Source of the DNA: an uncultured Clostridia bacterium
GTDB lineage: Bacteria > Bacillota > Clostridia > TANB77 > CAG-508
Assembly: GCA_944389395.1 (NCBI GenBank)
Contig: CALXME010000001.1
Coordinates: 67,957 to 131,956 of the forward strand
DNA: 64,000 bases
Direction of reading: 5' to 3'
Part shown: one piece after another, positions 1 to 64,000 of the stretch
How positions within the stretch are numbered: the stretch's first letter is position 1
Layout: every line of letters begins with the position of its first letter
The notes under the pieces: model-generated
Seen by the model: only the letters and a program-made list of their open reading frames with translations
The model's database searches: none
What the model was told of the DNA's origin: nothing
Made by a program: the position numbers and the translations under genes

Positions 1-1
1 T

Positions 2-1642
<1,641 letters not shown>

Positions 1643-1740
1643 CGTGGCACGTTTTGTTTTTACAAAGTAAAAATGAAAGTGGCGATAGTTAATTTGGATA
1701 AAATTTATCTATGGAAGATAAATTTTATTGCCTCGCAGAG

Positions 1741-1806
1741 CCCCCGAGTTGTGTTAGCATGACACAACTCATAGGGGGTTAGGACTTATGACAGAGCCAA
1801 AGTCCT
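1741..1806. other. Candidate oriT: nested inverted repeats (CCCCCGAGTTGTGT..ACACAACTCATAGGGGG, then GGACTT..AAGTCC) immediately upstream of the MobV relaxase
   Basis: Strong hairpins seen directly in sequence. A GTGTTAG core resembles MobV/pMV158-type nick regions. Position matches the RSA-like oriT upstream of tnpZ in Tn4451-family elements. Confidence 0.45.
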
Positions 1807-1872
1807 GTGAAAAATACTTCGTATTTTTATGGAGCCTTCGGCTTAAAAAGAATCTTTAAGGAGGTGCTTTTG

Positions 1873-3258
1873 ATGGAACAAGAATTAGCATATTCATTTC
1901 ACCTAGGTAGTGATAAAAACAAAAGTAAATTAGCCAAAAGAGTATCAAAAGATAATGTATCTGGTACTACTTCTCTATCAAATAATGCTATTCAAAATGC
2001 AAATGATTTATCTAGAGTTAATAAGCATAATTTAAGAGATTATGATAAAAATAAAGAATTAATTAAAGTAATTTATGGTACAGATAATATTATAACTGAT
2101 GTAAAAGATTTGTATTTAAAAGAATTTGAAGAATCTAAGATAGATTATAATAATAAGCAAAGTCGTGAAGATAGAAAAATCAAAGACTACTTCCAAAAAG
2201 TATGTGAATCTCAAAACGATATAGCCTGTGAAATTATAATAGAACTTGGAGATATGGACTTTTGGAATGATAAAGACCAAGAATATAGATTAAAGATGAT
2301 TGATGTATATAATGAACAAATAAAAGATTTAATTAAAATTGTACCAACTTTTAAAATAGCAAATGCTACAATACATTTTGATGAAACTTCTCCACATATG
2401 CACATTGTAGGTGTACCAGTAGTTGAAAATTGTACTAGAGGGATGAAAAAACAAGTTGGAAAAAGCAAGCTATTTACTAAAACATCATTAACTCAAATAC
2501 AAGACAAAATGAGAAATGCTTGTATTAAGTCATATAATAAGTTTTATGAAGTTGATACTAGACTAAAAGAAAAACAAAAAGGTAGAAATCAAGATATAAA
2601 TGTAAAAGATATGAGTAATTACAAAAAAATTAAGAAACAATTGGACAAGAACACACAAAAACTTGTTGAAGCAAATAATCAAACAGAAAAACTAGACAAT
2701 AGCAGTAAAGATATAAATTCAATATTAGATAAACTAAAACCATCTAAACTTAATAAAAATAATAATCTTATTTCAAACGAGGATGTTGAAAAAATAAAAA
2801 AATTTACCAAAGATGTAAAAGATATTACTAAAACAGTTAGAAGTGTAAATGACTTAAATATGGCTATTAAAGATTTTGAACATAGTTCTTTTGAAATAGC
2901 ACAAGAAAATTCTTCACTAAAATATCAATTAGAGTTAAAAACTGATGAAATTGATAAATTGAAAAAAGATTTATCTGCTAAAGATAAGATCATTGGTAAA
3001 TTACAATCGGAAAAAGAAAAAATAAAACAAGAATTGAAAAAATTTAAAGACTTTTGGCATAATATTATGAGCCATTTCCATAAGCGAATATGCTATGATA
3101 AAGATGAAAACTATAAAATAGTTAGTGATGACTTATACAAAAATGGTATATTTACTGATGATGAAAATGAAATTGAAAATAATATTGCTAGAAAAGTAAG
3201 ACCTAAAGAAGAACTAGAAAATAAGAGTAAAAAGAGAAATAATTATGAATTAAAATAA
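1873..3258 (+). CDS. Plasmid recombination/mobilization relaxase, MobV (Mob/Pre, TnpZ-like)
   Basis: AAGGAGG RBS 8 nt before ATG at 1873. Conserved MobV motifs include HFDETSPHMHIVGVPV (HxDE..PHxH) and an N-terminal relaxase domain. C-terminal coiled-coil tail. Confidence 0.85.
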   Translation: MEQELAYSFHLGSDKNKSKLAKRVSKDNVSGTTSLSNNAIQNANDLSRVNKHNLRDYDKNKELIKVIYGTDNIITDVKDLYLKEFEESKIDYNNKQSREDRKIKDYFQKVCESQNDIACEIIIELGDMDFWNDKDQEYRLKMIDVYNEQIKDLIKIVPTFKIANATIHFDETSPHMHIVGVPVVENCTRGMKKQVGKSKLFTKTSLTQIQDKMRNACIKSYNKFYEVDTRLKEKQKGRNQDINVKDMSNYKKIKKQLDKNTQKLVEANNQTEKLDNSSKDINSILDKLKPSKLNKNNNLISNEDVEKIKKFTKDVKDITKTVRSVNDLNMAIKDFEHSSFEIAQENSSLKYQLELKTDEIDKLKKDLSAKDKIIGKLQSEKEKIKQELKKFKDFWHNIMSHFHKRICYDKDENYKIVSDDLYKNGIFTDDENEIENNIARKVRPKEELENKSKKRNNYELK

Positions 3259-3272
3259 GGAGTAAAAAAATT

Positions 3273-3593
3273 ATGAAAGAAAATAAAGTTGAGAATGTAA
3301 TAAATATAATTAAAGATTTGGATACAAAAGATAAATTGAGATTAGGAATTTGCTTAACTACAAGTGATTGGGCTAATATTTTATATAATAAAACAGAAAT
3401 GTATGAGAAATTTGATACTATGTTAAAAGAAATTGATGAAGAATATAGAACTACTTTAGTAAATTTTGCAAAATATAAGATTGTAATGTTTACAATGGCT
3501 AAAATTATGGAGATGGAACAAGTTGAAAGAAATCAAGTTTCTTTGTATTTGTTTAATAATACTAACTTAAATAAAAAGATTAGTCGTAATTAG
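3273..3593 (+). CDS. Hypothetical small protein (TnpW-position accessory gene)
   Basis: 106-aa ORF directly after the relaxase with an AGGAG RBS. No recognisable motif. Confidence 0.35.
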   Translation: MKENKVENVINIIKDLDTKDKLRLGICLTTSDWANILYNKTEMYEKFDTMLKEIDEEYRTTLVNFAKYKIVMFTMAKIMEMEQVERNQVSLYLFNNTNLNKKISRN

Positions 3594-3618
3594 GCAATGA
3601 GTATTAGTGGCTAAAGTG

Positions 3619-3647
3619 TTGAAAAAGCATATATTTTGTGATATACT
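3619..3647 (+). promoter_or_regulatory. Sigma-A-like promoter (TTGAAA-17-TATACT with extended -10 TG) for the HD hydrolase gene
   Basis: TTGAAA at 3619, 17-nt spacer, TGaTATACT at 3639-3647, about 22 nt before the RBS. Confidence 0.45.
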
Positions 3648-3669
3648 ATTTACACGTTAAGAGGTAAAA

Positions 3670-4323
3670 ATGGATAAAGAAGAAATATTAAATAAAATAA
3701 AAAGATATGTGAAAGAAGTATGTAAAAATGACTCATCCGGTCACGATTGGTGGCATATACAAAGAGTATATAATAATGCAATGTTAATAAACAAAAAAGA
3801 AGGAGCAAATGAGTTTGTATTAACTGCAATTGTTTTAATGCATGATTTATATGATCACAAATTTTATGATGGAAATATTGAGGAGAAGTTAGAAGAATTA
3901 CTAAAACAATTACAGGTTTATGAGTACATATCAGAAGAATATAGAAAAAATATAATTAATAGTTGTGCAAATTTAGGATTTAGTAGTAATTTTTCTGTAA
4001 AAAAAGAATTATCACAAGAAGGAAAAATAGCACAAGATGCAGATAGATTGGATGCATTAGGAGCTATTGGTATTGCGCGAACTTTTGCATATGGCGGAAA
4101 AAAAGGAAAACTAATATACAATCCAAATAATAATGGACTTGTTGAAGAAAAAGAATATGTTCAAAAAGGTTCTAAAACTTCAATTAGTCATTTTTATGAT
4201 AAATTATTAAAAATAAAAGATTCTATAAATACAGATACTGCAAAGGAAATATCAATAAAGAGACATAAATTTATGGAAGATTTCTTAAATGAGTTCTTTG
4301 ATGAATGGAATGGAGAAAAATGA
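3670..4323 (+). CDS. HD-domain phosphohydrolase (YedJ-like)
   Basis: HDWWH..HD motifs: GHDWWHIQRV, LMHDLYDHKF, QDADRLDALGAIGIAR. Confidence 0.75.
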   Translation: MDKEEILNKIKRYVKEVCKNDSSGHDWWHIQRVYNNAMLINKKEGANEFVLTAIVLMHDLYDHKFYDGNIEEKLEELLKQLQVYEYISEEYRKNIINSCANLGFSSNFSVKKELSQEGKIAQDADRLDALGAIGIARTFAYGGKKGKLIYNPNNNGLVEEKEYVQKGSKTSISHFYDKLLKIKDSINTDTAKEISIKRHKFMEDFLNEFFDEWNGEK

Positions 4324-5103
4324 TAGATACAGGATATTTATTTTCAAAAGATGACAAAAGAATATTTGTAAATACATGTTTAGGATGTACAGGTAAATGT
4401 TCATATTGCTATTTGGGAAAAATGGGATATGATAATAATGCTATAGTTTCAAGAGTAAAGAAAGCTGAAGAATTAATTAAAGAAATTGAACAACAACGGA
4501 ATTTCAAATGAAGTATTAATAACATTAGGTTGCTTTTCGGAATGCTGGGATAATAATAATAAACCAGAAACAATAAAATTAATTCAGTATTTTTTACAAA
4601 GGGGAAATCAAATTCAATTATCTACAAAAAAAGAGATAAAAACGGAAGAATTTTGTCAACTTAAAAATCTGATTCAATATTTAGGACAGCTAGTGGTTTT
4701 TGTTAGTTCGGCAAGTATAAGACAGTGGAACACAATTGAGAGAGGAACAGATGCACCAAATAAAAGATTTAACACATTTGAATTATCAAGACAGCTAGAT
4801 ATTCCAACAGTTTTATATATGAAACCAGTATTAAAAGGAATAACTATTAAAGATATTGATTTATATAAAGAAGTTATTAGTAAATATGACATAAAAGATG
4901 TTGTTGTAGGAAGTATTTTTGGTGAACAGCCATCTCAAGAAACAGTGCATTTTTCTGATAAGGGATTACTATTTTATAATCCTGTTTCAGATGAATCACA
5001 AATTAAAAGAGAATTAATGGCAACAGGAAATGTAAGAGTGTTTTCAAGAAGTACACAGGTTACACAATATTATAAAGACAAAAGTAAAAATATAGAAAGA
5101 TAA
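4305..5103 (+). CDS. SplB-like radical SAM DNA-repair lyase paralog, interrupted by a +1 frame change at 4497-4500 (CGG AAT T)
   Basis: CLGCTGKCSYCYLG cluster is CxxxCxxC, like the splB at 19024. Frame 0 ends ..EIEQQRNFK*. The +1 frame continues GISNEVLITLGCFSEC... Pseudogene or recoded. Confidence 0.6.
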
Positions 5104-5471
5104 TAAGTTTAATTAGATAATAGAAAATATGTTATAATTATAAGCAATGTAACATTTTATAACTCCATTAAATCAGTGACTATATACAAATTTATTATGG
5201 ATAATTAACACAAAAGAACAAGTTTGTTCTTCTTCGCTTTTAAAGCCAGGCTTTTTTATTGGTTTTATATATTTTATATTGGTCTTGTATTTTATAAAAA
5301 ATATGATATACTTTAATAAATTGATTGATATTTGTATCAATCGTCAAGAAAGCCAAAAAAGTTGTAGATAACTACTTCGTTGGCACCAAGACGAGTTTTT
5401 GTCGAACTCTCTGTAATGCTTGATACAACTTGATTTCAAGATTATAAGAATTTGACAACACAAAAACTTTA

Positions 5472-5502
5472 AACCGTTTCAAAAAAGAAACGGTCTTTTT
5501 TT
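5472..5502 (+). terminator. Rho-independent terminator (ACCGTTTC-loop-GAAACGGT + T7)
   Basis: Hairpin plus U-run seen in sequence. No annotated CDS upstream within 360 nt, which suggests a small transcript. Confidence 0.55.
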
Positions 5503-5504
5503 GA

Positions 5505-5807
<303 letters not shown>

Positions 5808-5932
5808 CAAGTCAAAACATTGATATTTTAGAGTTTTTAAAAATTGTACTATATTGATTTATTAATCGTATTTAAAAATAAAAGGATAGAGATAGTTAAA
5901 GCAATAAATATAAAATTCTAAAGTGTCAATAG

Positions 5933-7826
<1,894 letters not shown>

Positions 7827-7834
7827 AAATTATA

Positions 7835-8239
7835 ATGGAGGAATTGAAAGTGAAAAATAAAGAAGTAAGAGAAAACAATATTGAAAATAAATATGGAATG
7901 GAATATGCAAAGATTGGAGATTATTATATGCCTAACTTGGTATTAGAAAAAGAAAAAATTATATTAAATAAATACGGAAGAATGAGATTAAAATTTCTAA
8001 AAGAAAATAAGAAAGCAGAATATACAATAATGTTTATGAATGGAACTTTGAATAAACATTTAAAAGAGATTCAAGAAACAGCACAAACAAGAGTTAACAT
8101 TATAATTGTGCAACTAAAACAACAAAATAATTTAACAGAAGAAATGAAAAATACAGACCAATTATATTGGGTTAGTATAATGAATAGTTTTAAAAATATA
8201 GCAGAAGAAATTGTACTAAATGAATTAATATATGTATAA
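7835..8239 (+). CDS. TnpV-like transposon accessory protein (putative)
   Basis: 134-aa gene immediately downstream of the serine recombinase. Motifs GDYYMPNL, KYGRMRLKFLKE, LNKHLKEI recall TnpV-family proteins. Assignment from memory only. Confidence 0.4.
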   Translation: MEELKVKNKEVRENNIENKYGMEYAKIGDYYMPNLVLEKEKIILNKYGRMRLKFLKENKKAEYTIMFMNGTLNKHLKEIQETAQTRVNIIIVQLKQQNNLTEEMKNTDQLYWVSIMNSFKNIAEEIVLNELIYV

Positions 8240-8295
8240 GGAATTACTGGTAGGAGAAAACAGGCAAATGTATAGCCAAATTTAATATCTATAAG

Positions 8296-8346
8296 TGTAG
8301 CGAGCATAGGTTTTGTGTTGCCACGAAAACCGACAGCTTACGCTGA
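8296..8346. other. Candidate oriT for the MobC/relaxase pair: imperfect inverted repeat centred on TTGCCAC
   Basis: GGTTTTGTG-TTGCCAC-GAAAACC and flanking AGCGAGC/GCTTACGCT inverted symmetry, in the intergenic region upstream of mobC. Confidence 0.3.
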
Positions 8347-8481
8347 AAGGAGATTTTATCCCCTATACCCCCTACTTTTATAAAAGGAAAAAATTAAAAA
8401 TAAGAATTAAAATTGAATAAAAGATAGAAAAATTTTAAGAAAGATTTTATAAAAAATGAAATAAAAAGGAAGTGAAAAAAT

Positions 8482-8805
8482 ATGAGAAATAGAACAATAG
8501 GAATTAATGTTAGAGTAAGTGAAAGCGAGAAGAAAAAATTAAAAAGAAATGCTAAAAAGAGTGGATTAAATTTATCAGCTTATTTAAGAAAATCAGGATT
8601 GAAACAAGAAATTTATGCAATACCAGATGAAAATATTTATAAAATTTATACAGGAATTGTGGAATTAAAAAATGAATTTCCTTATATGAATGATGAAGAA
8701 ATAAAAGAAAAAATAACAAAAATGCAAAGTGACTTTTTAAATATTTACAACTATAAAAAAGATGGAGATGATGTAGATGGCAACAACGAAAATATGGGCA
8801 ATTAA
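8482..8805 (+). CDS. MobC-like relaxosome accessory protein (ribbon-helix-helix)
   Basis: RVSESEKKKLKRNAKKSGLNLSAYLRK matches the MobC signature. Overlaps the relaxase start. Confidence 0.6.
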   Translation: MRNRTIGINVRVSESEKKKLKRNAKKSGLNLSAYLRKSGLKQEIYAIPDENIYKIYTGIVELKNEFPYMNDEEIKEKITKMQSDFLNIYNYKKDGDDVDGNNENMGN

Positions 8806-10150
8806 AGATAGTCTTTCTCGTGTGGTAAATTATGCAAAAAATCCAGAAAAAACGATATTTTCTGATTTAAAACAAGTACTAAAATATGCAGAAAATGATG
8901 AGAAGACTATTGATAAAAATGAAAAAACTATGTATGTAACTGGAGTAAATTGTAGAGCAGAAACAGCATATGAAGAAATGATGTCAGTACAAAATAGATT
9001 TGATAAAACCACAGGAAATGTTGCATATCATGCATACCAAAGTTTCAAGACAGGAGAAGTATCACCAGAATTAGCTCATAAAATTGGAGTAGAACTTGCT
9101 GAAAAAATGTGGAGTGAATATCAAGTAGTAGTTGCAACACACTTTAATACTGGCACATATCATAATCATTTTGTAGTAAATTCAGTAAATATGTTTACAG
9201 GGAAGAAATTTAATTGTAATAAGGGGGCATATTATCATTTCAGAGAGTTATCAGATGAACTATGTAGAGAATATGGACTAACAGTTATTGAAAAACCAAG
9301 AGGAAAAACACCAAGAAGTATATATTTTGCAGAAAAACGAGGAAAGCCAACAAAATATAATGTAATAAGAAAAGCTATTGATGAAACAATGGAAATGTGT
9401 ATAAATTATGGACAATTTAAAAAGATAATGCTTAAAAAAGGTTATATTATAAATGATGATTATAATAGGAAGTATCCAACAATTCGCTCAATGAATGATA
9501 AAAAAGCAGTAAGAATGTATCATTTAGGAGAAGAATATTTGCCAAAAAATATTGCAAACAAAGTTGAACACAACCCTTATTATTATCAAAATAGATATAT
9601 GGAATTTATACACCATAAAAAGAAAAAACAAAAATATAAAGTTTACAAGTATAAAGGTAAATTCAAAGGCATAAGTAAAATGAGTGGAATTGATGTAATA
9701 TTTTTATTATTATTTCATTTATTAGGACTATTACCCAAACGAGAAAACTATCAGCCACTATCTCCAGAAATGAAACAAGAAGTAAGAAAAATGGAACGAT
9801 ATTCAAATGAAATTAGACTTATTGTAACTGAAAAACTAAAAACAACAGAAGATGTAAAAAGCTATATTACACAAACTGAAAAAGATATTGAAGATGTTAC
9901 TAATTTAAGGCAAAAATACAGAAATAAGCTGAGAAATTGCAAAGAAGATAACTTAATAGAAGAATACAAAGAAAAGCGAAGTGAATGTACTACAACACTA
10001 AATAAGTATAGAAAAAATCTAAAAATAGCAAACTATATTTTAGAAGATATACCAAAGGTTAAAGAAGTTATAAAAATTGAAATACAAATGAAGAGAGCTC
10101 AAGAAGATATTACTAAAACAAAGAAAAAAGATAGGAATTTAAACAGATAA
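8777..10150 (+). CDS. Relaxase/mobilization nuclease (MobA/MobL, MobP/Q-type)
   Basis: His-triad HxNxxHxH in VATHFNTGTYHNHFVVNSV. N-terminal relaxase domain, then coiled-coil C-terminus. Confidence 0.75.
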   Translation: MATTKIWAIKDSLSRVVNYAKNPEKTIFSDLKQVLKYAENDEKTIDKNEKTMYVTGVNCRAETAYEEMMSVQNRFDKTTGNVAYHAYQSFKTGEVSPELAHKIGVELAEKMWSEYQVVVATHFNTGTYHNHFVVNSVNMFTGKKFNCNKGAYYHFRELSDELCREYGLTVIEKPRGKTPRSIYFAEKRGKPTKYNVIRKAIDETMEMCINYGQFKKIMLKKGYIINDDYNRKYPTIRSMNDKKAVRMYHLGEEYLPKNIANKVEHNPYYYQNRYMEFIHHKKKKQKYKVYKYKGKFKGISKMSGIDVIFLLLFHLLGLLPKRENYQPLSPEMKQEVRKMERYSNEIRLIVTEKLKTTEDVKSYITQTEKDIEDVTNLRQKYRNKLRNCKEDNLIEEYKEKRSECTTTLNKYRKNLKIANYILEDIPKVKEVIKIEIQMKRAQEDITKTKKKDRNLNR

Positions 10151-10303
10151 TAATACAAAGAGGTTGTTATATATAAAAGTGGCAATCTCTTTTATATTAA
10201 TTTTTGGAAATAATTGTTTTTATACGGATTTTATGATATAAATAAGGAAAATACGAAAATTGCGACGTTTTTATAGCAAGTTTTAAAACGGAGGAAAATA
10301 AGA

Positions 10304-10873
10304 ATGGATAAAAAAACTATTATGATTGATATGGATGAAGTTATTGTAGTAGGGAATTTCTCAAATTATTTAATAGAATTTTTAGGAAAAGTAGATTTTG
10401 ACAAACTACATAGTCAATATAGACAAGATTTAATAAAAGGAAAAGAGGAAGAATTTAAGACAATATATAAATATAAAAATTTATATAAAAATAATAATGG
10501 AAACTATATTGAGCCATTACCTAATTGTATAGAAGTAATCAAAGAATTAAATGAAAAATATGATGTTTATATTGCTACAACTTATATTTGGAAAGAAGAT
10601 GTAATTGATGCAGCTACTAATTTAAAAAATAAATTTGAGTATTTACATTATTGGCTTCCTTTTATTGATACAAATAATTTTATATTTATGACAGACAAAA
10701 CAAAAATAAAATATGACATAGGAATTGATGATAGAGTATCAAATTTAGAAAATTGTGATAAAAAGTTATTATTTACAGAATTTAGAAATAAAAAATTAAC
10801 TGATAACGAACTTAAAGCTAAAGGAATAGTAAGAGTAAATAATTGGCTAGATGTAAAAGAAGAATTGATATAA
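10304..10873 (+). CDS. 5'(3')-deoxyribonucleotidase-like HAD phosphatase (NT5C family)
   Basis: N-terminal IMIDMDEVIVVGN (DxD HAD motif), IGIDD later. Size about 190 aa. Confidence 0.5.
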   Translation: MDKKTIMIDMDEVIVVGNFSNYLIEFLGKVDFDKLHSQYRQDLIKGKEEEFKTIYKYKNLYKNNNGNYIEPLPNCIEVIKELNEKYDVYIATTYIWKEDVIDAATNLKNKFEYLHYWLPFIDTNNFIFMTDKTKIKYDIGIDDRVSNLENCDKKLLFTEFRNKKLTDNELKAKGIVRVNNWLDVKEELI

Positions 10874-10907
10874 TTAAAAATATAAGGGATTCAGAATATA
10901 TATAGGA

Positions 10908-11426
10908 TTGGAGAGAAATATTATGGATAAGCCAATAAGAAAGGCAGTACGATGCTATTTAATAAAAGACAATGAAGTAGTAGTAACAAAATATAAAAAA
11001 GGTAATAAAAAAGAAGGATATTACGATATACCTGGAGGCAAAATTGAGGAAGGAGAAAACCCAAAGCAAACAGCAATAAGAGAAATGAAAGAAGAAACAG
11101 GAATAAATATACAAAATCTAAAATATAAAGGAATTATGACAATAGAATATCCAGATAGAATGTTTATATTTGACACATATATCTCTAAGGAATATGAAGG
11201 AGAACCACAGGAGTTTGAGGAAAATACATCAGAGTGGATAGATATAGATGAATTATTAAAAAAAGAAAAAATATTGTCGAATATAATATTATTAGATAAA
11301 TTTCTTATAAAAGGCTTAATAGAGGATAATTGCAATTTTAACTTACATATAAAAGTAGATGAACAAGAGAATATTTTGCGAATAGACTATAAATTAGAAA
11401 AAGATAATAATAAGAAAATGAAATAA
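10908..11426 (+). CDS. NUDIX hydrolase
   Basis: Nudix box GGKIEEGENPKQTAIREMKEETG. Confidence 0.8.
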   Translation: MERNIMDKPIRKAVRCYLIKDNEVVVTKYKKGNKKEGYYDIPGGKIEEGENPKQTAIREMKEETGINIQNLKYKGIMTIEYPDRMFIFDTYISKEYEGEPQEFEENTSEWIDIDELLKKEKILSNIILLDKFLIKGLIEDNCNFNLHIKVDEQENILRIDYKLEKDNNKKMK

Positions 11427-11442
11427 TGGAGGTCATAAAATA

Positions 11443-12279
11443 ATGAAAATAGCAGTTATTTCAGATATACATGGGAATTTAGAAGCATTAAAAGCAACTC
11501 TAAAAGATATAGAAAAAAGAAAAGTAGATAAAATCATATGTTTAGGAGATATAATAGCAAAAGGAGTACATCCAAAAGAATGTATATCATTAATAAGAAC
11601 AAACTGCGAAATAGTATTACAAGGGAACTGTGATGTTCATTTTTCAACAGAGCATAAGAATATTGACGAAATGAATGAGCAAGAGAAAAAAAGAATAAAA
11701 TGGAATCAATCATTAATAGATAAAGAGGATAGAGAATATTTATTAAATTTACCGTTTTGCTATGAACTATATATGAGTGGGAGTTTAATAAGATTATTTC
11801 ATGCAACACCTACTATTAATAACAAAGCAATATTAAATGTTGATAGTATTGAAACAAAATAGCAAATGTTTTTACCAAGTGAAAAAACACTATCTCAAGA
11901 TATTGCAGATGTTGTAATATATGGTCATATTCATCATCCATATATGGACAAAATATACAATAAAACTATAATAAATGTAGGAAGTGTAGGAAATTCTTTC
12001 GATGTTATAAGGAATAAAAATAAAGATAGCGACGTGTTAGAAACTACGAAAAGTAATTATCTAATAATTGAAGGAGAATACGGAAGTAGAGAATATTTGT
12101 CAGATATTTCATTTCAGTTTATAAAAGTACCTTATGATATTGACAGAGAATTAGAAGATGAAAATTTGAATATTGAAAAAGAAAACTATAGATTTGAGTT
12201 AAAACAAGGTATGTATAGAGATATGACTAGAATTAACGAAAATTTTAAAAAATTAGGAATAGATGTGGATAAAATTTAA
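11443..12279 (+). CDS. PrpE-like metallophosphoesterase (Ser/Thr phosphatase / Ap4A hydrolase family) interrupted by an in-frame TAG at 11860-11862
   Basis: DIHGN, GDIIAKG, GNCD motifs before the stop. YGHIHHP and downstream after it. Both halves are in the same frame. Confidence 0.65.
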
Positions 12280-12293
12280 GGAGGAAAATTGCA

Positions 12294-12725
12294 ATGGAAA
12301 TTATTGTAGGAGGAATCATTGAAAAAGACAATAAAATATTAATGGTAAAAGAGGCAAAAAAGAAATGTTATGGAAAATGGAATGTACCTGCCGGGCATTT
12401 AGAAGATGGAGAAACAATATTCCAAGGAGCTATTAGAGAAATATTTGAAGAAACAGGATGTAAAGTTAGACTGAAAAATGTACTTCCAATAATAAATAAA
12501 GAATGGGAAAATGTTACATTTTTATTAATAACTTTTACAACGGAATTATTAGAAGAAAACATTTCTTTTAATAAAGAAGAAATTTTAGATGTTAAATGGA
12601 TTTCAAAGGAAGAGTTAAAAAATATGACAAGTGAAAACTTAAGAGATGAAAAATTAATAAAAAGCACATTAAAAATGCTTGAAGAAAATAAATTATATCC
12701 TTTAGATGTAATAGAAATATTATAA
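12294..12725 (+). CDS. NUDIX hydrolase
   Basis: Nudix box GHLEDGETIFQGAIREIFEETG. Confidence 0.8.
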   Translation: MEIIVGGIIEKDNKILMVKEAKKKCYGKWNVPAGHLEDGETIFQGAIREIFEETGCKVRLKNVLPIINKEWENVTFLLITFTTELLEENISFNKEEILDVKWISKEELKNMTSENLRDEKLIKSTLKMLEENKLYPLDVIEIL

Positions 12726-12850
12726 TATATCAATTCATGGAAATAACTAAAACGAGATGATTGATTTTAGAAAGGCAGAGGAAAAAAAGATTATGATTTA
12801 GAAAATAGCAGTTAAAAAATATACATAGAAAAACTAAAATGGTATGAAAA

Positions 12851-13915
12851 TTGAAAGTGAGGCAAGTAAAAAATATGTCAAATGAAATTAAGTTATTAGA
12901 TGATGATTTTATAAAAATTGTGAAAGCTATTGAACAAGATATATTAGAGACTAGATTTAACATCATAGCTAAAGCTAATAAAGAGGTCATAGATTTTTAT
13001 TTGAGATTGGGAAAAATTATTAGTGATAATGCTAAATATGGTAATAATTTTATAAACAAATTGTCAATAGCATTAAAATTAGATTTTCCTGGAGAAACAG
13101 GATTTTCTCCTCGTAATTTAGCAAGAATGAGAAAAGTTTATGAATCATATAAAGATTTAGATGAATTTCCAAAGGAATTAGAAATGATTTCGTGGTCTCA
13201 AAATTGTATATTAGTTGATAAAATTAAAGAGTTAGATAAAAGACTCTGGTATGCTAAACAAGTTTTAGAAAATGGCTGGTCTAAAACTGTGTTAAGTCAT
13301 CAAATTGATTTAGAATTATATGAAAGACAAGCTATTCCTGACAAGTTAACAAACTTTGATAATAAATTACCTATTGCACAAAGTGAATTTGCTAGAGATA
13401 TGATAAAAGACCCTTATATTTTTGAATTGGCTAATATAAGTAAAAAGGCAACAGAAAGAGACATTGAAAATGCAATGATAGAAAGAATAAAAAATGTATT
13501 ACTTGAATTAGGAAAAGGCTTTAGCTTTGTTGGAAATCAATATAAAGTTTCAACAAACAATAATGACTATTATATAGATTTATTATTTTATCATTTAGAT
13601 TTAAGATGCTTTATAGTTGTCGAATTGAAAAATACTGAATTTAAGCCAGAATTTATTGGACAACTAGGATTTTATGTAACAGCCGTTGACGAAACATTGA
13701 AGAAAGAAACTGATAATGACACAATAGGGTTATTGCTTTGTGAAGATAAAGACAAATTAACTGTAGAATGGTCATTAAAAAATGTCAATACTCCAATAGG
13801 AGTAGCTTCATATAAGGTAAAAAATGTTATTCCAAAAGAAATAATGGAAAAATTACCTACTGAAGAAGAATTGAATTTGTATATAAATAGGTTACCAAAT
13901 GAAGAAAATGAATAA
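12851..13915 (+). CDS. DUF1016/YhcG-family PDDEXK nuclease
   Basis: N-terminal YhcG-like helical domain, C-terminal GKGFSFVGNQYK..DLLFYH..VVELK PD-(D/E)xK-like core. Confidence 0.65.
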   Translation: MKVRQVKNMSNEIKLLDDDFIKIVKAIEQDILETRFNIIAKANKEVIDFYLRLGKIISDNAKYGNNFINKLSIALKLDFPGETGFSPRNLARMRKVYESYKDLDEFPKELEMISWSQNCILVDKIKELDKRLWYAKQVLENGWSKTVLSHQIDLELYERQAIPDKLTNFDNKLPIAQSEFARDMIKDPYIFELANISKKATERDIENAMIERIKNVLLELGKGFSFVGNQYKVSTNNNDYYIDLLFYHLDLRCFIVVELKNTEFKPEFIGQLGFYVTAVDETLKKETDNDTIGLLLCEDKDKLTVEWSLKNVNTPIGVASYKVKNVIPKEIMEKLPTEEELNLYINRLPNEENE

Positions 13916-13934
13916 TAAAATGATTGATATTTTT

Positions 13935-13958
13935 AAATTTGCCACTGGTGGCAAATTT
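13935..13958. repeat. Palindrome AAATTTGCCAC-TG-GTGGCAAATTT (copy 1)
   Basis: Near-perfect 24-bp palindrome seen in sequence. Second copy at 15117..15141. Confidence 0.7.
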
Positions 13959-14011
13959 CATTTACAGTAAAAAAAGAATTGAACAAATAAATAATCATAA
14001 TAGGAGTAAAA

Positions 14012-15109
14012 ATGCAGGAAATTACCAAAAATATTTTAAAAAAGTTAGCAACATTAAGAGATAAGATTAATGAAAATGTAGAATATATGATTTTAAAATA
14101 TGATTTATCTAATAATAAAAACCATTGGAATTGTATATGTTCTGCTATGGATTGGATAGATGTTGCTAAAGAAAATATAGATTCTGATTTACTAAGAAAA
14201 GAATTTAAATATATGTGGAAAGATGTATATAGTTATTTATCTGCTGTTGATATTATTGTTGATGGAATAATTCAAATTCATAGAGTAGTTTTTGAAACCA
14301 AAGATACTATTTTTAAAGATAACACTATATTTAAAAATAATTTAAATAAGAACGACTATGAATATTTTAAACATATCAGAGCTGTGTTTGGTGCTCATCC
14401 TGTAAATATAGATGAAAAGGGAAATAAAAAATATGCTAGTTGGATAACACAGGGAATATTTACTGATTATGATTTTGCAGTTTTAATATATGATTCTAAT
14501 AAAGATAATCAATCATCGAAACAATTCGGATTTAAAATAAATGAAATTAATCAGTTTTTATGGAAATATGTACAATATTTAGATGAAATTTATATACAGA
14601 TATCCAAAAAGCAAGAGGAATTTATAAAAGATAAAAAGGAAGTGGCTATAAAAAAATCAGATTCTGTATTAGAGCAAATAGATATTCTAATGCAAGAAAA
14701 TGAAAAAAGGTTAAATAGCGAATTTTATGAACAAATTTTAAAAGAATTAAAGATTATATTTACAACTGAAATAAAACAAAAGGAAAATCAAATGTATGTA
14801 TTAAAATATCGAGAAATATTAAAAAAAGGAATTGATGAAATATATTATTCATTACAAAATATGCAACATACTGATTTGAAAGTTTATGATGATTTAAATC
14901 CTAAATATAGCAATAAAGATGGATTTGGATATGCTTTTGGAAAATTAACTAGTATAGTACATACAAAAAATTATGAATATCCTTTTGAGATTATAAGAAA
15001 AGATTTAGAAAAAAATATATCAAATGATATGGTATGTAACTATGACACGTATGAAGAATTATATGTTATTCTATTAACTTCACTTTATATGGACAGTATT
15101 GCAAACTAA
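14012..15109 (+). CDS. Hypothetical protein (365 aa), flanked on both sides by the same palindrome
   Basis: Long ORF with an AGGAG RBS. No recognisable domain. Confidence 0.4.
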   Translation: MQEITKNILKKLATLRDKINENVEYMILKYDLSNNKNHWNCICSAMDWIDVAKENIDSDLLRKEFKYMWKDVYSYLSAVDIIVDGIIQIHRVVFETKDTIFKDNTIFKNNLNKNDYEYFKHIRAVFGAHPVNIDEKGNKKYASWITQGIFTDYDFAVLIYDSNKDNQSSKQFGFKINEINQFLWKYVQYLDEIYIQISKKQEEFIKDKKEVAIKKSDSVLEQIDILMQENEKRLNSEFYEQILKELKIIFTTEIKQKENQMYVLKYREILKKGIDEIYYSLQNMQHTDLKVYDDLNPKYSNKDGFGYAFGKLTSIVHTKNYEYPFEIIRKDLEKNISNDMVCNYDTYEELYVILLTSLYMDSIAN

Positions 15110-15116
15110 GTGATAG

Positions 15117-15141
15117 AAATTTGCCACCAGTGGCAAAATTT
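15117..15141. repeat. Palindrome AAATTTGCCAC-CA-GTGGCAAAATTT (copy 2)
   Basis: Same core as 13935..13958. Confidence 0.7.
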
Positions 15142-15418
15142 ATTTTCAAAAAGCTATTGTCAAACTTTAAAATTTATGTTAAATTAAAAATAACAGTTAC
15201 GGCGAAAAAATTCAAAAGTGGGAATACACTTCTTTGGAACTATTGCTATAACTGATTTTGAAACGGATAATAAGGTGCTTTTGTGCAAGAGATTTTTCGC
15301 ATACGTCCTTCGCTAAGGCACCAAAATATAAGGAAACTTGTATTTTATTTTCAAAAATATCATTCTAAAAAGGATGGTATTTTTTTTTATGAAATGCTAT
15401 AATAATCTTGGAATAAAC

Positions 15419-15873
15419 AAATAGTAATGAATATAAATGGAAAAATTACTAAAATAGGCAGTGAAAATTCAGAGTTTAGCGTTAACAGGTGGTTTGAGTG
15501 ATGTATTAGAAAATCTTAAATCAAGTACAACAAGTAAGCAATAGGCAAAAAATATGCACCACAGGCCATAAAAGATATAGCACATTTAATAATTATAAAA
15601 AATGAAAGTCATCGACCTATTGCTTTTATGGGAATTGAAGAAAATAAACTTGAAATGCTATTTATAAAAAATAGTGAAAGAGGAAAAGGATTAGGAAAAA
15701 AATTATTAAGTTATGGAATAGAAAAATATAATGTTAAAGAATTAGCAGTAAACGAACAAAACCCGATAGCTAGAGAGTTTTATGAGTATATGGGTTTTAA
15801 AGTATACCAAAGAAACGAATTAGATGACCAGGGAAATCCTTATCCTGTTTTATATATGAAATTAGAAAGATAA
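15419..15873 (+). pseudogene. GNAT family N-acetyltransferase remnant
   Basis: 15628..15873 encodes only the GNAT C-terminal half (motif A ..GKGLGKKLL..FYEYMGF). Upstream are out-of-frame N-terminal-like fragments (MNINGKITKIGSENSEF.., LALTGGLSDVLENL..) separated by stops. Confidence 0.5.
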
Positions 15874-15895
15874 GCTCAGGAGGAAACAGTTATAT

Positions 15896-16570
15896 ATGAA
15901 AAAATTATTAGCTATAATAGCTGTATTATTGGTAATTTTAATCGGGATGATAATTTATCGAAATAGTCAAAACCAGGTAAAAAATATTTCTGTAGAAGAA
16001 GTAAGTTCTATTGAACAATATCTTAAAAAAATTTATTTGTGGAAAGAGATAACAAATCAGGCAATACCTCTTTTCGAAACAATAGAAGAGGCTGATGAAA
16101 CATGGATATGGGAAGTAGTAAAAAAGAATTTAGAAGAATATGAGGTAGATAAAATACAATTAGAAGAAAAAGCAAAAGAATTATTTGGACAAGAATTTGC
16201 AAAAGAATATCCAGAAGAAGGAACGAAGTCTTTTGTTTATGATGAGGAAACACAAAAATATTATCCTACAGAAAGCCAATTAGATGAACAAGAAGATTTG
16301 TTTTTATTAGATACTATTCAAAGGACGGAAGAGGGATATGAAGTTGAAATAGTAGAATATTTAGAAGATTATACAAAAGCAGAAGAAGGACAAGTTGAAA
16401 TTAAAAATATAAATGAAGAGATAATCGCTAGTATAGATAGCGGACAAGTAGATGTAAATGGAATAGATTTAGTTAAGGAAAATAAAGACAGATTTACAAA
16501 AAAAAGAATTTTTTTAAAAGTAGATAGAAATCAAATATTTGTGATAAAAGTGGAAGAAGTGAAGGAATGA
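15896..16570 (+). CDS. Hypothetical membrane-anchored acidic protein
   Basis: N-terminal TM helix (LLAIIAVLLVILIGMII), Glu-rich extracytoplasmic part. Translationally coupled to the next gene. Confidence 0.4.
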   Translation: MKKLLAIIAVLLVILIGMIIYRNSQNQVKNISVEEVSSIEQYLKKIYLWKEITNQAIPLFETIEEADETWIWEVVKKNLEEYEVDKIQLEEKAKELFGQEFAKEYPEEGTKSFVYDEETQKYYPTESQLDEQEDLFLLDTIQRTEEGYEVEIVEYLEDYTKAEEGQVEIKNINEEIIASIDSGQVDVNGIDLVKENKDRFTKKRIFLKVDRNQIFVIKVEEVKE

Positions 16571-17463
16571 TTATGCTAAAAGAATTAGAAAATTGTACAA
16601 TATGTCCTCATCAATGTGGGGCTAATAGAAATAAAGGACAGCTAGGAAGGTGTAAAGCAAAAGATACGGTAAAAATTGCGTTATATTCTATACATTTTTT
16701 TGAAGAACCATGTATTAGTGGTGAAAAAGGTTCTGGTACTATATTTTTTTCTAATTGTAATTTAAATTGTATATATTGCCAAAATTATGAAATAAGTCAA
16801 TTAGGAAAAGGAAAAGAATATACCATAGAACAACTGGCTGATATAATGCTAAAACAACAAAATTTAGGTGTTGCTAATATTGAACTTGTAACACCAACTA
16901 GTTATGTGCCACAAATTATAGAGGCAATTAAAATTGCAAAGAAAAATGGTTTAAATATTCCAATTGTATATAATACAAATAGTTATGAAAAAATTGAAAC
17001 ATTAAAAATGTTAGATGGATATATTGATATTTATTTACCAGATTTAAAATATGCAGATGATAAACTGGGGAAAAAATATTCTAATATAAATCAGTATTTC
17101 GAAATTGCAACAAAAGCAATTCAAGAAATGAGGAGGCAAGTAGGAACTGCTATTTTTGATAGTAATGGGATGATGAAAAAAGGAGTTATTATTAGACATT
17201 TAGTGTTACCTAATTATATAGAAAATAGCAAGAAAGTGTTAAAATGGCTAAAGGAAAATATTCATCCAGAAGATTATATTAGTATAATGGCACAATATTT
17301 TCCTACTTATTTGGCAAAACAAGATAAATTTATAAATCGAAAATTGACAACTAAAGAATGGGAAGAAATCGAAAATTATATAGATAAATTGGATTTTAAG
17401 AATGGATTTATACAAGAATTAGGAGAACACGAAGAAGAATATGTTCCTAAGTGGGATTTCTAA
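16567..17463 (+). CDS. Radical SAM protein, PflX-like
   Basis: N-terminal CxxC..C cluster (CTICPHQCG..GRC) and radical SAM CNLNCIYCQN. Confidence 0.7.
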   Translation: MIMLKELENCTICPHQCGANRNKGQLGRCKAKDTVKIALYSIHFFEEPCISGEKGSGTIFFSNCNLNCIYCQNYEISQLGKGKEYTIEQLADIMLKQQNLGVANIELVTPTSYVPQIIEAIKIAKKNGLNIPIVYNTNSYEKIETLKMLDGYIDIYLPDLKYADDKLGKKYSNINQYFEIATKAIQEMRRQVGTAIFDSNGMMKKGVIIRHLVLPNYIENSKKVLKWLKENIHPEDYISIMAQYFPTYLAKQDKFINRKLTTKEWEEIENYIDKLDFKNGFIQELGEHEEEYVPKWDF

Positions 17464-17611
17464 ACTTATGAAGAAATACTAAAAACAAAATTAGATTATC
17501 TTTATAAACTAAGATAATAAAGTATTAATACAAGCAAAAAATAGTTTAGTTACTTGTATTTTATATTAAAATATTATATATTATAAAAAAATAGATAGGA
17601 GATATTTAAAT

Positions 17612-18469
17612 ATGACAGAAGCAGATAAGAATTTTATTGAAACTTGTAAAGAAATCATTGAAAAAGGATATTCTTCAGAAGGAACAGGAGTTAGGACAAG
17701 ATGGGAAGATGGAGCAGAGGCAAATTATATTTCAATAGTTGGTGTTACCAATAAATATGATGTAGGAAAAGAATTTCCAATGATAACATTAAGAAATAAT
17801 ACAAATACAGTTAAAAAGGCAATTGATGAGATATTGTGGATATGGCAAAAAAAATCTAACAAAATAGATGATTTGAATTCACATATATGGGATCAATGGG
17901 CAGGTGAAGATGGAACGATTGGAAAAGCATATGGATACCAAATGGCTAAAAAGTATAAATTTAAAACAAAAGAGGGAATAAAAGAGATGGATCAAGTAGA
18001 TTTTGTTTTATATTTATTAAACAATGACTCTGCAAGTAGAAGAATACTAACTAATATATTTGTACATGAAGATTTAAAAGATATGAATTTGGAACCATGT
18101 GCATATTCGACACAGTGGTTAGTAAAAGAAGGAAAATTACACTTAATCTTAAATCAACGTTCACAAGATATGTTAGCTGCTAATGGATGGAATACAATGC
18201 AATATGCAGCATTATTATGTATGTTTGCACAAGTAACTGGTTTGAAAGTGGGAACTTTAACACATAATATAGGGGATTGCCATATTTATGATAGGCATAT
18301 ACCATTAGTAAAAAAATTGATAAATGGACAAGCGATGGATGTACATCCTAAATTAGTAATACATAATCCAACAAAGAATTTTTATGATTTTAAAGTAGAA
18401 GATTTTGAAATTCAAGGATATGATTATAATAAAGAAATGAATTTAGGAAAAATACCAGTAGCGGAATAG
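17612..18469 (+). CDS. thyA: Thymidylate synthase (ThyA, B. subtilis ThyA1/phage type)
   Basis: High similarity to B. subtilis ThyA: LEPCAYSTQWLVKEGKLHL, NQRSQDMLAANGWN, GDCHIYDRHI. Confidence 0.9.
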   Translation: MTEADKNFIETCKEIIEKGYSSEGTGVRTRWEDGAEANYISIVGVTNKYDVGKEFPMITLRNNTNTVKKAIDEILWIWQKKSNKIDDLNSHIWDQWAGEDGTIGKAYGYQMAKKYKFKTKEGIKEMDQVDFVLYLLNNDSASRRILTNIFVHEDLKDMNLEPCAYSTQWLVKEGKLHLILNQRSQDMLAANGWNTMQYAALLCMFAQVTGLKVGTLTHNIGDCHIYDRHIPLVKKLINGQAMDVHPKLVIHNPTKNFYDFKVEDFEIQGYDYNKEMNLGKIPVAE

Positions 18470-18479
18470 GAGTAGAAAA

Positions 18480-18974
18480 ATGTTAAGTATTATAGTAGCA
18501 AAAGCAAAAAATAATATCATAGGAAAAGATAATAAATTATTATGGCATTTGCCAGATGATTTAAAAAGATTTAAAGAATTAACAATAGGTCATAATATAA
18601 TAATGGGGAGAAAAACATTTGAATCTTTAGGAAAGATATTACCTAATAGAAAGCATATAGTATTCACTCAAAATCCAAATTTTAATATAGATAATGAAAA
18701 TGTGCAAATAGTACATTCTATGTTAGAAATACAAGAATATATCGAAAATAGCGAAGAAAATTTTGTAATTGGTGGAGCAATGATTTATAATTTATTAATG
18801 CCTTATGTGACTAAAATGTATATAACAGAAATCGAAAAAGATTTTCAAGGGGATGCATTTTTCCCAAGAATAGATACACAAATTTGGAAAGAAGTTAGCA
18901 GAGAAAAAGGCATAAAAGATGAGAATAACGATTTTGATTATGATTATGTTGTTTATGAAAGAATAAAAAAATAG
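18480..18974 (+). CDS. folA: Dihydrofolate reductase
   Basis: MLSIIVAKAKNNIIGKDNKLLWHLPDDLKRFKELTIGHNIIMGRKTFESLG, canonical DHFR N-terminus. Operon with thyA. Confidence 0.85.
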   Translation: MLSIIVAKAKNNIIGKDNKLLWHLPDDLKRFKELTIGHNIIMGRKTFESLGKILPNRKHIVFTQNPNFNIDNENVQIVHSMLEIQEYIENSEENFVIGGAMIYNLLMPYVTKMYITEIEKDFQGDAFFPRIDTQIWKEVSREKGIKDENNDFDYDYVVYERIKK

Positions 18975-19023
18975 AATAATAAAATAATGGCTTTTGGTTA
19001 AACTAAGAAAAAGGAGTTCGAAA

Positions 19024-20022
19024 ATGTTTAAACCAAAAGCTATTTATTTTGAAAAAGAAATTGAAAACTATCCATTAGGAAAAGAATTAATAGATAAATA
19101 TAAAGATATACCTAAAATAGAAATTGAAAACCATAATGCGATAGAAGAAATGAGAAAAAAAGAGAATAAAGAATTTGGAAATATGAAAAGGAATCTTATT
19201 ATAGGAGTAAGGAAAACACATAAATTTGTAGAAAATCATAAAATATCAGATTATTTAGTTCCTTATACTTCTTCTGGTTGTACAGCATCTTGTTTATATT
19301 GTTATTTAGTTTGTAATTATAACAAGTGTGCTTATTTAAGATTGTTTGTAAATAGGGAACAAATGTTAGAAAAAATAGTAAAAACATCACTAAAATCAGA
19401 TAAAGAATTAACATTTGAGATAGGAAGTAATAGTGATTTGATTTTAGAAAATACAATTACAAATAATTTGATATGGACAATCGAAAATTTTAAAAATACA
19501 GAAAAAGGAAAGCTAACATTTCCTACTAAATTTGATATGGTAGAACCAATTTTGCCATTGGAACATAAAGGAAAAATAATTGTAAGGATGAGTGTAAATC
19601 CAGAGGAAATTATTAATAGAGTTGAATTTGGTACTTCTCGCCTACAAGGTAGAATAGAAGCTATTAATAAATTGAAAGAAGCGGGTTATCAAATTGGAAT
19701 TTTAATCGCACCAGTCATTTTTGTTGAAAATTGGAAGGAATTATATTTGCAATTAATTCAGAGATTAGAAAGTGAATTATCTCCTAAAGTAAAAAAAACT
19801 CTTTTTTTTGAAATTATTTTTATGACTTATAGTTATGTGCATATAAAAATAAATCAGGAAGCTTTCCCAAATGCTATTGATTTATATGATAAAGACAAAA
19901 TGACAGGAAGAGGTAAAGGAAAGTATTGGTATAAAAATGAAATAAGACAAGAGGGAGAAAGATTTTTTAGAGAGAAAATGAAACAATACTTTCCTAATAA
20001 TGAAATTATCTATATTGTATAA
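19024..20022 (+). CDS. splB: Spore photoproduct lyase (radical SAM)
   Basis: AAGGAG RBS, then ATG at 19024. SSGCTASCLYCYL CxxxCxxC. Length and context typical of SplB. Confidence 0.8.
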   Translation: MFKPKAIYFEKEIENYPLGKELIDKYKDIPKIEIENHNAIEEMRKKENKEFGNMKRNLIIGVRKTHKFVENHKISDYLVPYTSSGCTASCLYCYLVCNYNKCAYLRLFVNREQMLEKIVKTSLKSDKELTFEIGSNSDLILENTITNNLIWTIENFKNTEKGKLTFPTKFDMVEPILPLEHKGKIIVRMSVNPEEIINRVEFGTSRLQGRIEAINKLKEAGYQIGILIAPVIFVENWKELYLQLIQRLESELSPKVKKTLFFEIIFMTYSYVHIKINQEAFPNAIDLYDKDKMTGRGKGKYWYKNEIRQEGERFFREKMKQYFPNNEIIYIV

Positions 20023-20707
20023 AATGAGCTTTTACGAAATGGATAAAGTTCTAAAGTTTTATTATATGAATATATATGACAATGTAGGGGAAAGGTTGAA
20101 AAATAATTATAATTTTTTTCAACCAGATTTGTGCCTTAAGAAAGGAATGAGATTAAAAATGAAAGAAGATTTAGAAGAGAAAAAAATTTTTAATATTCAG
20201 ATAGGTGTCGCGATAGGAGGGATTATATTAGGAACTTTATTACATTTTTTATATCATTGGACAGGAGAAAATGGATTTATTGCAGCTTTTAGTGCTACTA
20301 ATGAAAGTGTATGGGAACATTTAAAATTAGTATTTTTTCCAATGCTTGTGCTAGGAATTATAGAATATTTTTTTGTGAAAGATAAGGTCAATAATTATAT
20401 AGAGGCTAAAGTAATTGGAATTTTTGTGGCTATTAGTTTTGTTGTAGTTGTCTTCTATACTTATACAGGGATGTTAGGAACAAACTTTTTTCTATTTGAT
20501 ATTTTAATTTTTATATCTAGTATTTTACTAGGTGAATGGGTTACTTATCAGTTTTTTTGGAGAGCAGAAGAAACAACTACTTTATCTAAAGTATTGTCTT
20601 TTGTGATTTTAGGATTTTTATTGTTTAGTTTTGTTTTTGCTACATATTTTCCACCACAAGTTAACTTTTTTAAAGATTCTACTACTGGTGAATATGGAAG
20701 GCAGTAG
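20000..20707 (+). CDS. Hypothetical polytopic membrane protein (true start probably internal, about 20158)
   Basis: Several hydrophobic helices. No motif. Confidence 0.4.
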   Translation: MKLSILYKMSFYEMDKVLKFYYMNIYDNVGERLKNNYNFFQPDLCLKKGMRLKMKEDLEEKKIFNIQIGVAIGGIILGTLLHFLYHWTGENGFIAAFSATNESVWEHLKLVFFPMLVLGIIEYFFVKDKVNNYIEAKVIGIFVAISFVVVVFYTYTGMLGTNFFLFDILIFISSILLGEWVTYQFFWRAEETTTLSKVLSFVILGFLLFSFVFATYFPPQVNFFKDSTTGEYGRQ

Positions 20708-21110
20708 AAGTATAAAAGGAAAAAATTGTTGTATTAATTATTGATACAACAATTTTTTTCTTTCTGAAGAAATTTTTGTAAAAATATGTAAAAAACTATT
20801 GACATAATATGGAAATGATGTTATCATGTAATAAATTAATTCAAAGATATTTTAGTTCAAGTCAAAAAATTTTGTTTTAAAGTCAAAATTAAATTCCAAG
20901 AAAAGTAAAAAAAATACTACCATTAGAATATGGGAGGTCATTATGATATTCTTTCATTTATAGTACCCCAGTACCCCCAAAAAAATCCTTTTTATAAGTT
21001 AATATCCTCACTTAACATTTAATCGATTGTAATCTATAGCAAATAAGTTTTTTATTTTATGAATATGATAATGACTTCCCATATTTTAATGGTAGTAAAG
21101 AAAGGAAAAT

Positions 21111-22661
21111 ATGTTAGCAATTACAAAAAGTGTAGCTTTACAAGGTTTAGATGGATATATTGTATCTATTCAAGTAGATATTTCATCTGGTATACCACAA
21201 TTTGAGATAGTGGGATTACCAGATGCCAGTGTAAAAGAATCAAAAGAAAGAGTAAAAACAGCTATTAGAAATTGCCAATGGGAATTTTTAAGTAGGAAAA
21301 TTGTTGTTAATTTAGCTCCGGCAGATATTAGAAAAGAGGGCTCAGGATTTGATTTACCAATTGCTATAGGGATTTTAGTTGCTTCTCAAGGTGAGAAAAA
21401 TGATGTGGTTCAAAACTTTTTAGAAAATACTATTATTGTAGGAGAATTATCTTTAAATGGTAAGGTAGAGAAAGTAAAAGGTATTTTGCCAATTTGTGTA
21501 GAAGCACAGAAATTAGGTTATCACAAGATTATATTACCTAAAGAAAATGCTAATGAAGTTTCTATGATAAGCGGAATTGATATTTTTCCAGTTTCTCATT
21601 TAGAGGAAGTAATGGAACACTTAAATGGCGAGGGAATTTTGAAAAAATTACAAGCAAGAGAAGTAGATACTAAAAATACAGGAGTATATCCTTTTGATTT
21701 TTCCGAAGTTAAGGGACAAGAAAATGCAAAAAGAGCATTGGAGATTGCTGCTGCTGGAGGACATAATTGTTTATTAATTGGGAGTCCAGGTTCGGGAAAA
21801 ACAATGCTTGCAAAAAGATTACCATCTATTTTACCAGATATGAGTTGGGATGAAATGATGGAAGTGACTAAGATTTATAGTATAGAAGGTTATACTTCTG
21901 AAAATAAGCCAATTATTAAGATAAGACCTTTTAGAAGTCCACATCATACAATTACGGCAACATCTTTAATTGGTGGTGGTAGGATTCCCAGACCTGGAGA
22001 GATTAGCTTAGCACATTATGGGGTTTTGTTTTTAGATGAATTACCAGAATTTCCACAAAATGTTTTAGAAATGTTAAGAGAACCATTAGAAGATAAAGTT
22101 GTTACAATTAGTAGATTAAATGCTTCTACAAACTATCCTTGTAATTTTATTCTTATAGCAAGTATGAATCCATGTCCATGTGGCTATTATGCTTCTAAAT
22201 ATAGACAATGTAATTGTAGACCAGAACAGATAAGAAAATATTTAAATAGAATAAGTGGTCCTTTATTAGATAGAATAGATTTATATGTAGAGGTAGCTCA
22301 TGTAGAATATAATAAATTAGATAGTAAAGAAGTCTTGGAAACTTCTGCTAAAATTAAAAAAAGAGTAAATAAAGCAAGAATACTTCAAAGAGAACGATAT
22401 CAAAGTGATAATATATATACAAATGCGGAATTAACTCCAAAATTATTAAAAAAATTTTGCCAGTTAGATTGGAAAAGTAAAAAAATACTAGAAACTGCTT
22501 TTCAAAAACTAGGTTTAAGTGCAAGAGCTTATGAAAGAATTTTAAAAGTCGCAAGAACTATTGCAGATTTAGATGGAAAGGAAAGTATTCAGGAAATGCA
22601 TATCGCTGAAGCGATACAATATAGAAGTTTAGATAGAAAATATTGGAGGGAGGAGAGCTAA
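21111..22661 (+). CDS. comM: YifB/ComM Mg-chelatase-like AAA+ ATPase
   Basis: Lon-like N-domain, Walker A GSPGSGKTMLAKR, C-terminal ChlI-like domain. Confidence 0.85.
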   Translation: MLAITKSVALQGLDGYIVSIQVDISSGIPQFEIVGLPDASVKESKERVKTAIRNCQWEFLSRKIVVNLAPADIRKEGSGFDLPIAIGILVASQGEKNDVVQNFLENTIIVGELSLNGKVEKVKGILPICVEAQKLGYHKIILPKENANEVSMISGIDIFPVSHLEEVMEHLNGEGILKKLQAREVDTKNTGVYPFDFSEVKGQENAKRALEIAAAGGHNCLLIGSPGSGKTMLAKRLPSILPDMSWDEMMEVTKIYSIEGYTSENKPIIKIRPFRSPHHTITATSLIGGGRIPRPGEISLAHYGVLFLDELPEFPQNVLEMLREPLEDKVVTISRLNASTNYPCNFILIASMNPCPCGYYASKYRQCNCRPEQIRKYLNRISGPLLDRIDLYVEVAHVEYNKLDSKEVLETSAKIKKRVNKARILQRERYQSDNIYTNAELTPKLLKKFCQLDWKSKKILETAFQKLGLSARAYERILKVARTIADLDGKESIQEMHIAEAIQYRSLDRKYWREES

Positions 22662-22688
22662 ATTCAAATCATTTATAAAAGAAATAAT

Positions 22689-23535
22689 TTGTATCCTAAA
22701 AATTTAGAACAGATTTCTGGTGCTCCTAAACAGTTATATATGATGGGAAACACGACATGTTTGGAACAGCCAATAGTAGCCATCATCGGGGCTAGAAATT
22801 GTTCTGAAAAAGGTAAAAAATTAGGCTTCCAGTTTGCCATGCAATTGGCAGTACAAGGAATTACTATTGCTAGTGGTATGGCTCTACGGAATTGATACTA
22901 GTGCTCACCAAGGGGCTATAGAGGTAGGTGGTAAAACAATAGCAGTATTAGGGAGTGGTTTTGATTATATTTTTCCAGAAGAAAATAAATCATTATATAA
23001 AAAAATATTACAGCATGATGGGCTTGTTATGACAGAATATAGCCCAGATACAAAACCTAAATCTACTAATTTTTTGGAAAGAAATCGAATTATTAGTGGT
23101 ATTTCAATTGGTGTTCTAGTAATAGAGTCTGCTTATCGAAGTGGTACAAGTGTTACTGCTAGAATTGCTAAGAAACAAGGAAAATTAGTATTTGCTTTAC
23201 CACATGAAATTGATAATAAGTTAGGTATAGGAACAAATCGTTTGATTCAGAATGGAGCGATTTTAGTAACAAAAGTGGAAGATATTATACAACAATATCC
23301 TTTTTTGAAATATGATAAAAACAAAGAAGTTGACATCTTACAAATAGAAAAAGAGAAAAAACAACCAGATAAAAGATATTGTGAAATATTTAATCTTATT
23401 TTGGAAAAGCCTTTATCTTTAGATGAAATTTATAAAAAATCTTCTAAAAGTGTAGGAGAAATTAATCATATTTTATTAATGCTGGAATTAGATGGTTATA
23501 TTCGAAAAACTTCAGAGGGTTATGTATGCATATAA
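22689..23535 (+). CDS. dprA: DNA processing protein DprA/Smf with a +1 frame change at 22887-22890 (CGG AAT T)
   Basis: Frame 0 ends ..IASGMALRN*. The +1 frame continues GIDTSAHQGAI.., which restores the conserved DprA SGxAxGID..AH motif. Rossmann-fold DprA core downstream. Confidence 0.75.
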
Positions 23536-23897
23536 AACAGGAGATTGGTAGAAAAGGAGAAGATATTGTTTGTAAATATTTAAAAGAAAATAATTATATT
23601 ATTGTTGAAAGAAATTTTACTTGTAGACAGGGAGAAATAGATATTATTGCAAAAGATAAGGATACTCAAGAGATTGTATTAATAGAAGTTAAAACACGTC
23701 AAAATAAGTTTTTCGGAACTCCTGCAGAAGCGGTTGTAAAGAAAAAACAGAAGCATATTTTGCAAGTGGGAAAATATTATTTATATCAAAGACATTTGGA
23801 AAATAATTTTATTAGATTAGATGTTATTGAAGTGTATTTAAAGCAAAATGATTTTCAAATAAATCATATTAAACAAGCTTTTGTGAATAATATGTGA
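23526..23897 (+). CDS. yraN: YraN-family (UPF0102) endonuclease
   Basis: KGEDIVCKYL..GEIDIIAKD..IEVKTR pattern. Follows dprA in the usual order. Confidence 0.7.
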   Translation: MHIKQEIGRKGEDIVCKYLKENNYIIVERNFTCRQGEIDIIAKDKDTQEIVLIEVKTRQNKFFGTPAEAVVKKKQKHILQVGKYYLYQRHLENNFIRLDVIEVYLKQNDFQINHIKQAFVNNM

Positions 23898-23965
23898 AAT
23901 GATTGTTTTGGTAAAATTTTTATGATATACTAAATATAGGAAAGCCATAGATAGGAAGTGATGAA

Positions 23966-24667
23966 ATGGCATATATTAGTTTTGAAAATGTTTGTAAAGA
24001 ATATAAAATGGGAGAAATAATTATTAAAGCTCTGGAAAATACCAATTTTGAGATTGAAAAAGGGGAATTAGTAGTTATTGTAGGACCTAGTGGAGCAGGA
24101 AAAACAACAACATTAAATATATTGGGTGGAATGGATGATGCAACATCTGGAAAAGTAATTGTAGATGGTAAAGATGTTACGAAATTGAAAAATAAAGATT
24201 TGATTCGATATCGTAGAGAGGATATTGGATTTGTTTTCCAATTTTATAATCTAGTTCAAAATTTGACTGCAAAAGAAAATGTAGAGCTAGCAACTCAAAT
24301 CTGCAAAGATTCTTTAGACCCAGAAGAAGTATTAGAAAAGGTGGGTTTAGCAGAACGAAAAAACAACTTTCCTTCTCAATTATCAGGAGGAGAGCAACAA
24401 AGAGTAGCTATTGCAAGAGCAATTGCTAAAAATCCTAAATTATTATTATGTGATGAACCAACAGGGGCTTTGGATTATAAAACAGGTAAACAAATATTAA
24501 AATTATTACAAGATACGGCAAGAAAAGAAAATATGACAGTATTAATTATTACTCATAATGTAGCTATTGCACCAATGGCAGACAAAGTAATTCACTTTAA
24601 AAATGGTACTGCCGAAAGTGTAGAAATAAATGAACATATAAAATCAGTAGATGAAATTGAATGGTAA
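23966..24667 (+). CDS. ABC transporter ATP-binding protein (MacB/FtsE-like)
   Basis: Walker [10 protein letters not shown], signature [14 protein letters not shown], Walker B LLLCDEPT. Confidence 0.85.
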
Positions 24668-24697
24668 CAAAAACTTATTCTTTTTGGAGGTGAACTA

Positions 24698-27600
24698 ATG
24701 AAAAAAGCTTTGTATAAAGATGCTGTTAAAGAAATAAAAAATACATATAAGCGTTTTATTTCCATTTTATTGATGGCATTTTTAGGAGTGGGCTTTTTTG
24801 CTGGAATTCGAGCAACGTCACCAGATATGATAAATACATTACATACTTATTATGAAGCACAAAATTTTTATGATATTCAAGTTTTATCTACACTAGGTTT
24901 AACACAAGAAGATATAGATGCAATAAAGCAGATAGATGGGGTTAAGAATGTTGTTGGTACTTATGAAACAGATGCTGTTATTGAGCTCGAGCGAGCAGAA
25001 ATAATTGCAAAAGTAATGTGTATAGAAGAAATTAATCAACCTGTATTATTAGAAGGAAGAATGCCTGAGAAAAGTACAGAATGTTTAGTCGAAGAAAGCT
25101 TTTTAAAAGGAACAAATAAGAACATAGGAGATAGTATTCAAGTTGAAATAGAAGATACTACAAATGAAGAACAGGAGAAAATTCCATATTTAAAAGAAAA
25201 AGAAATGACAATTGTAGGAACAGTAAGAAGTCCATTATATCTTACACAAGTTCAGGGTACAAGTAAATTAGGAGCTGGAAAGATAAATTATTATATATTA
25301 ATTCCGAAAGAAAATATAAATGCTTCTGAAACTTTTATACAAATATATATAACAATTGAAAATGTTGATAAATTAATAACTTCTAGTACTGTATATGAAG
25401 AAAAAGTAAATGAGATAAAAACACAAATAGAAAATTTAAAAGAAGAAAGGCAACAGGCAAGATATGATAAATTAGTGGGAAATGCAAATCAAAAAGTAGA
25501 AGAAGCACAAGCTGCTTTAGATAAGGAAAAACAAGATGCACAAACAAAAATACAAGAAGCAACACAAGAAATCGAAAATGGTAAAAAAGAAATAGAAGAT
25601 GGAGAAATACAACTAGCTAACAATGAACAAAAAGTACAAAATGAATTTGCAAATGCAACTAAACAAATACAGTCAGGAAAACAGCAAATAGAACAAAGTG
25701 AAAAAGAATTTTTAGAAAAACAGCAACAGGCAGAACAACAATTCGAAGAATTAGAATTGCAAAAACAGGATTTACAAACACAATTAGGAAGTGTGAAAGA
25801 GGGATTACAAACAATTGATAATAATTGTAAACAAATAGAACAAGCTTTGCAAAATCCTTTATTGCCAGAAGAAGAAAAAATAAAATTAGAGCAACAAAAA
25901 CAAGAATTAGAAAAACAAAAAACATCTTTAACAGCAACAAAGAGTCAAATAGAAGATGGAATAACAGCAATAGACACAGGAATTTCATCAGGAAGGCAAG
26001 AATTGCAAGAAGGAAGTAATCAAATACAGCAAGCAAAAAAAGAACTAGAAAGTAAAGAAGCGCAATTTTATGCTACTAAAAAGACAACAACAGCTCAATT
26101 ACAAAATGCAAGGTCAGAATTAGAAGAGGCTAAACAAAAGATTTTAGATGGAGAAAAAGAATTACAGGAAAACACAAAAGAATTTGAAGAAAAAATAAAA
26201 GAAGCTGAAGCAGAATTAGTAGATGCTAGGGAAAAAATTGCAGAAATCGAACATCCTAAATGGTATGTATTAGATAGAAATGCAAATACAGGATATGCTA
26301 GTTTTATACAAGATACAGAAAGTGTTGCTAATATCGGAAAGGTTTTCCCAATTGTATTTTTTATTGTAGCAACTTTAATATCTTTGACTTCTATGACTAG
26401 AATGGTAGAAGAACAAAGAACACAAATAGGAACTCTAAAAGCATTGGGATATCATAAATTACAAATTGCTACTAAATACATTATTTATGCAAGTTTAGCC
26501 TGCATATTAGGTGGAATTTTAGGAATGGGTGTAGGTTTTGTTTTAATTCCTAAAGTAATTTGGATGATGTATGAAATGCTCTATCAAATAAGTGATATTG
26601 TTTTGAGTTTCGATTGGTATAATGGAAGTATAGGATTAGTTTTAATGAGTTTTTGTATGATAGGAGCTACTACTTATGTGACTTGGAAGGAATTGGTGAA
26701 TACACCAGCTACATTAATGAGGCCTAAAGCTCCTAAAATGGGAAAAAGAGTATTATTGGAAAGGATTACTTGGATTTGGAAACGTCTTAGTTTTTCTCAA
26801 AAAGTTACTATTAGAAATATTTTTCGTTATAAGAAGAGAGTACTAATGACAATTATAGGAATTTTAGGATGTACATCTCTTATTCTAGCTGGTTTTGGAT
26901 TAAAAGATTCTATTTCTCAGATTATGCCAAATCAATTTGAAAAAGTATTTTCTTATGATATGCAGATTAGTTTGAAAAGTGGTTTAGACAAAGAACAGCA
27001 AGAACAAATAAAACAATATATACAATCTAAAGAAGAGGTTGGAAAAAGTATAGAAACTTATATGTCTTCTGGAACAGTTAAAAGTGGAGAATTGGAAGAA
27101 GATGTTCAAATTATCGTACCAAAAGAAAAAAATGAAATAAAAGATATAATCAATTTAGTAGATATTACTTCTAAACAACAGATAAATTTGCCAGATGATG
27201 GAGTATGTTTAACAGATAAAGCAGCTCAACTTTTAGGAGTGAAAGTAGGAGATTGGATTACTTTAATAGATACAGATGAAGAAGAAAAACAAGTAAAAAT
27301 ATCATATGTTGTGGAAAATTATGTTTCTCATTACATTTATTTATCTAGCCAAGTTTATGAAGAGTTATATCAAAAAGATTATGAAACAAATGTTATACTT
27401 GTTCAAAATAAGGAATTATCTGCTGAACAGGAAGATAATTTTGCAACAGATTTAATTGGACAAAATGAAGTGGCAACTGTTAATAGAATATCAACTATGG
27501 TAAAATCAATGGATGATACATTAAAGTCATTAAATTATGTGGTTCTTGTTTTAATTGTTTCTGCTGGATTATTAGCATTTGTTGTTTTATATAACTTATC

Positions 27601-27931
27601 AAATGTTAATATTAGTGAAAGAATTCGTGAATTAGCAACAATTAAAGTTTTAGGTTTTTATGACAAAGAGGTATATTCTTATGTGACAAGAGAAACTATT
27701 TTGTTAACTTTGATAGGAATAACATTAGGTTTAATAGGAGGATATTTCTTAAGTTATTTTATTATTGATACTTGTGAAACTAATATGTTACGTTTTAATA
27801 AAGTAGTAGAGCCAATAAGTTATGTGTATGCAACACTTATTACAATTGCATTTACTGTAATTGTTAATATTGTTACTTATTTTGCATTGAAAAAGATTGA
27901 TATGATTGAGAGTTTAAAAAGTGTAGAATAA
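24698..27931 (+). CDS. FtsX-family ABC permease (two FtsX domains) with a long extracellular Q/E-rich coiled-coil insert
   Basis: 1077 aa. TM helices flank an approximately 300-aa coiled-coil region (25380-26270). C-terminal FtsX domain. Confidence 0.75.
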   Translation: MKKALYKDAVKEIKNTYKRFISILLMAFLGVGFFAGIRATSPDMINTLHTYYEAQNFYDIQVLSTLGLTQEDIDAIKQIDGVKNVVGTYETDAVIELERAEIIAKVMCIEEINQPVLLEGRMPEKSTECLVEESFLKGTNKNIGDSIQVEIEDTTNEEQEKIPYLKEKEMTIVGTVRSPLYLTQVQGTSKLGAGKINYYILIPKENINASETFIQIYITIENVDKLITSSTVYEEKVNEIKTQIENLKEERQQARYDKLVGNANQKVEEAQAALDKEKQDAQTKIQEATQEIENGKKEIEDGEIQLANNEQKVQNEFANATKQIQSGKQQIEQSEKEFLEKQQQAEQQFEELELQKQDLQTQLGSVKEGLQTIDNNCKQIEQALQNPLLPEEEKIKLEQQKQELEKQKTSLTATKSQIEDGITAIDTGISSGRQELQEGSNQIQQAKKELESKEAQFYATKKTTTAQLQNARSELEEAKQKILDGEKELQENTKEFEEKIKEAEAELVDAREKIAEIEHPKWYVLDRNANTGYASFIQDTESVANIGKVFPIVFFIVATLISLTSMTRMVEEQRTQIGTLKALGYHKLQIATKYIIYASLACILGGILGMGVGFVLIPKVIWMMYEMLYQISDIVLSFDWYNGSIGLVLMSFCMIGATTYVTWKELVNTPATLMRPKAPKMGKRVLLERITWIWKRLSFSQKVTIRNIFRYKKRVLMTIIGILGCTSLILAGFGLKDSISQIMPNQFEKVFSYDMQISLKSGLDKEQQEQIKQYIQSKEEVGKSIETYMSSGTVKSGELEEDVQIIVPKEKNEIKDIINLVDITSKQQINLPDDGVCLTDKAAQLLGVKVGDWITLIDTDEEEKQVKISYVVENYVSHYIYLSSQVYEELYQKDYETNVILVQNKELSAEQEDNFATDLIGQNEVATVNRISTMVKSMDDTLKSLNYVVLVLIVSAGLLAFVVLYNLSNVNISERIRELATIKVLGFYDKEVYSYVTRETILLTLIGITLGLIGGYFLSYFIIDTCETNMLRFNKVVEPISYVYATLITIAFTVIVNIVTYFALKKIDMIESLKSVE

Positions 27932-27963
27932 AAAAGATTAGATTATAAAATGGAGGAATAAAG

Positions 27964-28464
27964 ATGAGTGGAGAAAAGAGAAAGGATTATATTACTTGGG
28001 AAGAATATTTTATGGCTATTGCAAAATTATCTGCTATGAGAAGTAAAGATCCAAATACACAGGTAGGAGCTTGTATTGTTAGTAAAGATAAGAGAATTTT
28101 ATCAATAGGATATAATGGTGCACCTAATGGATTTGATGACGAAAAGTTTCCTTGGTCAAGGGAAGGTGAAAATTTGAATACAAAATATCCTTATGTTTGC
28201 CATGCAGAATTAAATGCTATTTTGAATTTTAGAGGGAGTAGAAAAGATTTAGAGGGTGCTAAAATTTATGTGGATTTATTTCCTTGTAATGAATGTGCAA
28301 AAATGATTATACAATCTGGAATTAAAGAAGTTGTTTATTTGTCTGATAAATATGCCGATTCTGATAATAATATTGCTTCTCGAAAATTATTTGATGAGTG
28401 TGGGGTTTCTTATCGTAAATTACAAGTAGATGGAGCAAAGGAAATAAGATTGTCTTTAGAGTAA
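27964..28464 (+). CDS. dCMP deaminase (ComEB-like)
   Basis: Zinc motifs HAELNAI and PCNECAKMI. Confidence 0.8.
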
Positions 28465-28544
28465 GATTTTTAGTTTGTTAAAATAAAGTAAAAACTTATA
28501 TGATTTTACTATGTTAAAAATTCACAGTTAACATATTAATAATT

Positions 28545-28639
28545 CAAAAAACCTGATATATAGATATTTTTAATCAAAACATAGCTGGGGCGTAACAATC
28601 CGGGTCTTGATTTTCAAATATCTATATATCAGGTTTTTC
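28545..28639 (+). repeat. Structured ~95-nt element, copy A: 18-bp AT-rich stem enclosing a loop with the conserved core CAAAACATAGCTGGGG, then a U-run
   Basis: Arms CCTGATATATAGATATTT / AAATATCTATATATCAGG, seen directly in sequence. Homologous copy at 40285..40373. Confidence 0.6.
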
Positions 28640-28773
28640 TAATATTATATAAGATAGCTCTAAATTGTAACAATTATTACAAATTGTAAATTTTTTTTGA
28701 AAAAACTGTACAATTTAAAAAAAGAAATATATAATAAATGCCAAAGGGAAAGAAAAACTGGAGGAAATAGTGT

Positions 28774-30939
28774 ATGGGGAATATAGTATTATTAGATGAA
28801 CTAACAATAAATCAAATAGCGGCAGGGGAAGTAATTGAAAGACCTGCTTCTGTTATTAAAGAAATGGTTGAAAATTCTATAGATGCAGGTGCTACTAATA
28901 TAACGGTAGAAATAAAAAATGGAGGAATTTCTTATATTAAAGTAACAGATAATGGTAAAGGAATAGCACAAGATGATTTGGAAATTGCATTTGAAAGGCA
29001 TGCTACTAGCAAAATAAGAACAGCAGATGATTTAAATACTGTAACTTCTATGGGATTTAGAGGTGAGGCATTAGCAAGTATTGCAGCAATTGCAAATGTA
29101 GAATTAATTTCTAAAACACAAGAACAAGAAATTGGCTATAAGGTGGTTGTAGAAGCTGGAGATGTTTTGTCAAAAGAAGAAGTTGGCTGTCAAACAGGTA
29201 CTTCTATTACAGTTAGGAATTTATTTTTTAATACACCAGTAAGATATAAGTTCTTAAAAAAAGATTATACAGAATCAGGATATATTGAAGATGTTATTAC
29301 AAGGATTGCATTAGTAAATCCGAATATTGCAATTAAATTAATCAATACAGGAAAAACAGTGATTCAAACAAATGGTAGTGGAGATTTGAAAAATGTGATT
29401 TATAGCATTTATGGGAAAGATGTTGCTAATAGTGTTTTAGAAGTATCTTATATATACGAAGATATTACGGTAAAAGGGGTGATTGGAAAACCAGAAATTG
29501 CTAGATCTAACAGGTCACAACAATTGTTTTTTGTAAATAAAAGATATATTAAAGATAAGACTTTATCTGCAGCAACAGAGCAAGCATATAAGGGATTAAT
29601 TCCAATTGGTAAGTTTGGATTTGTGGTGTTAAATATAGAGATGAATCCAGCGAAAGTAGATGTTAATGTACATCCAGCTAAGTTGGAAGTAAGATTTGAA
29701 GAAGAAAATAAAGTGTTCCAATCTATTTATCATGCAATAAAAGATACTTTATTAAAATCAGAATTAGTCGCAAATTCTGAAACTTCAGGTGGTTTATTTG
29801 AATTTAGAAAACAACATCAAAAAGAGATTGAACGATATACACAAGAAGAAAGTGAAATAAAAACAAATAATATCGACACTTCTGATGTTTTGAAACAATT
29901 AAAACAGATGAAAGAAAACTTAGAAAATGAGTTAGAACAAAATAAGGTAGAAGTAGATGGTGTTGCTGAGCCAGAAGGAGAAAACTATCAAATACCAAAA
30001 ACGGAAGAAGAGTCAAATGAAGAAACTGAAGAGAAAGAACAACAACAGACAGAAAAAAAAGAAACACCAAATGAAATAGAAATAGGAAGTACAGATAAAA
30101 TGGAACAAGTGCAAAATAAGATAGAAGAAATTCAAGATGAAGAAGTACAAAATGAGTTTGCACAAATTAAACAAAAAATGCAAGAACTAAATGATAATCC
30201 AAAAGTTGTATCAGAAGATTTTAATGAAATGTATGCTAAATTGTTTGGAAGAGCACCGATAGAAGAAAAGAAAGAAGAGAATATAGCAGAAAAAAGAATG
30301 AATGCAGTAGATTTAATGAAAGATAATGTTTCTGTTTTTGAAAGTATTCCAGAATATCAAAAACCAAATTACAAATTTATTGGAATTGTATTTCAAACAT
30401 ATATTATTTTAGAAATCGAAAATGAGATGTATATTTTAGACCAACATGCAGCACATGAGAGAATTATGTATGAGAAAGTAAAGAAAAATTATTATAGTGA
30501 TGCTAGTAAAGATTCTCAAATGTTATTATTGCCAGATATAATTACTTTAACACATAAAGAAATGGATATTGCAAAAGAAAATAAAGAAATGTTCGAACAA
30601 GCGGGATTTAGTATGGAAGAGTTTGGAGAAAATACAATTAAATTAACAGGAGTTCCAACAGTTTGTATTGATTTAGATACAAAAGAATTATTTTTAGAAA
30701 CTTTAGACCAAATTAATACTGTTGCAAGAACTGCTAAACAAGAAAAAGAAGAAAAGTTTATTGCTACTGTAGCTTGTAAAGCAGCAGTTAAAGCAAATAT
30801 GGCTTTAACTGTACAAGAAGTAGAAAGTTTAATGGATGCTTTGTTACAATTACCAAATCCATTTACTTGTCCACATGGAAGACCTACTGCAATCAAAATG
30901 ACGAAATATGATATAGAAAGAAAATTTGCAAGAAAATAA
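28774..30939 (+). CDS. mutL: DNA mismatch repair protein MutL
   Basis: N-terminal GHKL ATPase motifs (QIAAGEVIERPASVIKEMVENSIDAGAT..), C-terminal dimerisation domain. Confidence 0.9.
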   Translation: MGNIVLLDELTINQIAAGEVIERPASVIKEMVENSIDAGATNITVEIKNGGISYIKVTDNGKGIAQDDLEIAFERHATSKIRTADDLNTVTSMGFRGEALASIAAIANVELISKTQEQEIGYKVVVEAGDVLSKEEVGCQTGTSITVRNLFFNTPVRYKFLKKDYTESGYIEDVITRIALVNPNIAIKLINTGKTVIQTNGSGDLKNVIYSIYGKDVANSVLEVSYIYEDITVKGVIGKPEIARSNRSQQLFFVNKRYIKDKTLSAATEQAYKGLIPIGKFGFVVLNIEMNPAKVDVNVHPAKLEVRFEEENKVFQSIYHAIKDTLLKSELVANSETSGGLFEFRKQHQKEIERYTQEESEIKTNNIDTSDVLKQLKQMKENLENELEQNKVEVDGVAEPEGENYQIPKTEEESNEETEEKEQQQTEKKETPNEIEIGSTDKMEQVQNKIEEIQDEEVQNEFAQIKQKMQELNDNPKVVSEDFNEMYAKLFGRAPIEEKKEENIAEKRMNAVDLMKDNVSVFESIPEYQKPNYKFIGIVFQTYIILEIENEMYILDQHAAHERIMYEKVKKNYYSDASKDSQMLLLPDIITLTHKEMDIAKENKEMFEQAGFSMEEFGENTIKLTGVPTVCIDLDTKELFLETLDQINTVARTAKQEKEEKFIATVACKAAVKANMALTVQEVESLMDALLQLPNPFTCPHGRPTAIKMTKYDIERKFARK

Positions 30940-30951
30940 AGGAGAGAAGAG

Positions 30952-31389
30952 ATGCCAGTTATTATCATTATTACTTTAGCCATATTTTGTGTTTTAATCA
31001 TAGGTACATGGCATTATTTAGGAAATATAGAAAAAACTAAAAAAATAGTATTTATTATTATAGGAATTTTTGTTTCTTATCTGATTACGATGATATTATT
31101 TTCCATTTCTAAATCTGGAGTTACTTATCCAAGTAATGAAATAGAACAAATGGTGCAAAATATGATTGTTACAATTTTTACTGGACTAAATGGAATTTTA
31201 GTACTTCCTTATTTAGGAAGATTATGGGATAAGATAAGTGAGGAAGAAATAACAAAACAACAATTTCAAAAAAGAATTTGTATATTGTTAATTATTACCA
31301 TTATTGTATTTATCCTAGAAATTAATTATTTAAAAGGAGTGCAAAACGGAATTTTAGAAATTTACCAAAAAGCAATAAGTAAAGGATAA
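30952..31389 (+). CDS. Hypothetical small membrane protein
   Basis: Four predicted TM helices. No motif. Confidence 0.4.
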   Translation: MPVIIIITLAIFCVLIIGTWHYLGNIEKTKKIVFIIIGIFVSYLITMILFSISKSGVTYPSNEIEQMVQNMIVTIFTGLNGILVLPYLGRLWDKISEEEITKQQFQKRICILLIITIIVFILEINYLKGVQNGILEIYQKAISKG

Positions 31390-31416
31390 TGTTAAAAAAG
31401 GGGAAGGATTGTTAAA

Positions 31417-32349
31417 ATGCCAAAGGAAAAGGTAATTGTTATTTGTGGAGCTACTGCATCTGGAAAAACGGCATTGTCAATTGAATTAGCAAAAAAAATA
31501 GATGGAGTAATTGTTTCAGCAGATTCAATGCAAATTTATAAAGATATGAATATTGGAACAGCAAAACCTACTGCACAAGAAATGCAAGGGATACCACATT
31601 ATATGATAGATTGTATTTCACCAGAGCAAAGATTTAGTGTAGCAGAGTATAAAAAATTAGCTAAACAAGCTATTAGAAAAATCATAGAAAAAGGTAAAAT
31701 CCCTATTGTTGTTGGTGGGACTGGATTGTATATTGATAGTTTGATTTATGAAATTGAATATCCTAATATAGAATTTGATGAAGAATATAGAAAATTACTA
31801 GAAAAAAAAGTACAAGAAGAGGGATTAGAAACACTGTATCAAGAGGCAAAAAGAATAGATGAAAAAGCTGTTCAAAAAATAAGTCATAATGACCAAAAAA
31901 GAATTTTACGAATTTTAGAAATTTATCACGCAACAGGGAAAACAAAAACACAGCAAGAAGAAGAATCTAGAAAAAAAGAAACAGAATTTGATTATTATGT
32001 ATATGCTTTGAATTGGGATAGAGATGTTTTATATGACAGAATTAATCAAAGAGTAGATATTATGTTGCAACAAGGCTTAGTAAATGAAGTTAGAACTATT
32101 TTAAATAAATATGTACATTTTCCTACTGCTATGCAAGGATTAGGATATAAAGAAGTAGTAGAATATTTAGAAGAAAAATGTACAAAGGAAGAAATGACTG
32201 AAAAGATAAAACAAGAAACAAGAAGATATGCTAAAAGGCAATTAACTTGGTTTAGGAAAAATAAGCAGACTATGTGGCTAGAAGGAAATAAAAGTACAGA
32301 AGAGAATATTCAAGTAATATTGGAGGATATAAATTGGAAAAACAATTAG
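31417..32349 (+). CDS. miaA: tRNA dimethylallyltransferase
   Basis: P-loop VIVICGATASGKTALSIELAK and typical MiaA core. Confidence 0.9.
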   Translation: MPKEKVIVICGATASGKTALSIELAKKIDGVIVSADSMQIYKDMNIGTAKPTAQEMQGIPHYMIDCISPEQRFSVAEYKKLAKQAIRKIIEKGKIPIVVGGTGLYIDSLIYEIEYPNIEFDEEYRKLLEKKVQEEGLETLYQEAKRIDEKAVQKISHNDQKRILRILEIYHATGKTKTQQEEESRKKETEFDYYVYALNWDRDVLYDRINQRVDIMLQQGLVNEVRTILNKYVHFPTAMQGLGYKEVVEYLEEKCTKEEMTEKIKQETRRYAKRQLTWFRKNKQTMWLEGNKSTEENIQVILEDINWKNN

Positions 32350-33596
32350 ATAAAGAGAAACTAACAAAAAATAAAAAAATAATAATATATGTAATTGTTG
32401 TATTAATTATTATTTATGTTGGCTATACTATTTATTTGTTAATCAAACAACCTACAGATGTTTTTACTGTGGAAGAAGGAAAATTATATTTAGAAGAAAC
32501 AGATATAGGTTATGTTATTAGAGAAGAACAAGTGATACAAGGACAAAACTATAAAAATGGAATGGAAAAGTTAAAAGCAGAAGGAGAGAAAGTAGCAAAG
32601 GATGAGGCAACATTTCGTTATTATAGTAAAAATGAGGAATCATTAAAGGAAAAAATTGCAGAACTTGATGTGAAAATCCAAGAAGCAATGGCACAAGAAA
32701 CAAATTTATTTCCTGCAGATATAAAACTATTAGAAAATCAAATAGATGAAAAAGTAAAAATATTGAATAAAATTACAGATGTATCACAAATGACAGAATA
32801 TAAAAAAGAAATAAATGAATTAGTAACAAAGAAAGCAAATATGGTAGGAGAAAATAGCCCACAAGGTTCATATTTTAATCAACTAAGAGAAGAAAGAAGA
32901 AAATATGAAAGTGAGCTAAATGCTGGAGCAGAATATGTAAGTGCACCTGTTAGTGGAATTGTATCTTATAAAGTAGATGGATTAGAAGATGTATTGAAAC
33001 CAACAACAGAATGTTTTTCTACTTTAAGTAAAGAATATTTAGAAAATTTAAATTTAAAAACTGGAAAAGTGATAGCTACAAGTGAAGAATGTGGAAAAAT
33101 TATTAATAATTCTTGTTGTTATATTGCTACTATTTCAAATAGTGAGCAAGCTAAAACGGCAGCAATAGGACAAAGAAATATTAAAGTAAGATTGCCAAAT
33201 AATGCAGAAATTCCAGCAGATATTGTATATATTGCAAAAGAAGATGAAGAGAATTATTTAATTGTTTTAAAAGTGGATAAACAACTGGAAGAATTGACGA
33301 ATTATCGAAAAATCTCTTTTGATTTAATATGGTGGAGTGATTCGGGGTTAAAAGTTCCAAATCAAGCGATTGTAAAAGATGGAGATTTGAATTATGTGGT
33401 AAGAAAAAGGGCTGGATATTTGAGTAAAATTTTAGTAAAAGTAGAAAGACAAGCAGAAAAGTACTCTATTGTGGAACCTTATGAAGCAGATGATTTAAGA
33501 GAATTAGGATTTTCAAACGAAGAAATTGCATCATATAAAAAAATCTCTTTATATGATGAAATTATATTAAATCCGGATTTATCAAAAGTAGAATAG
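32334..33596 (+). CDS. HlyD-like membrane-fusion / periplasmic adaptor family protein (putative)
   Basis: N-terminal TM, coiled-coil, and a beta-barrel-like SAPVSGIVSYKVDGLEDV motif. Confidence 0.4.
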   Translation: MEKQLDKEKLTKNKKIIIYVIVVLIIIYVGYTIYLLIKQPTDVFTVEEGKLYLEETDIGYVIREEQVIQGQNYKNGMEKLKAEGEKVAKDEATFRYYSKNEESLKEKIAELDVKIQEAMAQETNLFPADIKLLENQIDEKVKILNKITDVSQMTEYKKEINELVTKKANMVGENSPQGSYFNQLREERRKYESELNAGAEYVSAPVSGIVSYKVDGLEDVLKPTTECFSTLSKEYLENLNLKTGKVIATSEECGKIINNSCCYIATISNSEQAKTAAIGQRNIKVRLPNNAEIPADIVYIAKEDEENYLIVLKVDKQLEELTNYRKISFDLIWWSDSGLKVPNQAIVKDGDLNYVVRKRAGYLSKILVKVERQAEKYSIVEPYEADDLRELGFSNEEIASYKKISLYDEIILNPDLSKVE

Positions 33597-33784
33597 TTTT
33601 TATCGCTCGTTTGCTCATTTACAAAGTATTAAAAATAATATAATTGTAGTAAAGATATAATATTACAGAAATATTACAAAAATATTAAAATTTTATTACA
33701 TTTTTAAAAAGTATTGACAATATTGTAAAAAAAGTGGATACTTAGTACGAACAATACAAAGGAAATTATTTAGGAGGTTTTTTT

Positions 33785-34261
33785 ATGTCAGGAGCTTTAA
33801 TGAATAAAGTATGGGATTTATTTGGAATGGATTCAGCAGAACCAGATGAATATGATGAAGAAGATGTATATGATTATGAAAATGAAGAGGAAGAAGTAGA
33901 CGATAAAAAGATATTTGGAAGAAAAAATAAAGTGGTTCAAATGCCACAAACACAAACAAATGCAATTAAAATGGTAATATCTCAACCTACTACATTTGAA
34001 CAATCAGATGAAATTTGTAGTTTCTTGAAAGAGAAAAAGTCTGTAATTGTAAATTTAGAATATGTAAATAAAGATGTTGCAAGAAGAATTGTAGATTTTA
34101 TTAGTGGAGGAGTATATGCTTTAGATGGATATATACAAAAAGTATCTAATTCAATTTTCTTAGTAGCACCTTCTAATTATGAAATTACAAATGAAATGGC
34201 AAGAGAAGAAATAAAAAGTAAACTTTCAGTTTCTTGGTTAAAAAATAATGGAATAAACTAA
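33785..34261 (+). CDS. sepF: Cell division protein SepF
   Basis: C-terminal SepF domain VIVNLEYVNKDVARRIVDFISGGVYALDGYIQKVSNSIFLVAPSN. Confidence 0.8.
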   Translation: MSGALMNKVWDLFGMDSAEPDEYDEEDVYDYENEEEEVDDKKIFGRKNKVVQMPQTQTNAIKMVISQPTTFEQSDEICSFLKEKKSVIVNLEYVNKDVARRIVDFISGGVYALDGYIQKVSNSIFLVAPSNYEITNEMAREEIKSKLSVSWLKNNGIN

Positions 34262-34306
34262 TTAAAAGTAAAGATACTATCTTTGCGTCTTTTCAAGGAG
34301 GAAAAA

Positions 34307-34762
34307 ATGATAACACCACTAGATATCGAAAATAAAAAATTTTCTAAACAAATGATGAATGGTTATAGTGTAGAAGAAGTAGATGATTTTTTAGATGATT
34401 TAACAGTAGATTATAGTAAAAATTATAAAGAAATTACAGAATTAAGAACAAAAGTGGAAGAACTAAATAAAAGTTTACAACATTATAAAACAATTGAAGA
34501 AACTTTACAAAACACTTTAGTAATGGCGCAAACAACAGCTGAAGATGTAAAAAATGTTGCAAAACAACAAGCTGATCAAATTATCAATGAAGCAAAAGGA
34601 ACAGCACAAAAACAAGCAAATGATTTAGAAAATGAAATCCTATCTAAAAAGAAAGAATTAGATGATGTAAAAAAACAATTTGATATATATAAAGCAAAAA
34701 TGGAATCATTGTTGATTTCGCAATTAGAGTTATTAAAAGATATAAATAAAGAAGATAATTAA
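34307..34762 (+). CDS. divIVA: DivIVA
   Basis: AAGGAGG RBS. MITPLDIENKKFSK.. N-terminal DivIVA motif plus coiled-coil. Confidence 0.8.
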   Translation: MITPLDIENKKFSKQMMNGYSVEEVDDFLDDLTVDYSKNYKEITELRTKVEELNKSLQHYKTIEETLQNTLVMAQTTAEDVKNVAKQQADQIINEAKGTAQKQANDLENEILSKKKELDDVKKQFDIYKAKMESLLISQLELLKDINKEDN

Positions 34763-35042
34763 TACACAAAAGACTATCTAGAAGGTAGTCTTATTTTTTA
34801 TTATATAGTAAATTGCATTTCCTATAGAGATAAATAGACATAAATTTTATGCTAATAAATGATGGTTAATGTCATATTAGAACAAAATAGAAAGTGAAAA
34901 AAAGAAAGAAAAGACAATAAGGGGAATATATTACAGAACTGTTAAATATATGTTACATTTATATTAATACTATTGACATTACATGAAAAAATAATAAAAT
35001 ATTAGTAAGTATTTTGATAGTATAAAATATGGAAAGGATTTT

Positions 35043-35612
35043 ATGAGAATAATAGCAGGAAAATTAAAAGGAACTAAATTGTTTACACTAGAAGGCAAAA
35101 ATACTAGACCTACTTTAGATAGAGTAAAGGAGTCATTATTTAATATTTTACAAAATGAAATTAAAGATACTTGTTTTTTGGATCTTTTTGCAGGGAGTGG
35201 AGCAATAGGACTAGAAGCAGTGAGTAGAGGAGCCCAAAAAGCAATATTGTGTGAAAAGTCTAAAGAAGCTATTGAAATAATAAAAAAAAATGTACAAAAA
35301 ACACACTTAGAAGAAAAGATAGAAATAAATTCAATGGATTTTATTGATTTTATAAAAAACAAGCTACAAGAAAAACCAGACTTTATTTATATAGATCCAC
35401 CATATGAAAGTGATTATGCAGTAAAAGCAATTAAAGAACTATTAATAACAGAAAAATTAAAGTTAAATTCGACTTTAATAGTAGAAACAGATAAAGAGCG
35501 AGAATTAATAGAACAAATATCGGATTTACCAATTATGGCAATAGATCATAGAAGGTATGGAAGAGCACATTTGATATTTTTACAAAAATATCAAAGTGAC
35601 AGAAAGGGGTAA
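35043..35612 (+). CDS. rsmD: 16S rRNA (guanine966-N2)-methyltransferase RsmD
   Basis: RIIAG..LDLFAGSGAIGLEAVSRGA..DPPY. Confidence 0.85.
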   Translation: MRIIAGKLKGTKLFTLEGKNTRPTLDRVKESLFNILQNEIKDTCFLDLFAGSGAIGLEAVSRGAQKAILCEKSKEAIEIIKKNVQKTHLEEKIEINSMDFIDFIKNKLQEKPDFIYIDPPYESDYAVKAIKELLITEKLKLNSTLIVETDKERELIEQISDLPIMAIDHRRYGRAHLIFLQKYQSDRKG

Positions 35613-35616
35613 AACC

Positions 35617-36120
35617 ATGGAAATATTTACATTATTAGAAACATTAGAGGACTTATTAGAAAGAAGTAGAAATTTACCATTTTCTTCAAAAAGTATTGTA
35701 GATAAAGATGAAATGTTAGATTTAATAAAAGAAATTAGAATAAAGCTTCCAGACGAATTAAAACAGGCAAAATGGGTAAAAGAAGAAAGACAACGAATTC
35801 TAGTTGAAGCTCAAAAAGAAGCTGATGGAATAGTAAAAGAAGCAGAAAATAGGATTATAGCAATGATAGATGAACATGAAATTACAAGAAAAGCCTATGA
35901 CCAAAAAACAGAAATTATAGAAACAGCAAATGAAATGTCTAGAGAAATTTCTAAAGGAACAAAAGAGTATGCAGATAGTATTTTAGGAAATACAGAAAGT
36001 GTATTACATGAAACTTTAAGTAAATTAGAAAACAACATGGGAGAAGCTTTAAAACTTATGGAAATTTCTTTAGAAGATACAATAAAAACAATTCAAAATA
36101 GTAGAAAAGAATTGAAATAG
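35617..36120 (+). CDS. Hypothetical coiled-coil protein
   Basis: No motif. Lies where coaD would be expected after rsmD. Confidence 0.35.
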   Translation: MEIFTLLETLEDLLERSRNLPFSSKSIVDKDEMLDLIKEIRIKLPDELKQAKWVKEERQRILVEAQKEADGIVKEAENRIIAMIDEHEITRKAYDQKTEIIETANEMSREISKGTKEYADSILGNTESVLHETLSKLENNMGEALKLMEISLEDTIKTIQNSRKELK

Positions 36121-36204
36121 TAAAGAGAATAAGTCAGAAAGTTAAGAGGTCAGAAAAAACAAACTGACTTAGCTTTTTGGCTTTTTTCTATAGTAGTAGA
36201 AAGG

Positions 36205-38646
36205 ATGAAAGAAATGGCTAAAAGGAGATATCAAAGGAGAAAGAAAACTATATCTAAAATAGATTTGGCAGTTATTATATTAATAGTATCAAGCATTTTG
36301 TTAGGAGTTTTGATATATACAAAATCAGGAATTGTAGGAATTAAATTAAATGAAATTTTAGGCGGAATAATGGGAATAATGCAATATGTTTTACCACTTG
36401 GGATTTTTGCGATTAGTATAAAACTTGCATGCGAAGGAAAAGAAACAATAACATCTAAGTTAGTACAATATGGAATTTTTTTAATAAGTCTTTCAATAGT
36501 ATTTAGTATAATACAAATTTCTTCTGGAGAGTTGCAATCTAATAAAGAGTTATCAGAAGTTGTAAAAGATGCTTATTTTTTAGGAACACAAAGTAAAGGA
36601 GGAGGAGCAATTGGTGCTGTTGCAGCTATTCCTCTTGCTAAGTTACTAGGAGATGTTGGTGCCTTGATTTTATGTATAGGGGTGGCTTTGGTATTATTAG
36701 TATTTACTTTTGGAATTAATATGTCAGATATAATCAATAGATTCGTAGAAAAAATGCAAGAAAGAAAAGAAGAACGATTAGAAGAAAAACAACAAAGAAT
36801 CAAAGAACAAAGAGAAGAAAAAATTGAAACTTTAGCACAAAGAAGAAAAAGAGAAAAAGAAGAAAGATTAGCTCAAAAGGAATTAGAAAAACAAGCAAAA
36901 CAAGAAAAATTACCAATGGATAATCAAATAAAAATCAACTTTGGCGGAAGAATTTTAGATGAAGAAGAAAGAGTCACATTAAAGAAATATGACCACAGTA
37001 AAGATGATTTGGAACCATTGACAAAAGCTTCTAAAAAAACAAAAATGGAAACAAAAGAACAGGATGTTCAACCTGATGTAATTGAAAACAATTTATTCAG
37101 GCAAGAAGAAGAACAAAAAGAAGAAAAGAAAAAAGAAGTTTTACAATTAGAACATGCTATGATGGTAGAAGATGAACATTATGAATATCCACCATTAGAA
37201 TTATTAGGAAAACCATCTAAAAAAGCACTAAAAGGTGGAGCGAAATTATTAACTGATACAGCAACAAAACTTCAAAAAACTTTATATAGTTTTGGAGTGT
37301 CTGCTAAAGTAGAAAATGTGTCTGTTGGTCCTGCTATTACAAGATATGAGCTTAAACCTGCAGAAGGAGTTCGTGTAAGCAAAATTGCAAATTTAGCAGA
37401 TGATATTGCTCTAAATTTAGCAGCAGAAACTATTAGAATTGAAGCACCAATTCCAGGAAAACAAGCTGTAGGAATAGAAGTACCTAATAAAGAAAAAGAA
37501 GCTGTACATTTAAGAGAAGTTTTAGATAGTCCAGAATTTAGAGAAAGCAAATCAAAATTAACTATTGCTTTAGGAAAAGATGTGGCAGGAAATATTCAAT
37601 TAGCAGATATTGCTAAAATGCCACATGTATTGATTGCAGGTTCTACTGGTTCAGGAAAGAGTGTATGTATTAATACAATTATTACAAGTATTGTTTATAA
37701 TAGCAAACCAAGTGAAGTGAAATTATTAATGGTTGATCCAAAGGTTGTAGAATTATCTGTTTATAATGGAATTCCACATTTATTAATTCCGGTTGTAACA
37801 GACCCAAGAAAAGCAGCAGGAGCATTAGCATGGGCAGTACAAGAAATGGATGATAGATATAATAAATTTGCAAGCAAAGGTGTAAGAGATTTAAAAGGAT
37901 ATAATCATGCAATAGAAAAAGAAAATGAAACAGGAAAATTACCACAAATCGTAATTATAATTGATGAGTTGGCAGATTTAATGATGGTAGCTGCAAAAGA
38001 AGTAGAAGAATCAATTTGCCGTTTGGCTCAAAAGGCAAGGGCAGCAGGAATGCATTTAGTCATTGCAACACAAAGACCTTCTGTAGATGTTATTACAGGA
38101 TTAATTAAAGCAAATGTACCATCTAGAATTGCTTTTGCAGTATCATCACAAGTAGACTCTAGAACCATTTTAGATAGTGTTGGAGCAGAAAAATTATTGG
38201 GAAAAGGGGATATGCTTTTCTTCCCAGCAGGTGCACCAAAACCATCTAGAGTACAAGGTGCTTTTGTAACTGATGAGGAAGTAGAAAAAATTGTAGATTT
38301 CATAAAATCCAATGGAACTGCTACTTATAGTGAAGATATTTTAGAAAGTATAGAAAATAGTAATAAAACAGATAAAGAATTAGCACAAGAACAAGCGGTA
38401 GATGATGAAACAGACCCATTTTTAATGGATGCTATTCAAACTGTTGTAGAAACAGGACAAGCTTCTACATCATTTATCCAAAGAAGATTTAAAGTCGGAT
38501 ATGCAAGAGCGGGAAGAATTATTGACCAGATGGAAGAACGAGGAGTTATTTCTGGATATCAAGGAAGTAAGCCTAGAGAAGTTTTAATGACTTTAGAAAA
38601 ATTAAATGAATTAAAAATGGCTAAAGGGCAAACAGTTGAAAATTAG
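36205..38646 (+). CDS. ftsK: DNA translocase FtsK/SpoIIIE
   Basis: N-terminal TMs, Walker A GSTGSGKSV, FtsK motor, C-terminal gamma (winged-helix) domain. Confidence 0.9.
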   Translation: MKEMAKRRYQRRKKTISKIDLAVIILIVSSILLGVLIYTKSGIVGIKLNEILGGIMGIMQYVLPLGIFAISIKLACEGKETITSKLVQYGIFLISLSIVFSIIQISSGELQSNKELSEVVKDAYFLGTQSKGGGAIGAVAAIPLAKLLGDVGALILCIGVALVLLVFTFGINMSDIINRFVEKMQERKEERLEEKQQRIKEQREEKIETLAQRRKREKEERLAQKELEKQAKQEKLPMDNQIKINFGGRILDEEERVTLKKYDHSKDDLEPLTKASKKTKMETKEQDVQPDVIENNLFRQEEEQKEEKKKEVLQLEHAMMVEDEHYEYPPLELLGKPSKKALKGGAKLLTDTATKLQKTLYSFGVSAKVENVSVGPAITRYELKPAEGVRVSKIANLADDIALNLAAETIRIEAPIPGKQAVGIEVPNKEKEAVHLREVLDSPEFRESKSKLTIALGKDVAGNIQLADIAKMPHVLIAGSTGSGKSVCINTIITSIVYNSKPSEVKLLMVDPKVVELSVYNGIPHLLIPVVTDPRKAAGALAWAVQEMDDRYNKFASKGVRDLKGYNHAIEKENETGKLPQIVIIIDELADLMMVAAKEVEESICRLAQKARAAGMHLVIATQRPSVDVITGLIKANVPSRIAFAVSSQVDSRTILDSVGAEKLLGKGDMLFFPAGAPKPSRVQGAFVTDEEVEKIVDFIKSNGTATYSEDILESIENSNKTDKELAQEQAVDDETDPFLMDAIQTVVETGQASTSFIQRRFKVGYARAGRIIDQMEERGVISGYQGSKPREVLMTLEKLNELKMAKGQTVEN

Positions 38647-38670
38647 TGAAGAAAAGAAAGGAGAAGAAAT

Positions 38671-40251
38671 TTGCAAAAGAAAAAAGACAAGTTTTTCGAA
38701 AAAATAGTGAAGAAAAACTATAATAACGAATTAGAAAAAGTATTAGAAAAAAAATATTTTGCACCTAATGTAAAAAGTACACTCCTTAGCATGTTATATC
38801 GTATTGAAGTAGCTTATAAAGATTATGAACAGGTAAAACCAGATGTACTTCCTAAAAAAGAATTTATTCAAAATATTATTGATATTATAGAGAAAAATTG
38901 TGATGATATTAAATTGGTAAAGCTAAATTCAGAAGAAAGCAAAATGTTAGGCAATAAAACCTTTTTAGTAGAAAAAAACAAAAAGAGGATTATTTGTTAT
39001 CCTATTGAAAGAAAATTATTATATGCTATTGCTAAAATAGGAAAAAATCCCCAAATTGTTAAAAGTGAATATTTTTTAATTGATAAAACTTTATCAGATT
39101 TAATTAATACAGGAAATAATATTAATATGGTAGAACCACTTAGAGATTTTAATGGTTATTCATGGACAACTATTGATAGAGAAATAGAGAGTATAGAACA
39201 TAATTTAGTTTATCAAAATTTAAGAATTTTAATAGGGGAAGCTTTTTTAGAAAATTGGGTTAAAAATCATGAGTTTATCATAGATTATCTAGAATTGTTC
39301 CAAACTAAATTAGGAGAAAAATATGGAGAAAAAAATGCAAGAGATTTTATAGATATATTGAAAAAAATTTCTATTCTATTAGAAATAAAATTTGACTGTA
39401 ATGCAAAGAAAAAAATGAGAACCACTAAAAAAGAAATAGATGAAAAAATAGTAAAAATACAAGATAATAAAGATTTTGTTAAACAAGTTACTTTAGAAAA
39501 AAGAGATTTAACTCAAGAAATAAAAAAAATAGATGAAACTATAAATAATAGGGAAATGTTACAAGAAGAATATTTAAAAAGAAATAAAAATTTACCATTA
39601 GAAAAGAAAATTTTTAGTGTTAGAATTTTATCCCAGATGATGGAAAAGGAAAGAGAAGAAAAAATAAAAAAATTGGAGCAGTTAAATTATTTATTAATAC
39701 CTAAAAATTTTATATTGTATAGAAAAGAATTAAATGAAAGAGCAAAATATTTAGAATTAGTAGAAAAAGATAATGAGAAACAATTAAAAGAAACAATGGT
39801 AAAATTGCAAAAAAAATTTTTGACATGTTTTAAAATTAAAGTACAACAAGCAGATACAAAACAAGATATTATTAAATTATTATATGAATTTAGATATTAT
39901 TGTTTGCTACCTTATGGAGTAAATAAAATTGTAATAAATGAAGATGTATTAGAAAAAAATATAAAAGAAGATGGAATGACATTGTTTAAAAAAGCACAAG
40001 AAGAAAAAGTAATGGAATCAATAATTCAAGATAAAGAGTTAGAATATATTTTATTAAAACATATTTTTACAGTTAGAATTATTAAATTAGAAGATTTAAT
40101 ATTTAAATTAACAAAAGAAAAAGATAAATTTTATCTACAATTATTTGATGAAGATATTTTTGAGCAAAAAATAGAGATACCAGAAATGAAAGACTTAAGT
40201 AAAAAGGATTTACAAATTAGATTAAACAAAAAAATAAAATTATTTTTATAG
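38671..40251 (+). CDS. Hypothetical K/E-rich protein (526 aa), apparent TTG start
   Basis: AAAGGAG RBS 7 nt before TTG. No recognisable domain. Confidence 0.4.
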   Translation: MQKKKDKFFEKIVKKNYNNELEKVLEKKYFAPNVKSTLLSMLYRIEVAYKDYEQVKPDVLPKKEFIQNIIDIIEKNCDDIKLVKLNSEESKMLGNKTFLVEKNKKRIICYPIERKLLYAIAKIGKNPQIVKSEYFLIDKTLSDLINTGNNINMVEPLRDFNGYSWTTIDREIESIEHNLVYQNLRILIGEAFLENWVKNHEFIIDYLELFQTKLGEKYGEKNARDFIDILKKISILLEIKFDCNAKKKMRTTKKEIDEKIVKIQDNKDFVKQVTLEKRDLTQEIKKIDETINNREMLQEEYLKRNKNLPLEKKIFSVRILSQMMEKEREEKIKKLEQLNYLLIPKNFILYRKELNERAKYLELVEKDNEKQLKETMVKLQKKFLTCFKIKVQQADTKQDIIKLLYEFRYYCLLPYGVNKIVINEDVLEKNIKEDGMTLFKKAQEEKVMESIIQDKELEYILLKHIFTVRIIKLEDLIFKLTKEKDKFYLQLFDEDIFEQKIEIPEMKDLSKKDLQIRLNKKIKLFL

Positions 40252-40284
40252 AAAGTTACAATTCTCAGCATAAATTAAAAACAA

Positions 40285-40373
40285 TTGATATATTAATATT
40301 TTTGTCAAAAACATAGCTGGGGTTTAACGAACAGAGCCTTTGGTTGCAAATATTAATATATCAACTGTTTTTT
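40285..40373 (+). repeat. Structured ~90-nt element, copy B (same family as 28545..28639)
   Basis: Arms TTGATATATTAATATTT / AAATATTAATATATCAA enclose CAAAAACATAGCTGGGG. Followed by CTGTTTTTT. Confidence 0.6.
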
Positions 40374-40417
40374 AGTATATATAATTGCAAATTAATTGTT
40401 AAGAAGGAGGAAAAAAG

Positions 40418-42062
40418 GTGAAAATTACATTTTTAGGTGCTACTAAAACAGTAACAGGTTCTAATTTTTTAGTAGAAGGTGCTGGCAAAAAATTTTTAGT
40501 AGATTGTGGAATGTGGCAAGGAAAAGCAGAAATAGAAGAAGAAAATAGACAGGATTTTGAATTTGAACCAGCAGAAATTGACTTTATGTTACTAACACAT
40601 GCACATATAGATCATTCAGGAAGAATTCCTAAATTATATAAAGAAGGATTTAAAAATAAAATATATGCACATAAAGCAACCTGTGATTTATGTGCTTTGA
40701 TGTTACCAGATAGTGGACATATACAAGAAATGGAAAGTCAATGGAAAAATAAAAAAAGAATGCGTAAAGGAGAAGAAGAATTACCTCCTATATATACAGC
40801 AGAAGAAGCGGTAAGATGTTTAGAAATATTTGAACCAGTACAATATGATGAAATTATAGAAATCACTCCACAAATACAAGTGCGATTTAATGATGCTGGT
40901 CATATGTTAGGTTCTAGTATAATAGAAGTATGGATAGAAGAAGATGGAAAAAGAACAAAAACTGTATTTACAGGAGATATAGGTAACAATGATATACCAT
41001 TATTAAGTTCACCTACTATGATAGAAGATACGGATTATTTAGTGATGGAATCTACTTATGGAAGTAGGTTACATATTAAAAATGAACAAAAAGCACAATT
41101 ATTTTTAGATATAGTATCTGAAACATTAGATAATGGAGGGACAGTTGTAATTCCTTCTTTTGCAGTAGGAAGAACACAGGAGATATTATACGAAATAAAT
41201 CATTTAAAAGACGAGAGTAATGATGAAGAATTTAAGCGAAAATATAATATATTAATGAAAGTACCAGTATATGTAGATAGTCCGCTTGCTATTTCTGCAA
41301 CTGAAGTATTTAAAGAAAATATGGAGTTATTTGATGAAGAAACACAAGAAGAAATAATGCAAGGAGATAATCCATTAGAATTTTCAGGATTACAATTTAC
41401 TAGAACAGCAGAAGAATCTAAAGCTTTGAATGAAGATACAAGACCAAGTATTATTATATCTGCTAGTGGTATGTGTGAAGTAGGAAGAATAAAACATCAT
41501 CTAAAACATAACTTGTGGAATCCAAAAAGTACGATTCTTTTCGTAGGATATCAAGCTCCTGGAACTTTAGGTTATAGTCTTGTAAATGGTGCAAAAAAAG
41601 TGAAAATATTCGGAGAAGAAATAGCGGTAAATGCAAGAATTGAATATATTGAAGGATATTCAGGGCATGCAGATCAAGAATGGTTAATGAATTTTATTTA
41701 TTCTTTTCTTCAAAAACCAAAACATATTTTTTTAGTTCATGGAGAGCCGGAATCTCAAGATGTTTTAAAGGCAAAAATTGAACAAGAAACTCGGAATTGA
41801 TGTTATTGTACCTACATTTGGAGAAACCTATGAATTAGCAGAAAAAGTAGAAATGGTTAATAAAGTAGAAAGAAAAGTAACAAAAACATTGCGTTTAGAT
41901 ATTTTAGAACGATTAGAAAAATTAAAAGAAGAAATGAAAGATATGGATACTTATGTAAGACAAGATTTACATGATGTTAATTTAAGAGATGAAGATATAT
42001 TTAGAATTAACGAAAAAATCAAAGATTTAGAAAAGCAAATTCTAAAGGTAATAGAAGGTTAA
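40418..42062 (+). CDS. Beta-CASP MBL-fold RNA-metabolising hydrolase with a +1 frame change at 41792-41795 (CGG AAT T)
   Basis: HxHxDH (LLTHAHIDHSG), beta-CASP motifs. Frame 0 ends ..KIEQETRN*. The +1 frame continues GIDVIVPTFGETYEL.., a typical C-terminus of this family. Confidence 0.7.
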
Positions 42063-42108
42063 AAGACTAAAGAAATAGTTGAAATCTTAGAAAGGAATAG
42101 AAATTAAG

Positions 42109-44079
42109 ATGGAAAATAAATATTTAAATGAGGCAATTATCGGAAATAAAAATATGTTAGCAACTTTTTCAGGAAAGGGAGAATTACAAAGAATGTATTT
42201 TCCTAATAAAGAGATGAAACAATATATTAATTTCTTCCATACAGGAGTAAAAGTTAATCAATCAGATTTAATATATTTGCATGATGATATTAATAATGTT
42301 TATAAACAATATTATGATACAGATACAAATATTTTAAATACAGAGATTACAAATACTTATTTTAATTTAAAAATACTACAAACAGACTATATGTTGATGA
42401 AAGAAAATGTATTAGTAAAAAAATATATTTTATTAAATGAAGCTAAAATAGATTTAGATGTAAAATTTTATATACACTCAGAATTATTATCAGATTTCAA
42501 TAATTGGGTAGGATGTAAAATTGTAGATGGTGGAATGATGCAATATGCTTATGATTTTACATTTTCTACTTTTGCAAAAGGATATTCTTTGCTTAGCCAT
42601 CAAATAAATGGAAGTAACGAAAGGATTAAAAGAGGAGAAATTCAAGATAAAGATTATATTGGTATGTCTAAAGATTCTAGTATTAGTTATGATTTAGGAA
42701 TTATTAAACCAAATGAGAAAAAAGTAATAGAGATTTGTATTTTAATTGGTGAAAACCAAAATATATCTAAAGTAGAAGATGAAATAGAAAGAATTAAGAA
42801 AATAGATTTAGACAAAGAGTATACAAATATTAAATCTTATTGGAGAAAATATGTTAAATCACATAATAGTTTAAATATTAAAGAACCAAAAAATAGTTAT
42901 GAAGAGAAAATATATGAGATTTATAAAAGAAGTATTTTATTATTTCCATTATTAACAAACCAAGAAACAGGAGGTGTAATTGCTGCTCCAGAAATTGACG
43001 AAACTTTTTCAAAATGTGGAAGATATGCTTATTGTTGGCCAAGGGATGCAGTTTTTATAACAAAAGCATTAGATATTTTGAAAATGGAAAAAGAAGCAGA
43101 CAAATTTTATCAAGTATTCTGTAAAAAAACACAAAGTAAAAATGGAATGTGGGAACAAAGATTTTACACAGATGGAAGATTAGCACCTTGTTGGGGATAT
43201 CAAGTAGATGAAACTGCAAGTGTTGTGTATGGTGTGTGGGAACATTATCAATATACAAAATCTGAAAAATTTTTAAAAGAGAATTTGCAAATGTGTGAAA
43301 AGGCAATTGATTTTTTGAAAAGATATGTGCAAGACTGGTTAGGATTAGAAGCAAAAGAAGAAAAAGATAAAGATAAGGTACAAGAAGAAATAGAAAATCA
43401 AATGCAAAATAATAAAGCACATAAGTATCATATTAGTTACGACCTTTGGGAAATGTGTGAAGGAATACATACATATTCTTTAGCAAGTATTTATTCAGCA
43501 TTTGAATGTATTTTGAAAATCTATAAAACATTAGGAAATAAAACTTCTGATTTTGAAAATAATAGATTAAAAGAAGAAAAAATATTTAAGAATGAACGTG
43601 AATTAGAAAAATTACAAGTTGAAATAAAAAAATATATAAATAATTATTTGTATGACGAGGAAAAAAAATCTTATGTAAGGAATACTGAAGATAAAAAAAT
43701 GGATATCAGTCTTTTAGGATTAGTTACACCATTTAAAGTTTTTAAACCAAAAGAGAAAAAAGTTTTGAATACAATAGAAAGAATTAATTTATCTCTAAGA
43801 ACATATACAGGGGGATATCAAAGATTTGAACAAGACCATTATATGAATGGAAATCCATGGACTATATCTAATTTGTGGATGACATTGTATTACTTAGAAA
43901 CTGGAGAAAAAAGAAAAGCAAAAGAAACATTTGATTTTGTTGTAAAAACTTGTGGTAAACATCATTTCTTAGGTGAACAAATCGATAATAACACATTAAA
44001 ACCTAATTGGGTAATTGGGCTGGGTTGGTCACATGCAATGTTTATTATTGTACTGGAAAAACTTTATTTAAGGTCTTGA
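42109..44079 (+). CDS. Glycoside hydrolase family 15 (glucoamylase/glucodextranase-like)
   Basis: (alpha/alpha)6 catalytic-domain motifs CWPRDAVF, YDLWEMCEGIHTYS, GGYQRFEQDHY..NPWTISNLW. Confidence 0.65.
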   Translation: MENKYLNEAIIGNKNMLATFSGKGELQRMYFPNKEMKQYINFFHTGVKVNQSDLIYLHDDINNVYKQYYDTDTNILNTEITNTYFNLKILQTDYMLMKENVLVKKYILLNEAKIDLDVKFYIHSELLSDFNNWVGCKIVDGGMMQYAYDFTFSTFAKGYSLLSHQINGSNERIKRGEIQDKDYIGMSKDSSISYDLGIIKPNEKKVIEICILIGENQNISKVEDEIERIKKIDLDKEYTNIKSYWRKYVKSHNSLNIKEPKNSYEEKIYEIYKRSILLFPLLTNQETGGVIAAPEIDETFSKCGRYAYCWPRDAVFITKALDILKMEKEADKFYQVFCKKTQSKNGMWEQRFYTDGRLAPCWGYQVDETASVVYGVWEHYQYTKSEKFLKENLQMCEKAIDFLKRYVQDWLGLEAKEEKDKDKVQEEIENQMQNNKAHKYHISYDLWEMCEGIHTYSLASIYSAFECILKIYKTLGNKTSDFENNRLKEEKIFKNERELEKLQVEIKKYINNYLYDEEKKSYVRNTEDKKMDISLLGLVTPFKVFKPKEKKVLNTIERINLSLRTYTGGYQRFEQDHYMNGNPWTISNLWMTLYYLETGEKRKAKETFDFVVKTCGKHHFLGEQIDNNTLKPNWVIGLGWSHAMFIIVLEKLYLRS

Positions 44080-44128
44080 TTTAAATATATTAATGTTACT
44101 AGTTAATGAGTAAAAAATAAAAAAAAAC

Positions 44129-44157
44129 TTGAAAAGTGATTTTTTTTGGTATAGAAT
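44129..44157 (+). promoter_or_regulatory. Promoter of the glycolytic operon (TTGAAA-17-TAGAAT)
   Basis: -35 at 44129, -10 at 44152, about 85 nt upstream of gap. Confidence 0.45.
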
Positions 44158-44189
44158 GGAATTGCCTATTGAAAAGTAGGTAATAATAA

Positions 44190-45248
<1,059 letters not shown>

Positions 45249-45263
45249 TAGGAGGAGTTAAAA

Positions 45264-46448
45264 ATGAATAAAAAAACAGTAAAAGATATTGATTTGAAAG
45301 GAAAAAAAGTTTTAGTTAGATGTGATTTCAATGTACCTATGGATGAACAAAGAAATATTACAGATAATACAAGAATATTAGCTGCTTTACCTACTATCAA
45401 ATATTTGTTAGATAATAATTGTGCTATTATATTATGTTCTCATTTGGGAAGACCAAAGGGAGAATTTAAACCTGAATTTTCATTGAAACCAGTAGCTAAA
45501 GAATTATCTAGATTATTACATCAGGATGTTATAATGGCAGAAGATGTTGTAGGAGAAGATGCTAAAACAAAAGCTACTAATTTACAGCAAGGACAAATTA
45601 TGTTATTAGAGAATGTAAGATTTCATAAAGAAGAAACAGATAATGAACCTGAATTTTCTAAAAAATTAGCATCTATGGCAGAAATATATGTAAATGATGC
45701 TTTCGGTTCAGCACATAGAGCACATGCCTCTACTGCAGGAGTTGCAGCCTATTTACCAGCAGTATCTGGATTCTTAATTGAAAAAGAATTACAGTTTTTA
45801 GGAGGAGCAGTAACAAATCCACAAAGACCATTTGTAGCTATATTAGGTGGTGCAAAAGTTTCTGATAAAATAGGAGTAATTGACAATCTATTAGAAAAAG
45901 TGGATACTTTAATGATTGGTGGAGGAATGGCTTATACATTTTTTAAGGCACAAGGATATGAAATTGGAAAATCTATTTGTGAATTAGATAAATTAGATTT
46001 GGCAAAAGATTTAATGGAAAAAGCAAAACAAAAAGAAGTTAAATTAATTCTTCCAGTAGATACTGTTATAGCAAAAGAACCAGGAGAAGATGTAGAAACT
46101 AAAACTGTAAAATGTACAGAAATTCCTGCCGATTGGGAAGGTTTTGATATAGGACAAGAAACGATTAAAATATTTAGAGAGGAACTAAAAAATGCTAAAA
46201 CAGTAGTATGGAATGGACCTTTAGGAGTATTTGAAATTGACAAATTTGCAATTGGAACTAATGAAATTGCAAAAGCATTAGCTGATATTGATGCAACAAC
46301 AATTATCGGAGGAGGAGATTCAGCTGCTGCTGTAAAAAAAGCAGGTTTAGAAGATAAAATGACACATATTTCTACTGGTGGAGGAGCTTCTTTGGAATTT
46401 TTAGAAGGGAAAAAATTACCAGGAATTGAGTGTTTAATGGATAAATAA
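45264..46448 (+). CDS. pgk: Phosphoglycerate kinase
   Basis: RCDFNVP.., canonical Pgk. Confidence 0.95.
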
Positions 46449-46763
46449 AATAGTAAAGCATAAAAAAATGTAAAAAAATGGCAATGAAAATAAAATGATA
46501 TAATACTAGAATTGCCGGTACTTACAGCTGTTTTAAAGCTTTAAAATGTCGAATTTTGCGATGAGTTTTTTGTAAAAATCATTGAAAAATTTGACATTTT
46601 TTTGTATAATAATATAAAGGTATCTTTTATAAAAAATTTAGGCTTAAGTCAAATGATGTTTTTATCAAATAATAATTTATTATGTCTTTCAAGTATTTAT
46701 ATCGTCTTAATTTTCCATGGAAAATTTTCTTTAATAAAAATTTAAAAAAAATTTACCAATATA

Positions 46764-46792
46764 TTGAAATTTATTTTATGGTATAGTATAAT
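46764..46792 (+). promoter_or_regulatory. Consensus promoter TTGAAA-17-TATAAT for the repeat-protein gene
   Basis: Seen directly: -35 at 46764, -10 at 46787, about 20 nt before the RBS GGAAGGAGG. Confidence 0.55.
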
Positions 46793-46810
46793 AACGGAAG
46801 GAGGTGGGCT

Positions 46811-47539
46811 ATGGAAACTTTTCAAAAAGAGATTTTAGGTATTCTAAAGAATATACAACAAAGTATTTCTAGTTTAGAAAATGGACAAGAAGAAATGAGA
46901 TGCGATATCAAAAATCTACAACAAGGGCAAGAAGAAATGAGAAGTGATATCAAAGATTTACAACAAGGGCAAGAAAAAATGAGAAGTGATATCAAAGACT
47001 TACAACAAGGACAAGAAGAAATGAGAAGTGATATCAAAGACTTACAACAAGGGCAAGAAGAAATGAGAAGTGATATCAAAGACTTACAACAAGGACAAGA
47101 ACAAATGAGAAGTGATATCAAAAATTTACAACAAGGACAAGAAGAGATGAGATGCGATATCAAAAATCTACAACAAGGACAAGAAGAAATGAGAAGTGAT
47201 ATCAAAGACTTACAACAGGGACAAGAAGAAATGAGAAGTGATATCAAAGATTTACAACAAGGACAAGAAGAGATGAGAAGTGATATCAAAGATTTACAGC
47301 AAGAACAGAAAGAAATGAGAAAAGAACAAAAGATGATGAAACAGGACATTGAAGAATTACAAGTGGGACAAAAAGAATTGCGACAGGGACAGAGAAATTT
47401 AGAAAAATCAATGTATAGAATAGAGCAACAAAGGATAATCGATAGTAATAACATAGCAAAAATTTTATTATTACAAACAAGAATGCAACAAACATTAGAA
47501 CAACATATACAAGATGATGAAATGAAAATTGCAAATTAA
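46811..47539 (+). CDS. Tandem-repeat coiled-coil protein (10 near-identical 14-aa units GQEEMRSDIKDLQQ)
   Basis: ORF with a strong RBS. Internal 42-bp DNA repeats. Confidence 0.6.
   Translation: METFQKEILGILKNIQQSISSLENGQEEMRCDIKNLQQGQEEMRSDIKDLQQGQEKMRSDIKDLQQGQEEMRSDIKDLQQGQEEMRSDIKDLQQGQEQMRSDIKNLQQGQEEMRCDIKNLQQGQEEMRSDIKDLQQGQEEMRSDIKDLQQGQEEMRSDIKDLQQEQKEMRKEQKMMKQDIEELQVGQKELRQGQRNLEKSMYRIEQQRIIDSNNIAKILLLQTRMQQTLEQHIQDDEMKIAN
46883..47302 (+). repeat. Ten 42-bp tandem repeats (in-frame), degenerate copies to about 47400
   Basis: caacaagggcaagaagaaatgagaagtgatatcaaagattta units with few substitutions. Confidence 0.85.
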
Positions 47540-47651
47540 ATAACAAAATAAGCTATTATCAAAAGAATACTTGAAAAGTATTCTTTTTTAGTATACAATG
47601 AGATTATTAAAAAACAGAGTATAAGAATAAAAAAGAGAGGAGATAAAATAT

Positions 47652-48404
47652 ATGAGAAAAAAAATAATAGCAGGAAATTGGAAAATGAATATGTTGCCTA
47701 ATGAAGCAATTCAATTTATAGAAGAACTAGCTCCGTTAGTAAAAGATACAGAAAATGAAGTAATATTATGCGTGCCATATATAGATTTATTTTATGCATT
47801 ATTAACGGCACAAAATACCAATATTAAAATAGGTGCACAAAATATGCATTTTGCAGAAAATGGTGCATATACAGGCGAAGTTTCTGGAAAGATGTTAAAA
47901 TCAATTAATGTAGAATATGTAATAATAGGTCATTCTGAAAGAAGACAATATTTTAATGAAACTGACGAAACTGTTAATAAAAAAGTAAAGGTAGCTTTTG
48001 AGAATAAATTAAAGCCAATTGTTTGTGTTGGTGAAACTTTAGAACAAAGAGAAGCAGGAAAAGTAGAAGAAATTATCACAAATCAAACAAAACTAGCATT
48101 AGAAGGATTAACAAATGAACAAGTTGAAAACACAATTATAGCATATGAACCAATATGGGCAATTGGAACAGGGAAAACTGCAACAAAAGAAGATGCAAAT
48201 TATGCAGTAAAAGCAATAAGAAATAAAATTGCTGAAATATATGGACAAACGGTGGCTGATGGAGTTATAATACAATATGGAGGAAGTGTAAAAGCTTCTA
48301 ATGCAAAAGAACTATTTGAAATGTCTGATATTGATGGAGGACTAGTGGGAGGAGCTAGTTTAAAAGTAGAAGAATTTAGTAAAATAGTAAATTTTAACAA
48401 ATAA
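47652..48404 (+). CDS. tpiA: Triosephosphate isomerase
   Basis: AGNWKMN.., active site [11 protein letters not shown]. Confidence 0.95.
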
Positions 48405-48446
48405 TAGAAGCAAATTATACTAAAAAGAAAAGGAAGGATAAAAGAA

Positions 48447-49988
48447 ATGAAAGATAAACTTACAATGCTAATAATCTTAGATGGTTTTGGAGATAACCAA
48501 AACAAAGATGGAAATGCAATAAAATTAGCAAAAACACCTAATATTGATAAACTAATGAAAAAATATCCTAATACAGATATATTTACAAGTGGTTTAGCTG
48601 TAGGATTGCCAGAAGGACAAATGGGAAATTCAGAGGTAGGACATACAAATATAGGAGCAGGAAGAATTGTATATCAGGAATTAACAAGAATAACAAAATC
48701 AATAGAGGATGGAGATTTCTTTACAAATCCTGAATTTATAGCAGCAATTGAAAACTGTAAAAAACACAATTCAAAATTGCACATTTTAGGTTTAGTATCA
48801 GATGGTGGTGTGCATAGCCACAATAGACATTTATATGGTTTATTAGAAATGGCAAAAAGAAGAGATTTTGAGAATGTATATGTACATTGCTTTTTAGATG
48901 GTAGAGATACTCCACCTGCATCTGCAGAAAGTTATATTGTGAAATTACAAGAAAAAATGCAAGAAAAAGAAATTGGAAAAATAGCAAGTATTTGTGGAAG
49001 ATTTTACAGTATGGATAGAGATAAAAGATGGGAAAGAGTGCAAAAATGCTATGATGCCTTAGTAAAAGGAGAAGGAAAAAAGGCAAGTAGTGCTGTAAAA
49101 GCAATAGAAGATTCTTATCAAAAAGAAGTATTTGACGAATTTGTAGAACCAACTGTTATTTGTAATGGAGAAGAACCAGTTGCAACAATCGAAAAAAATG
49201 ATTCTGTTATTTTCTTTAATTTTAGACCAGACAGAGCAAGAGAAATAACAAGAGCATTAGTAGATTCAGACTTTAATGATTTTGAAACTAAAAAAGATTT
49301 AAATTTATATTTTGTATGTTTTACAAATTATGATGAAACAATGCCAAATGTGCATATTGCTTTTAAAAAGGAAACATTGCATAATACATTTGGAGAGTAT
49401 ATTAGTAAATTAGGCTATACACAGCTTAGAATTGCAGAAACAGAAAAATATGCACATGTTACTTTCTTTTTTAATGGTGGGGAAGAAAAATTATTTAAAG
49501 GAGAGGATAGAATTTTAGTACCATCTCCTAAAGTAGAAACCTATGATTTAAAACCAGAAATGAGTGCATATGAAGTGACTGATAAAGTAATAGAAGCAAT
49601 TCAAAAAGATTATTATGATTGTATTATCTTGAATTATGCAAATACTGATATGGTAGGACATACAGGAAGTTTAGATGCTGCTATAAAAGCAGTAGAAGCT
49701 GTAGATAAATGTGTAGGACGAGTAGTAAAATTGGTAGAAGAAAAAGAAGGAAATCTATTAATTACAGCAGATCATGGAAATGCTGAGCAAATGATAGATT
49801 ATAAAACAGGGGAGCCACATACTGCACATACTACAAATCCTGTACCATTGATATTGGTAACTAAAAATAAAAAATTAAAATTAAAGACAGATGGAAAACT
49901 TGCTGATTTAGCACCAACAATGCTTGATTTAATGAATCTAGAAAAACCAGGAGAAATGACTGGAGAAAGTTTATTAGATAAGGAATAA
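48447..49988 (+). CDS. gpmI: 2,3-bisphosphoglycerate-independent phosphoglycerate mutase
   Basis: [20 protein letters not shown], 513 aa. Confidence 0.95.
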
Positions 49989-49994
49989 AAAGTT

Positions 49995-50702
49995 ATGTTA
50001 AATCATACAAAAAAAATAAAAGAAATTTATGAAGATATACAACGAAAATTATTTTATATGATACCAGAGAAATGGGAAAAATTATATCTTTACAGTTCTG
50101 TTATTGATATGCCTAAAAAAGTTCAGAATGGAGAATTATTCTTTTATTATATTCCAAAAGGTATTTTCAAAAAAAATCCTGTGAATGTTTATGAAATACC
50201 ATCAAAATTCAATTTAGATGAAAAAGAATATATAAAATTAGTAGAAATTTTATATGATAAAGTAAAGGAATTAAGAGAAGAATTTAGAAAATCAGAATCT
50301 GGAACAATTTGGAGTAATATAACAATATCTATTCAAAATCTTAAATTTAAAGTAGAATATGGATATGAAGATTTAATAAACTCGAATTTTAATAGTTATG
50401 AAAGACATGTTATATGGAGATATCAATATTTAGAAATCGGATTAGAACAAGTAAGTAAAAAAGATAGAGAAATTCTAAAAAGATATATTAATGGACCTAA
50501 AACGATGGGAAGAAAAGAAGTATATGAAACAGGAATTTATATTCAAGACATTAAAAATATAGTAGATTATACAACTCAAAATTATGAAAGTATACAAAAT
50601 GTAGAATATGTTTCTACGAAAGATGAAAAAATCAAGAAAAATCAAATCTTATTGTCAGAAGAAGAAATTCGTAGAGCAAAAATACAAAATGATATTTCAT
50701 AA
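49995..50702 (+). CDS. Hypothetical protein (235 aa)
   Basis: No motif. First gene of the GGGtGRT neighbourhood, 7 nt after the gpmI stop. Confidence 0.4.
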   Translation: MLNHTKKIKEIYEDIQRKLFYMIPEKWEKLYLYSSVIDMPKKVQNGELFFYYIPKGIFKKNPVNVYEIPSKFNLDEKEYIKLVEILYDKVKELREEFRKSESGTIWSNITISIQNLKFKVEYGYEDLINSNFNSYERHVIWRYQYLEIGLEQVSKKDREILKRYINGPKTMGRKEVYETGIYIQDIKNIVDYTTQNYESIQNVEYVSTKDEKIKKNQILLSEEEIRRAKIQNDIS

Positions 50703-50772
50703 GTCATTAATTTTAGGGGAACCTAAAAACAATAGATAAATAAAAAACAAAGTATCGAAAGGAGCAATTAAA

Positions 50773-51465
50773 ATGATTTATTCAAAAGAATTAGAAGAAA
50801 TGTGCGTAGTAAAAAAAGGAGTAGACCATGGACCAGCACCAATACCAGAAGAAGGTAAATGGGTAAAAGCAAAAGAAATAAAAGACATTTCAGGTTTAAC
50901 ACATGGAATTGGGTGGTGTGCACCACAACAAGGAGCATGTAAATTAACTTTGAATGTAAAAGATGGTATTATACAAGAAGCATTAGTAGAAACAATTGGA
51001 TGCTCAGGAATGACACATTCAGCTGCAATGGCAGGAGAAATATTAGTTGGAAAAACAATATTAGAAGCATTAAATACAGATTTAGTTTGTGATGCTATTA
51101 ATACCGCTATGAGAGAATTATTCTTACAAATAGTATATGGAAGAACACAAACAGCATTTTCAGAAGGAGGACTTCCTGTAGGAGCAGGACTTGAAGATTT
51201 AGGAAAAGGTCATACATCACAAGTAGGAACAATATATTCAAGCACATTAAAAGGCCCAAGATATTTACAATTAACAGAAGGTTACATAGTAGAGCTTGGA
51301 TTAGATAAAGATGACCAAATTATAGGATATAAATATGTTCATATGGGAAAAATGATGGATAATATAAAAAAAGGAATAGAACCAATGGAAGCAATTGAAA
51401 AAGCTTCAGGAACTTATGGAAGATTTGACGAAGCTGTTAAGAAAATTGATCCAAGAAAAGAATAA
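50773..51465 (+). CDS. IscU/NifU-like Fe-S scaffold domain fused to an uncharacterised C-terminal domain
   Basis: Three-Cys pattern aligns with IscU: GWCAPQQGAC, GCSGMTHSAAMAGEILVGKTILEAL, LVCDAI. About 100 extra C-terminal residues. Confidence 0.55.
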   Translation: MIYSKELEEMCVVKKGVDHGPAPIPEEGKWVKAKEIKDISGLTHGIGWCAPQQGACKLTLNVKDGIIQEALVETIGCSGMTHSAAMAGEILVGKTILEALNTDLVCDAINTAMRELFLQIVYGRTQTAFSEGGLPVGAGLEDLGKGHTSQVGTIYSSTLKGPRYLQLTEGYIVELGLDKDDQIIGYKYVHMGKMMDNIKKGIEPMEAIEKASGTYGRFDEAVKKIDPRKE

Positions 51466-51479
51466 TAAGAAGGTAAGAT

Positions 51480-51896
51480 ATGAATATTTATTTTTCAGGT
51501 TCAATATATGGTGGAAGGCAAAAATTAGATACATATAAAAAATTAATAAAAGAGTTAGCTAAGTTCGGAACAATTCTAGATGAAGAAGTCGCTGATGATA
51601 ATGTTTTAGTTAAAGAAGCAAATCTTTCAGATAATGATGTTTTCGAAAGTTTAGTAAATAGGCTTAAGCAAGCAGATTTGATTTTTGCAGAAGTAACAGT
51701 TCCATCATTAGGTGTAGGATATGAACTTGGGTATGCAGATAGCCAAAATAAGAGAATAGTATGTGTTTATGATAAAACTGTAACACCCAAAGTTACTACA
51801 ATGCTTAGAGGTAATAAAAAATTAAAAATAATTCCATATACAGATATAGATGAAATAATAAATAATTTGGAAAATATATTAAAGGAGGAAAATTAA
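51480..51896 (+). CDS. DNPH1/Rcl-like 2'-deoxynucleoside 5'-phosphate N-hydrolase (nucleoside 2-deoxyribosyltransferase fold)
   Basis: YFSGSIYGGR, AEVTVPSLGVGYELGYA, NKRIVCVY closely match DNPH1 motifs. Confidence 0.65.
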   Translation: MNIYFSGSIYGGRQKLDTYKKLIKELAKFGTILDEEVADDNVLVKEANLSDNDVFESLVNRLKQADLIFAEVTVPSLGVGYELGYADSQNKRIVCVYDKTVTPKVTTMLRGNKKLKIIPYTDIDEIINNLENILKEEN

Positions 51897-52898
51897 ATGG
51901 CAGTAACATTTGAAAGTTATGAAAGAAGAATAGACCAAATTAAACCAGTAATGGAAAAATACGGAATAAAAGATTTTGAGGATGCATTAAAAATATGTAC
52001 AGATAAAGGATTTAATCCTTATGAAATCGTAAAAGGGGTACAACCAATTTGTTTTGAAAATGCAGCTTGGGCATATACTTTAGGTGCAGCAATTGCAATA
52101 AAAAAAGGATGTACAAAAGCAGCTGATGCAGCAAAAGCAATAGGAGAGGGATTACAAGCATTTTGTATACCTGGTTCTGTAGCAGATGACAGAAAAGTAG
52201 GATTAGGACATGGAAATTTAGCTTCTATGTTATTATCAGAAGATACAAAATGTTTTGCGTTTTTAGCAGGTCATGAGAGTTTTGCAGCAGCAGAAGGAGC
52301 AATTGGTATTGCAAAATCAGCTAATAAAGTAAGAAAAGAACCATTAAGAGTTATTTTAAATGGATTAGGAAAAGATGCAGCACAAGTTATCTCAAGAATA
52401 AATGGATTTACTTATGTAAAAACAGATTTTGATTTCTTTACAGGAAAGGTAAATGTAATAGAGGAAATTCCATATTCAGATGGAGAAAGAGCAAAAGTTA
52501 AGTGCTATGGAGCAAATGATGTTAGAGAAGGTGTAGCTATTATGTGGTTAGAAGATGTGGATGTATCTATTACAGGAAATTCAACAAATCCAACAAGATT
52601 CCAACATCCAGTAGCTGGAACTTATAAAAAAGAAAGAATTGAAGCAGGAAAGAAATATTTCTCAGTGGCATCAGGAGGAGGAACAGGAAGAACACTTCAT
52701 CCAGATAATATGGCAGCAGGTCCTGCATCTTATGGTATGACTGATACAATGGGAAGAATGCATTCAGATGCACAATTTGCAGGAAGTTCTTCTGTACCAG
52801 CACATGTAGAAATGATGGGATTAATCGGTATGGGAAATAATCCAATGGTTGGTGCTTCTGTTGCAGTTGCAGTTGCAGTTGAAGAAGCAATGAAATAA
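51897..52898 (+). CDS. GGGtGRT family protein (uncharacterised, PF14057-like)
   Basis: Eponymous motif VASGGGTGRTLHPDNM. ATG overlaps the stop of the upstream gene (TAAATG). Confidence 0.75.
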   Translation: MAVTFESYERRIDQIKPVMEKYGIKDFEDALKICTDKGFNPYEIVKGVQPICFENAAWAYTLGAAIAIKKGCTKAADAAKAIGEGLQAFCIPGSVADDRKVGLGHGNLASMLLSEDTKCFAFLAGHESFAAAEGAIGIAKSANKVRKEPLRVILNGLGKDAAQVISRINGFTYVKTDFDFFTGKVNVIEEIPYSDGERAKVKCYGANDVREGVAIMWLEDVDVSITGNSTNPTRFQHPVAGTYKKERIEAGKKYFSVASGGGTGRTLHPDNMAAGPASYGMTDTMGRMHSDAQFAGSSSVPAHVEMMGLIGMGNNPMVGASVAVAVAVEEAMK

Positions 52899-52908
52899 AA
52901 TAAAAAAA

Positions 52909-52932
52909 ATAGCCTTAGGGGCTATTTTTTTG
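52909..52932 (+). terminator. Rho-independent terminator (ATAGCC-TTAGG-GGCTAT + T7)
   Basis: Seen in sequence after the GGGtGRT gene. Confidence 0.65.
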
Positions 52933-53131
52933 TTCCAATCACACTCGCTTTGCTCGTTTGTTCGCTACGCAGTGTCCCCAAATAATATAAATATGCTTAG
53001 TAAGTATGAAAATAAAAAACGAACAAAAATTTTATTTTTTTTCAAAAAACTATTGACAAAAAAATTAATAGGATATAAAATAAGAACAACAAAAACGAAC
53101 AAGAATTTGGAAAACGAAAATTTGTTAAGGA

Positions 53132-53671
53132 GTGATAAAAATGAATCTTGTAAAAAAAAGAGTAGTATTAAAAACAGTAGTAAAATCTAGTATAGAAAGA
53201 CATCCTGTTCCAGTTTTAGGCATTGATTATAAAGTGAAAATTGAATACAAAAATATAAAAATTGCAGAACTAGATGTAGAACAGAGAACAATTAAAATAT
53301 CACTACCTAATAAATATAAAAAAACATCTAATACACAAATTTTAGATTTGGCAATTGAAAAAATGTATGAGCAAATTGCAAAAGTAGAAGTAGAAAGAGC
53401 CATGGAAAAGGCAAGAATTTTGTTAGGATTTGCTCCAGATGATTATACTATTCAGAAGATAAATAAAAAATTGGGAAAATGCGAAGAAAATAAAATTACT
53501 ATCAATCCTGAAATAGTAAAATATCATAGAGATTTGGTCGATTATGTAGTTTTGCATCAATATTGTCATTTGAAATATAAAACACATGCAAAATCATTTT
53601 ATCAGTTGTTGGAAAAAGTAGAACCAAATTATAAGCAATATGAAGAAATGATGAAACAATTAGAAAAGTAA
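53132..53671 (+). CDS. YgjP/DUF45 (WLM-like) metal-dependent hydrolase homolog with HQxxH in place of HExxH
   Basis: VVLHQYCHLKYKTHAKSFYQLLEKVEPNY matches the DUF45 signature. The catalytic Glu is Gln. Confidence 0.55.
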   Translation: MIKMNLVKKRVVLKTVVKSSIERHPVPVLGIDYKVKIEYKNIKIAELDVEQRTIKISLPNKYKKTSNTQILDLAIEKMYEQIAKVEVERAMEKARILLGFAPDDYTIQKINKKLGKCEENKITINPEIVKYHRDLVDYVVLHQYCHLKYKTHAKSFYQLLEKVEPNYKQYEEMMKQLEK

Positions 53672-53729
53672 AAATAAAAGAAATATGAAGTCACTTGCGT
53701 ATTTCTTTTTTTTTGGATATAATAAATGC

Positions 53730-54623
53730 ATGGAAAAGTTAATTGTAACTCAAAAATATGATAATAAAAAATTAAGTAAAATAGTATTAGATGAAAGAAA
53801 GGAAATTCATTATCCTTTGTTTTGTAAGTTGCTAAGAAAAAAGGATATTAAAGTAAATGGAAAAAGAGTTAACAAAGATATTATTGTACACGAAAAAGAT
53901 GAGATTACTTTATATCTTCCAGAAGAAAAACAAGAAAATAAAATAATCCAAATTATATATGAAGATAACAATATTTTAGTAGTAAATAAAGATGTAGGAA
54001 TAGAAGTAACTGGTAAAAATAGTTTAACAGAGAAATTGCGTGCACAATGCAAAGAAGGAGAAAAAATAAATCCCTGTCATCGTATTGATAGAAACACAAT
54101 GGGATTAGTTGTATTTGCAAAGTCAGAAAAAGCATTACAAATTATGCTAGAAAAGTTTAAAAAACATGAAATAGAAAAACATTATCTGGCTTTAGTGTAT
54201 GGAGTACCAAATCCAAAAAGTAAGAGAATTAAAAGTTATTTATTTAAAGATAATAAGAAAGCAAGGGTATATATTAAAGATGAGTTTGAAAAAGGTTATC
54301 AGCCAATTATCACCAGTTATACTGTATTAGAAAAAAGAAAAGATAATACAGCTTTGTTAGATGTAGAAATTGAAACTGGAAGGACGCATCAAATAAGAGC
54401 ACATTTAGCGTATTTAGGTTATCCAATTATCGGAGATGGAAAATATGGTAAAAATGAAATTAATAGAAAATTTAGACAAAATACACAATTATTATGGGCA
54501 TATAAATTAAAATTCAATTTCCAAAAAGATAGTGATATTTTAACTTATTTAAACTCTAAAGAGATTATATTACCAGATTGGCAAAGTTTAATAAATCGGA
54601 GTGATGGATTGTGGATTGTTTGA
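53730..54623 (+). CDS. RluA-family 23S rRNA pseudouridine synthase (S4 + catalytic domain)
   Basis: HRIDRNTMGLVVFAK, TGRTHQIRAHLAYLGYPIIGDGKYG. Confidence 0.8.
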   Translation: MEKLIVTQKYDNKKLSKIVLDERKEIHYPLFCKLLRKKDIKVNGKRVNKDIIVHEKDEITLYLPEEKQENKIIQIIYEDNNILVVNKDVGIEVTGKNSLTEKLRAQCKEGEKINPCHRIDRNTMGLVVFAKSEKALQIMLEKFKKHEIEKHYLALVYGVPNPKSKRIKSYLFKDNKKARVYIKDEFEKGYQPIITSYTVLEKRKDNTALLDVEIETGRTHQIRAHLAYLGYPIIGDGKYGKNEINRKFRQNTQLLWAYKLKFNFQKDSDILTYLNSKEIILPDWQSLINRSDGLWIV

Positions 54624-54986
54624 ATAAAAAATGCTAGATACTATTAAACCTTATAGTTAGTAAATAGAAGATATACCTATTAATATTGAAAACATAATTG
54701 GAAAAGAGCAAAAATATATTGAAAAAATGGAAAATGAAATTTCTAAAATGAAAAAAGACAGTATTGCATTAATCAATCAAATAACAACAATTAGTAAGCA
54801 AAGAATTTTTAAAGATACTGTAAGAAGAAATGTAAAAATTTCTAGTAATTCTCTTGATTTGATTGATAAACAAATTATTAAATTTTTTACAAAGTAAATT
54901 TTACATTTAAAAGGAGAGTTGCTAGAACTCTCCAAAATCATTTAGGCTCCCGTCTTGTTACAAATGTAACAGAGGGTTAAGTTAAA

Positions 54987-55031
54987 TATATTTTAGCATA
55001 TAATATTAATGTCAAATTAAATTTGACATTA
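54987..55031. repeat. Perfect 45-bp AT-rich palindrome (ATATAATATTAATGTCAAATT-A-AATTTGACATTAATATTATAT)
   Basis: Seen in sequence between the convergent rluA-like gene and the tRNA. Confidence 0.6.
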
Positions 55032-55157
55032 ATATTATATGAAGGTTTATTAAAATTATGCATTATAATTTTTAGTTACAAGTTTAAATATTTTACTCTC
55101 ATAAAGTTTTAAACTATTTATTATTAAATAATTTTTTAATCTCGTGGGAGTAATTTA

Positions 55158-55231
<74 letters not shown>

Positions 55232-55355
55232 ATAAACCATAAATTCATTATACAAAAAAAAAGATAAAAAATCAAGGAAAAGAGCAAAATTCCTTGATTT
55301 TTTCCGACTTGTGCGATATAATTTGGAAGAAAATTAATACTAAAAGGAGATAACT

Positions 55356-57113
55356 ATGAAAGCACTAGAAATTAGAAATAAATATTTAAACTTTTTTAAA
55401 AAACATGGGCACAATGTCATTCCATCAGCACCATTAATACCAGAAAATGACCCATCTGTATTATTCACAACAGCAGGAATGCAACCATTAGTACCATATT
55501 TATTAGGAGAAAAACATCCAGAAGGAACTAGATTAACAGACTATCAAAAATGTGTAAGAACAAATGATATAGAAGAAGTAGGAGATAATAGACATTTAAC
55601 TTACTTTGAAATGCTAGGAAATTGGTCATTAGGAGATTATTTCAAAGAAGAATCTATTCAAATGAGTTATGATTTTTTAACAAAAGAATTACAAATACCA
55701 GCAGAAAAATTATCTGTTACTTGTTTTGCAGGGGATAAAGATTGTCCAAAAGATGAAGTATCAGCTTCTTGCTGGAAAAAAGCAGGAATTCCAGAAGAAA
55801 GAATCTATTTTTATGGAAAAGATGATAATTGGTGGATTGCAGGAGAAGAAGGACCATGTGGACCAGATACAGAAATGTTCTATGATACAGGAAAACCAGC
55901 ATGTTCACCAGATTGTCAACCATCTTGTGATTGTGGTAAATATGTGGAAATTTGGAATAATGTATTTATGGAATATTTTAAGGATAAAAATGGATATACT
56001 AAATTAAAGCAAAAAAATGTAGATACAGGATTAGGTTTAGAAAGAATGACAATGTTATTACAAGGAAAAGAAACACCTTATGACACAGAACTTTTTGAAC
56101 CGATTATGAAAAAATTAGAAGAATTACAAAAAATAGATAGTATTCAAAGTAGAAGAATAGTAGCAGAACATTTACGTTCTAGTATGATGATTATTGCAGA
56201 TGGTGGAAGACCAAGTAATATCGATAGAGGCTATGTATTAAGAAGACTTATTAGAAGAATGATAAGACATCTTAATAAATTACAAGTTAGTTTAGATGAA
56301 ATTTCCACACTGATTGCAATTAATGTGGAGAACTTAAAAGCAATGTATCCAGAATTAGAGAAAAATCAAGCGATTATAAAGGATGTTATTTTAGAAGAAA
56401 AAAATAAATTTGTAAAAACATTAGCACATGGAGAAAGAGAATTTAACAAAGAAATGCAAAAAGCAAAACAGGCAGGAACAAATGTGATAAATGGACAAGT
56501 AGTATTCAGACTATATGATACTTATGGATTTCCACCTGAAGTAACAAAAGAATTGGCAGAAGAAAACGGATTCCAAATTGATTTAGAGGAATTTGAAAAA
56601 TTATTCAAACAACATCAGGAAAAATCAAGAGCAGGCTCAGAACATAAATTTAAAGGTGGATTAGCAGACCAAACAGAAGAAACAATAGCTTATCATACAG
56701 CAACACATTTATTAAATGCAGCTTTAAAACAGATAATAGGAAAAGATGCACATCAAAGAGGTTCCAATATTACAGCTGAAAGAATGAGATTTGATTTTAA
56801 TTGTGACCATAAATTAACAGAAGAAGAAAAAAAGGCTGTAGAAGATTTAGTCAATAAATGGATACAAGAAGGAATACCTGTAACAAAACAAGAAATGAGT
56901 AAAGAAGAGGCAATTAAATCAGGTGCAGAATGTATGTTTATTGAAAAATATCCAGATATTGTTACAGTATATTCTATTGGAAATGTATCAAAAGAATTGT
57001 GTGGAGGTCCACATGTTAACAATACGAAAGAATTAGGAAGATTCAAAATTAAAAAAGAAGAATCTAGTTCTTCAGGTATTAGAAGAATAAAAGCTGTATT
57101 AATAAAAGAATAA
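55356..57113 (+). CDS. alaS: Alanine--tRNA ligase, short form (585 aa; catalytic + editing domains, no mid or C-Ala domains)
   Basis: Class II AlaRS motifs (FTTAGMQPL, FFEMLGNWSLGDYFK), editing motifs HTATHLLNAAL and CGGPHV. Confidence 0.75.
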   Translation: MKALEIRNKYLNFFKKHGHNVIPSAPLIPENDPSVLFTTAGMQPLVPYLLGEKHPEGTRLTDYQKCVRTNDIEEVGDNRHLTYFEMLGNWSLGDYFKEESIQMSYDFLTKELQIPAEKLSVTCFAGDKDCPKDEVSASCWKKAGIPEERIYFYGKDDNWWIAGEEGPCGPDTEMFYDTGKPACSPDCQPSCDCGKYVEIWNNVFMEYFKDKNGYTKLKQKNVDTGLGLERMTMLLQGKETPYDTELFEPIMKKLEELQKIDSIQSRRIVAEHLRSSMMIIADGGRPSNIDRGYVLRRLIRRMIRHLNKLQVSLDEISTLIAINVENLKAMYPELEKNQAIIKDVILEEKNKFVKTLAHGEREFNKEMQKAKQAGTNVINGQVVFRLYDTYGFPPEVTKELAEENGFQIDLEEFEKLFKQHQEKSRAGSEHKFKGGLADQTEETIAYHTATHLLNAALKQIIGKDAHQRGSNITAERMRFDFNCDHKLTEEEKKAVEDLVNKWIQEGIPVTKQEMSKEEAIKSGAECMFIEKYPDIVTVYSIGNVSKELCGGPHVNNTKELGRFKIKKEESSSSGIRRIKAVLIKE

Positions 57114-57126
57114 CGAAAGGAATGAG

Positions 57127-57480
57127 ATGAAAATGGAAAATTGTTTATTTTGTAAAATAATAAAAGGAGAAATTCCATCCCAAAAAGTGTATGAGGATGA
57201 AGAAATATTAGCATTTAAAGATATTCATCCAGCTGCACCAATTCATATTTTAGTAATTCCTAAAAAACATATAGATTCTTTAGCACAAATGCAGGCAGAA
57301 GATGAAGAAATGATAGGAAAGATTTATCATGTTATTAACAAAATAGCAGAAGAACAAGGGTTTAAGGAAAATGGATATCGTGTAATAGTAAATTGTGGAA
57401 AAGATGGTGGACAAGAAGTAATGCATTTACATTTTCATCTTTTAGCAGGAAAAAGTTTAGGAGAAAAAATTGTAGGATAA
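57127..57480 (+). CDS. HIT-family (Hint-like) nucleotide hydrolase
   Basis: CLFCKII..HxHxHxx motif HLHFHLLAG. Confidence 0.8.
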   Translation: MKMENCLFCKIIKGEIPSQKVYEDEEILAFKDIHPAAPIHILVIPKKHIDSLAQMQAEDEEMIGKIYHVINKIAEEQGFKENGYRVIVNCGKDGGQEVMHLHFHLLAGKSLGEKIVG

Positions 57481-57508
57481 AATACAATATAGGAGGAAAG
57501 CTTAAATA

Positions 57509-58573
57509 ATGAGATTTGTAACAGATGAGAAATCAAAAAAACAATATAAAGAATTTTTAGAAAAACATGAAAGATGTAATTTTCAACAATCATTAGAATG
57601 GGCAGAGGTAAAAAAACCAAATTGGAAACCAGAAGTTATTTTAGCAGAAGATGAAAATGAAGAGATTATTGGTTCCTTATGTGTATGGATTAGAAAAATG
57701 CCTATTTTCGGAAATATGATGTATGCTGCTAGAGGTCCTGTTTGTGATATTCATGATATAGAAGTGATGAAACAATTAACAGATGGAGCAAAAGAATTAG
57801 CTAAAAAATATAATGCTATGGTTTTAAGAATGGAACCAGATATTTTAAGTGATGACCAAAATTTCAGAGATATTGTAACAAGTTTAGGATATAAAATTAA
57901 AGATGATGCGAAAGACTTTAAAGATGAAATCCAGCCAAGATATGTATTCCGTTTAGATATCAAAGATAAAACAGAAGAAGAAATTATGGCAGGATTTCAT
58001 CAAAAATGGAGATATAATATTCGTTTAGCAGGAAGAAAAGGTGTTACTATTAAAGAGGGAAATAAAGAAGATTTAAAAGATTTTCATCGTATTATGATTG
58101 AAACAGGAGCAAGAGATGGATTTATTATTAGACCATTAGCTTATTTTGAAAAAATGTATGATTGTTTGGGACCAGACCATATGAAAGTATTGATGGCATA
58201 TTATGATGGAAAGCCAATTTCTGGTGTGATACCTATTTTCTATGGAAATAAAACTTGGTATTTATATGGTGCAAGTAGTAATGAACATAGAAATTTAATG
58301 CCAAACTATTTATTGCAATGGGAAATGATAAAAATGGCGATTGCAAGAAAAGATGATATTTATGATTTTAGAGGAGTATCTGGGGTGGTAGATGAAAGTC
58401 ACCCTCAATATGGATTATATCGATTTAAAAAAGGGTTTGGTGCTACTTTTACAGAATTTATAGGAGAAGTATATTTGCCATTTAAACCATTTACTTATAA
58501 AATGTATAAAATATCTGAAAAACTATTTAGAACAGTAAGACAATGGAAGATGAAATTAAAAAATCATTCCTAG
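57509..58573 (+). CDS. FemAB-family aminoacyl-tRNA-dependent peptidoglycan peptidyltransferase (FemX/MurM-like)
   Basis: Fem-family length and motifs ([11 protein letters not shown].., two GNAT-like lobes). Confidence 0.7.
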
Positions 58574-58599
58574 TAAATTTGCACGAAAGGAGAATAACT

Positions 58600-59718
58600 T
58601 TGAAAACATTAGTAATAGAAACAAAAGATTTAAGACATAATATAGAAAAAATAAAAGAACATGCAAAAATAAATGAACCAGATGATAATGGAAAACCAGT
58701 AAAAATAATTGCAGTTGTGAAATCTAATGGCTATGGGTTAGGACTGCTACCTTATGTGCAATTTTTAATAGATAACGGAATTGATTTTTTTGCGGTATCT
58801 ACTGTAGAGGAAGCAGTACAATTGCGACAAGCAGGTATTAAGCAAGATATTTTGATGTTATCTTCAACAGCTCTCAAAGAAGATATAGAAACATTAATAG
58901 AGAATAAGATTATTTTAACAATAGGTTCTAAAGAAGCGGTTCAAGAAGTAGAAAAAGTAGCAAAAGAGCAAAATATTACAGTAAGAGTTCATTTGAAAAT
59001 TGATACTGGATTTGGAAGATATGGCTTTATTTATTCACAAAGAGAAGAAATGATAGAAGTATTAAAATCTATAAAACATATTAAAATAGAAGGTACTTTT
59101 TCTCATTTTTCTGTTAGTTTTTTTGATGATAAATATACCAAAAAGCAATTTTATCGATTTATGCAAGTAGTCGAGGTCTTAAAAATGAATGATATTCCAA
59201 CAGGGATGTTACATGTATGTAATTCTTCAGCTTTTATAAAATTTCCATATATGCATTTAAATGCAGTAAGAATCGGTTCTGCTTTTTTAGGTAGATTATC
59301 TTTTCCAAACCATATGGGTTTAAAGAAAATTGCCTATTTAGAATCTAAAATAACAGAAATAAAACTATTGCCAAAAGGATTTAATGTAGGATATTCTAAT
59401 ACCTATCAAACGAAAAAAGAAACAAAAGTTGCTATTATTCCTGCTGGTTATATGGATGGAATTAATATTACAACTGATAGAGATATGTATCGAAAAATAG
59501 ACCAATTGCGTTATATTGTAAGAGACACAAAAGACTTTTTTAAGAAAAAAGCCATTTATGTTAAAATTCAAGATATATCTTGCAAAGTGTTGGGAAGAGT
59601 AGGGACACATCATATTGTATGTGATATTACTAATAAAGATATTAAAATAGGTGCTCCTGTTATCTTTCAAGTAAATCCAAAATATGTAGATTCTGCAATA
59701 AGGAGGGAATATCGATAA
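58600..59718 (+). CDS. alr: Alanine racemase
   Basis: PLP motif [11 protein letters not shown]. Probable TTG start at 58600 after AAAGGAG. Upstream ORF extension overlaps the fem gene. Confidence 0.75.
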
Positions 59719-60815
59719 TGGAAGAACAAAAAGAAAAGAATCAGACACAAGAGGAAAAACAATCAGGAACAGAAATTTTTCAAAAAGGTTTTTTTAAGAA
59801 ATTATGGTATTCAATTGTGAATATAGAAAAATATCCAGAAATGGCAACAGAAGGAGTTGGAAGAGCAATTTCTTATTTATTTAAAATTGTTGCTATTCTA
59901 GCAGTAGTACTTTCTATTTGGATGACTTATGAAACATATGAGGCAGTAAGAGACGGAGTAGATTATTTGCAAAATGAATTTCCATCTTTTTCTTATCAAG
60001 AAGGAACTTTATCAGTAGAAACAGAAGAACCTATTATCATAGGAGCAGAACAATCTGGTGTTGGAAAGATTATTGTAGATACCAAAACAGATTCTGAAGA
60101 ACAAATTAATCAATATCTAAATGATATAGGAAGTAATGAAAGTGGTATTGTTGTTTTGAAACAAAAAGTTTTGGTTAAAACACCAGCAGTTGCGGGGTCT
60201 ATTTCTTATGATTACCAACAAATTTTGGGTAATATGCAAATAACACAATTTAACAAACAAGATGTTATTAATTATGCAAATAGTAATCAAGTTATTACTT
60301 TATATATTAGTATGTTTATTACCATTTTTATTTACAGTATCATGATGTATTTTATCACTACTTTATGGTATGTTGTCATGATTAGTATTGTGGGATATAT
60401 TACTGCATGGTTATTAAAAATAAAGATGAGATATGTAGCAGTATTTAATATGTCTGTTTATGCGATTACATTATCTGTCTTATTAAATGTCATCTATTTA
60501 ATTATTAATATGTTTATACCATTTACCATTGCTTATTTCCAAGTAATGTATGTGGCAGTAGCAACGATTTATTTGATTGCAGCTATCTTTATTATTAAAT
60601 CAGAAACCATAAAGAAACAAGCAGAATTAATGAAAATTGCTGAAGCACAAGCTATCGTAAAAAAAGAATTAGAGCAGGAAAAGCAAAAAGAAGAGGAAAA
60701 AGAACAAAATAAAGATACAGATAAAAAAGGAGAAAAAGAAGATAAAAGTGGGGAAAAGAAAGAAAAAAAGAAAGATAATAATTTAGGAGAAGAGCCAGAA
60801 GGTTCTAATGCTTAA
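59718..60815 (+). CDS. Hypothetical polytopic membrane protein with K/E-rich C-terminal tail
   Basis: Multiple TM helices. No motif. Confidence 0.4.
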   Translation: MEEQKEKNQTQEEKQSGTEIFQKGFFKKLWYSIVNIEKYPEMATEGVGRAISYLFKIVAILAVVLSIWMTYETYEAVRDGVDYLQNEFPSFSYQEGTLSVETEEPIIIGAEQSGVGKIIVDTKTDSEEQINQYLNDIGSNESGIVVLKQKVLVKTPAVAGSISYDYQQILGNMQITQFNKQDVINYANSNQVITLYISMFITIFIYSIMMYFITTLWYVVMISIVGYITAWLLKIKMRYVAVFNMSVYAITLSVLLNVIYLIINMFIPFTIAYFQVMYVAVATIYLIAAIFIIKSETIKKQAELMKIAEAQAIVKKELEQEKQKEEEKEQNKDTDKKGEKEDKSGEKKEKKKDNNLGEEPEGSNA

Positions 60816-60833
60816 AAGAAAGGAATAGTAGAA

Positions 60834-62639
60834 ATGAATAATCAAAATGAAAATAAAGAAGAAAAAAACAAAAATAAGAAACTACTTTTATCATTATTAG
60901 TATTGGTTTTATTAATAGCATTGATAACAGTGGGAATCGTATATTTTACAAAAGTAAAAGGAGAGGAAGATGATAAGACTTTAGCATATACAGATTTAAT
61001 TAAAGAAATGTCTTATGGAAATATAGAAAAAATCGAAATGACAACAGGAAGTACTCAAGCAAAAGTTAAAATGAAGAATGAAGAAGAGGAAAAGACAGCT
61101 ATTGTTCCTGATACAGAGGCATTTATTGAATTAGTGCAAACAAAAGTGGCAGAAGGTAATGAAATCGAATTAATACAAAAGCCAAGAAGTTTTTTTGCAC
61201 AATTACCAAGTATTATTATTAGTTTCTTACCAACAGCGATTATGCTTGCTTTGTTTATCATGATATTTAAAATGCAAGGTTTAGGAGAAAAAGGAAAAGT
61301 TTATGATGATACACAAAGAAAAACAAAAGTAAAATTTGATGATGTCGCAGGATTAGATGAGGAAAAAGAAGAATTAATTGAAATAGTAGATTTTCTAAAA
61401 AGACCAGAAAAATTTGCAAAAATGGGAGCTAAAATCCCAAAAGGTGTTTTATTATATGGAAAACCAGGAACTGGTAAAACATTAATTGCAAAAGCTATCG
61501 CAGGAGAAGCAGATGTTCCTTTTATTTCGATGAGTGGTTCAGAATTTATTGAGATGTTTGCAGGGCTAGGCGCTTCTAGAGTTAGAAAATTATTTGAAAA
61601 AGCAAGAAAGTTAGCACCTTGTATTGTATTTATAGATGAGATAGATGCCATAGGTTCTAGAAGAACTTCTAATAGTGGTGCAGAAACAGAAAATAATCAA
61701 ACTTTAAACCAATTATTAGTAGAAATGGATGGATTTAGTTCAGAAGAAACGATTATTGTATTAGCTGCAACCAATAGACCAGAGATGTTAGATAAAGCTT
61801 TATTAAGACCAGGAAGATTTGATAGACAAATTACGATTCCAACGCCAGATTTAAAAGGAAGATTAGAAATTCTAAAAATACATACAAAAGATAAAAAATT
61901 GTCAGAAGATGTGAATTTAGAAAGTATTGCAGAAGATACAGCAGGATTTACAGGAGCAGAGTTAGCTAATATTTTAAATGAAGCGGCTATTATTGCTACT
62001 AAAAATAAACATGATGGTATTGAAAATCAGGATGTGGAAGAAGCTGTTAAAAAGGTAACTGTTGGCTTAGAAAAAAGACAAAGAGTGATTTCTGATAAAG
62101 ATAAAAAATTAACAGCTTATCACGAGGCTGGACATGCAGTTGTAAGCCAATACTTGCCAACTCAGACAAATGTCAAAGAAGTTTCTATTATTCCAAGAGG
62201 TGTTGCAGGTGGATATACAATGTATAAGTCTGATGAAGATAAATACTATATTTCTAAAACAGAAATGCAAGAAAAATTGATTGCATTACTAGGTGGTAGA
62301 GCTGCAGAGAAATTGGTTTTAGATGATATTTCAACTGGTGCAAGTAATGATATTGAAGTGGCAACACAAGTAGCTAAGGATATGGTTACCAAATATGGTA
62401 TGAGCGATACTTTAGGACCTATTGATTTCCAAGGAAAAGAACCTTATGAAATGCAAATGTTTGGAGAGGGAATTGGAGATAAAATAGGACAAGAAGTAAA
62501 ACAATTAATAGATACAGCTTACCGAGATGCACAAACTTTATTACAAGAACACAGAGATAAATTAGATGCTATTGCACAAGCATTATTAGAAAAAGAAAAA
62601 ATTAATGAAGAAGATTTTAAAAAGTTTTTTGAAGCGTAA
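60834..62639 (+). CDS. ftsH: ATP-dependent zinc metalloprotease FtsH
   Basis: Walker A GKPGTGKT, SRH, HEAGHAVV zinc site. Confidence 0.9.
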   Translation: MNNQNENKEEKNKNKKLLLSLLVLVLLIALITVGIVYFTKVKGEEDDKTLAYTDLIKEMSYGNIEKIEMTTGSTQAKVKMKNEEEEKTAIVPDTEAFIELVQTKVAEGNEIELIQKPRSFFAQLPSIIISFLPTAIMLALFIMIFKMQGLGEKGKVYDDTQRKTKVKFDDVAGLDEEKEELIEIVDFLKRPEKFAKMGAKIPKGVLLYGKPGTGKTLIAKAIAGEADVPFISMSGSEFIEMFAGLGASRVRKLFEKARKLAPCIVFIDEIDAIGSRRTSNSGAETENNQTLNQLLVEMDGFSSEETIIVLAATNRPEMLDKALLRPGRFDRQITIPTPDLKGRLEILKIHTKDKKLSEDVNLESIAEDTAGFTGAELANILNEAAIIATKNKHDGIENQDVEEAVKKVTVGLEKRQRVISDKDKKLTAYHEAGHAVVSQYLPTQTNVKEVSIIPRGVAGGYTMYKSDEDKYYISKTEMQEKLIALLGGRAAEKLVLDDISTGASNDIEVATQVAKDMVTKYGMSDTLGPIDFQGKEPYEMQMFGEGIGDKIGQEVKQLIDTAYRDAQTLLQEHRDKLDAIAQALLEKEKINEEDFKKFFEA

Positions 62640-62641
62640 AT

Positions 62642-62675
62642 AAAACCCCCAAGGCAGACACCTTGGGGGTTTTTG
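62642..62675. terminator. Bidirectional rho-independent terminator (CCCCCAAGG-CAGACA-CCTTGGGGG flanked by A/T runs)
   Basis: Seen in sequence between the convergent ftsH (+) and the small minus-strand ORF. Confidence 0.75.
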
Positions 62676-62683
62676 AAAGGATA

Positions 62684-62884
62684 TTATTTAATTGTAGCAA
62701 TTTTTGAAGCAAATGAAATCATATCTTCATCTGTTTCAAAAGTGAAGACTTGATTGTGTAAGATTTCAACCTTTTCAGATAAGGCTAATTCATAAATCTC
62801 TTTCCGATGAGCGCATATAAAAGCACTATTTTCGTAGAGAATCTTACTACCTGTATCAAGTGACAATAATGTTAAATCAAACAT
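62684..62884 (-). CDS. Hypothetical small protein (66 aa)
   Basis: Only minus-strand ORF in non-coding space. GGAGA RBS before ATG, own terminator. Contains one in-frame CGG (HRKE). Confidence 0.45.
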   Translation of the reverse strand: MFDLTLLSLDTGSKILYENSAFICAHRKEIYELALSEKVEILHNQVFTFETDEDMISFASKIATIK

Positions 62885-63063
62885 ACAGTTTCTCCTTTCC
62901 TTTTCAGAAAATTTATTGTAATTTACATAAATATTATACTGCGCTTTTTGTCAAAAATCAAGAGAAAATTATAAGTATATATATACAAAAAATTCATATA
63001 GATTGATTTTTTGCACCAAATTTGGTATAATATAAGATATAAAAATTTGAAGGAGGAAGCGTT

Positions 63064-63774
63064 ATGCGGACAAAATTAAAAGTAGATCATGCACGTTCTA
63101 TGGGCAATGGTATTTTATTTTATTCAAAACGCCATGAAGGTTATATTGCTGTTTCAATAGTGGATGAAATGGGAAATATAAAGACAGAATGGACTACAAT
63201 AGAAAAATATAGAAAAGAGAAGAATAAAAGCAATAAAATTGAGAATGCTAAAAAAATTCTTATACTAAGTTTTTTACCATTTTCTCTAATTTTCTCATTA
63301 GTACTTGACAGGGTGATAATAAGCAAAGGACCTATATGGGGGATTCGGTTTCTATTTATATTTTTTGCATTTATAATATTGTATATGTTTGTAATGTATA
63401 TTGTTATAGAGAAAAAAATAGAAAAAAATATATTTAAATTTCACTCGGCTGAGCATATGGTACTTAATGCATATAGTAAATTAAAAAGAGTACCATTTCT
63501 TGAAGAAATAAAGAGATATTCTCGATATAGTAACGGTTGTGGTACAAATATTATAACCCTAATCTTTATTTGGGATATAATGATGTTTTTTTGGACATTT
63601 GTTAGTGATATAAGTGTAATAGTATTTGTACTATATATACTATGGAAATGCGGAAAATTAAATTTCTTGCAGATATTTACAACAAGTGAGCCGACGGATA
63701 AAGAATTGTTAGTTGCCATTGCTGGATTGAGTGTATGGTTGGAAAATGAAAAAAAAGAAAAGGAAAAGTTCTAG
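63064..63774 (+). CDS. DUF1385-like membrane protein (HxAEH motif)
   Basis: FHSAEHMVLNAY plus several TM helices. AAGGAGG RBS. Uses in-frame CGG twice. Confidence 0.4.
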   Translation: MRTKLKVDHARSMGNGILFYSKRHEGYIAVSIVDEMGNIKTEWTTIEKYRKEKNKSNKIENAKKILILSFLPFSLIFSLVLDRVIISKGPIWGIRFLFIFFAFIILYMFVMYIVIEKKIEKNIFKFHSAEHMVLNAYSKLKRVPFLEEIKRYSRYSNGCGTNIITLIFIWDIMMFFWTFVSDISVIVFVLYILWKCGKLNFLQIFTTSEPTDKELLVAIAGLSVWLENEKKEKEKF

Positions 63775-64000
63775 ATTTAGAAAATTCCTTTATTGGCTTT
63801 TTCCAAGGTTTTTTAATTAAAAACTTTCCCCGGTAATTATAAAATTATCGGGGAAAATTTTATGATGTTATATGTGTGGTTATGATTATGTGAGTGCTAA
63901 TAATCATAAAATTAAAAATGACATGAAAAAGAAAAGTTTTTGAAAAGATAGCATAAAATACTAATTATCATGTAGTTTAGTTAATTCATAAATTGCTTTG

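Follow-up and report, generated by a model that had tools for sequence, protein, structure and literature searches.

Introduction

The Correia elements (CREE) of Neisseria are intergenic, non-autonomous DNA transposons (MITEs) of ~100-200 bp that have terminal inverted repeats (TIRs), a central region that varies by subtype and the ability to form long hairpins if transcribed, and in each of these respects they are like the family of elements from Clostridia that is described here. However, the terminal repeats of Correia elements are 26 bp long and their duplication is TA, whereas the Clostridia family has 14-19-bp repeats that begin with GTTAC and an 8-bp duplication, occurs in another host phylum and shares no sequence similarity with them. 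Promoter, RNase III-target and IHF-site activities have been reported for Correia elements (PMC10969869). The pneumococcal BOX, RUP and SPRITE sequences are also small, modular intergenic repeats, in this case of a Firmicute, that cluster and insert into each other, and nested, tandem and mosaic copies are found in the Clostridia family as well, although there is no sequence similarity between them. RUP has a TA duplication and is related to IS630, while BOX is built from modules A, B and C and not, like the Clostridia family, from terminal repeat, arm and hairpin. SPRITE resembles a rho-independent terminator (PMC10969869, PMC3049150).

The REP, REPIN and BIME sequences, which are mobilised by RAYT, are extragenic hairpin palindromes that are dispersed in both orientations and form mosaics, and those copies of the Clostridia family that consist of the hairpin only look REP-like. 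REPs are GC-rich palindromes of 20-40 nt with a conserved 5' tetranucleotide, and REPINs have conserved stems, a variable loop and no duplication, whereas the Clostridia family has a conserved loop, covarying stems and 8-bp duplications. Invertons, finally, are segments bounded by inverted repeats and present in both orientations, which is also true of the loop in our family, but at the loci studied here no flipping is seen among consensus assemblies, no convincing promoter was found and the segment is far shorter than is typical. MITEs in Clostridia are poorly catalogued; the words 'Clostrid' and 'Firmicutes' are absent from a 2024 review of prokaryotic MITEs (PMC10969869), a keyword search of the literature for Clostridia MITEs returned none, and a literature search with our repeat and core sequences matched only unrelated eukaryotic primers.

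We propose that two hairpins in a 64-kb stretch of DNA (the window, by which we mean the whole stretch analysed) are, in all likelihood, copies of a MITE family that is spread over the intergenic DNA of an uncultured, low-GC (~27%) clade of gut Clostridia. The observations are best explained by a previously unnamed family that is distinctive for its central palindrome with a conserved loop and for the occasional inversion of that loop. The element is a dispersed repeat and not a locus-specific regulator, and it is an ordinary kind of genome parasite, in which the conserved and sometimes flipped hairpin loop is the unusual feature. The family annotates otherwise unexplained conserved intergenic hairpins in an uncultured gut bacterial clade, and it offers both strain-typing markers and an explanation for MAG assembly breaks.

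The two copies in the window

An earlier note on this DNA had drawn attention to a pair of hairpins upstream of mutL and of a beta-CASP RNase gene, and both are present where it placed them, with a common core and strong folding. The hairpin of copy A occupies 28545-28640 and that of copy B 40277-40372, both on the + strand. The neighbouring genes were also named correctly, as Pfam gives dCMP deaminase followed by MutL for copy A, which lies between the stop of the former (28464) and the start of the latter (28774), and an unannotated 526-aa protein followed by a beta-CASP/RMMBL nuclease for copy B, which begins 3 nt past the stop codon of the 526-aa ORF and has its right end, itself uncertain, immediately before the ribosome-binding site of the beta-CASP gene. 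The two copies are 72% identical over 112 nt without gaps (82% in a MAFFT alignment), and a repeat finder places the pair second in size among the direct-repeat families of the window (112 nt). Their 21-nt common core, AAAACATAGCTGGGGNNTAAC, occurs exactly twice in the 64-kb window, against 0.01 occurrences expected from shuffles, and neither the nhmmer profile described below nor mismatch searches found any further copy in the window.

On the + strand, copy A folds with -36.5 kcal/mol (z = -9.7 against shuffled sequence) and copy B with -26.2 kcal/mol (z = -4.5). The - strand folds are slightly more stable (-39.6 and -31.0 kcal/mol, respectively), a difference due to an A·C mismatch of the + strand that corresponds to a G·U pair on the - strand. 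The long hairpin of copy A is formed by AAAAAACCTGATATATAGATATTT ... AAATATCTATATATCAGGTTTTT and encloses the core CAAAACATAGCTGGGGCGTAACAATCCGGGTCTTG, and where the stems of the two copies differ, the changes compensate each other (AG/CT in one, TA/TA in the other). A U-run that had been described as following the stem is indeed there, although not as a separate feature, since it is the mirror image of the A-run opposite and belongs to the palindrome. The two copies do share one orientation, as had been pointed out, but this is uninformative because all 63 ORFs of the window are on the + strand as well. These ORFs are of at least 70 aa, and the GC content of the window is 27.5%.

While the coordinates first proposed hold for the central hairpins, they fall short of the full elements, which with their TIRs span ~28513-28671 and ~40255-40402. 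Copy A (28513-28671, + strand) consists, in order, of a degenerate left TIR, an arm, the hairpin, a second arm and the right TIR, and can be aligned collinearly from GTTACAATTCACAG through CTGTGAATTGTAAC with copies at five of the loci that we fetched from other genomes (L003, L040, L001, L037 and L044). Its left TIR is the degenerate GTTAAAAATTCACAG at 28513-28527 (+ strand), of which 28514-28527 matches GTTACAATTCACAG with 3 mismatches, and its right TIR, GTTACAATTTAGAG, was found by a TIR search at 28658-28671 (- strand) with 2 mismatches. Between them, the RNA fold and an inverted repeat (I1) delimit the hairpin at 28547-28638 on the + strand; in the fold, a 23-bp outer stem pairs 28547-28569 with 28616-28638 and an inner stem pairs 28572-28577 with 28607-28612, and the columns of the conserved loop core at 28575-28609, compared over 58 copies, show either no variation or a conservation of at least 90%. 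Copy B (40255-40402, + strand) has an uncertain right end, at ~40391 or ~40402. It has a left TIR, GTTACAATTCTCAG, at 40255-40268 (+ strand) with 1 mismatch, a + strand hairpin whose arms at 40277-40301 and 40348-40372 are supported by an inverted repeat (I4, 25 nt, 96% complementary) as well as by the fold, and a + strand loop core, AAAAACATAGCTGGGGTTTAACGAACAGAGCCTTTG, at 40307-40342, which departs from the family consensus in its 3' half.

No target-site duplication accompanies copy A, where the flanks TTTACTAT and AATTATTA do not match, and none is detectable at copy B, where the flanks are also without a match. The degenerate terminal repeats and the missing duplications suggest that both copies are probably old, and we infer that they are immobile relics. 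Around copy A there is in addition a weak palindromic symmetry at 28490-28695 (80-nt arms, 70% complementary) that reaches ~23 nt past both ends of the element, and that could mean either that the element went into a palindromic target or that it is nested within an older one.

Family size and genomic placement

A 20-nt core pattern, AAACATAGCTGGGGNNTAAC, was scanned against genome contigs from one genome per species of bacteria and archaea. It matched 57 stretches, every one of them in ~11 MAGs labelled uncultured Clostridia or Clostridium, with 21 exact matches in one MAG and 14 and 12 in two others, and every match forms the loop of the same type of hairpin. An nhmmer profile was then built from 58 aligned copies and used with a cut-off of E < 1e-10 on the fetched loci together with the window, where it recovered 88 copies, among them variants with an altered core. 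The further copies that the earlier note had proposed to look for thus exist in number, by the core pattern and by the profile alike.

Outside ORFs of at least 90 aa lie 86 of the 88 copies. The arrangement of the flanking genes relative to the core could be classified for 68, of which 27 lie between co-directional genes of the same sense as the core, 10 between co-directional genes of the opposite sense, 20 (29%) between divergent genes and 11 between convergent genes. Going through the copies one by one, we find that a single subfamily, bounded by GTTACTAGTTAATG, is the main source of the 27:10 bias, which hints at a constraint that is specific to one strand and may therefore act on RNA. In 47 cases the downstream gene runs in the same direction as the core, and in 21 it does not. 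In three MAGs the hairpin occurs alone, with neither arms nor terminal repeats, squeezed between co-directional genes, and such hairpin-only copies lie 4-30 nt from the adjoining genes inside apparent operons. Copies also cluster and nest: one locus has three tandem partial copies (L005, 5238-5501), another has a partly duplicated loop (L035, 4451-4573), and in a third one MITE is inserted in the loop of another copy (L037, 962-1003). Several copies of the family are located at contig ends.

Architecture and target-site duplications

Full elements are 140-165 nt long and contain no ORF, and in most host genomes the hairpin forms the middle of such an element. From the outside inwards, each half comprises a 14-19-bp TIR, a non-palindromic arm of 15-25 nt, an AT-rich stem of 23-30 bp and a short inner stem, which encloses a conserved loop of ~30 nt; beyond the loop the parts follow in reverse order, from the mirror-image stem through another arm to the opposite terminal repeat. 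The boundaries are clearest in one MAG with ~20 copies, in which ~35-60 nt are common to the copies on each side of the hairpin and this common flank breaks off abruptly, its left limit being GTTACTAGTTAATG and its right limit CATTAACTAGTAAC. The types of full element are GTTACTAGTTAATG...CATTAACTAGTAAC (161 nt), GTTACAATTCACAG...CTGTGAATTGTAAC (159 nt) and a 141-nt variant. Between subfamilies the terminal repeats, the arms and the stem sequence all differ, whereas the loop is kept. A similarity between terminal repeat and core (ACAATTCAGG and ACAATCCGGG) was considered and dropped, as it does not covary in the GTTACTAGTTAATG subfamily.

Immediately outside the GTTACTAGTTAATG subfamily lie 8-bp direct repeats, such as TTTAGAAA, TAATTACA, AAAAAGTT and TAAAAATC, and the subfamily of copy A, bounded by GTTACAATTCACAG and CTGTGAATTGTAAC, has duplications that include ATTAGGAG, AATTAATT and AATAATAT. 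An automated test of the 13 copies with both termini found agreement at 8 of 8 positions in six and at 7 of 8 in one, and two more fitted after a one-base shift, whereas control 8-mers taken 12 nt further out reached a maximum of 5 of 8. Two MAGs have insertions at different positions of an orthologous region (L001 and L032), and these insertions are therefore independent of each other. For none of the copies did we recover a precise empty site. The miniature repeat element that the earlier note listed among its candidates is borne out, since the hairpin is at the core of a family of many copies that has TIRs and duplicates 8 bp at its target sites. The same note had named a match to a known REP/MITE family as a test, and in kind there is one, since the elements are MITEs, but in name there is not, as the literature search turned up no published family with these sequences.

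At 44095-44108 of the window, just upstream of the GAPDH promoter region, there is an exact but solitary GTTACTAGTTAATG, the terminal repeat of another subfamily, with neither a hairpin nor a partner repeat nearby. It may be the remnant of an element.

Terminal repeats and the search for a transposase

In a metagenome scan, the terminal repeat GTTACAATTCACAGC was found on many low-GC contigs, where it heads short elements with unrelated interiors. The minimal ones are 43-47 nt long (L191 and L144, the latter with the duplication TTTTGATT), others are 85-150 nt, and a further family of 155 nt is built around a different long hairpin (L090, L102 and L183). Short elements bounded by GTTACAATTCACAGC were also seen at metagenome loci L116 and L094. 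Collectively, the GTTACAATTCACAGC-bounded elements look like a superfamily with one common transposase recognition end, and copies would move in trans by means of a DDE-type transposase that binds the GTTAC... terminal repeats.

Neither ~430 kb of MAG loci nor 120 metagenome loci nor the viral contigs yielded an ORF for such a transposase between these terminal repeats. Examination of the solo terminal repeats and repeat pairs in the loci did not yield an autonomous transposon, no repeated ORFs were found among the loci, two scans of viral contigs returned only an unrelated phage gene or chance matches, and a plasmid BLAST for a cognate autonomous IS gave no relevant match. MAGs usually lose IS copies, so that the missing autonomous IS is weak evidence. 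One possible lead to a parent is the ISPepr1 group of the IS4 family, whose terminal repeats may or may not resemble those of our family. This group makes 7-8-bp duplications and occurs in Firmicutes, according to the ISfinder summary.

Comparison between strains

Related contigs from other samples were retrieved by means of identical dCMP deaminase or beta-CASP proteins, and their consensus assemblies were compared with the window. All 166 intergenic bases at copy B are identical in 10 of 10 other assemblies, and copy A has one orientation in all 8 assemblies that carry it, so at the level of consensus assemblies no flipping of the loop is seen between strains at either window locus. At the site of copy A, between the dCMP deaminase gene and mutL, two other strains of the window's species have a different hairpin MITE (L058, 3548-3714; L067, 1113-1279), with the stem GAAAATCTAAAATTATTTTATGG, a different loop and similarly degenerate termini. 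A third strain (L065, 3548-3700) has a hybrid of copy A and this second type of element, with the breakpoint in the arm, which indicates that the elements recombine with each other into mosaics.

Stem covariation and loop conservation

In the 58-copy alignment, 97.1% of 1334 stem cells hold standard pairs, compared with 79.7% when columns are shuffled, and when the pairing partner is slid along, at most 45% of the stem cells are paired. Changes on both sides of a pair account for 211 cells (59 in shuffles) and affect 15 of the 23 pairs. By our own count the alignment contains at least 15 distinct stem sequences, each nearly perfectly self-complementary, and only ~9 stem cells are G-U or U-G, the other mismatches being without wobble bias on either strand. 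Strict Watson-Crick stems, together with the amplification of subfamilies from master copies, make up the pattern of a palindrome that is maintained at the level of DNA, and we would not regard stem covariation by itself as evidence for RNA structure. More generally, strong covariation in a fold together with a conserved loop need not mean an RNA function, since a mobile element can acquire both at the level of DNA.

The loop core is more conserved than the stems or the arms, and this includes positions outside the search pattern; in a 13-nt segment outside it, AATCCGGGTCTTG, most columns are at least 90% conserved across the 15 or more stem variants. This is more conservation than the neutral decay of a selfish element would lead one to expect, and it counts against the MITE reading.

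Loop inversion

Six copies of the copy A subfamily, when aligned by their arms and terminal repeats, are collinear except between the outer stems, where L001, L037 and L044 have the reverse complement of the segment that is present in L003, L040 and the window. An asymmetric internal bulge flips together with the loop segment. A signed comparison with the arms across all copies gives loop states of 3:3, 10:2 and 2:1 in three subfamilies and of 14:0 and 4:0 in two others, with the 14:0 belonging to the largest, and the comparison graph has zero conflicts. Arms of 23-30 bp are shorter than the largest k-mers of assemblers and are spanned by single reads, and for this reason an assembly artefact is an unlikely source of the flips.

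It has been described (PMC8604942) that template switching by DNA polymerase homogenises the arms of an inverted repeat and inverts the spacer, and the same process can give rise to hairpins and keep them intact by substitutions that look compensatory (PMC8794818). We suggest that the perfect stems and flipped loops would be produced by intramolecular template switching, or by recombination between the palindrome arms, during replication, and template switching is adopted here because one mechanism covers both the perfect stems and the flips. The family offers a clear case from nature of what the model of replication template switching predicts, a palindrome whose spacer inverts while its arms remain perfect. 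The inversion of whole Correia elements in Neisseria is reported in work cited in the MITE review (PMC10969869), so flipping is not unprecedented for a MITE, although there the whole element inverts, whereas in the Clostridia family it is only the internal loop between the stem arms.

Alternative explanations

The conserved loop, carried on a covarying stem, could belong to a functional RNA module that rides on MITEs, either as a cis-acting 3'-UTR or intercistronic hairpin (a terminator, stabiliser, RNase III site or protein-binding loop) or as a - strand small RNA of ~100 nt, transcribed from a promoter in the right repeat and arm, whose unpaired C-rich loop (CCCC, CCCGG) could pair with a Shine-Dalgarno sequence. 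We consider this unlikely, and a small-RNA or terminator role, as far as sequence can tell, would be at best secondary. Promoter activity, targeting by RNase III and the production of small RNAs are all documented for published MITEs (PMC10969869), and this precedent is consistent with such a module, as are the U-run after the stem on both strands, the more stable - strand folds of both window copies, the 27:10 orientation bias between co-directional genes and the placement of hairpin-only copies close to genes in apparent operons. Both window copies also have an inward-facing promoter-like site on the - strand, built from the right terminal repeat and arm, which is GTTACA-16-TATAAT in copy A (28671 to 28644, 10 of 12 matches) and TTAACA-17-TATACT in copy B; against this, by our own reading, the other two main subfamilies have not kept the arm promoter. 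On the + strand, a promoter scan found none between copy B and the next gene. On the MITE reading too, the window copies, if transcribed, would add a very stable hairpin and a U-run to the 3' end of the upstream message, which they may terminate or stabilise as a side effect. A scan for the canonical terminator consensus found none at either window intergenic locus, so that these regions contain no terminator-like site besides the hairpin, and one hairpin-only copy, in a related MAG, lies just past the ftsH stop codon (L025, 374-465), at the position that a classic GC-rich terminator (AAAACCCCCAAGG...CCTTGGGGGTTTTT, 62640-62675) occupies in the window; both points would suit an RNA module. However, although a U-run of 4-6 does come after the stem, the hairpin does not look like an intrinsic terminator, since its stem is AT-rich and 23-30 bp long and its loop has ~45 nt, where such a terminator would have a short GC-rich stem, a loop of 3-8 nt and a U-tract directly behind it. 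Nor are canonical terminators clearly rarer at gene-end regions with an element (8 of 43) than at those without (45 of 170). A terminator would moreover be useless between divergent genes, so that the 20 copies found there argue against a dedicated role of this kind. The near absence of G-U pairs and of wobble bias on either strand also speaks against an RNA, and the flipping of the loop in some copies makes one fixed RNA function impossible. The Rfam scan that had been suggested gave no matching family either: at gathering thresholds, cmscan with Rfam 15 found only a tRNA at 55161-55231 in the whole window, and permissive scans of both loci brought up nothing but general microRNA hairpin models from plants and animals, with scores far under their thresholds.

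Since the loop core is better conserved than its surroundings and the hairpin stands alone in three MAGs, we keep in view the idea of a functional or independently mobile module. In one form, which we think has only a slim chance of being correct, a loop of ~30 nt on a freely changing stem would be read by a dedicated protein, as RNA or as folded single-stranded DNA, and several MITE backbones would have captured it. If the loop is such a recognised module, the family would show transposons spreading a regulatory hairpin, and a transcribed copy could present a G-rich or a C-rich loop according to its inversion state, amounting to a slow, heritable two-state switch spread by transposition. In another form, the hairpin would be a REP/REPIN-like unit, folded as single-stranded DNA with its loop read by an HUH enzyme (Y1, RAYT-like), and captured only secondarily in TIR-bounded MITEs. 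The hairpin-only copies, which have neither terminal repeats nor duplications, fit this, strict Watson-Crick stems with a conserved loop are what is expected of a single-stranded hairpin substrate, and a terminal repeat that heads many unrelated interiors suggests that the hairpin is an exchangeable module. Yet it is improbable, as most copies have terminal repeats and 8-bp duplications, neither of which HUH transposition yields, no RAYT or IS200-like gene was noticed, the loci have no repeated ORFs, and the mosaic at L065 breaks in the arm and not at the hairpin boundary, which fits recombination between MITEs better. The presence of both loop orientations inside three subfamilies recalls, lastly, an inverton. 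The element would then be a phase-variable switch, and the loop, which might carry a promoter, would be turned round between the stem repeats by a site-specific recombinase. A sigma-70-like TTG(A/G/T)CA-17-AACAAT can be read over the inner stem and loop in several subfamilies, and the 47:21 co-orientation of the downstream gene would suit such a switch. We nonetheless regard it as very improbable indeed: the 10 of 10 assemblies at copy B and the 8 carrying copy A show no orientation polymorphism, a promoter scan finds none within the loops of the two window copies, no flip occurs in the largest subfamily, and the invertible segment is only ~50-60 bp, which is very short for protein-mediated synapsis. 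The MITE reading, with the loop inverted by template switching, is the one that we prefer.

A number of other known sequences were compared with the element by eye, and each failed on spacing or on consensus positions. They were sigma-54, sigma-B and ECF promoters, the IHF site, Chi, KOPS, parS, dif, cre, Rex operators, integron attC, the tRNA T-arm, retron, CRISPR and IS110 bridge RNA.

Further features of the window

The tRNA at 55161-55231, on the - strand, is the only one in the window and adjoins a perfect 22-bp palindrome at 54997-55041. A pair of inverted 37-nt arms, 92% complementary and 109 nt apart, occupies 20915-20951 and 21061-21097, in a gap of 403 nt ahead of an ORF whose start is at 21111; it is unrelated to the MITE family and has no Rfam match. 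At 46883-47321, inside the ORF 46811-47539, there is a 42-nt tandem repeat of 10.5 copies with a 91% match, which would encode a 14-residue protein repeat.

What the first reader, a model, noticed from the sequence alone, without database searches (positions are those of the whole stretch)
49995..52898. Uncharacterised GGGtGRT gene cluster (hypothetical + IscU-like fusion + DNPH1-like N-hydrolase + GGGtGRT protein) where enolase is expected after gpmI
This is a compact four-gene cluster of unknown function that looks conserved and operonic. The glycolytic operon gap-pgk-tpiA-gpmI normally ends with eno. Here gpmI is followed 7 nt later by a 235-aa unknown, a 230-aa protein whose N-terminus aligns with the three-Cys IscU/NifU scaffold plus a novel C-terminal domain, then a DNPH1/Rcl-like nucleotide N-glycosidase, then a GGGtGRT protein with start overlapping stop. 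The GGGtGRT family has no assigned function. The pairing with an Fe-S scaffold-like protein and a deoxynucleotide N-hydrolase suggests an undescribed Fe-S-dependent nucleotide, base or cofactor salvage or modification pathway.
Basis: partly seen in the sequence, partly recalled or inferred. Interest (0 to 1): 0.65.

Follow-up and report, generated by a model that had tools for sequence, protein, structure and literature searches.

The report
Iron-sulfur protein pair inside glycolysis operon
The real conserved unit is two genes, not four: an IscU-like iron-sulfur protein and its GGGtGRT partner, an abundant gut-anaerobe module of unknown function that keeps turning up beside the last enzymes of glycolysis, while the other two genes are unrelated local insertions.

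Summary
The four ORFs exist at the stated coordinates, and the family calls for ORF2-4 are correct: weak IscU-like, DNPH1-like, and full-length PF14057 GGGtGRT. ORF1 is not an unknown. It is a YezG-like immunity-family protein (PF04634).

The "conserved four-gene cluster" does not hold up.
- In 160 other GGGtGRT loci from many phyla, the 230-aa IscU-like gene lies directly upstream wherever upstream DNA is present.
- The DNPH1-like gene occurs in none of them. In the window it sits in a variable spacer that holds a MazG-like gene or repeat DNA in close relatives.
- ORF1 occurs only in close relatives.

So the proposed Fe-S nucleotide-salvage pathway fails its own refutation test.

What remains is a strict two-gene module. 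It evolves far more slowly than the glycolytic genes beside it (97-98% against 78-89% identity to the nearest genome). The small subunit has four invariant cysteines, and the large subunit has no structural relative in the PDB.

In relatives, enolase follows the pair. Elsewhere the pair directly abuts gpmI, eno or pyk. A divergent subfamily always sits in an ApgM-type PGM / pair / unknown protein / His_Phos_1 operon. The best reading is a heteromeric Fe-S protein working at the 3PG-2PG-PEP node. Its chemistry is unknown.

The parts
48447..49988 (+). gpmI (cofactor-independent phosphoglycerate mutase). It is context, and probably a functional neighbour of the pair.
   Evidence: ORF. It is 75-80% identical to the orthologue in L001-L010, and the L001 copy hits PF06415 iPGM_N and PF01676. 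gpmI also directly precedes the pair in the distant locus L177, where gpmI is only 53% identical.
49995..50702 (+). ORF1, 235 aa. A YezG-like (PF04634) immunity-family protein with a C-terminal extension. It is a lineage-specific passenger, not part of the conserved module.
   Evidence: Pfam E 1.6e-26, domain at residues 8-152. It is present at this position only in close relatives L001, L004, L005, L006 and L010, at 45-51% identity. It is absent in L008 and in all other loci. No toxin gene is adjacent.
50703..50772 (+). 70-nt spacer holding a small hairpin (TTTTAGG-GGAA-CCTAAAA, 50711-50728) and the ribosome-binding site AGGAG (50760-50764) of the IscU-like gene.
   Evidence: Read directly from the sequence. 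The hairpin was not tested by folding or conservation.
50773..51465 (+). ORF2, 230 aa. The IscU-like small subunit of the conserved pair. It has an IscU-like core (~43-114), a 42-aa N-terminal extension and a ~115-aa C-terminal region of unknown fold. Cys49, Cys56, Cys77 and Cys106 are invariant, as are His19, His44 and His82 within the main family.
   Evidence: Weak NifU_N/IscU matches. Foldseek finds only IscU/SufU, with prob ~1.0 and TM to target ~0.5, but on a low-confidence model. Invariant residues come from an alignment of 26 sequences across phyla. The four Cys are also kept in the divergent subfamily. The gene is always directly upstream of GGGtGRT.
51480..51896 (+). ORF3, 138 aa. A DNPH1/Rcl-like member of the nucleoside 2-deoxyribosyltransferase superfamily. 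It is a genome-specific insertion in the spacer between the two partner genes, and its 3' end carries the GGGtGRT ribosome-binding site (AAAGGAGGA, 51881-51889).
   Evidence: PF05014 E 2.4e-11. Human DNPH1 E 1e-21, with Tyr24, Ser98 and Glu104 equivalents kept and Asp80 and His56 equivalents replaced (residue numbering from memory of the human sequence). Absent from 160 other loci. The same spacer holds a MazG-like ORF in L001, repeat DNA in L002 and L006, and only 17-57 nt in L003, L005, L008 and L010. GC3 is host-like at 0.129. No phage match.
51897..52898 (+). ORF4, 333 aa. The GGGtGRT protein (PF14057), the large subunit of the conserved pair. It has an N-terminal helical domain (1-113), a Rossmann-like alpha/beta domain (119-258), an ultra-conserved Gly/Ser/His/Met-rich stretch that includes SGGGTGRT (259-266) and is modelled at low confidence (261-308), and C-terminal helices.
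   Evidence: Pfam E 2.2e-198 over the full length. AF2 model has pLDDT 81.6 and pTM 0.82. No PDB relative by sequence or by fold (best Foldseek E 0.012, TM <= 0.32). Invariant residues are listed.
52903..52931 (.). Bidirectional terminator-like hairpin (A-run, GC-containing stem, T-run) that ends the transcription unit right after GGGtGRT.
   Evidence: Terminator scan and sequence.

Best explanation
The functional unit is a two-gene module, IscU-like ORF2 plus GGGtGRT ORF4. Here it is transcribed at the tail of the glycolytic operon gap-pgk-tpiA-gpmI.

ORF1 (YezG-like) and ORF3 (DNPH1-like) are unrelated passengers. They sit in variable intergenic slots of this operon in a small, gene-dense Clostridia genome close to Clostridium sp. 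CAG:354 / Candidatus Merdicola.

The two conserved proteins most likely form an obligate hetero-oligomer. In this model the IscU-derived subunit permanently holds an Fe-S cluster through four invariant cysteines. The GGGtGRT subunit supplies a Rossmann-like ligand-binding and catalytic domain whose invariant loops (AGHESFAAAEG, GLGKDAA, ITGNSTNP, SGGGTGRT) lie at the C-terminal ends of the beta-strands. The cluster would serve either for electron transfer or as a Lewis acid.

The module most likely acts on, or senses, a metabolite at the 3-phosphoglycerate / 2-phosphoglycerate / PEP / pyruvate node of anaerobic glycolysis.

Shown here: strict pairing, extreme conservation, the cysteine pattern, recurrent adjacency to PGM, enolase and pyruvate kinase genes, and the absence of the DNPH1-like gene elsewhere.

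Inferred: complex formation, Fe-S binding, the catalytic role and the substrate.
For: 1. Strict pairing. The IscU-like gene lies 12-64 nt upstream of GGGtGRT in most loci. It is present in 77/80 genome loci spanning Clostridia, Coriobacteriia, Bacteroidota, Akkermansia, Treponema, Syntrophorhabdus and Methanobrevibacter. It is present in 78/80 metagenome loci, and in 60/60 with at least 800 nt of upstream DNA. It is also present in all six contigs of a divergent subfamily, where starts and stops overlap.
2. Extreme constraint. Against the nearest genome L001, the pair is 97% and 98% identical while gap, pgk, tpiA and gpmI are 89, 78, 78 and 78% and YezG is 47%. The family collapses to about three full-length clusters at 50% identity out of 1.84 billion representatives.
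3. Four Cys are invariant across phyla and in the divergent subfamily. The fold is IscU-like.
4. Published iron response and abundance. BT0173-74 falls 11-12.8-fold on iron depletion in B. thetaiotaomicron (PMC10434189). Both proteins change with iron supply in C. pasteurianum (PMC5395762). [quoted passage not shown]
5. Link to lower glycolysis. The order is gpmI-(yezG)-pair-eno in L001 and L005 and gpmI-pair-eno in L008; eno also follows the pair in L007 and L009, whose upstream flanks show no gpmI (L007 is cut at the contig end). gpmI is 68 nt upstream in the distant locus L177. L153 reads eno | pair - pyk, with pyk 34 nt downstream. pyk is adjacent in L134, and eno in Akkermansia L070. The divergent subfamily always sits in the operon [HTH]-ApgM-type iPGM (NF003104, 517 bits against a cut-off of 489)-IscU-like-GGGtGRT-unknown 315-332-aa membrane-anchored protein-His_Phos_1. 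One contig adds a GpmI-type iPGM and another adds a HAD phosphatase.
6. Genetics. Transposon hits in BT0173-4 came out of the same glucose-sensing screen as pfkA (bioRxiv 10.64898/2026.04.10.717545).
7. Structure. The model has a Rossmann-like core. The highest-probability Foldseek hits are NAD(P)- or nucleotide-binding domains (GAPDH, transhydrogenase dIII, PFK). The segment beta151-157 / GLGKDAA / alpha159-169 / beta172-179 with Asp179 fits a GxGxxA...D dinucleotide fingerprint (this reading is my inference).
Against: - Most main-family loci (well over 100 of 160) have no glycolytic neighbour. The census of 123 flanking ORFs found no recurring third partner.
- My enrichment estimate is rough and post hoc. 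About 4 loci outside the window lineage have pgm, eno or pyk as a direct neighbour, against about 0.3-0.4 expected.
- The gpmI-pair arrangements could be inherited from one ancestor rather than being independent events.
- In small co-directional genomes, highly expressed genes may cluster without sharing a function.
- B. thetaiotaomicron mutants grow normally on glucose and show only a 2-fold effect.
- No metal, cofactor, complex or activity has been demonstrated.
- The most conserved part of GGGtGRT is modelled at pLDDT below 50, and the partner model is poor at pLDDT 50.6. Structural arguments are therefore weak.
- All fold matches for GGGtGRT are insignificant (E >= 0.012).
Confidence: 0.55

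Rival explanations
1. All four genes form one operonic pathway in which an Fe-S scaffold-like protein, a deoxynucleotide N-hydrolase and GGGtGRT carry out an undescribed nucleotide, base or cofactor salvage or modification.
For: The four ORFs are co-directional and tightly packed, and the GGGtGRT ribosome-binding site lies inside ORF3. In the nearest genome L001 the same slot holds another nucleotide house-cleaning type gene, which is MazG-like by my reading of its sequence.
Against: The DNPH1-like gene is absent from 160 other loci. PF05014 is not among the 25 most frequent families (the only ones listed) among the 123 flanking ORFs. ORF3 is a singleton cluster on 3 contigs. The spacer it occupies is hypervariable, holding 17-57 nt, repeat DNA or a MazG-like ORF in close relatives. 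ORF1 belongs to an immunity-protein family.
Confidence: 0.03
2. The pair is an Fe-S cluster biogenesis or carrier device. The IscU-like protein would be a true scaffold, as its database name 'NifU' implies, and GGGtGRT an accessory or delivery factor for anaerobes.
For: IscU-like sequence and fold. Sources name the partner NifU or iron-sulfur cluster assembly scaffold. It responds to iron and is abundant.
Against: It scores far below every IscU, NifU and SufU equivalog cut-off, for example 21.5 against 192 bits. It has four invariant Cys rather than the three-Cys labile site. The first Cys position is shifted, and the LPPVK/His segment before the last Cys is deleted (motif knowledge is from memory). 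No recurring cysteine desulfurase appears among the neighbours. It is repressed by iron starvation, whereas established knowledge says stress-type assembly systems are induced. It has an extra ~115-aa C-terminal region.
Confidence: 0.15
3. The pair is a non-catalytic iron, redox or oxygen sensor or regulator. It would bind glycolytic enzymes such as PGM, enolase or PK, or a regulator, and tune lower glycolysis to Fe-S status.
For: Conservation higher than that of the enzymes beside it suggests multiple protein contacts. The Tn phenotype is regulatory and mild, and growth is normal. It responds to iron. An HTH regulator sits in the divergent operon.
Against: Its very high abundance and Rossmann-like pocket with many invariant polar residues look more like an enzyme. 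There is no DNA-binding or known signalling domain.
Confidence: 0.12
4. The proximity to glycolysis is incidental, reflecting shared high expression in compact genomes. The pair would work in an unrelated anaerobic redox process such as oxidative or nitrosative stress, or ferredoxin-linked metabolism.
For: The majority of loci have unrelated neighbours. It is co-expressed with rubrerythrins in gut isolates. A rubredoxin gene lies next to it in a Methanobacteriaceae contig. The authors of PMC10434189 grouped it with hcp and nitrogen-cycle genes.
Against: The direct neighbours, when glycolytic, are specifically pgm, eno or pyk and never gap, pgk or tpiA. The divergent subfamily keeps two to three phosphoglycerate-mutase-type genes in one operon across contigs of 36-50% GC. 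It was hit in the same screen as pfkA.
Confidence: 0.15

Closest known systems
Bacteroides thetaiotaomicron BT0173-BT0174 (GGGtGRT protein plus 'NifU homolog'), and C. pasteurianum F502_05012 / F502_05017
   Same: The same two families sit as adjacent genes. They respond to iron, are abundant, and have no known function. The window proteins are typical members, 78-98% identical to homologues in other phyla.
   Different: In the window the two genes are split by a DNPH1-like insertion and sit at the end of the glycolytic operon after gpmI. I did not examine the BT0173-4 neighbourhood here.
IscU / NifU N-terminal domain / SufU Fe-S scaffolds (PF01592)
   Same: A beta-sheet plus helix core with Cys at the GC(S/G) position and before the last helix. 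Foldseek finds only this family.
   Different: The score is below the family thresholds. There are four invariant Cys with a shifted first Cys. The segment carrying LPPVK/His is deleted. N- and C-terminal regions add 157 residues. There is no cysteine desulfurase partner, and there is an obligate GGGtGRT partner instead.
Two-subunit Fe-S enzymes of anaerobes, such as L-serine dehydratase SdaAA/SdaAB and class I fumarate or tartrate hydratases. This is a working analogy from general knowledge only.
   Same: A small (~200-230 aa) and a large (~300-330 aa) subunit are encoded side by side. They depend on iron, are restricted to anaerobes, are abundant, and act on small hydroxy or phospho acids near central metabolism.
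   Different: No sequence or fold relationship was detected. Those enzymes hold the cluster with three Cys in the catalytic subunit, whereas here four Cys sit in an IscU-like subunit. No activity is known.
DNPH1 / Rcl (2'-deoxynucleoside 5'-phosphate N-hydrolase), compared with ORF3 only
   Same: E 1e-21 over 110 residues. The GYELG nucleophile Glu, the N-terminal YF(S/C)GSI motif and the PSLG serine are conserved.
   Different: The Asp80 and His56 equivalents are Leu and Glu. The gene is bacterial, is a singleton, and is inserted between two unrelated genes. Its substrate is unknown.
Firmicute central glycolytic operon gapA-pgk-tpiA-gpmI-eno (order as in Bacillus subtilis, from general knowledge)
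   Same: gap, pgk, tpiA and gpmI are in the canonical order on one strand.
   Different: Extra genes are interleaved: a repeat ORF, the YezG-like gene, the pair and the DNPH1-like gene. eno is missing from the window, but it follows the pair in relatives L001, L005, L007, L008 and L009.

Membership tests
PF14057 GGGtGRT family (ORF4) | Full-length match to the family HMM above the gathering score | tested here: met
   658.4 bits against a cut-off of 27, covering profile positions 1-327 of 327.
PF14057 GGGtGRT family (ORF4) | The eponymous GGGtGRT motif | tested here: met
   SGGGTGRT at residues 259-266. It is invariant in 75 aligned sequences, including the divergent subfamilies.
GGGtGRT / IscU-like two-gene module | A 220-230-aa IscU-like gene directly upstream on the same strand | tested here: met
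   Present in the window, although 431 nt away because of the ORF3 insertion. Present in 77/80 and 78/80 other loci, the rest being cut at a contig end, and in 6/6 divergent contigs.
IscU/NifU Fe-S scaffold (PF01592, TIGR01999, TIGR03419) (ORF2) | HMM score above the curated cut-off | tested here: not met
   PF01592 scores 21.3 against 22. TIGR03419 scores 26.6 against 187.9. TIGR01999 scores 21.5 against 192.4.
IscU/NifU Fe-S scaffold (ORF2) | Three conserved cluster-ligand cysteines in the canonical positions, plus the His / LPPVK segment before the third Cys | tested here: inconclusive
   Cys77 and Cys106 align with the second and third IscU Cys. The first IscU Cys aligns with Gln53, while Cys49 and Cys56 flank it. 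About 9 residues that would include the LPPVK/His region are missing. The positions of the IscU motifs are from memory.
IscU/NifU Fe-S scaffold (ORF2) | IscU fold | tested here: met
   The top 25 Foldseek PDB hits are all IscU or SufU, with prob 0.94-1.0, TM to target ~0.5 and rmsd ~2.7-3.1 over ~100 columns. However, the model pLDDT is only 50.6 and E-values are 1.6e-3 or worse.
IscU/NifU Fe-S scaffold (ORF2) | Genomic association with a cysteine desulfurase (IscS, NifS or SufS) | tested here: not met
   The neighbours in the window are the YezG-like gene and the DNPH1-like and GGGtGRT genes. No desulfurase family is among the 25 most frequent families (the only ones listed) among 123 flanking ORFs of 40 loci.
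DNPH1 / Rcl N-hydrolase (ORF3) | Membership of the PF05014 superfamily, and closer similarity to DNPH1 than to nucleoside deoxyribosyltransferases | tested here: met
   PF05014 scores 44.2 against 28.8. DNPH1 chains match at E 1e-21, while NDT chains match at E 0.77 or worse.
DNPH1 / Rcl N-hydrolase (ORF3) | Catalytic and binding residues Tyr24, His56, Asp80, Ser98 and Glu104 (human numbering) | tested here: inconclusive
   Tyr, Ser and Glu are conserved. The Asp80 position is Leu and the His56 position is Glu in the HMMER alignment. The residue roles and numbering are from memory.
YezG-like immunity protein (PF04634) (ORF1) | HMM match above the cut-off | tested here: met
   93.6 bits against 21.7, over residues 8-152. 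TIGR01741 scores 75.8, which is below its cut-off of 82.
YezG-like immunity protein (ORF1) | An adjacent cognate polymorphic (LXG/YeeF-type) toxin gene | tested here: not met
   The upstream gene is gpmI and the downstream gene is the IscU-like gene. The same holds in relatives. The rest of the window was not searched for toxins.
Known anti-phage defence systems (PADLOC) | Any of the four proteins matching a defence-system model | tested here: not met
   The only hit is a weak ThsB TIR-like match for ORF3 (E 1.6e-5, 22 bits). ORF1, ORF2 and ORF4 have none.

The most novel reading that the evidence does not exclude
The IscU-like/GGGtGRT pair is a so-far unrecognised Fe-S component of lower glycolysis in anaerobes. 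It could be an enzyme or a control element acting at the 3-phosphoglycerate / 2-phosphoglycerate / PEP / pyruvate node. It would use a domesticated IscU fold as a permanent cluster-binding subunit and a large subunit with no structural relative in the PDB. It is among the most conserved and most abundant proteins of gut, rumen and digester anaerobes, including methanogens.
Probability: 0.3. Interest if true: 0.85.

Novelty: new member of a known kind. Interest (0 to 1): 0.5.

Why it matters
The window copy is an ordinary member of a catalogued but uncharacterised family, so the instance itself is not new. The family matters for several reasons.
- It evolves more slowly than the glycolytic enzymes next to it.
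- It is found across bacterial phyla and in methanogens.
- It is highly expressed in gut and rumen communities and is strongly iron-regulated.
- It has no biochemical function and no solved structure.

This analysis narrows the problem in three ways. It removes the misleading DNPH1-like and YezG-like neighbours. It defines the unit as two genes with four invariant cysteines. It also gives a testable lead: the pair recurs directly beside gpmI, eno and pyk, and a divergent subfamily sits in a conserved operon with ApgM-type and histidine-phosphatase-type phosphoglycerate mutase homologues. That lead agrees with the pfkA-like hit in a published Bacteroides glucose-sensing screen. If the link holds, a missing iron-dependent step or control point in one of the best-known pathways would become directly testable in tractable gut bacteria.

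Tried and rejected
- Sequence and profile searches of GGGtGRT against the PDB found nothing. NCBIfam has no model for it.
The permitted shallow alignment (88-97% identical) gave a poor model with pLDDT 50.6, so nothing can be said about the C-terminal half of ORF2.
- The apparent longer 'fusion' proteins P0001, P0003, P0288, P0289, P0390, P0392 and P0395 are assembly artefacts with internal duplications, not natural fusions. Several '50% representatives' are frameshifted.
- A third conserved partner in the main family was rejected. The census of 123 flanking ORFs showed none. An apparent shared cluster turned out to be generic ABC ATPases.
- ORF3 has no phage match, and no defence-system membership was found. 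Rfam found no RNA element in the cluster, only a tRNA-Gly at 55158-55231 on the minus strand.
It was reused as an independent replication sample.
- The unknown 315-332-aa protein of the divergent operon has no Pfam or PDB match.
- The C. difficile 'NifU' in PMC6311696 is the true IscS-linked scaffold and is not this family.

Full report
**The observation**

The region holds four ORFs on the + strand at exactly the stated coordinates. They follow gap (44244-45248), pgk (45264-46448), a repeat ORF, tpiA (47652-48404) and gpmI (48447-49988).

- ORF4 (333 aa) matches PF14057 GGGtGRT end to end (E 2e-198).
- ORF3 (138 aa) matches PF05014 above its cut-off and human DNPH1 at E 1e-21.
- ORF2 (230 aa) resembles IscU/NifU only in residues ~43-114 and only weakly. 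The Pfam score is 21.3 bits against a cut-off of 22. NCBIfam equivalog scores are about ten times below their cut-offs. PDB IscU matches have E 1e-4 to 1e-3.
- ORF1 (235 aa) is not an unknown. It matches the YezG-like immunity family PF04634 (E 1.6e-26).

The ORF3 stop and the ORF4 start abut (TAA|ATG), and the ORF4 ribosome-binding site lies inside the end of ORF3. A terminator-like hairpin at 52903-52931 follows ORF4. There is no enolase anywhere in the window.

Cluster-mates of the window proteins carry the names Clostridium sp. CAG:354 and Candidatus Merdicola. The nearest genome is a 1.55-Mb uncultured Clostridia chromosome (L001).

**What is conserved**

I scanned one genome per species for GGGtGRT relatives and kept 80 loci. 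They come from Clostridia MAGs, Collinsella/Olsenella, Alistipes/Parabacteroides, Akkermansia, Treponema, Syntrophorhabdus and Methanobrevibacter. All are 78-98% identical to ORF4.

tblastn with the window proteins gave three results.
- The IscU-like gene lies directly upstream of GGGtGRT in 77 of the 80 loci. The other three are cut at the contig end.
- The DNPH1-like gene is in none, even at E 10.
- The YezG-like gene and the glycolytic genes are present only in the closest relatives.

A second, independent sample of 80 metagenome loci gave the same picture. The partner is present in 78/80, and in 60/60 with at least 800 nt of upstream DNA. The spacer is mostly 12-64 nt. The DNPH1-like gene is present in 0/80.

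ORF3 is a singleton cluster at 90% identity and was seen on 3 contigs, whereas the exact ORF4 sequence was seen on 42.

Among close relatives the spacer between the two partner genes is hypervariable.
- L003, L005, L008 and L010 have only 17-57 nt.
- L004 has 117 nt.
- L002 and L006 carry a shared repeat element.
- L001 carries a 111-aa MazG-like ORF.
- The window carries the DNPH1-like ORF.

ORF3 has host-like codon GC, no phage match, and no membership of a defence system. I conclude that ORF3 is a local insertion and that the four-gene "cluster" is not a unit.

**The core module**

The pair evolves much more slowly than its neighbours. Identity to L001 is:

| Gene | Identity to L001 |
|---|---|
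| IscU-like | 97% |
| GGGtGRT | 98% |
| gap | 89% |
| pgk | 78% |
| tpiA | 78% |
| gpmI | 78% |
| YezG-like | 47% |

In a library clustered at 50% identity, the whole family reduces to about three real full-length representatives.

An alignment of partners from different phyla shows invariant Cys49, Cys56, Cys77 and Cys106, and invariant His19, His44 and His82. The four Cys are also kept in the divergent subfamily, at about 57% identity. Compared with IscU, the first Cys is displaced and the segment before the last Cys is shortened. Four fixed Cys suggest a permanently bound cluster rather than a transient scaffold site. This is inference.

The AF2 model of GGGtGRT has pLDDT 81.6 and pTM 0.82. 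It shows an N-terminal helical domain, a Rossmann-like alpha/beta domain (119-258), and then the most conserved stretch of the family (259-308, including SGGGTGRT) at pLDDT below 50. That would fit a region that orders only with a partner or cofactor. The invariant loops lie at the C-terminal ends of the strands.

Foldseek against the PDB gives nothing significant. The best E is 0.012 and TM is at most 0.32. The highest-probability hits are NAD(P)- or nucleotide-binding domains of GAPDH, transhydrogenase dIII and PFK. The segment beta151-157 / G156-L-G158-K-D-A161-A / helix / beta172-179 with Asp179 fits a dinucleotide-binding fingerprint. This is my reading and was not tested.

The partner model is poor (pLDDT 50.6), but its only fold matches are IscU and SufU.

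**Surroundings and function**

In relatives L001, L005, L007, L008 and L009, enolase directly follows the pair. The ancestral order in this lineage is therefore gap-pgk-tpiA-gpmI-(yezG)-pair-eno. The window, like L002-L004, has a YgjP-like gene downstream instead, at varying distance.

Outside this lineage, most loci have unrelated neighbours and no recurring third gene. When a glycolytic gene is the direct neighbour, however, it is always from the lower segment:
- gpmI lies 68 nt upstream in L177, where gpmI is only 53% identical to the window copy.
- L153 has eno on the opposite strand, then the pair, then pyruvate kinase 34 nt downstream.
- pyk is adjacent in L134.
- eno is adjacent in Akkermansia L070.

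gap, pgk and tpiA appear only further away, as part of the operon. My rough expectation for pgm, eno or pyk as a direct neighbour is about 0.3-0.4 loci in this sample. About four were observed outside the window lineage. This estimate is post hoc and not phylogenetically corrected.

The strongest evidence comes from a divergent GGGtGRT subfamily that is 49-57% identical to ORF4. In six distinct contigs of 36-50% GC, it always sits in the operon [HTH]-ApgM-type cofactor-independent PGM-IscU-like-GGGtGRT-unknown 315-332-aa membrane-anchored protein-His_Phos_1. One of these contigs is from a spore-former.

The ApgM-type gene scores 517 bits against NF003104, above the cut-off of 489. One contig adds a GpmI-type PGM and another adds a HAD phosphatase.

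**Published data**

- BT0173-74 falls 11-12.8-fold under iron depletion (PMC10434189).
- Both proteins change with iron supply in C. pasteurianum (PMC5395762).
- GGGtGRT is highly expressed in vivo by distant gut taxa (PMC11204068) and is seen in rumen metaproteomes (PMC7035244).
- Transposon insertions in BT0173-4 came out of the same glucose-sensing screen as pfkA. The effect was 2-fold and growth was normal (bioRxiv 10.64898/2026.04.10.717545).
- No paper in the library assigns a function.

**Explanation and rivals**

I consider it most likely that the pair is an obligate heteromeric Fe-S protein whose role is tied to the 3PG / 2PG / PEP / pyruvate node. It could be an enzyme, either an oxidoreductase or a lyase, or a control element.

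The strict pairing, the passenger status of ORF1 and ORF3, and the cysteine pattern are shown. Complex formation, cluster binding and the substrate are inferred.

The rivals are:
- An Fe-S biogenesis or carrier device. Against it: no desulfurase partner, four fixed Cys, and repression on iron starvation.
- A non-catalytic sensor.
- An unrelated redox function with only incidental proximity to glycolysis.

**Novelty and verdict**

The window copy is a typical member of a named but uncharacterised family, in a variant arrangement: split by an insertion and embedded in the glycolytic operon. The instance is ordinary. The family is a real open problem, and the link to lower glycolysis is a concrete, testable lead.

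I score interest at 0.5. The most novel reading not excluded is an unrecognised Fe-S component of lower glycolysis, with probability about 0.3.

Noticed in passing
window 46811-47539 (tandem repeat 46883-47321): A 242-aa coiled-coil ORF lies between pgk and tpiA. It is built from 10.5 copies of a 42-nt (14-aa, 'GQEEMRSDIKDLQQ') repeat. It gives only weak coiled-coil and XhlA-like matches. The same slot holds Nudix and guanylate-kinase-like ORFs in L001, a guanylate-kinase-like ORF in L004, and an IspH-like ORF in L005. The intergenic slots of this glycolytic operon are therefore generally insertion-prone.
   Followed up: partly
L001 6649-6984: In the nearest genome, the spacer between the IscU-like and GGGtGRT genes holds a 111-aa ORF that looks MazG-like (NTP pyrophosphohydrolase) by eye. 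That is another small nucleotide house-cleaning type gene exactly where the window has the DNPH1-like gene. It was not checked against a profile library.
   Followed up: no
L002 ~480-540 and L006 ~6850-6900: The spacers between the partner genes in two relatives share a ~35-nt element (…GAATGAAAA.(T/C)GGCATCTTGCGG(C/T)GTCAAACTTCAT…). It may be a small mobile or repeat element. It is not present in the window.
   Followed up: partly
L082, L087, L090, L092, L094, L096 (divergent GGGtGRT operon): A conserved protein of 315-332 aa directly follows GGGtGRT in the divergent subfamily, with overlapping or near-overlapping start. It has N-terminal transmembrane helices and no Pfam or PDB match, and copies are 49-59% identical across contigs. 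It is absent from the window and from main-family loci.
   Followed up: partly
window 49995-50702 and the same position in L001, L004, L005, L006, L010: An 'orphan' YezG-like immunity-family gene is kept between gpmI and the pair in several related genomes, with no toxin gene next to it. It diverges much faster (45-51% identity) than its neighbours (75-98%).
   Followed up: partly
window 1-64000: Almost every ORF of at least 100 aa that looks real is on the + strand. GC skew is strongly positive throughout (0.19-0.38) at 24-31% GC. The only RNA gene found, tRNA-Gly(TCC) at 55158-55231, is on the minus strand.
   Followed up: no
window 55356-57113: A 585-aa ORF with an alanyl-tRNA-synthetase-like N-terminus (by eye) is much shorter than canonical AlaRS, which is about 870 aa. 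It was not checked with a profile search.
   Followed up: no
L048 and L100 (Methanobrevibacter / Methanobacteriaceae MAG contigs): The pair occurs at 82-87% identity to the window proteins on contigs assigned to methanogenic archaea. L100 has an archaeal-type ATP-dependent DNA ligase, ThiC, rubredoxin and DUF2099 as neighbours. Such high identity across domains suggests either extreme constraint or recent transfer among gut anaerobes.
   Followed up: partly
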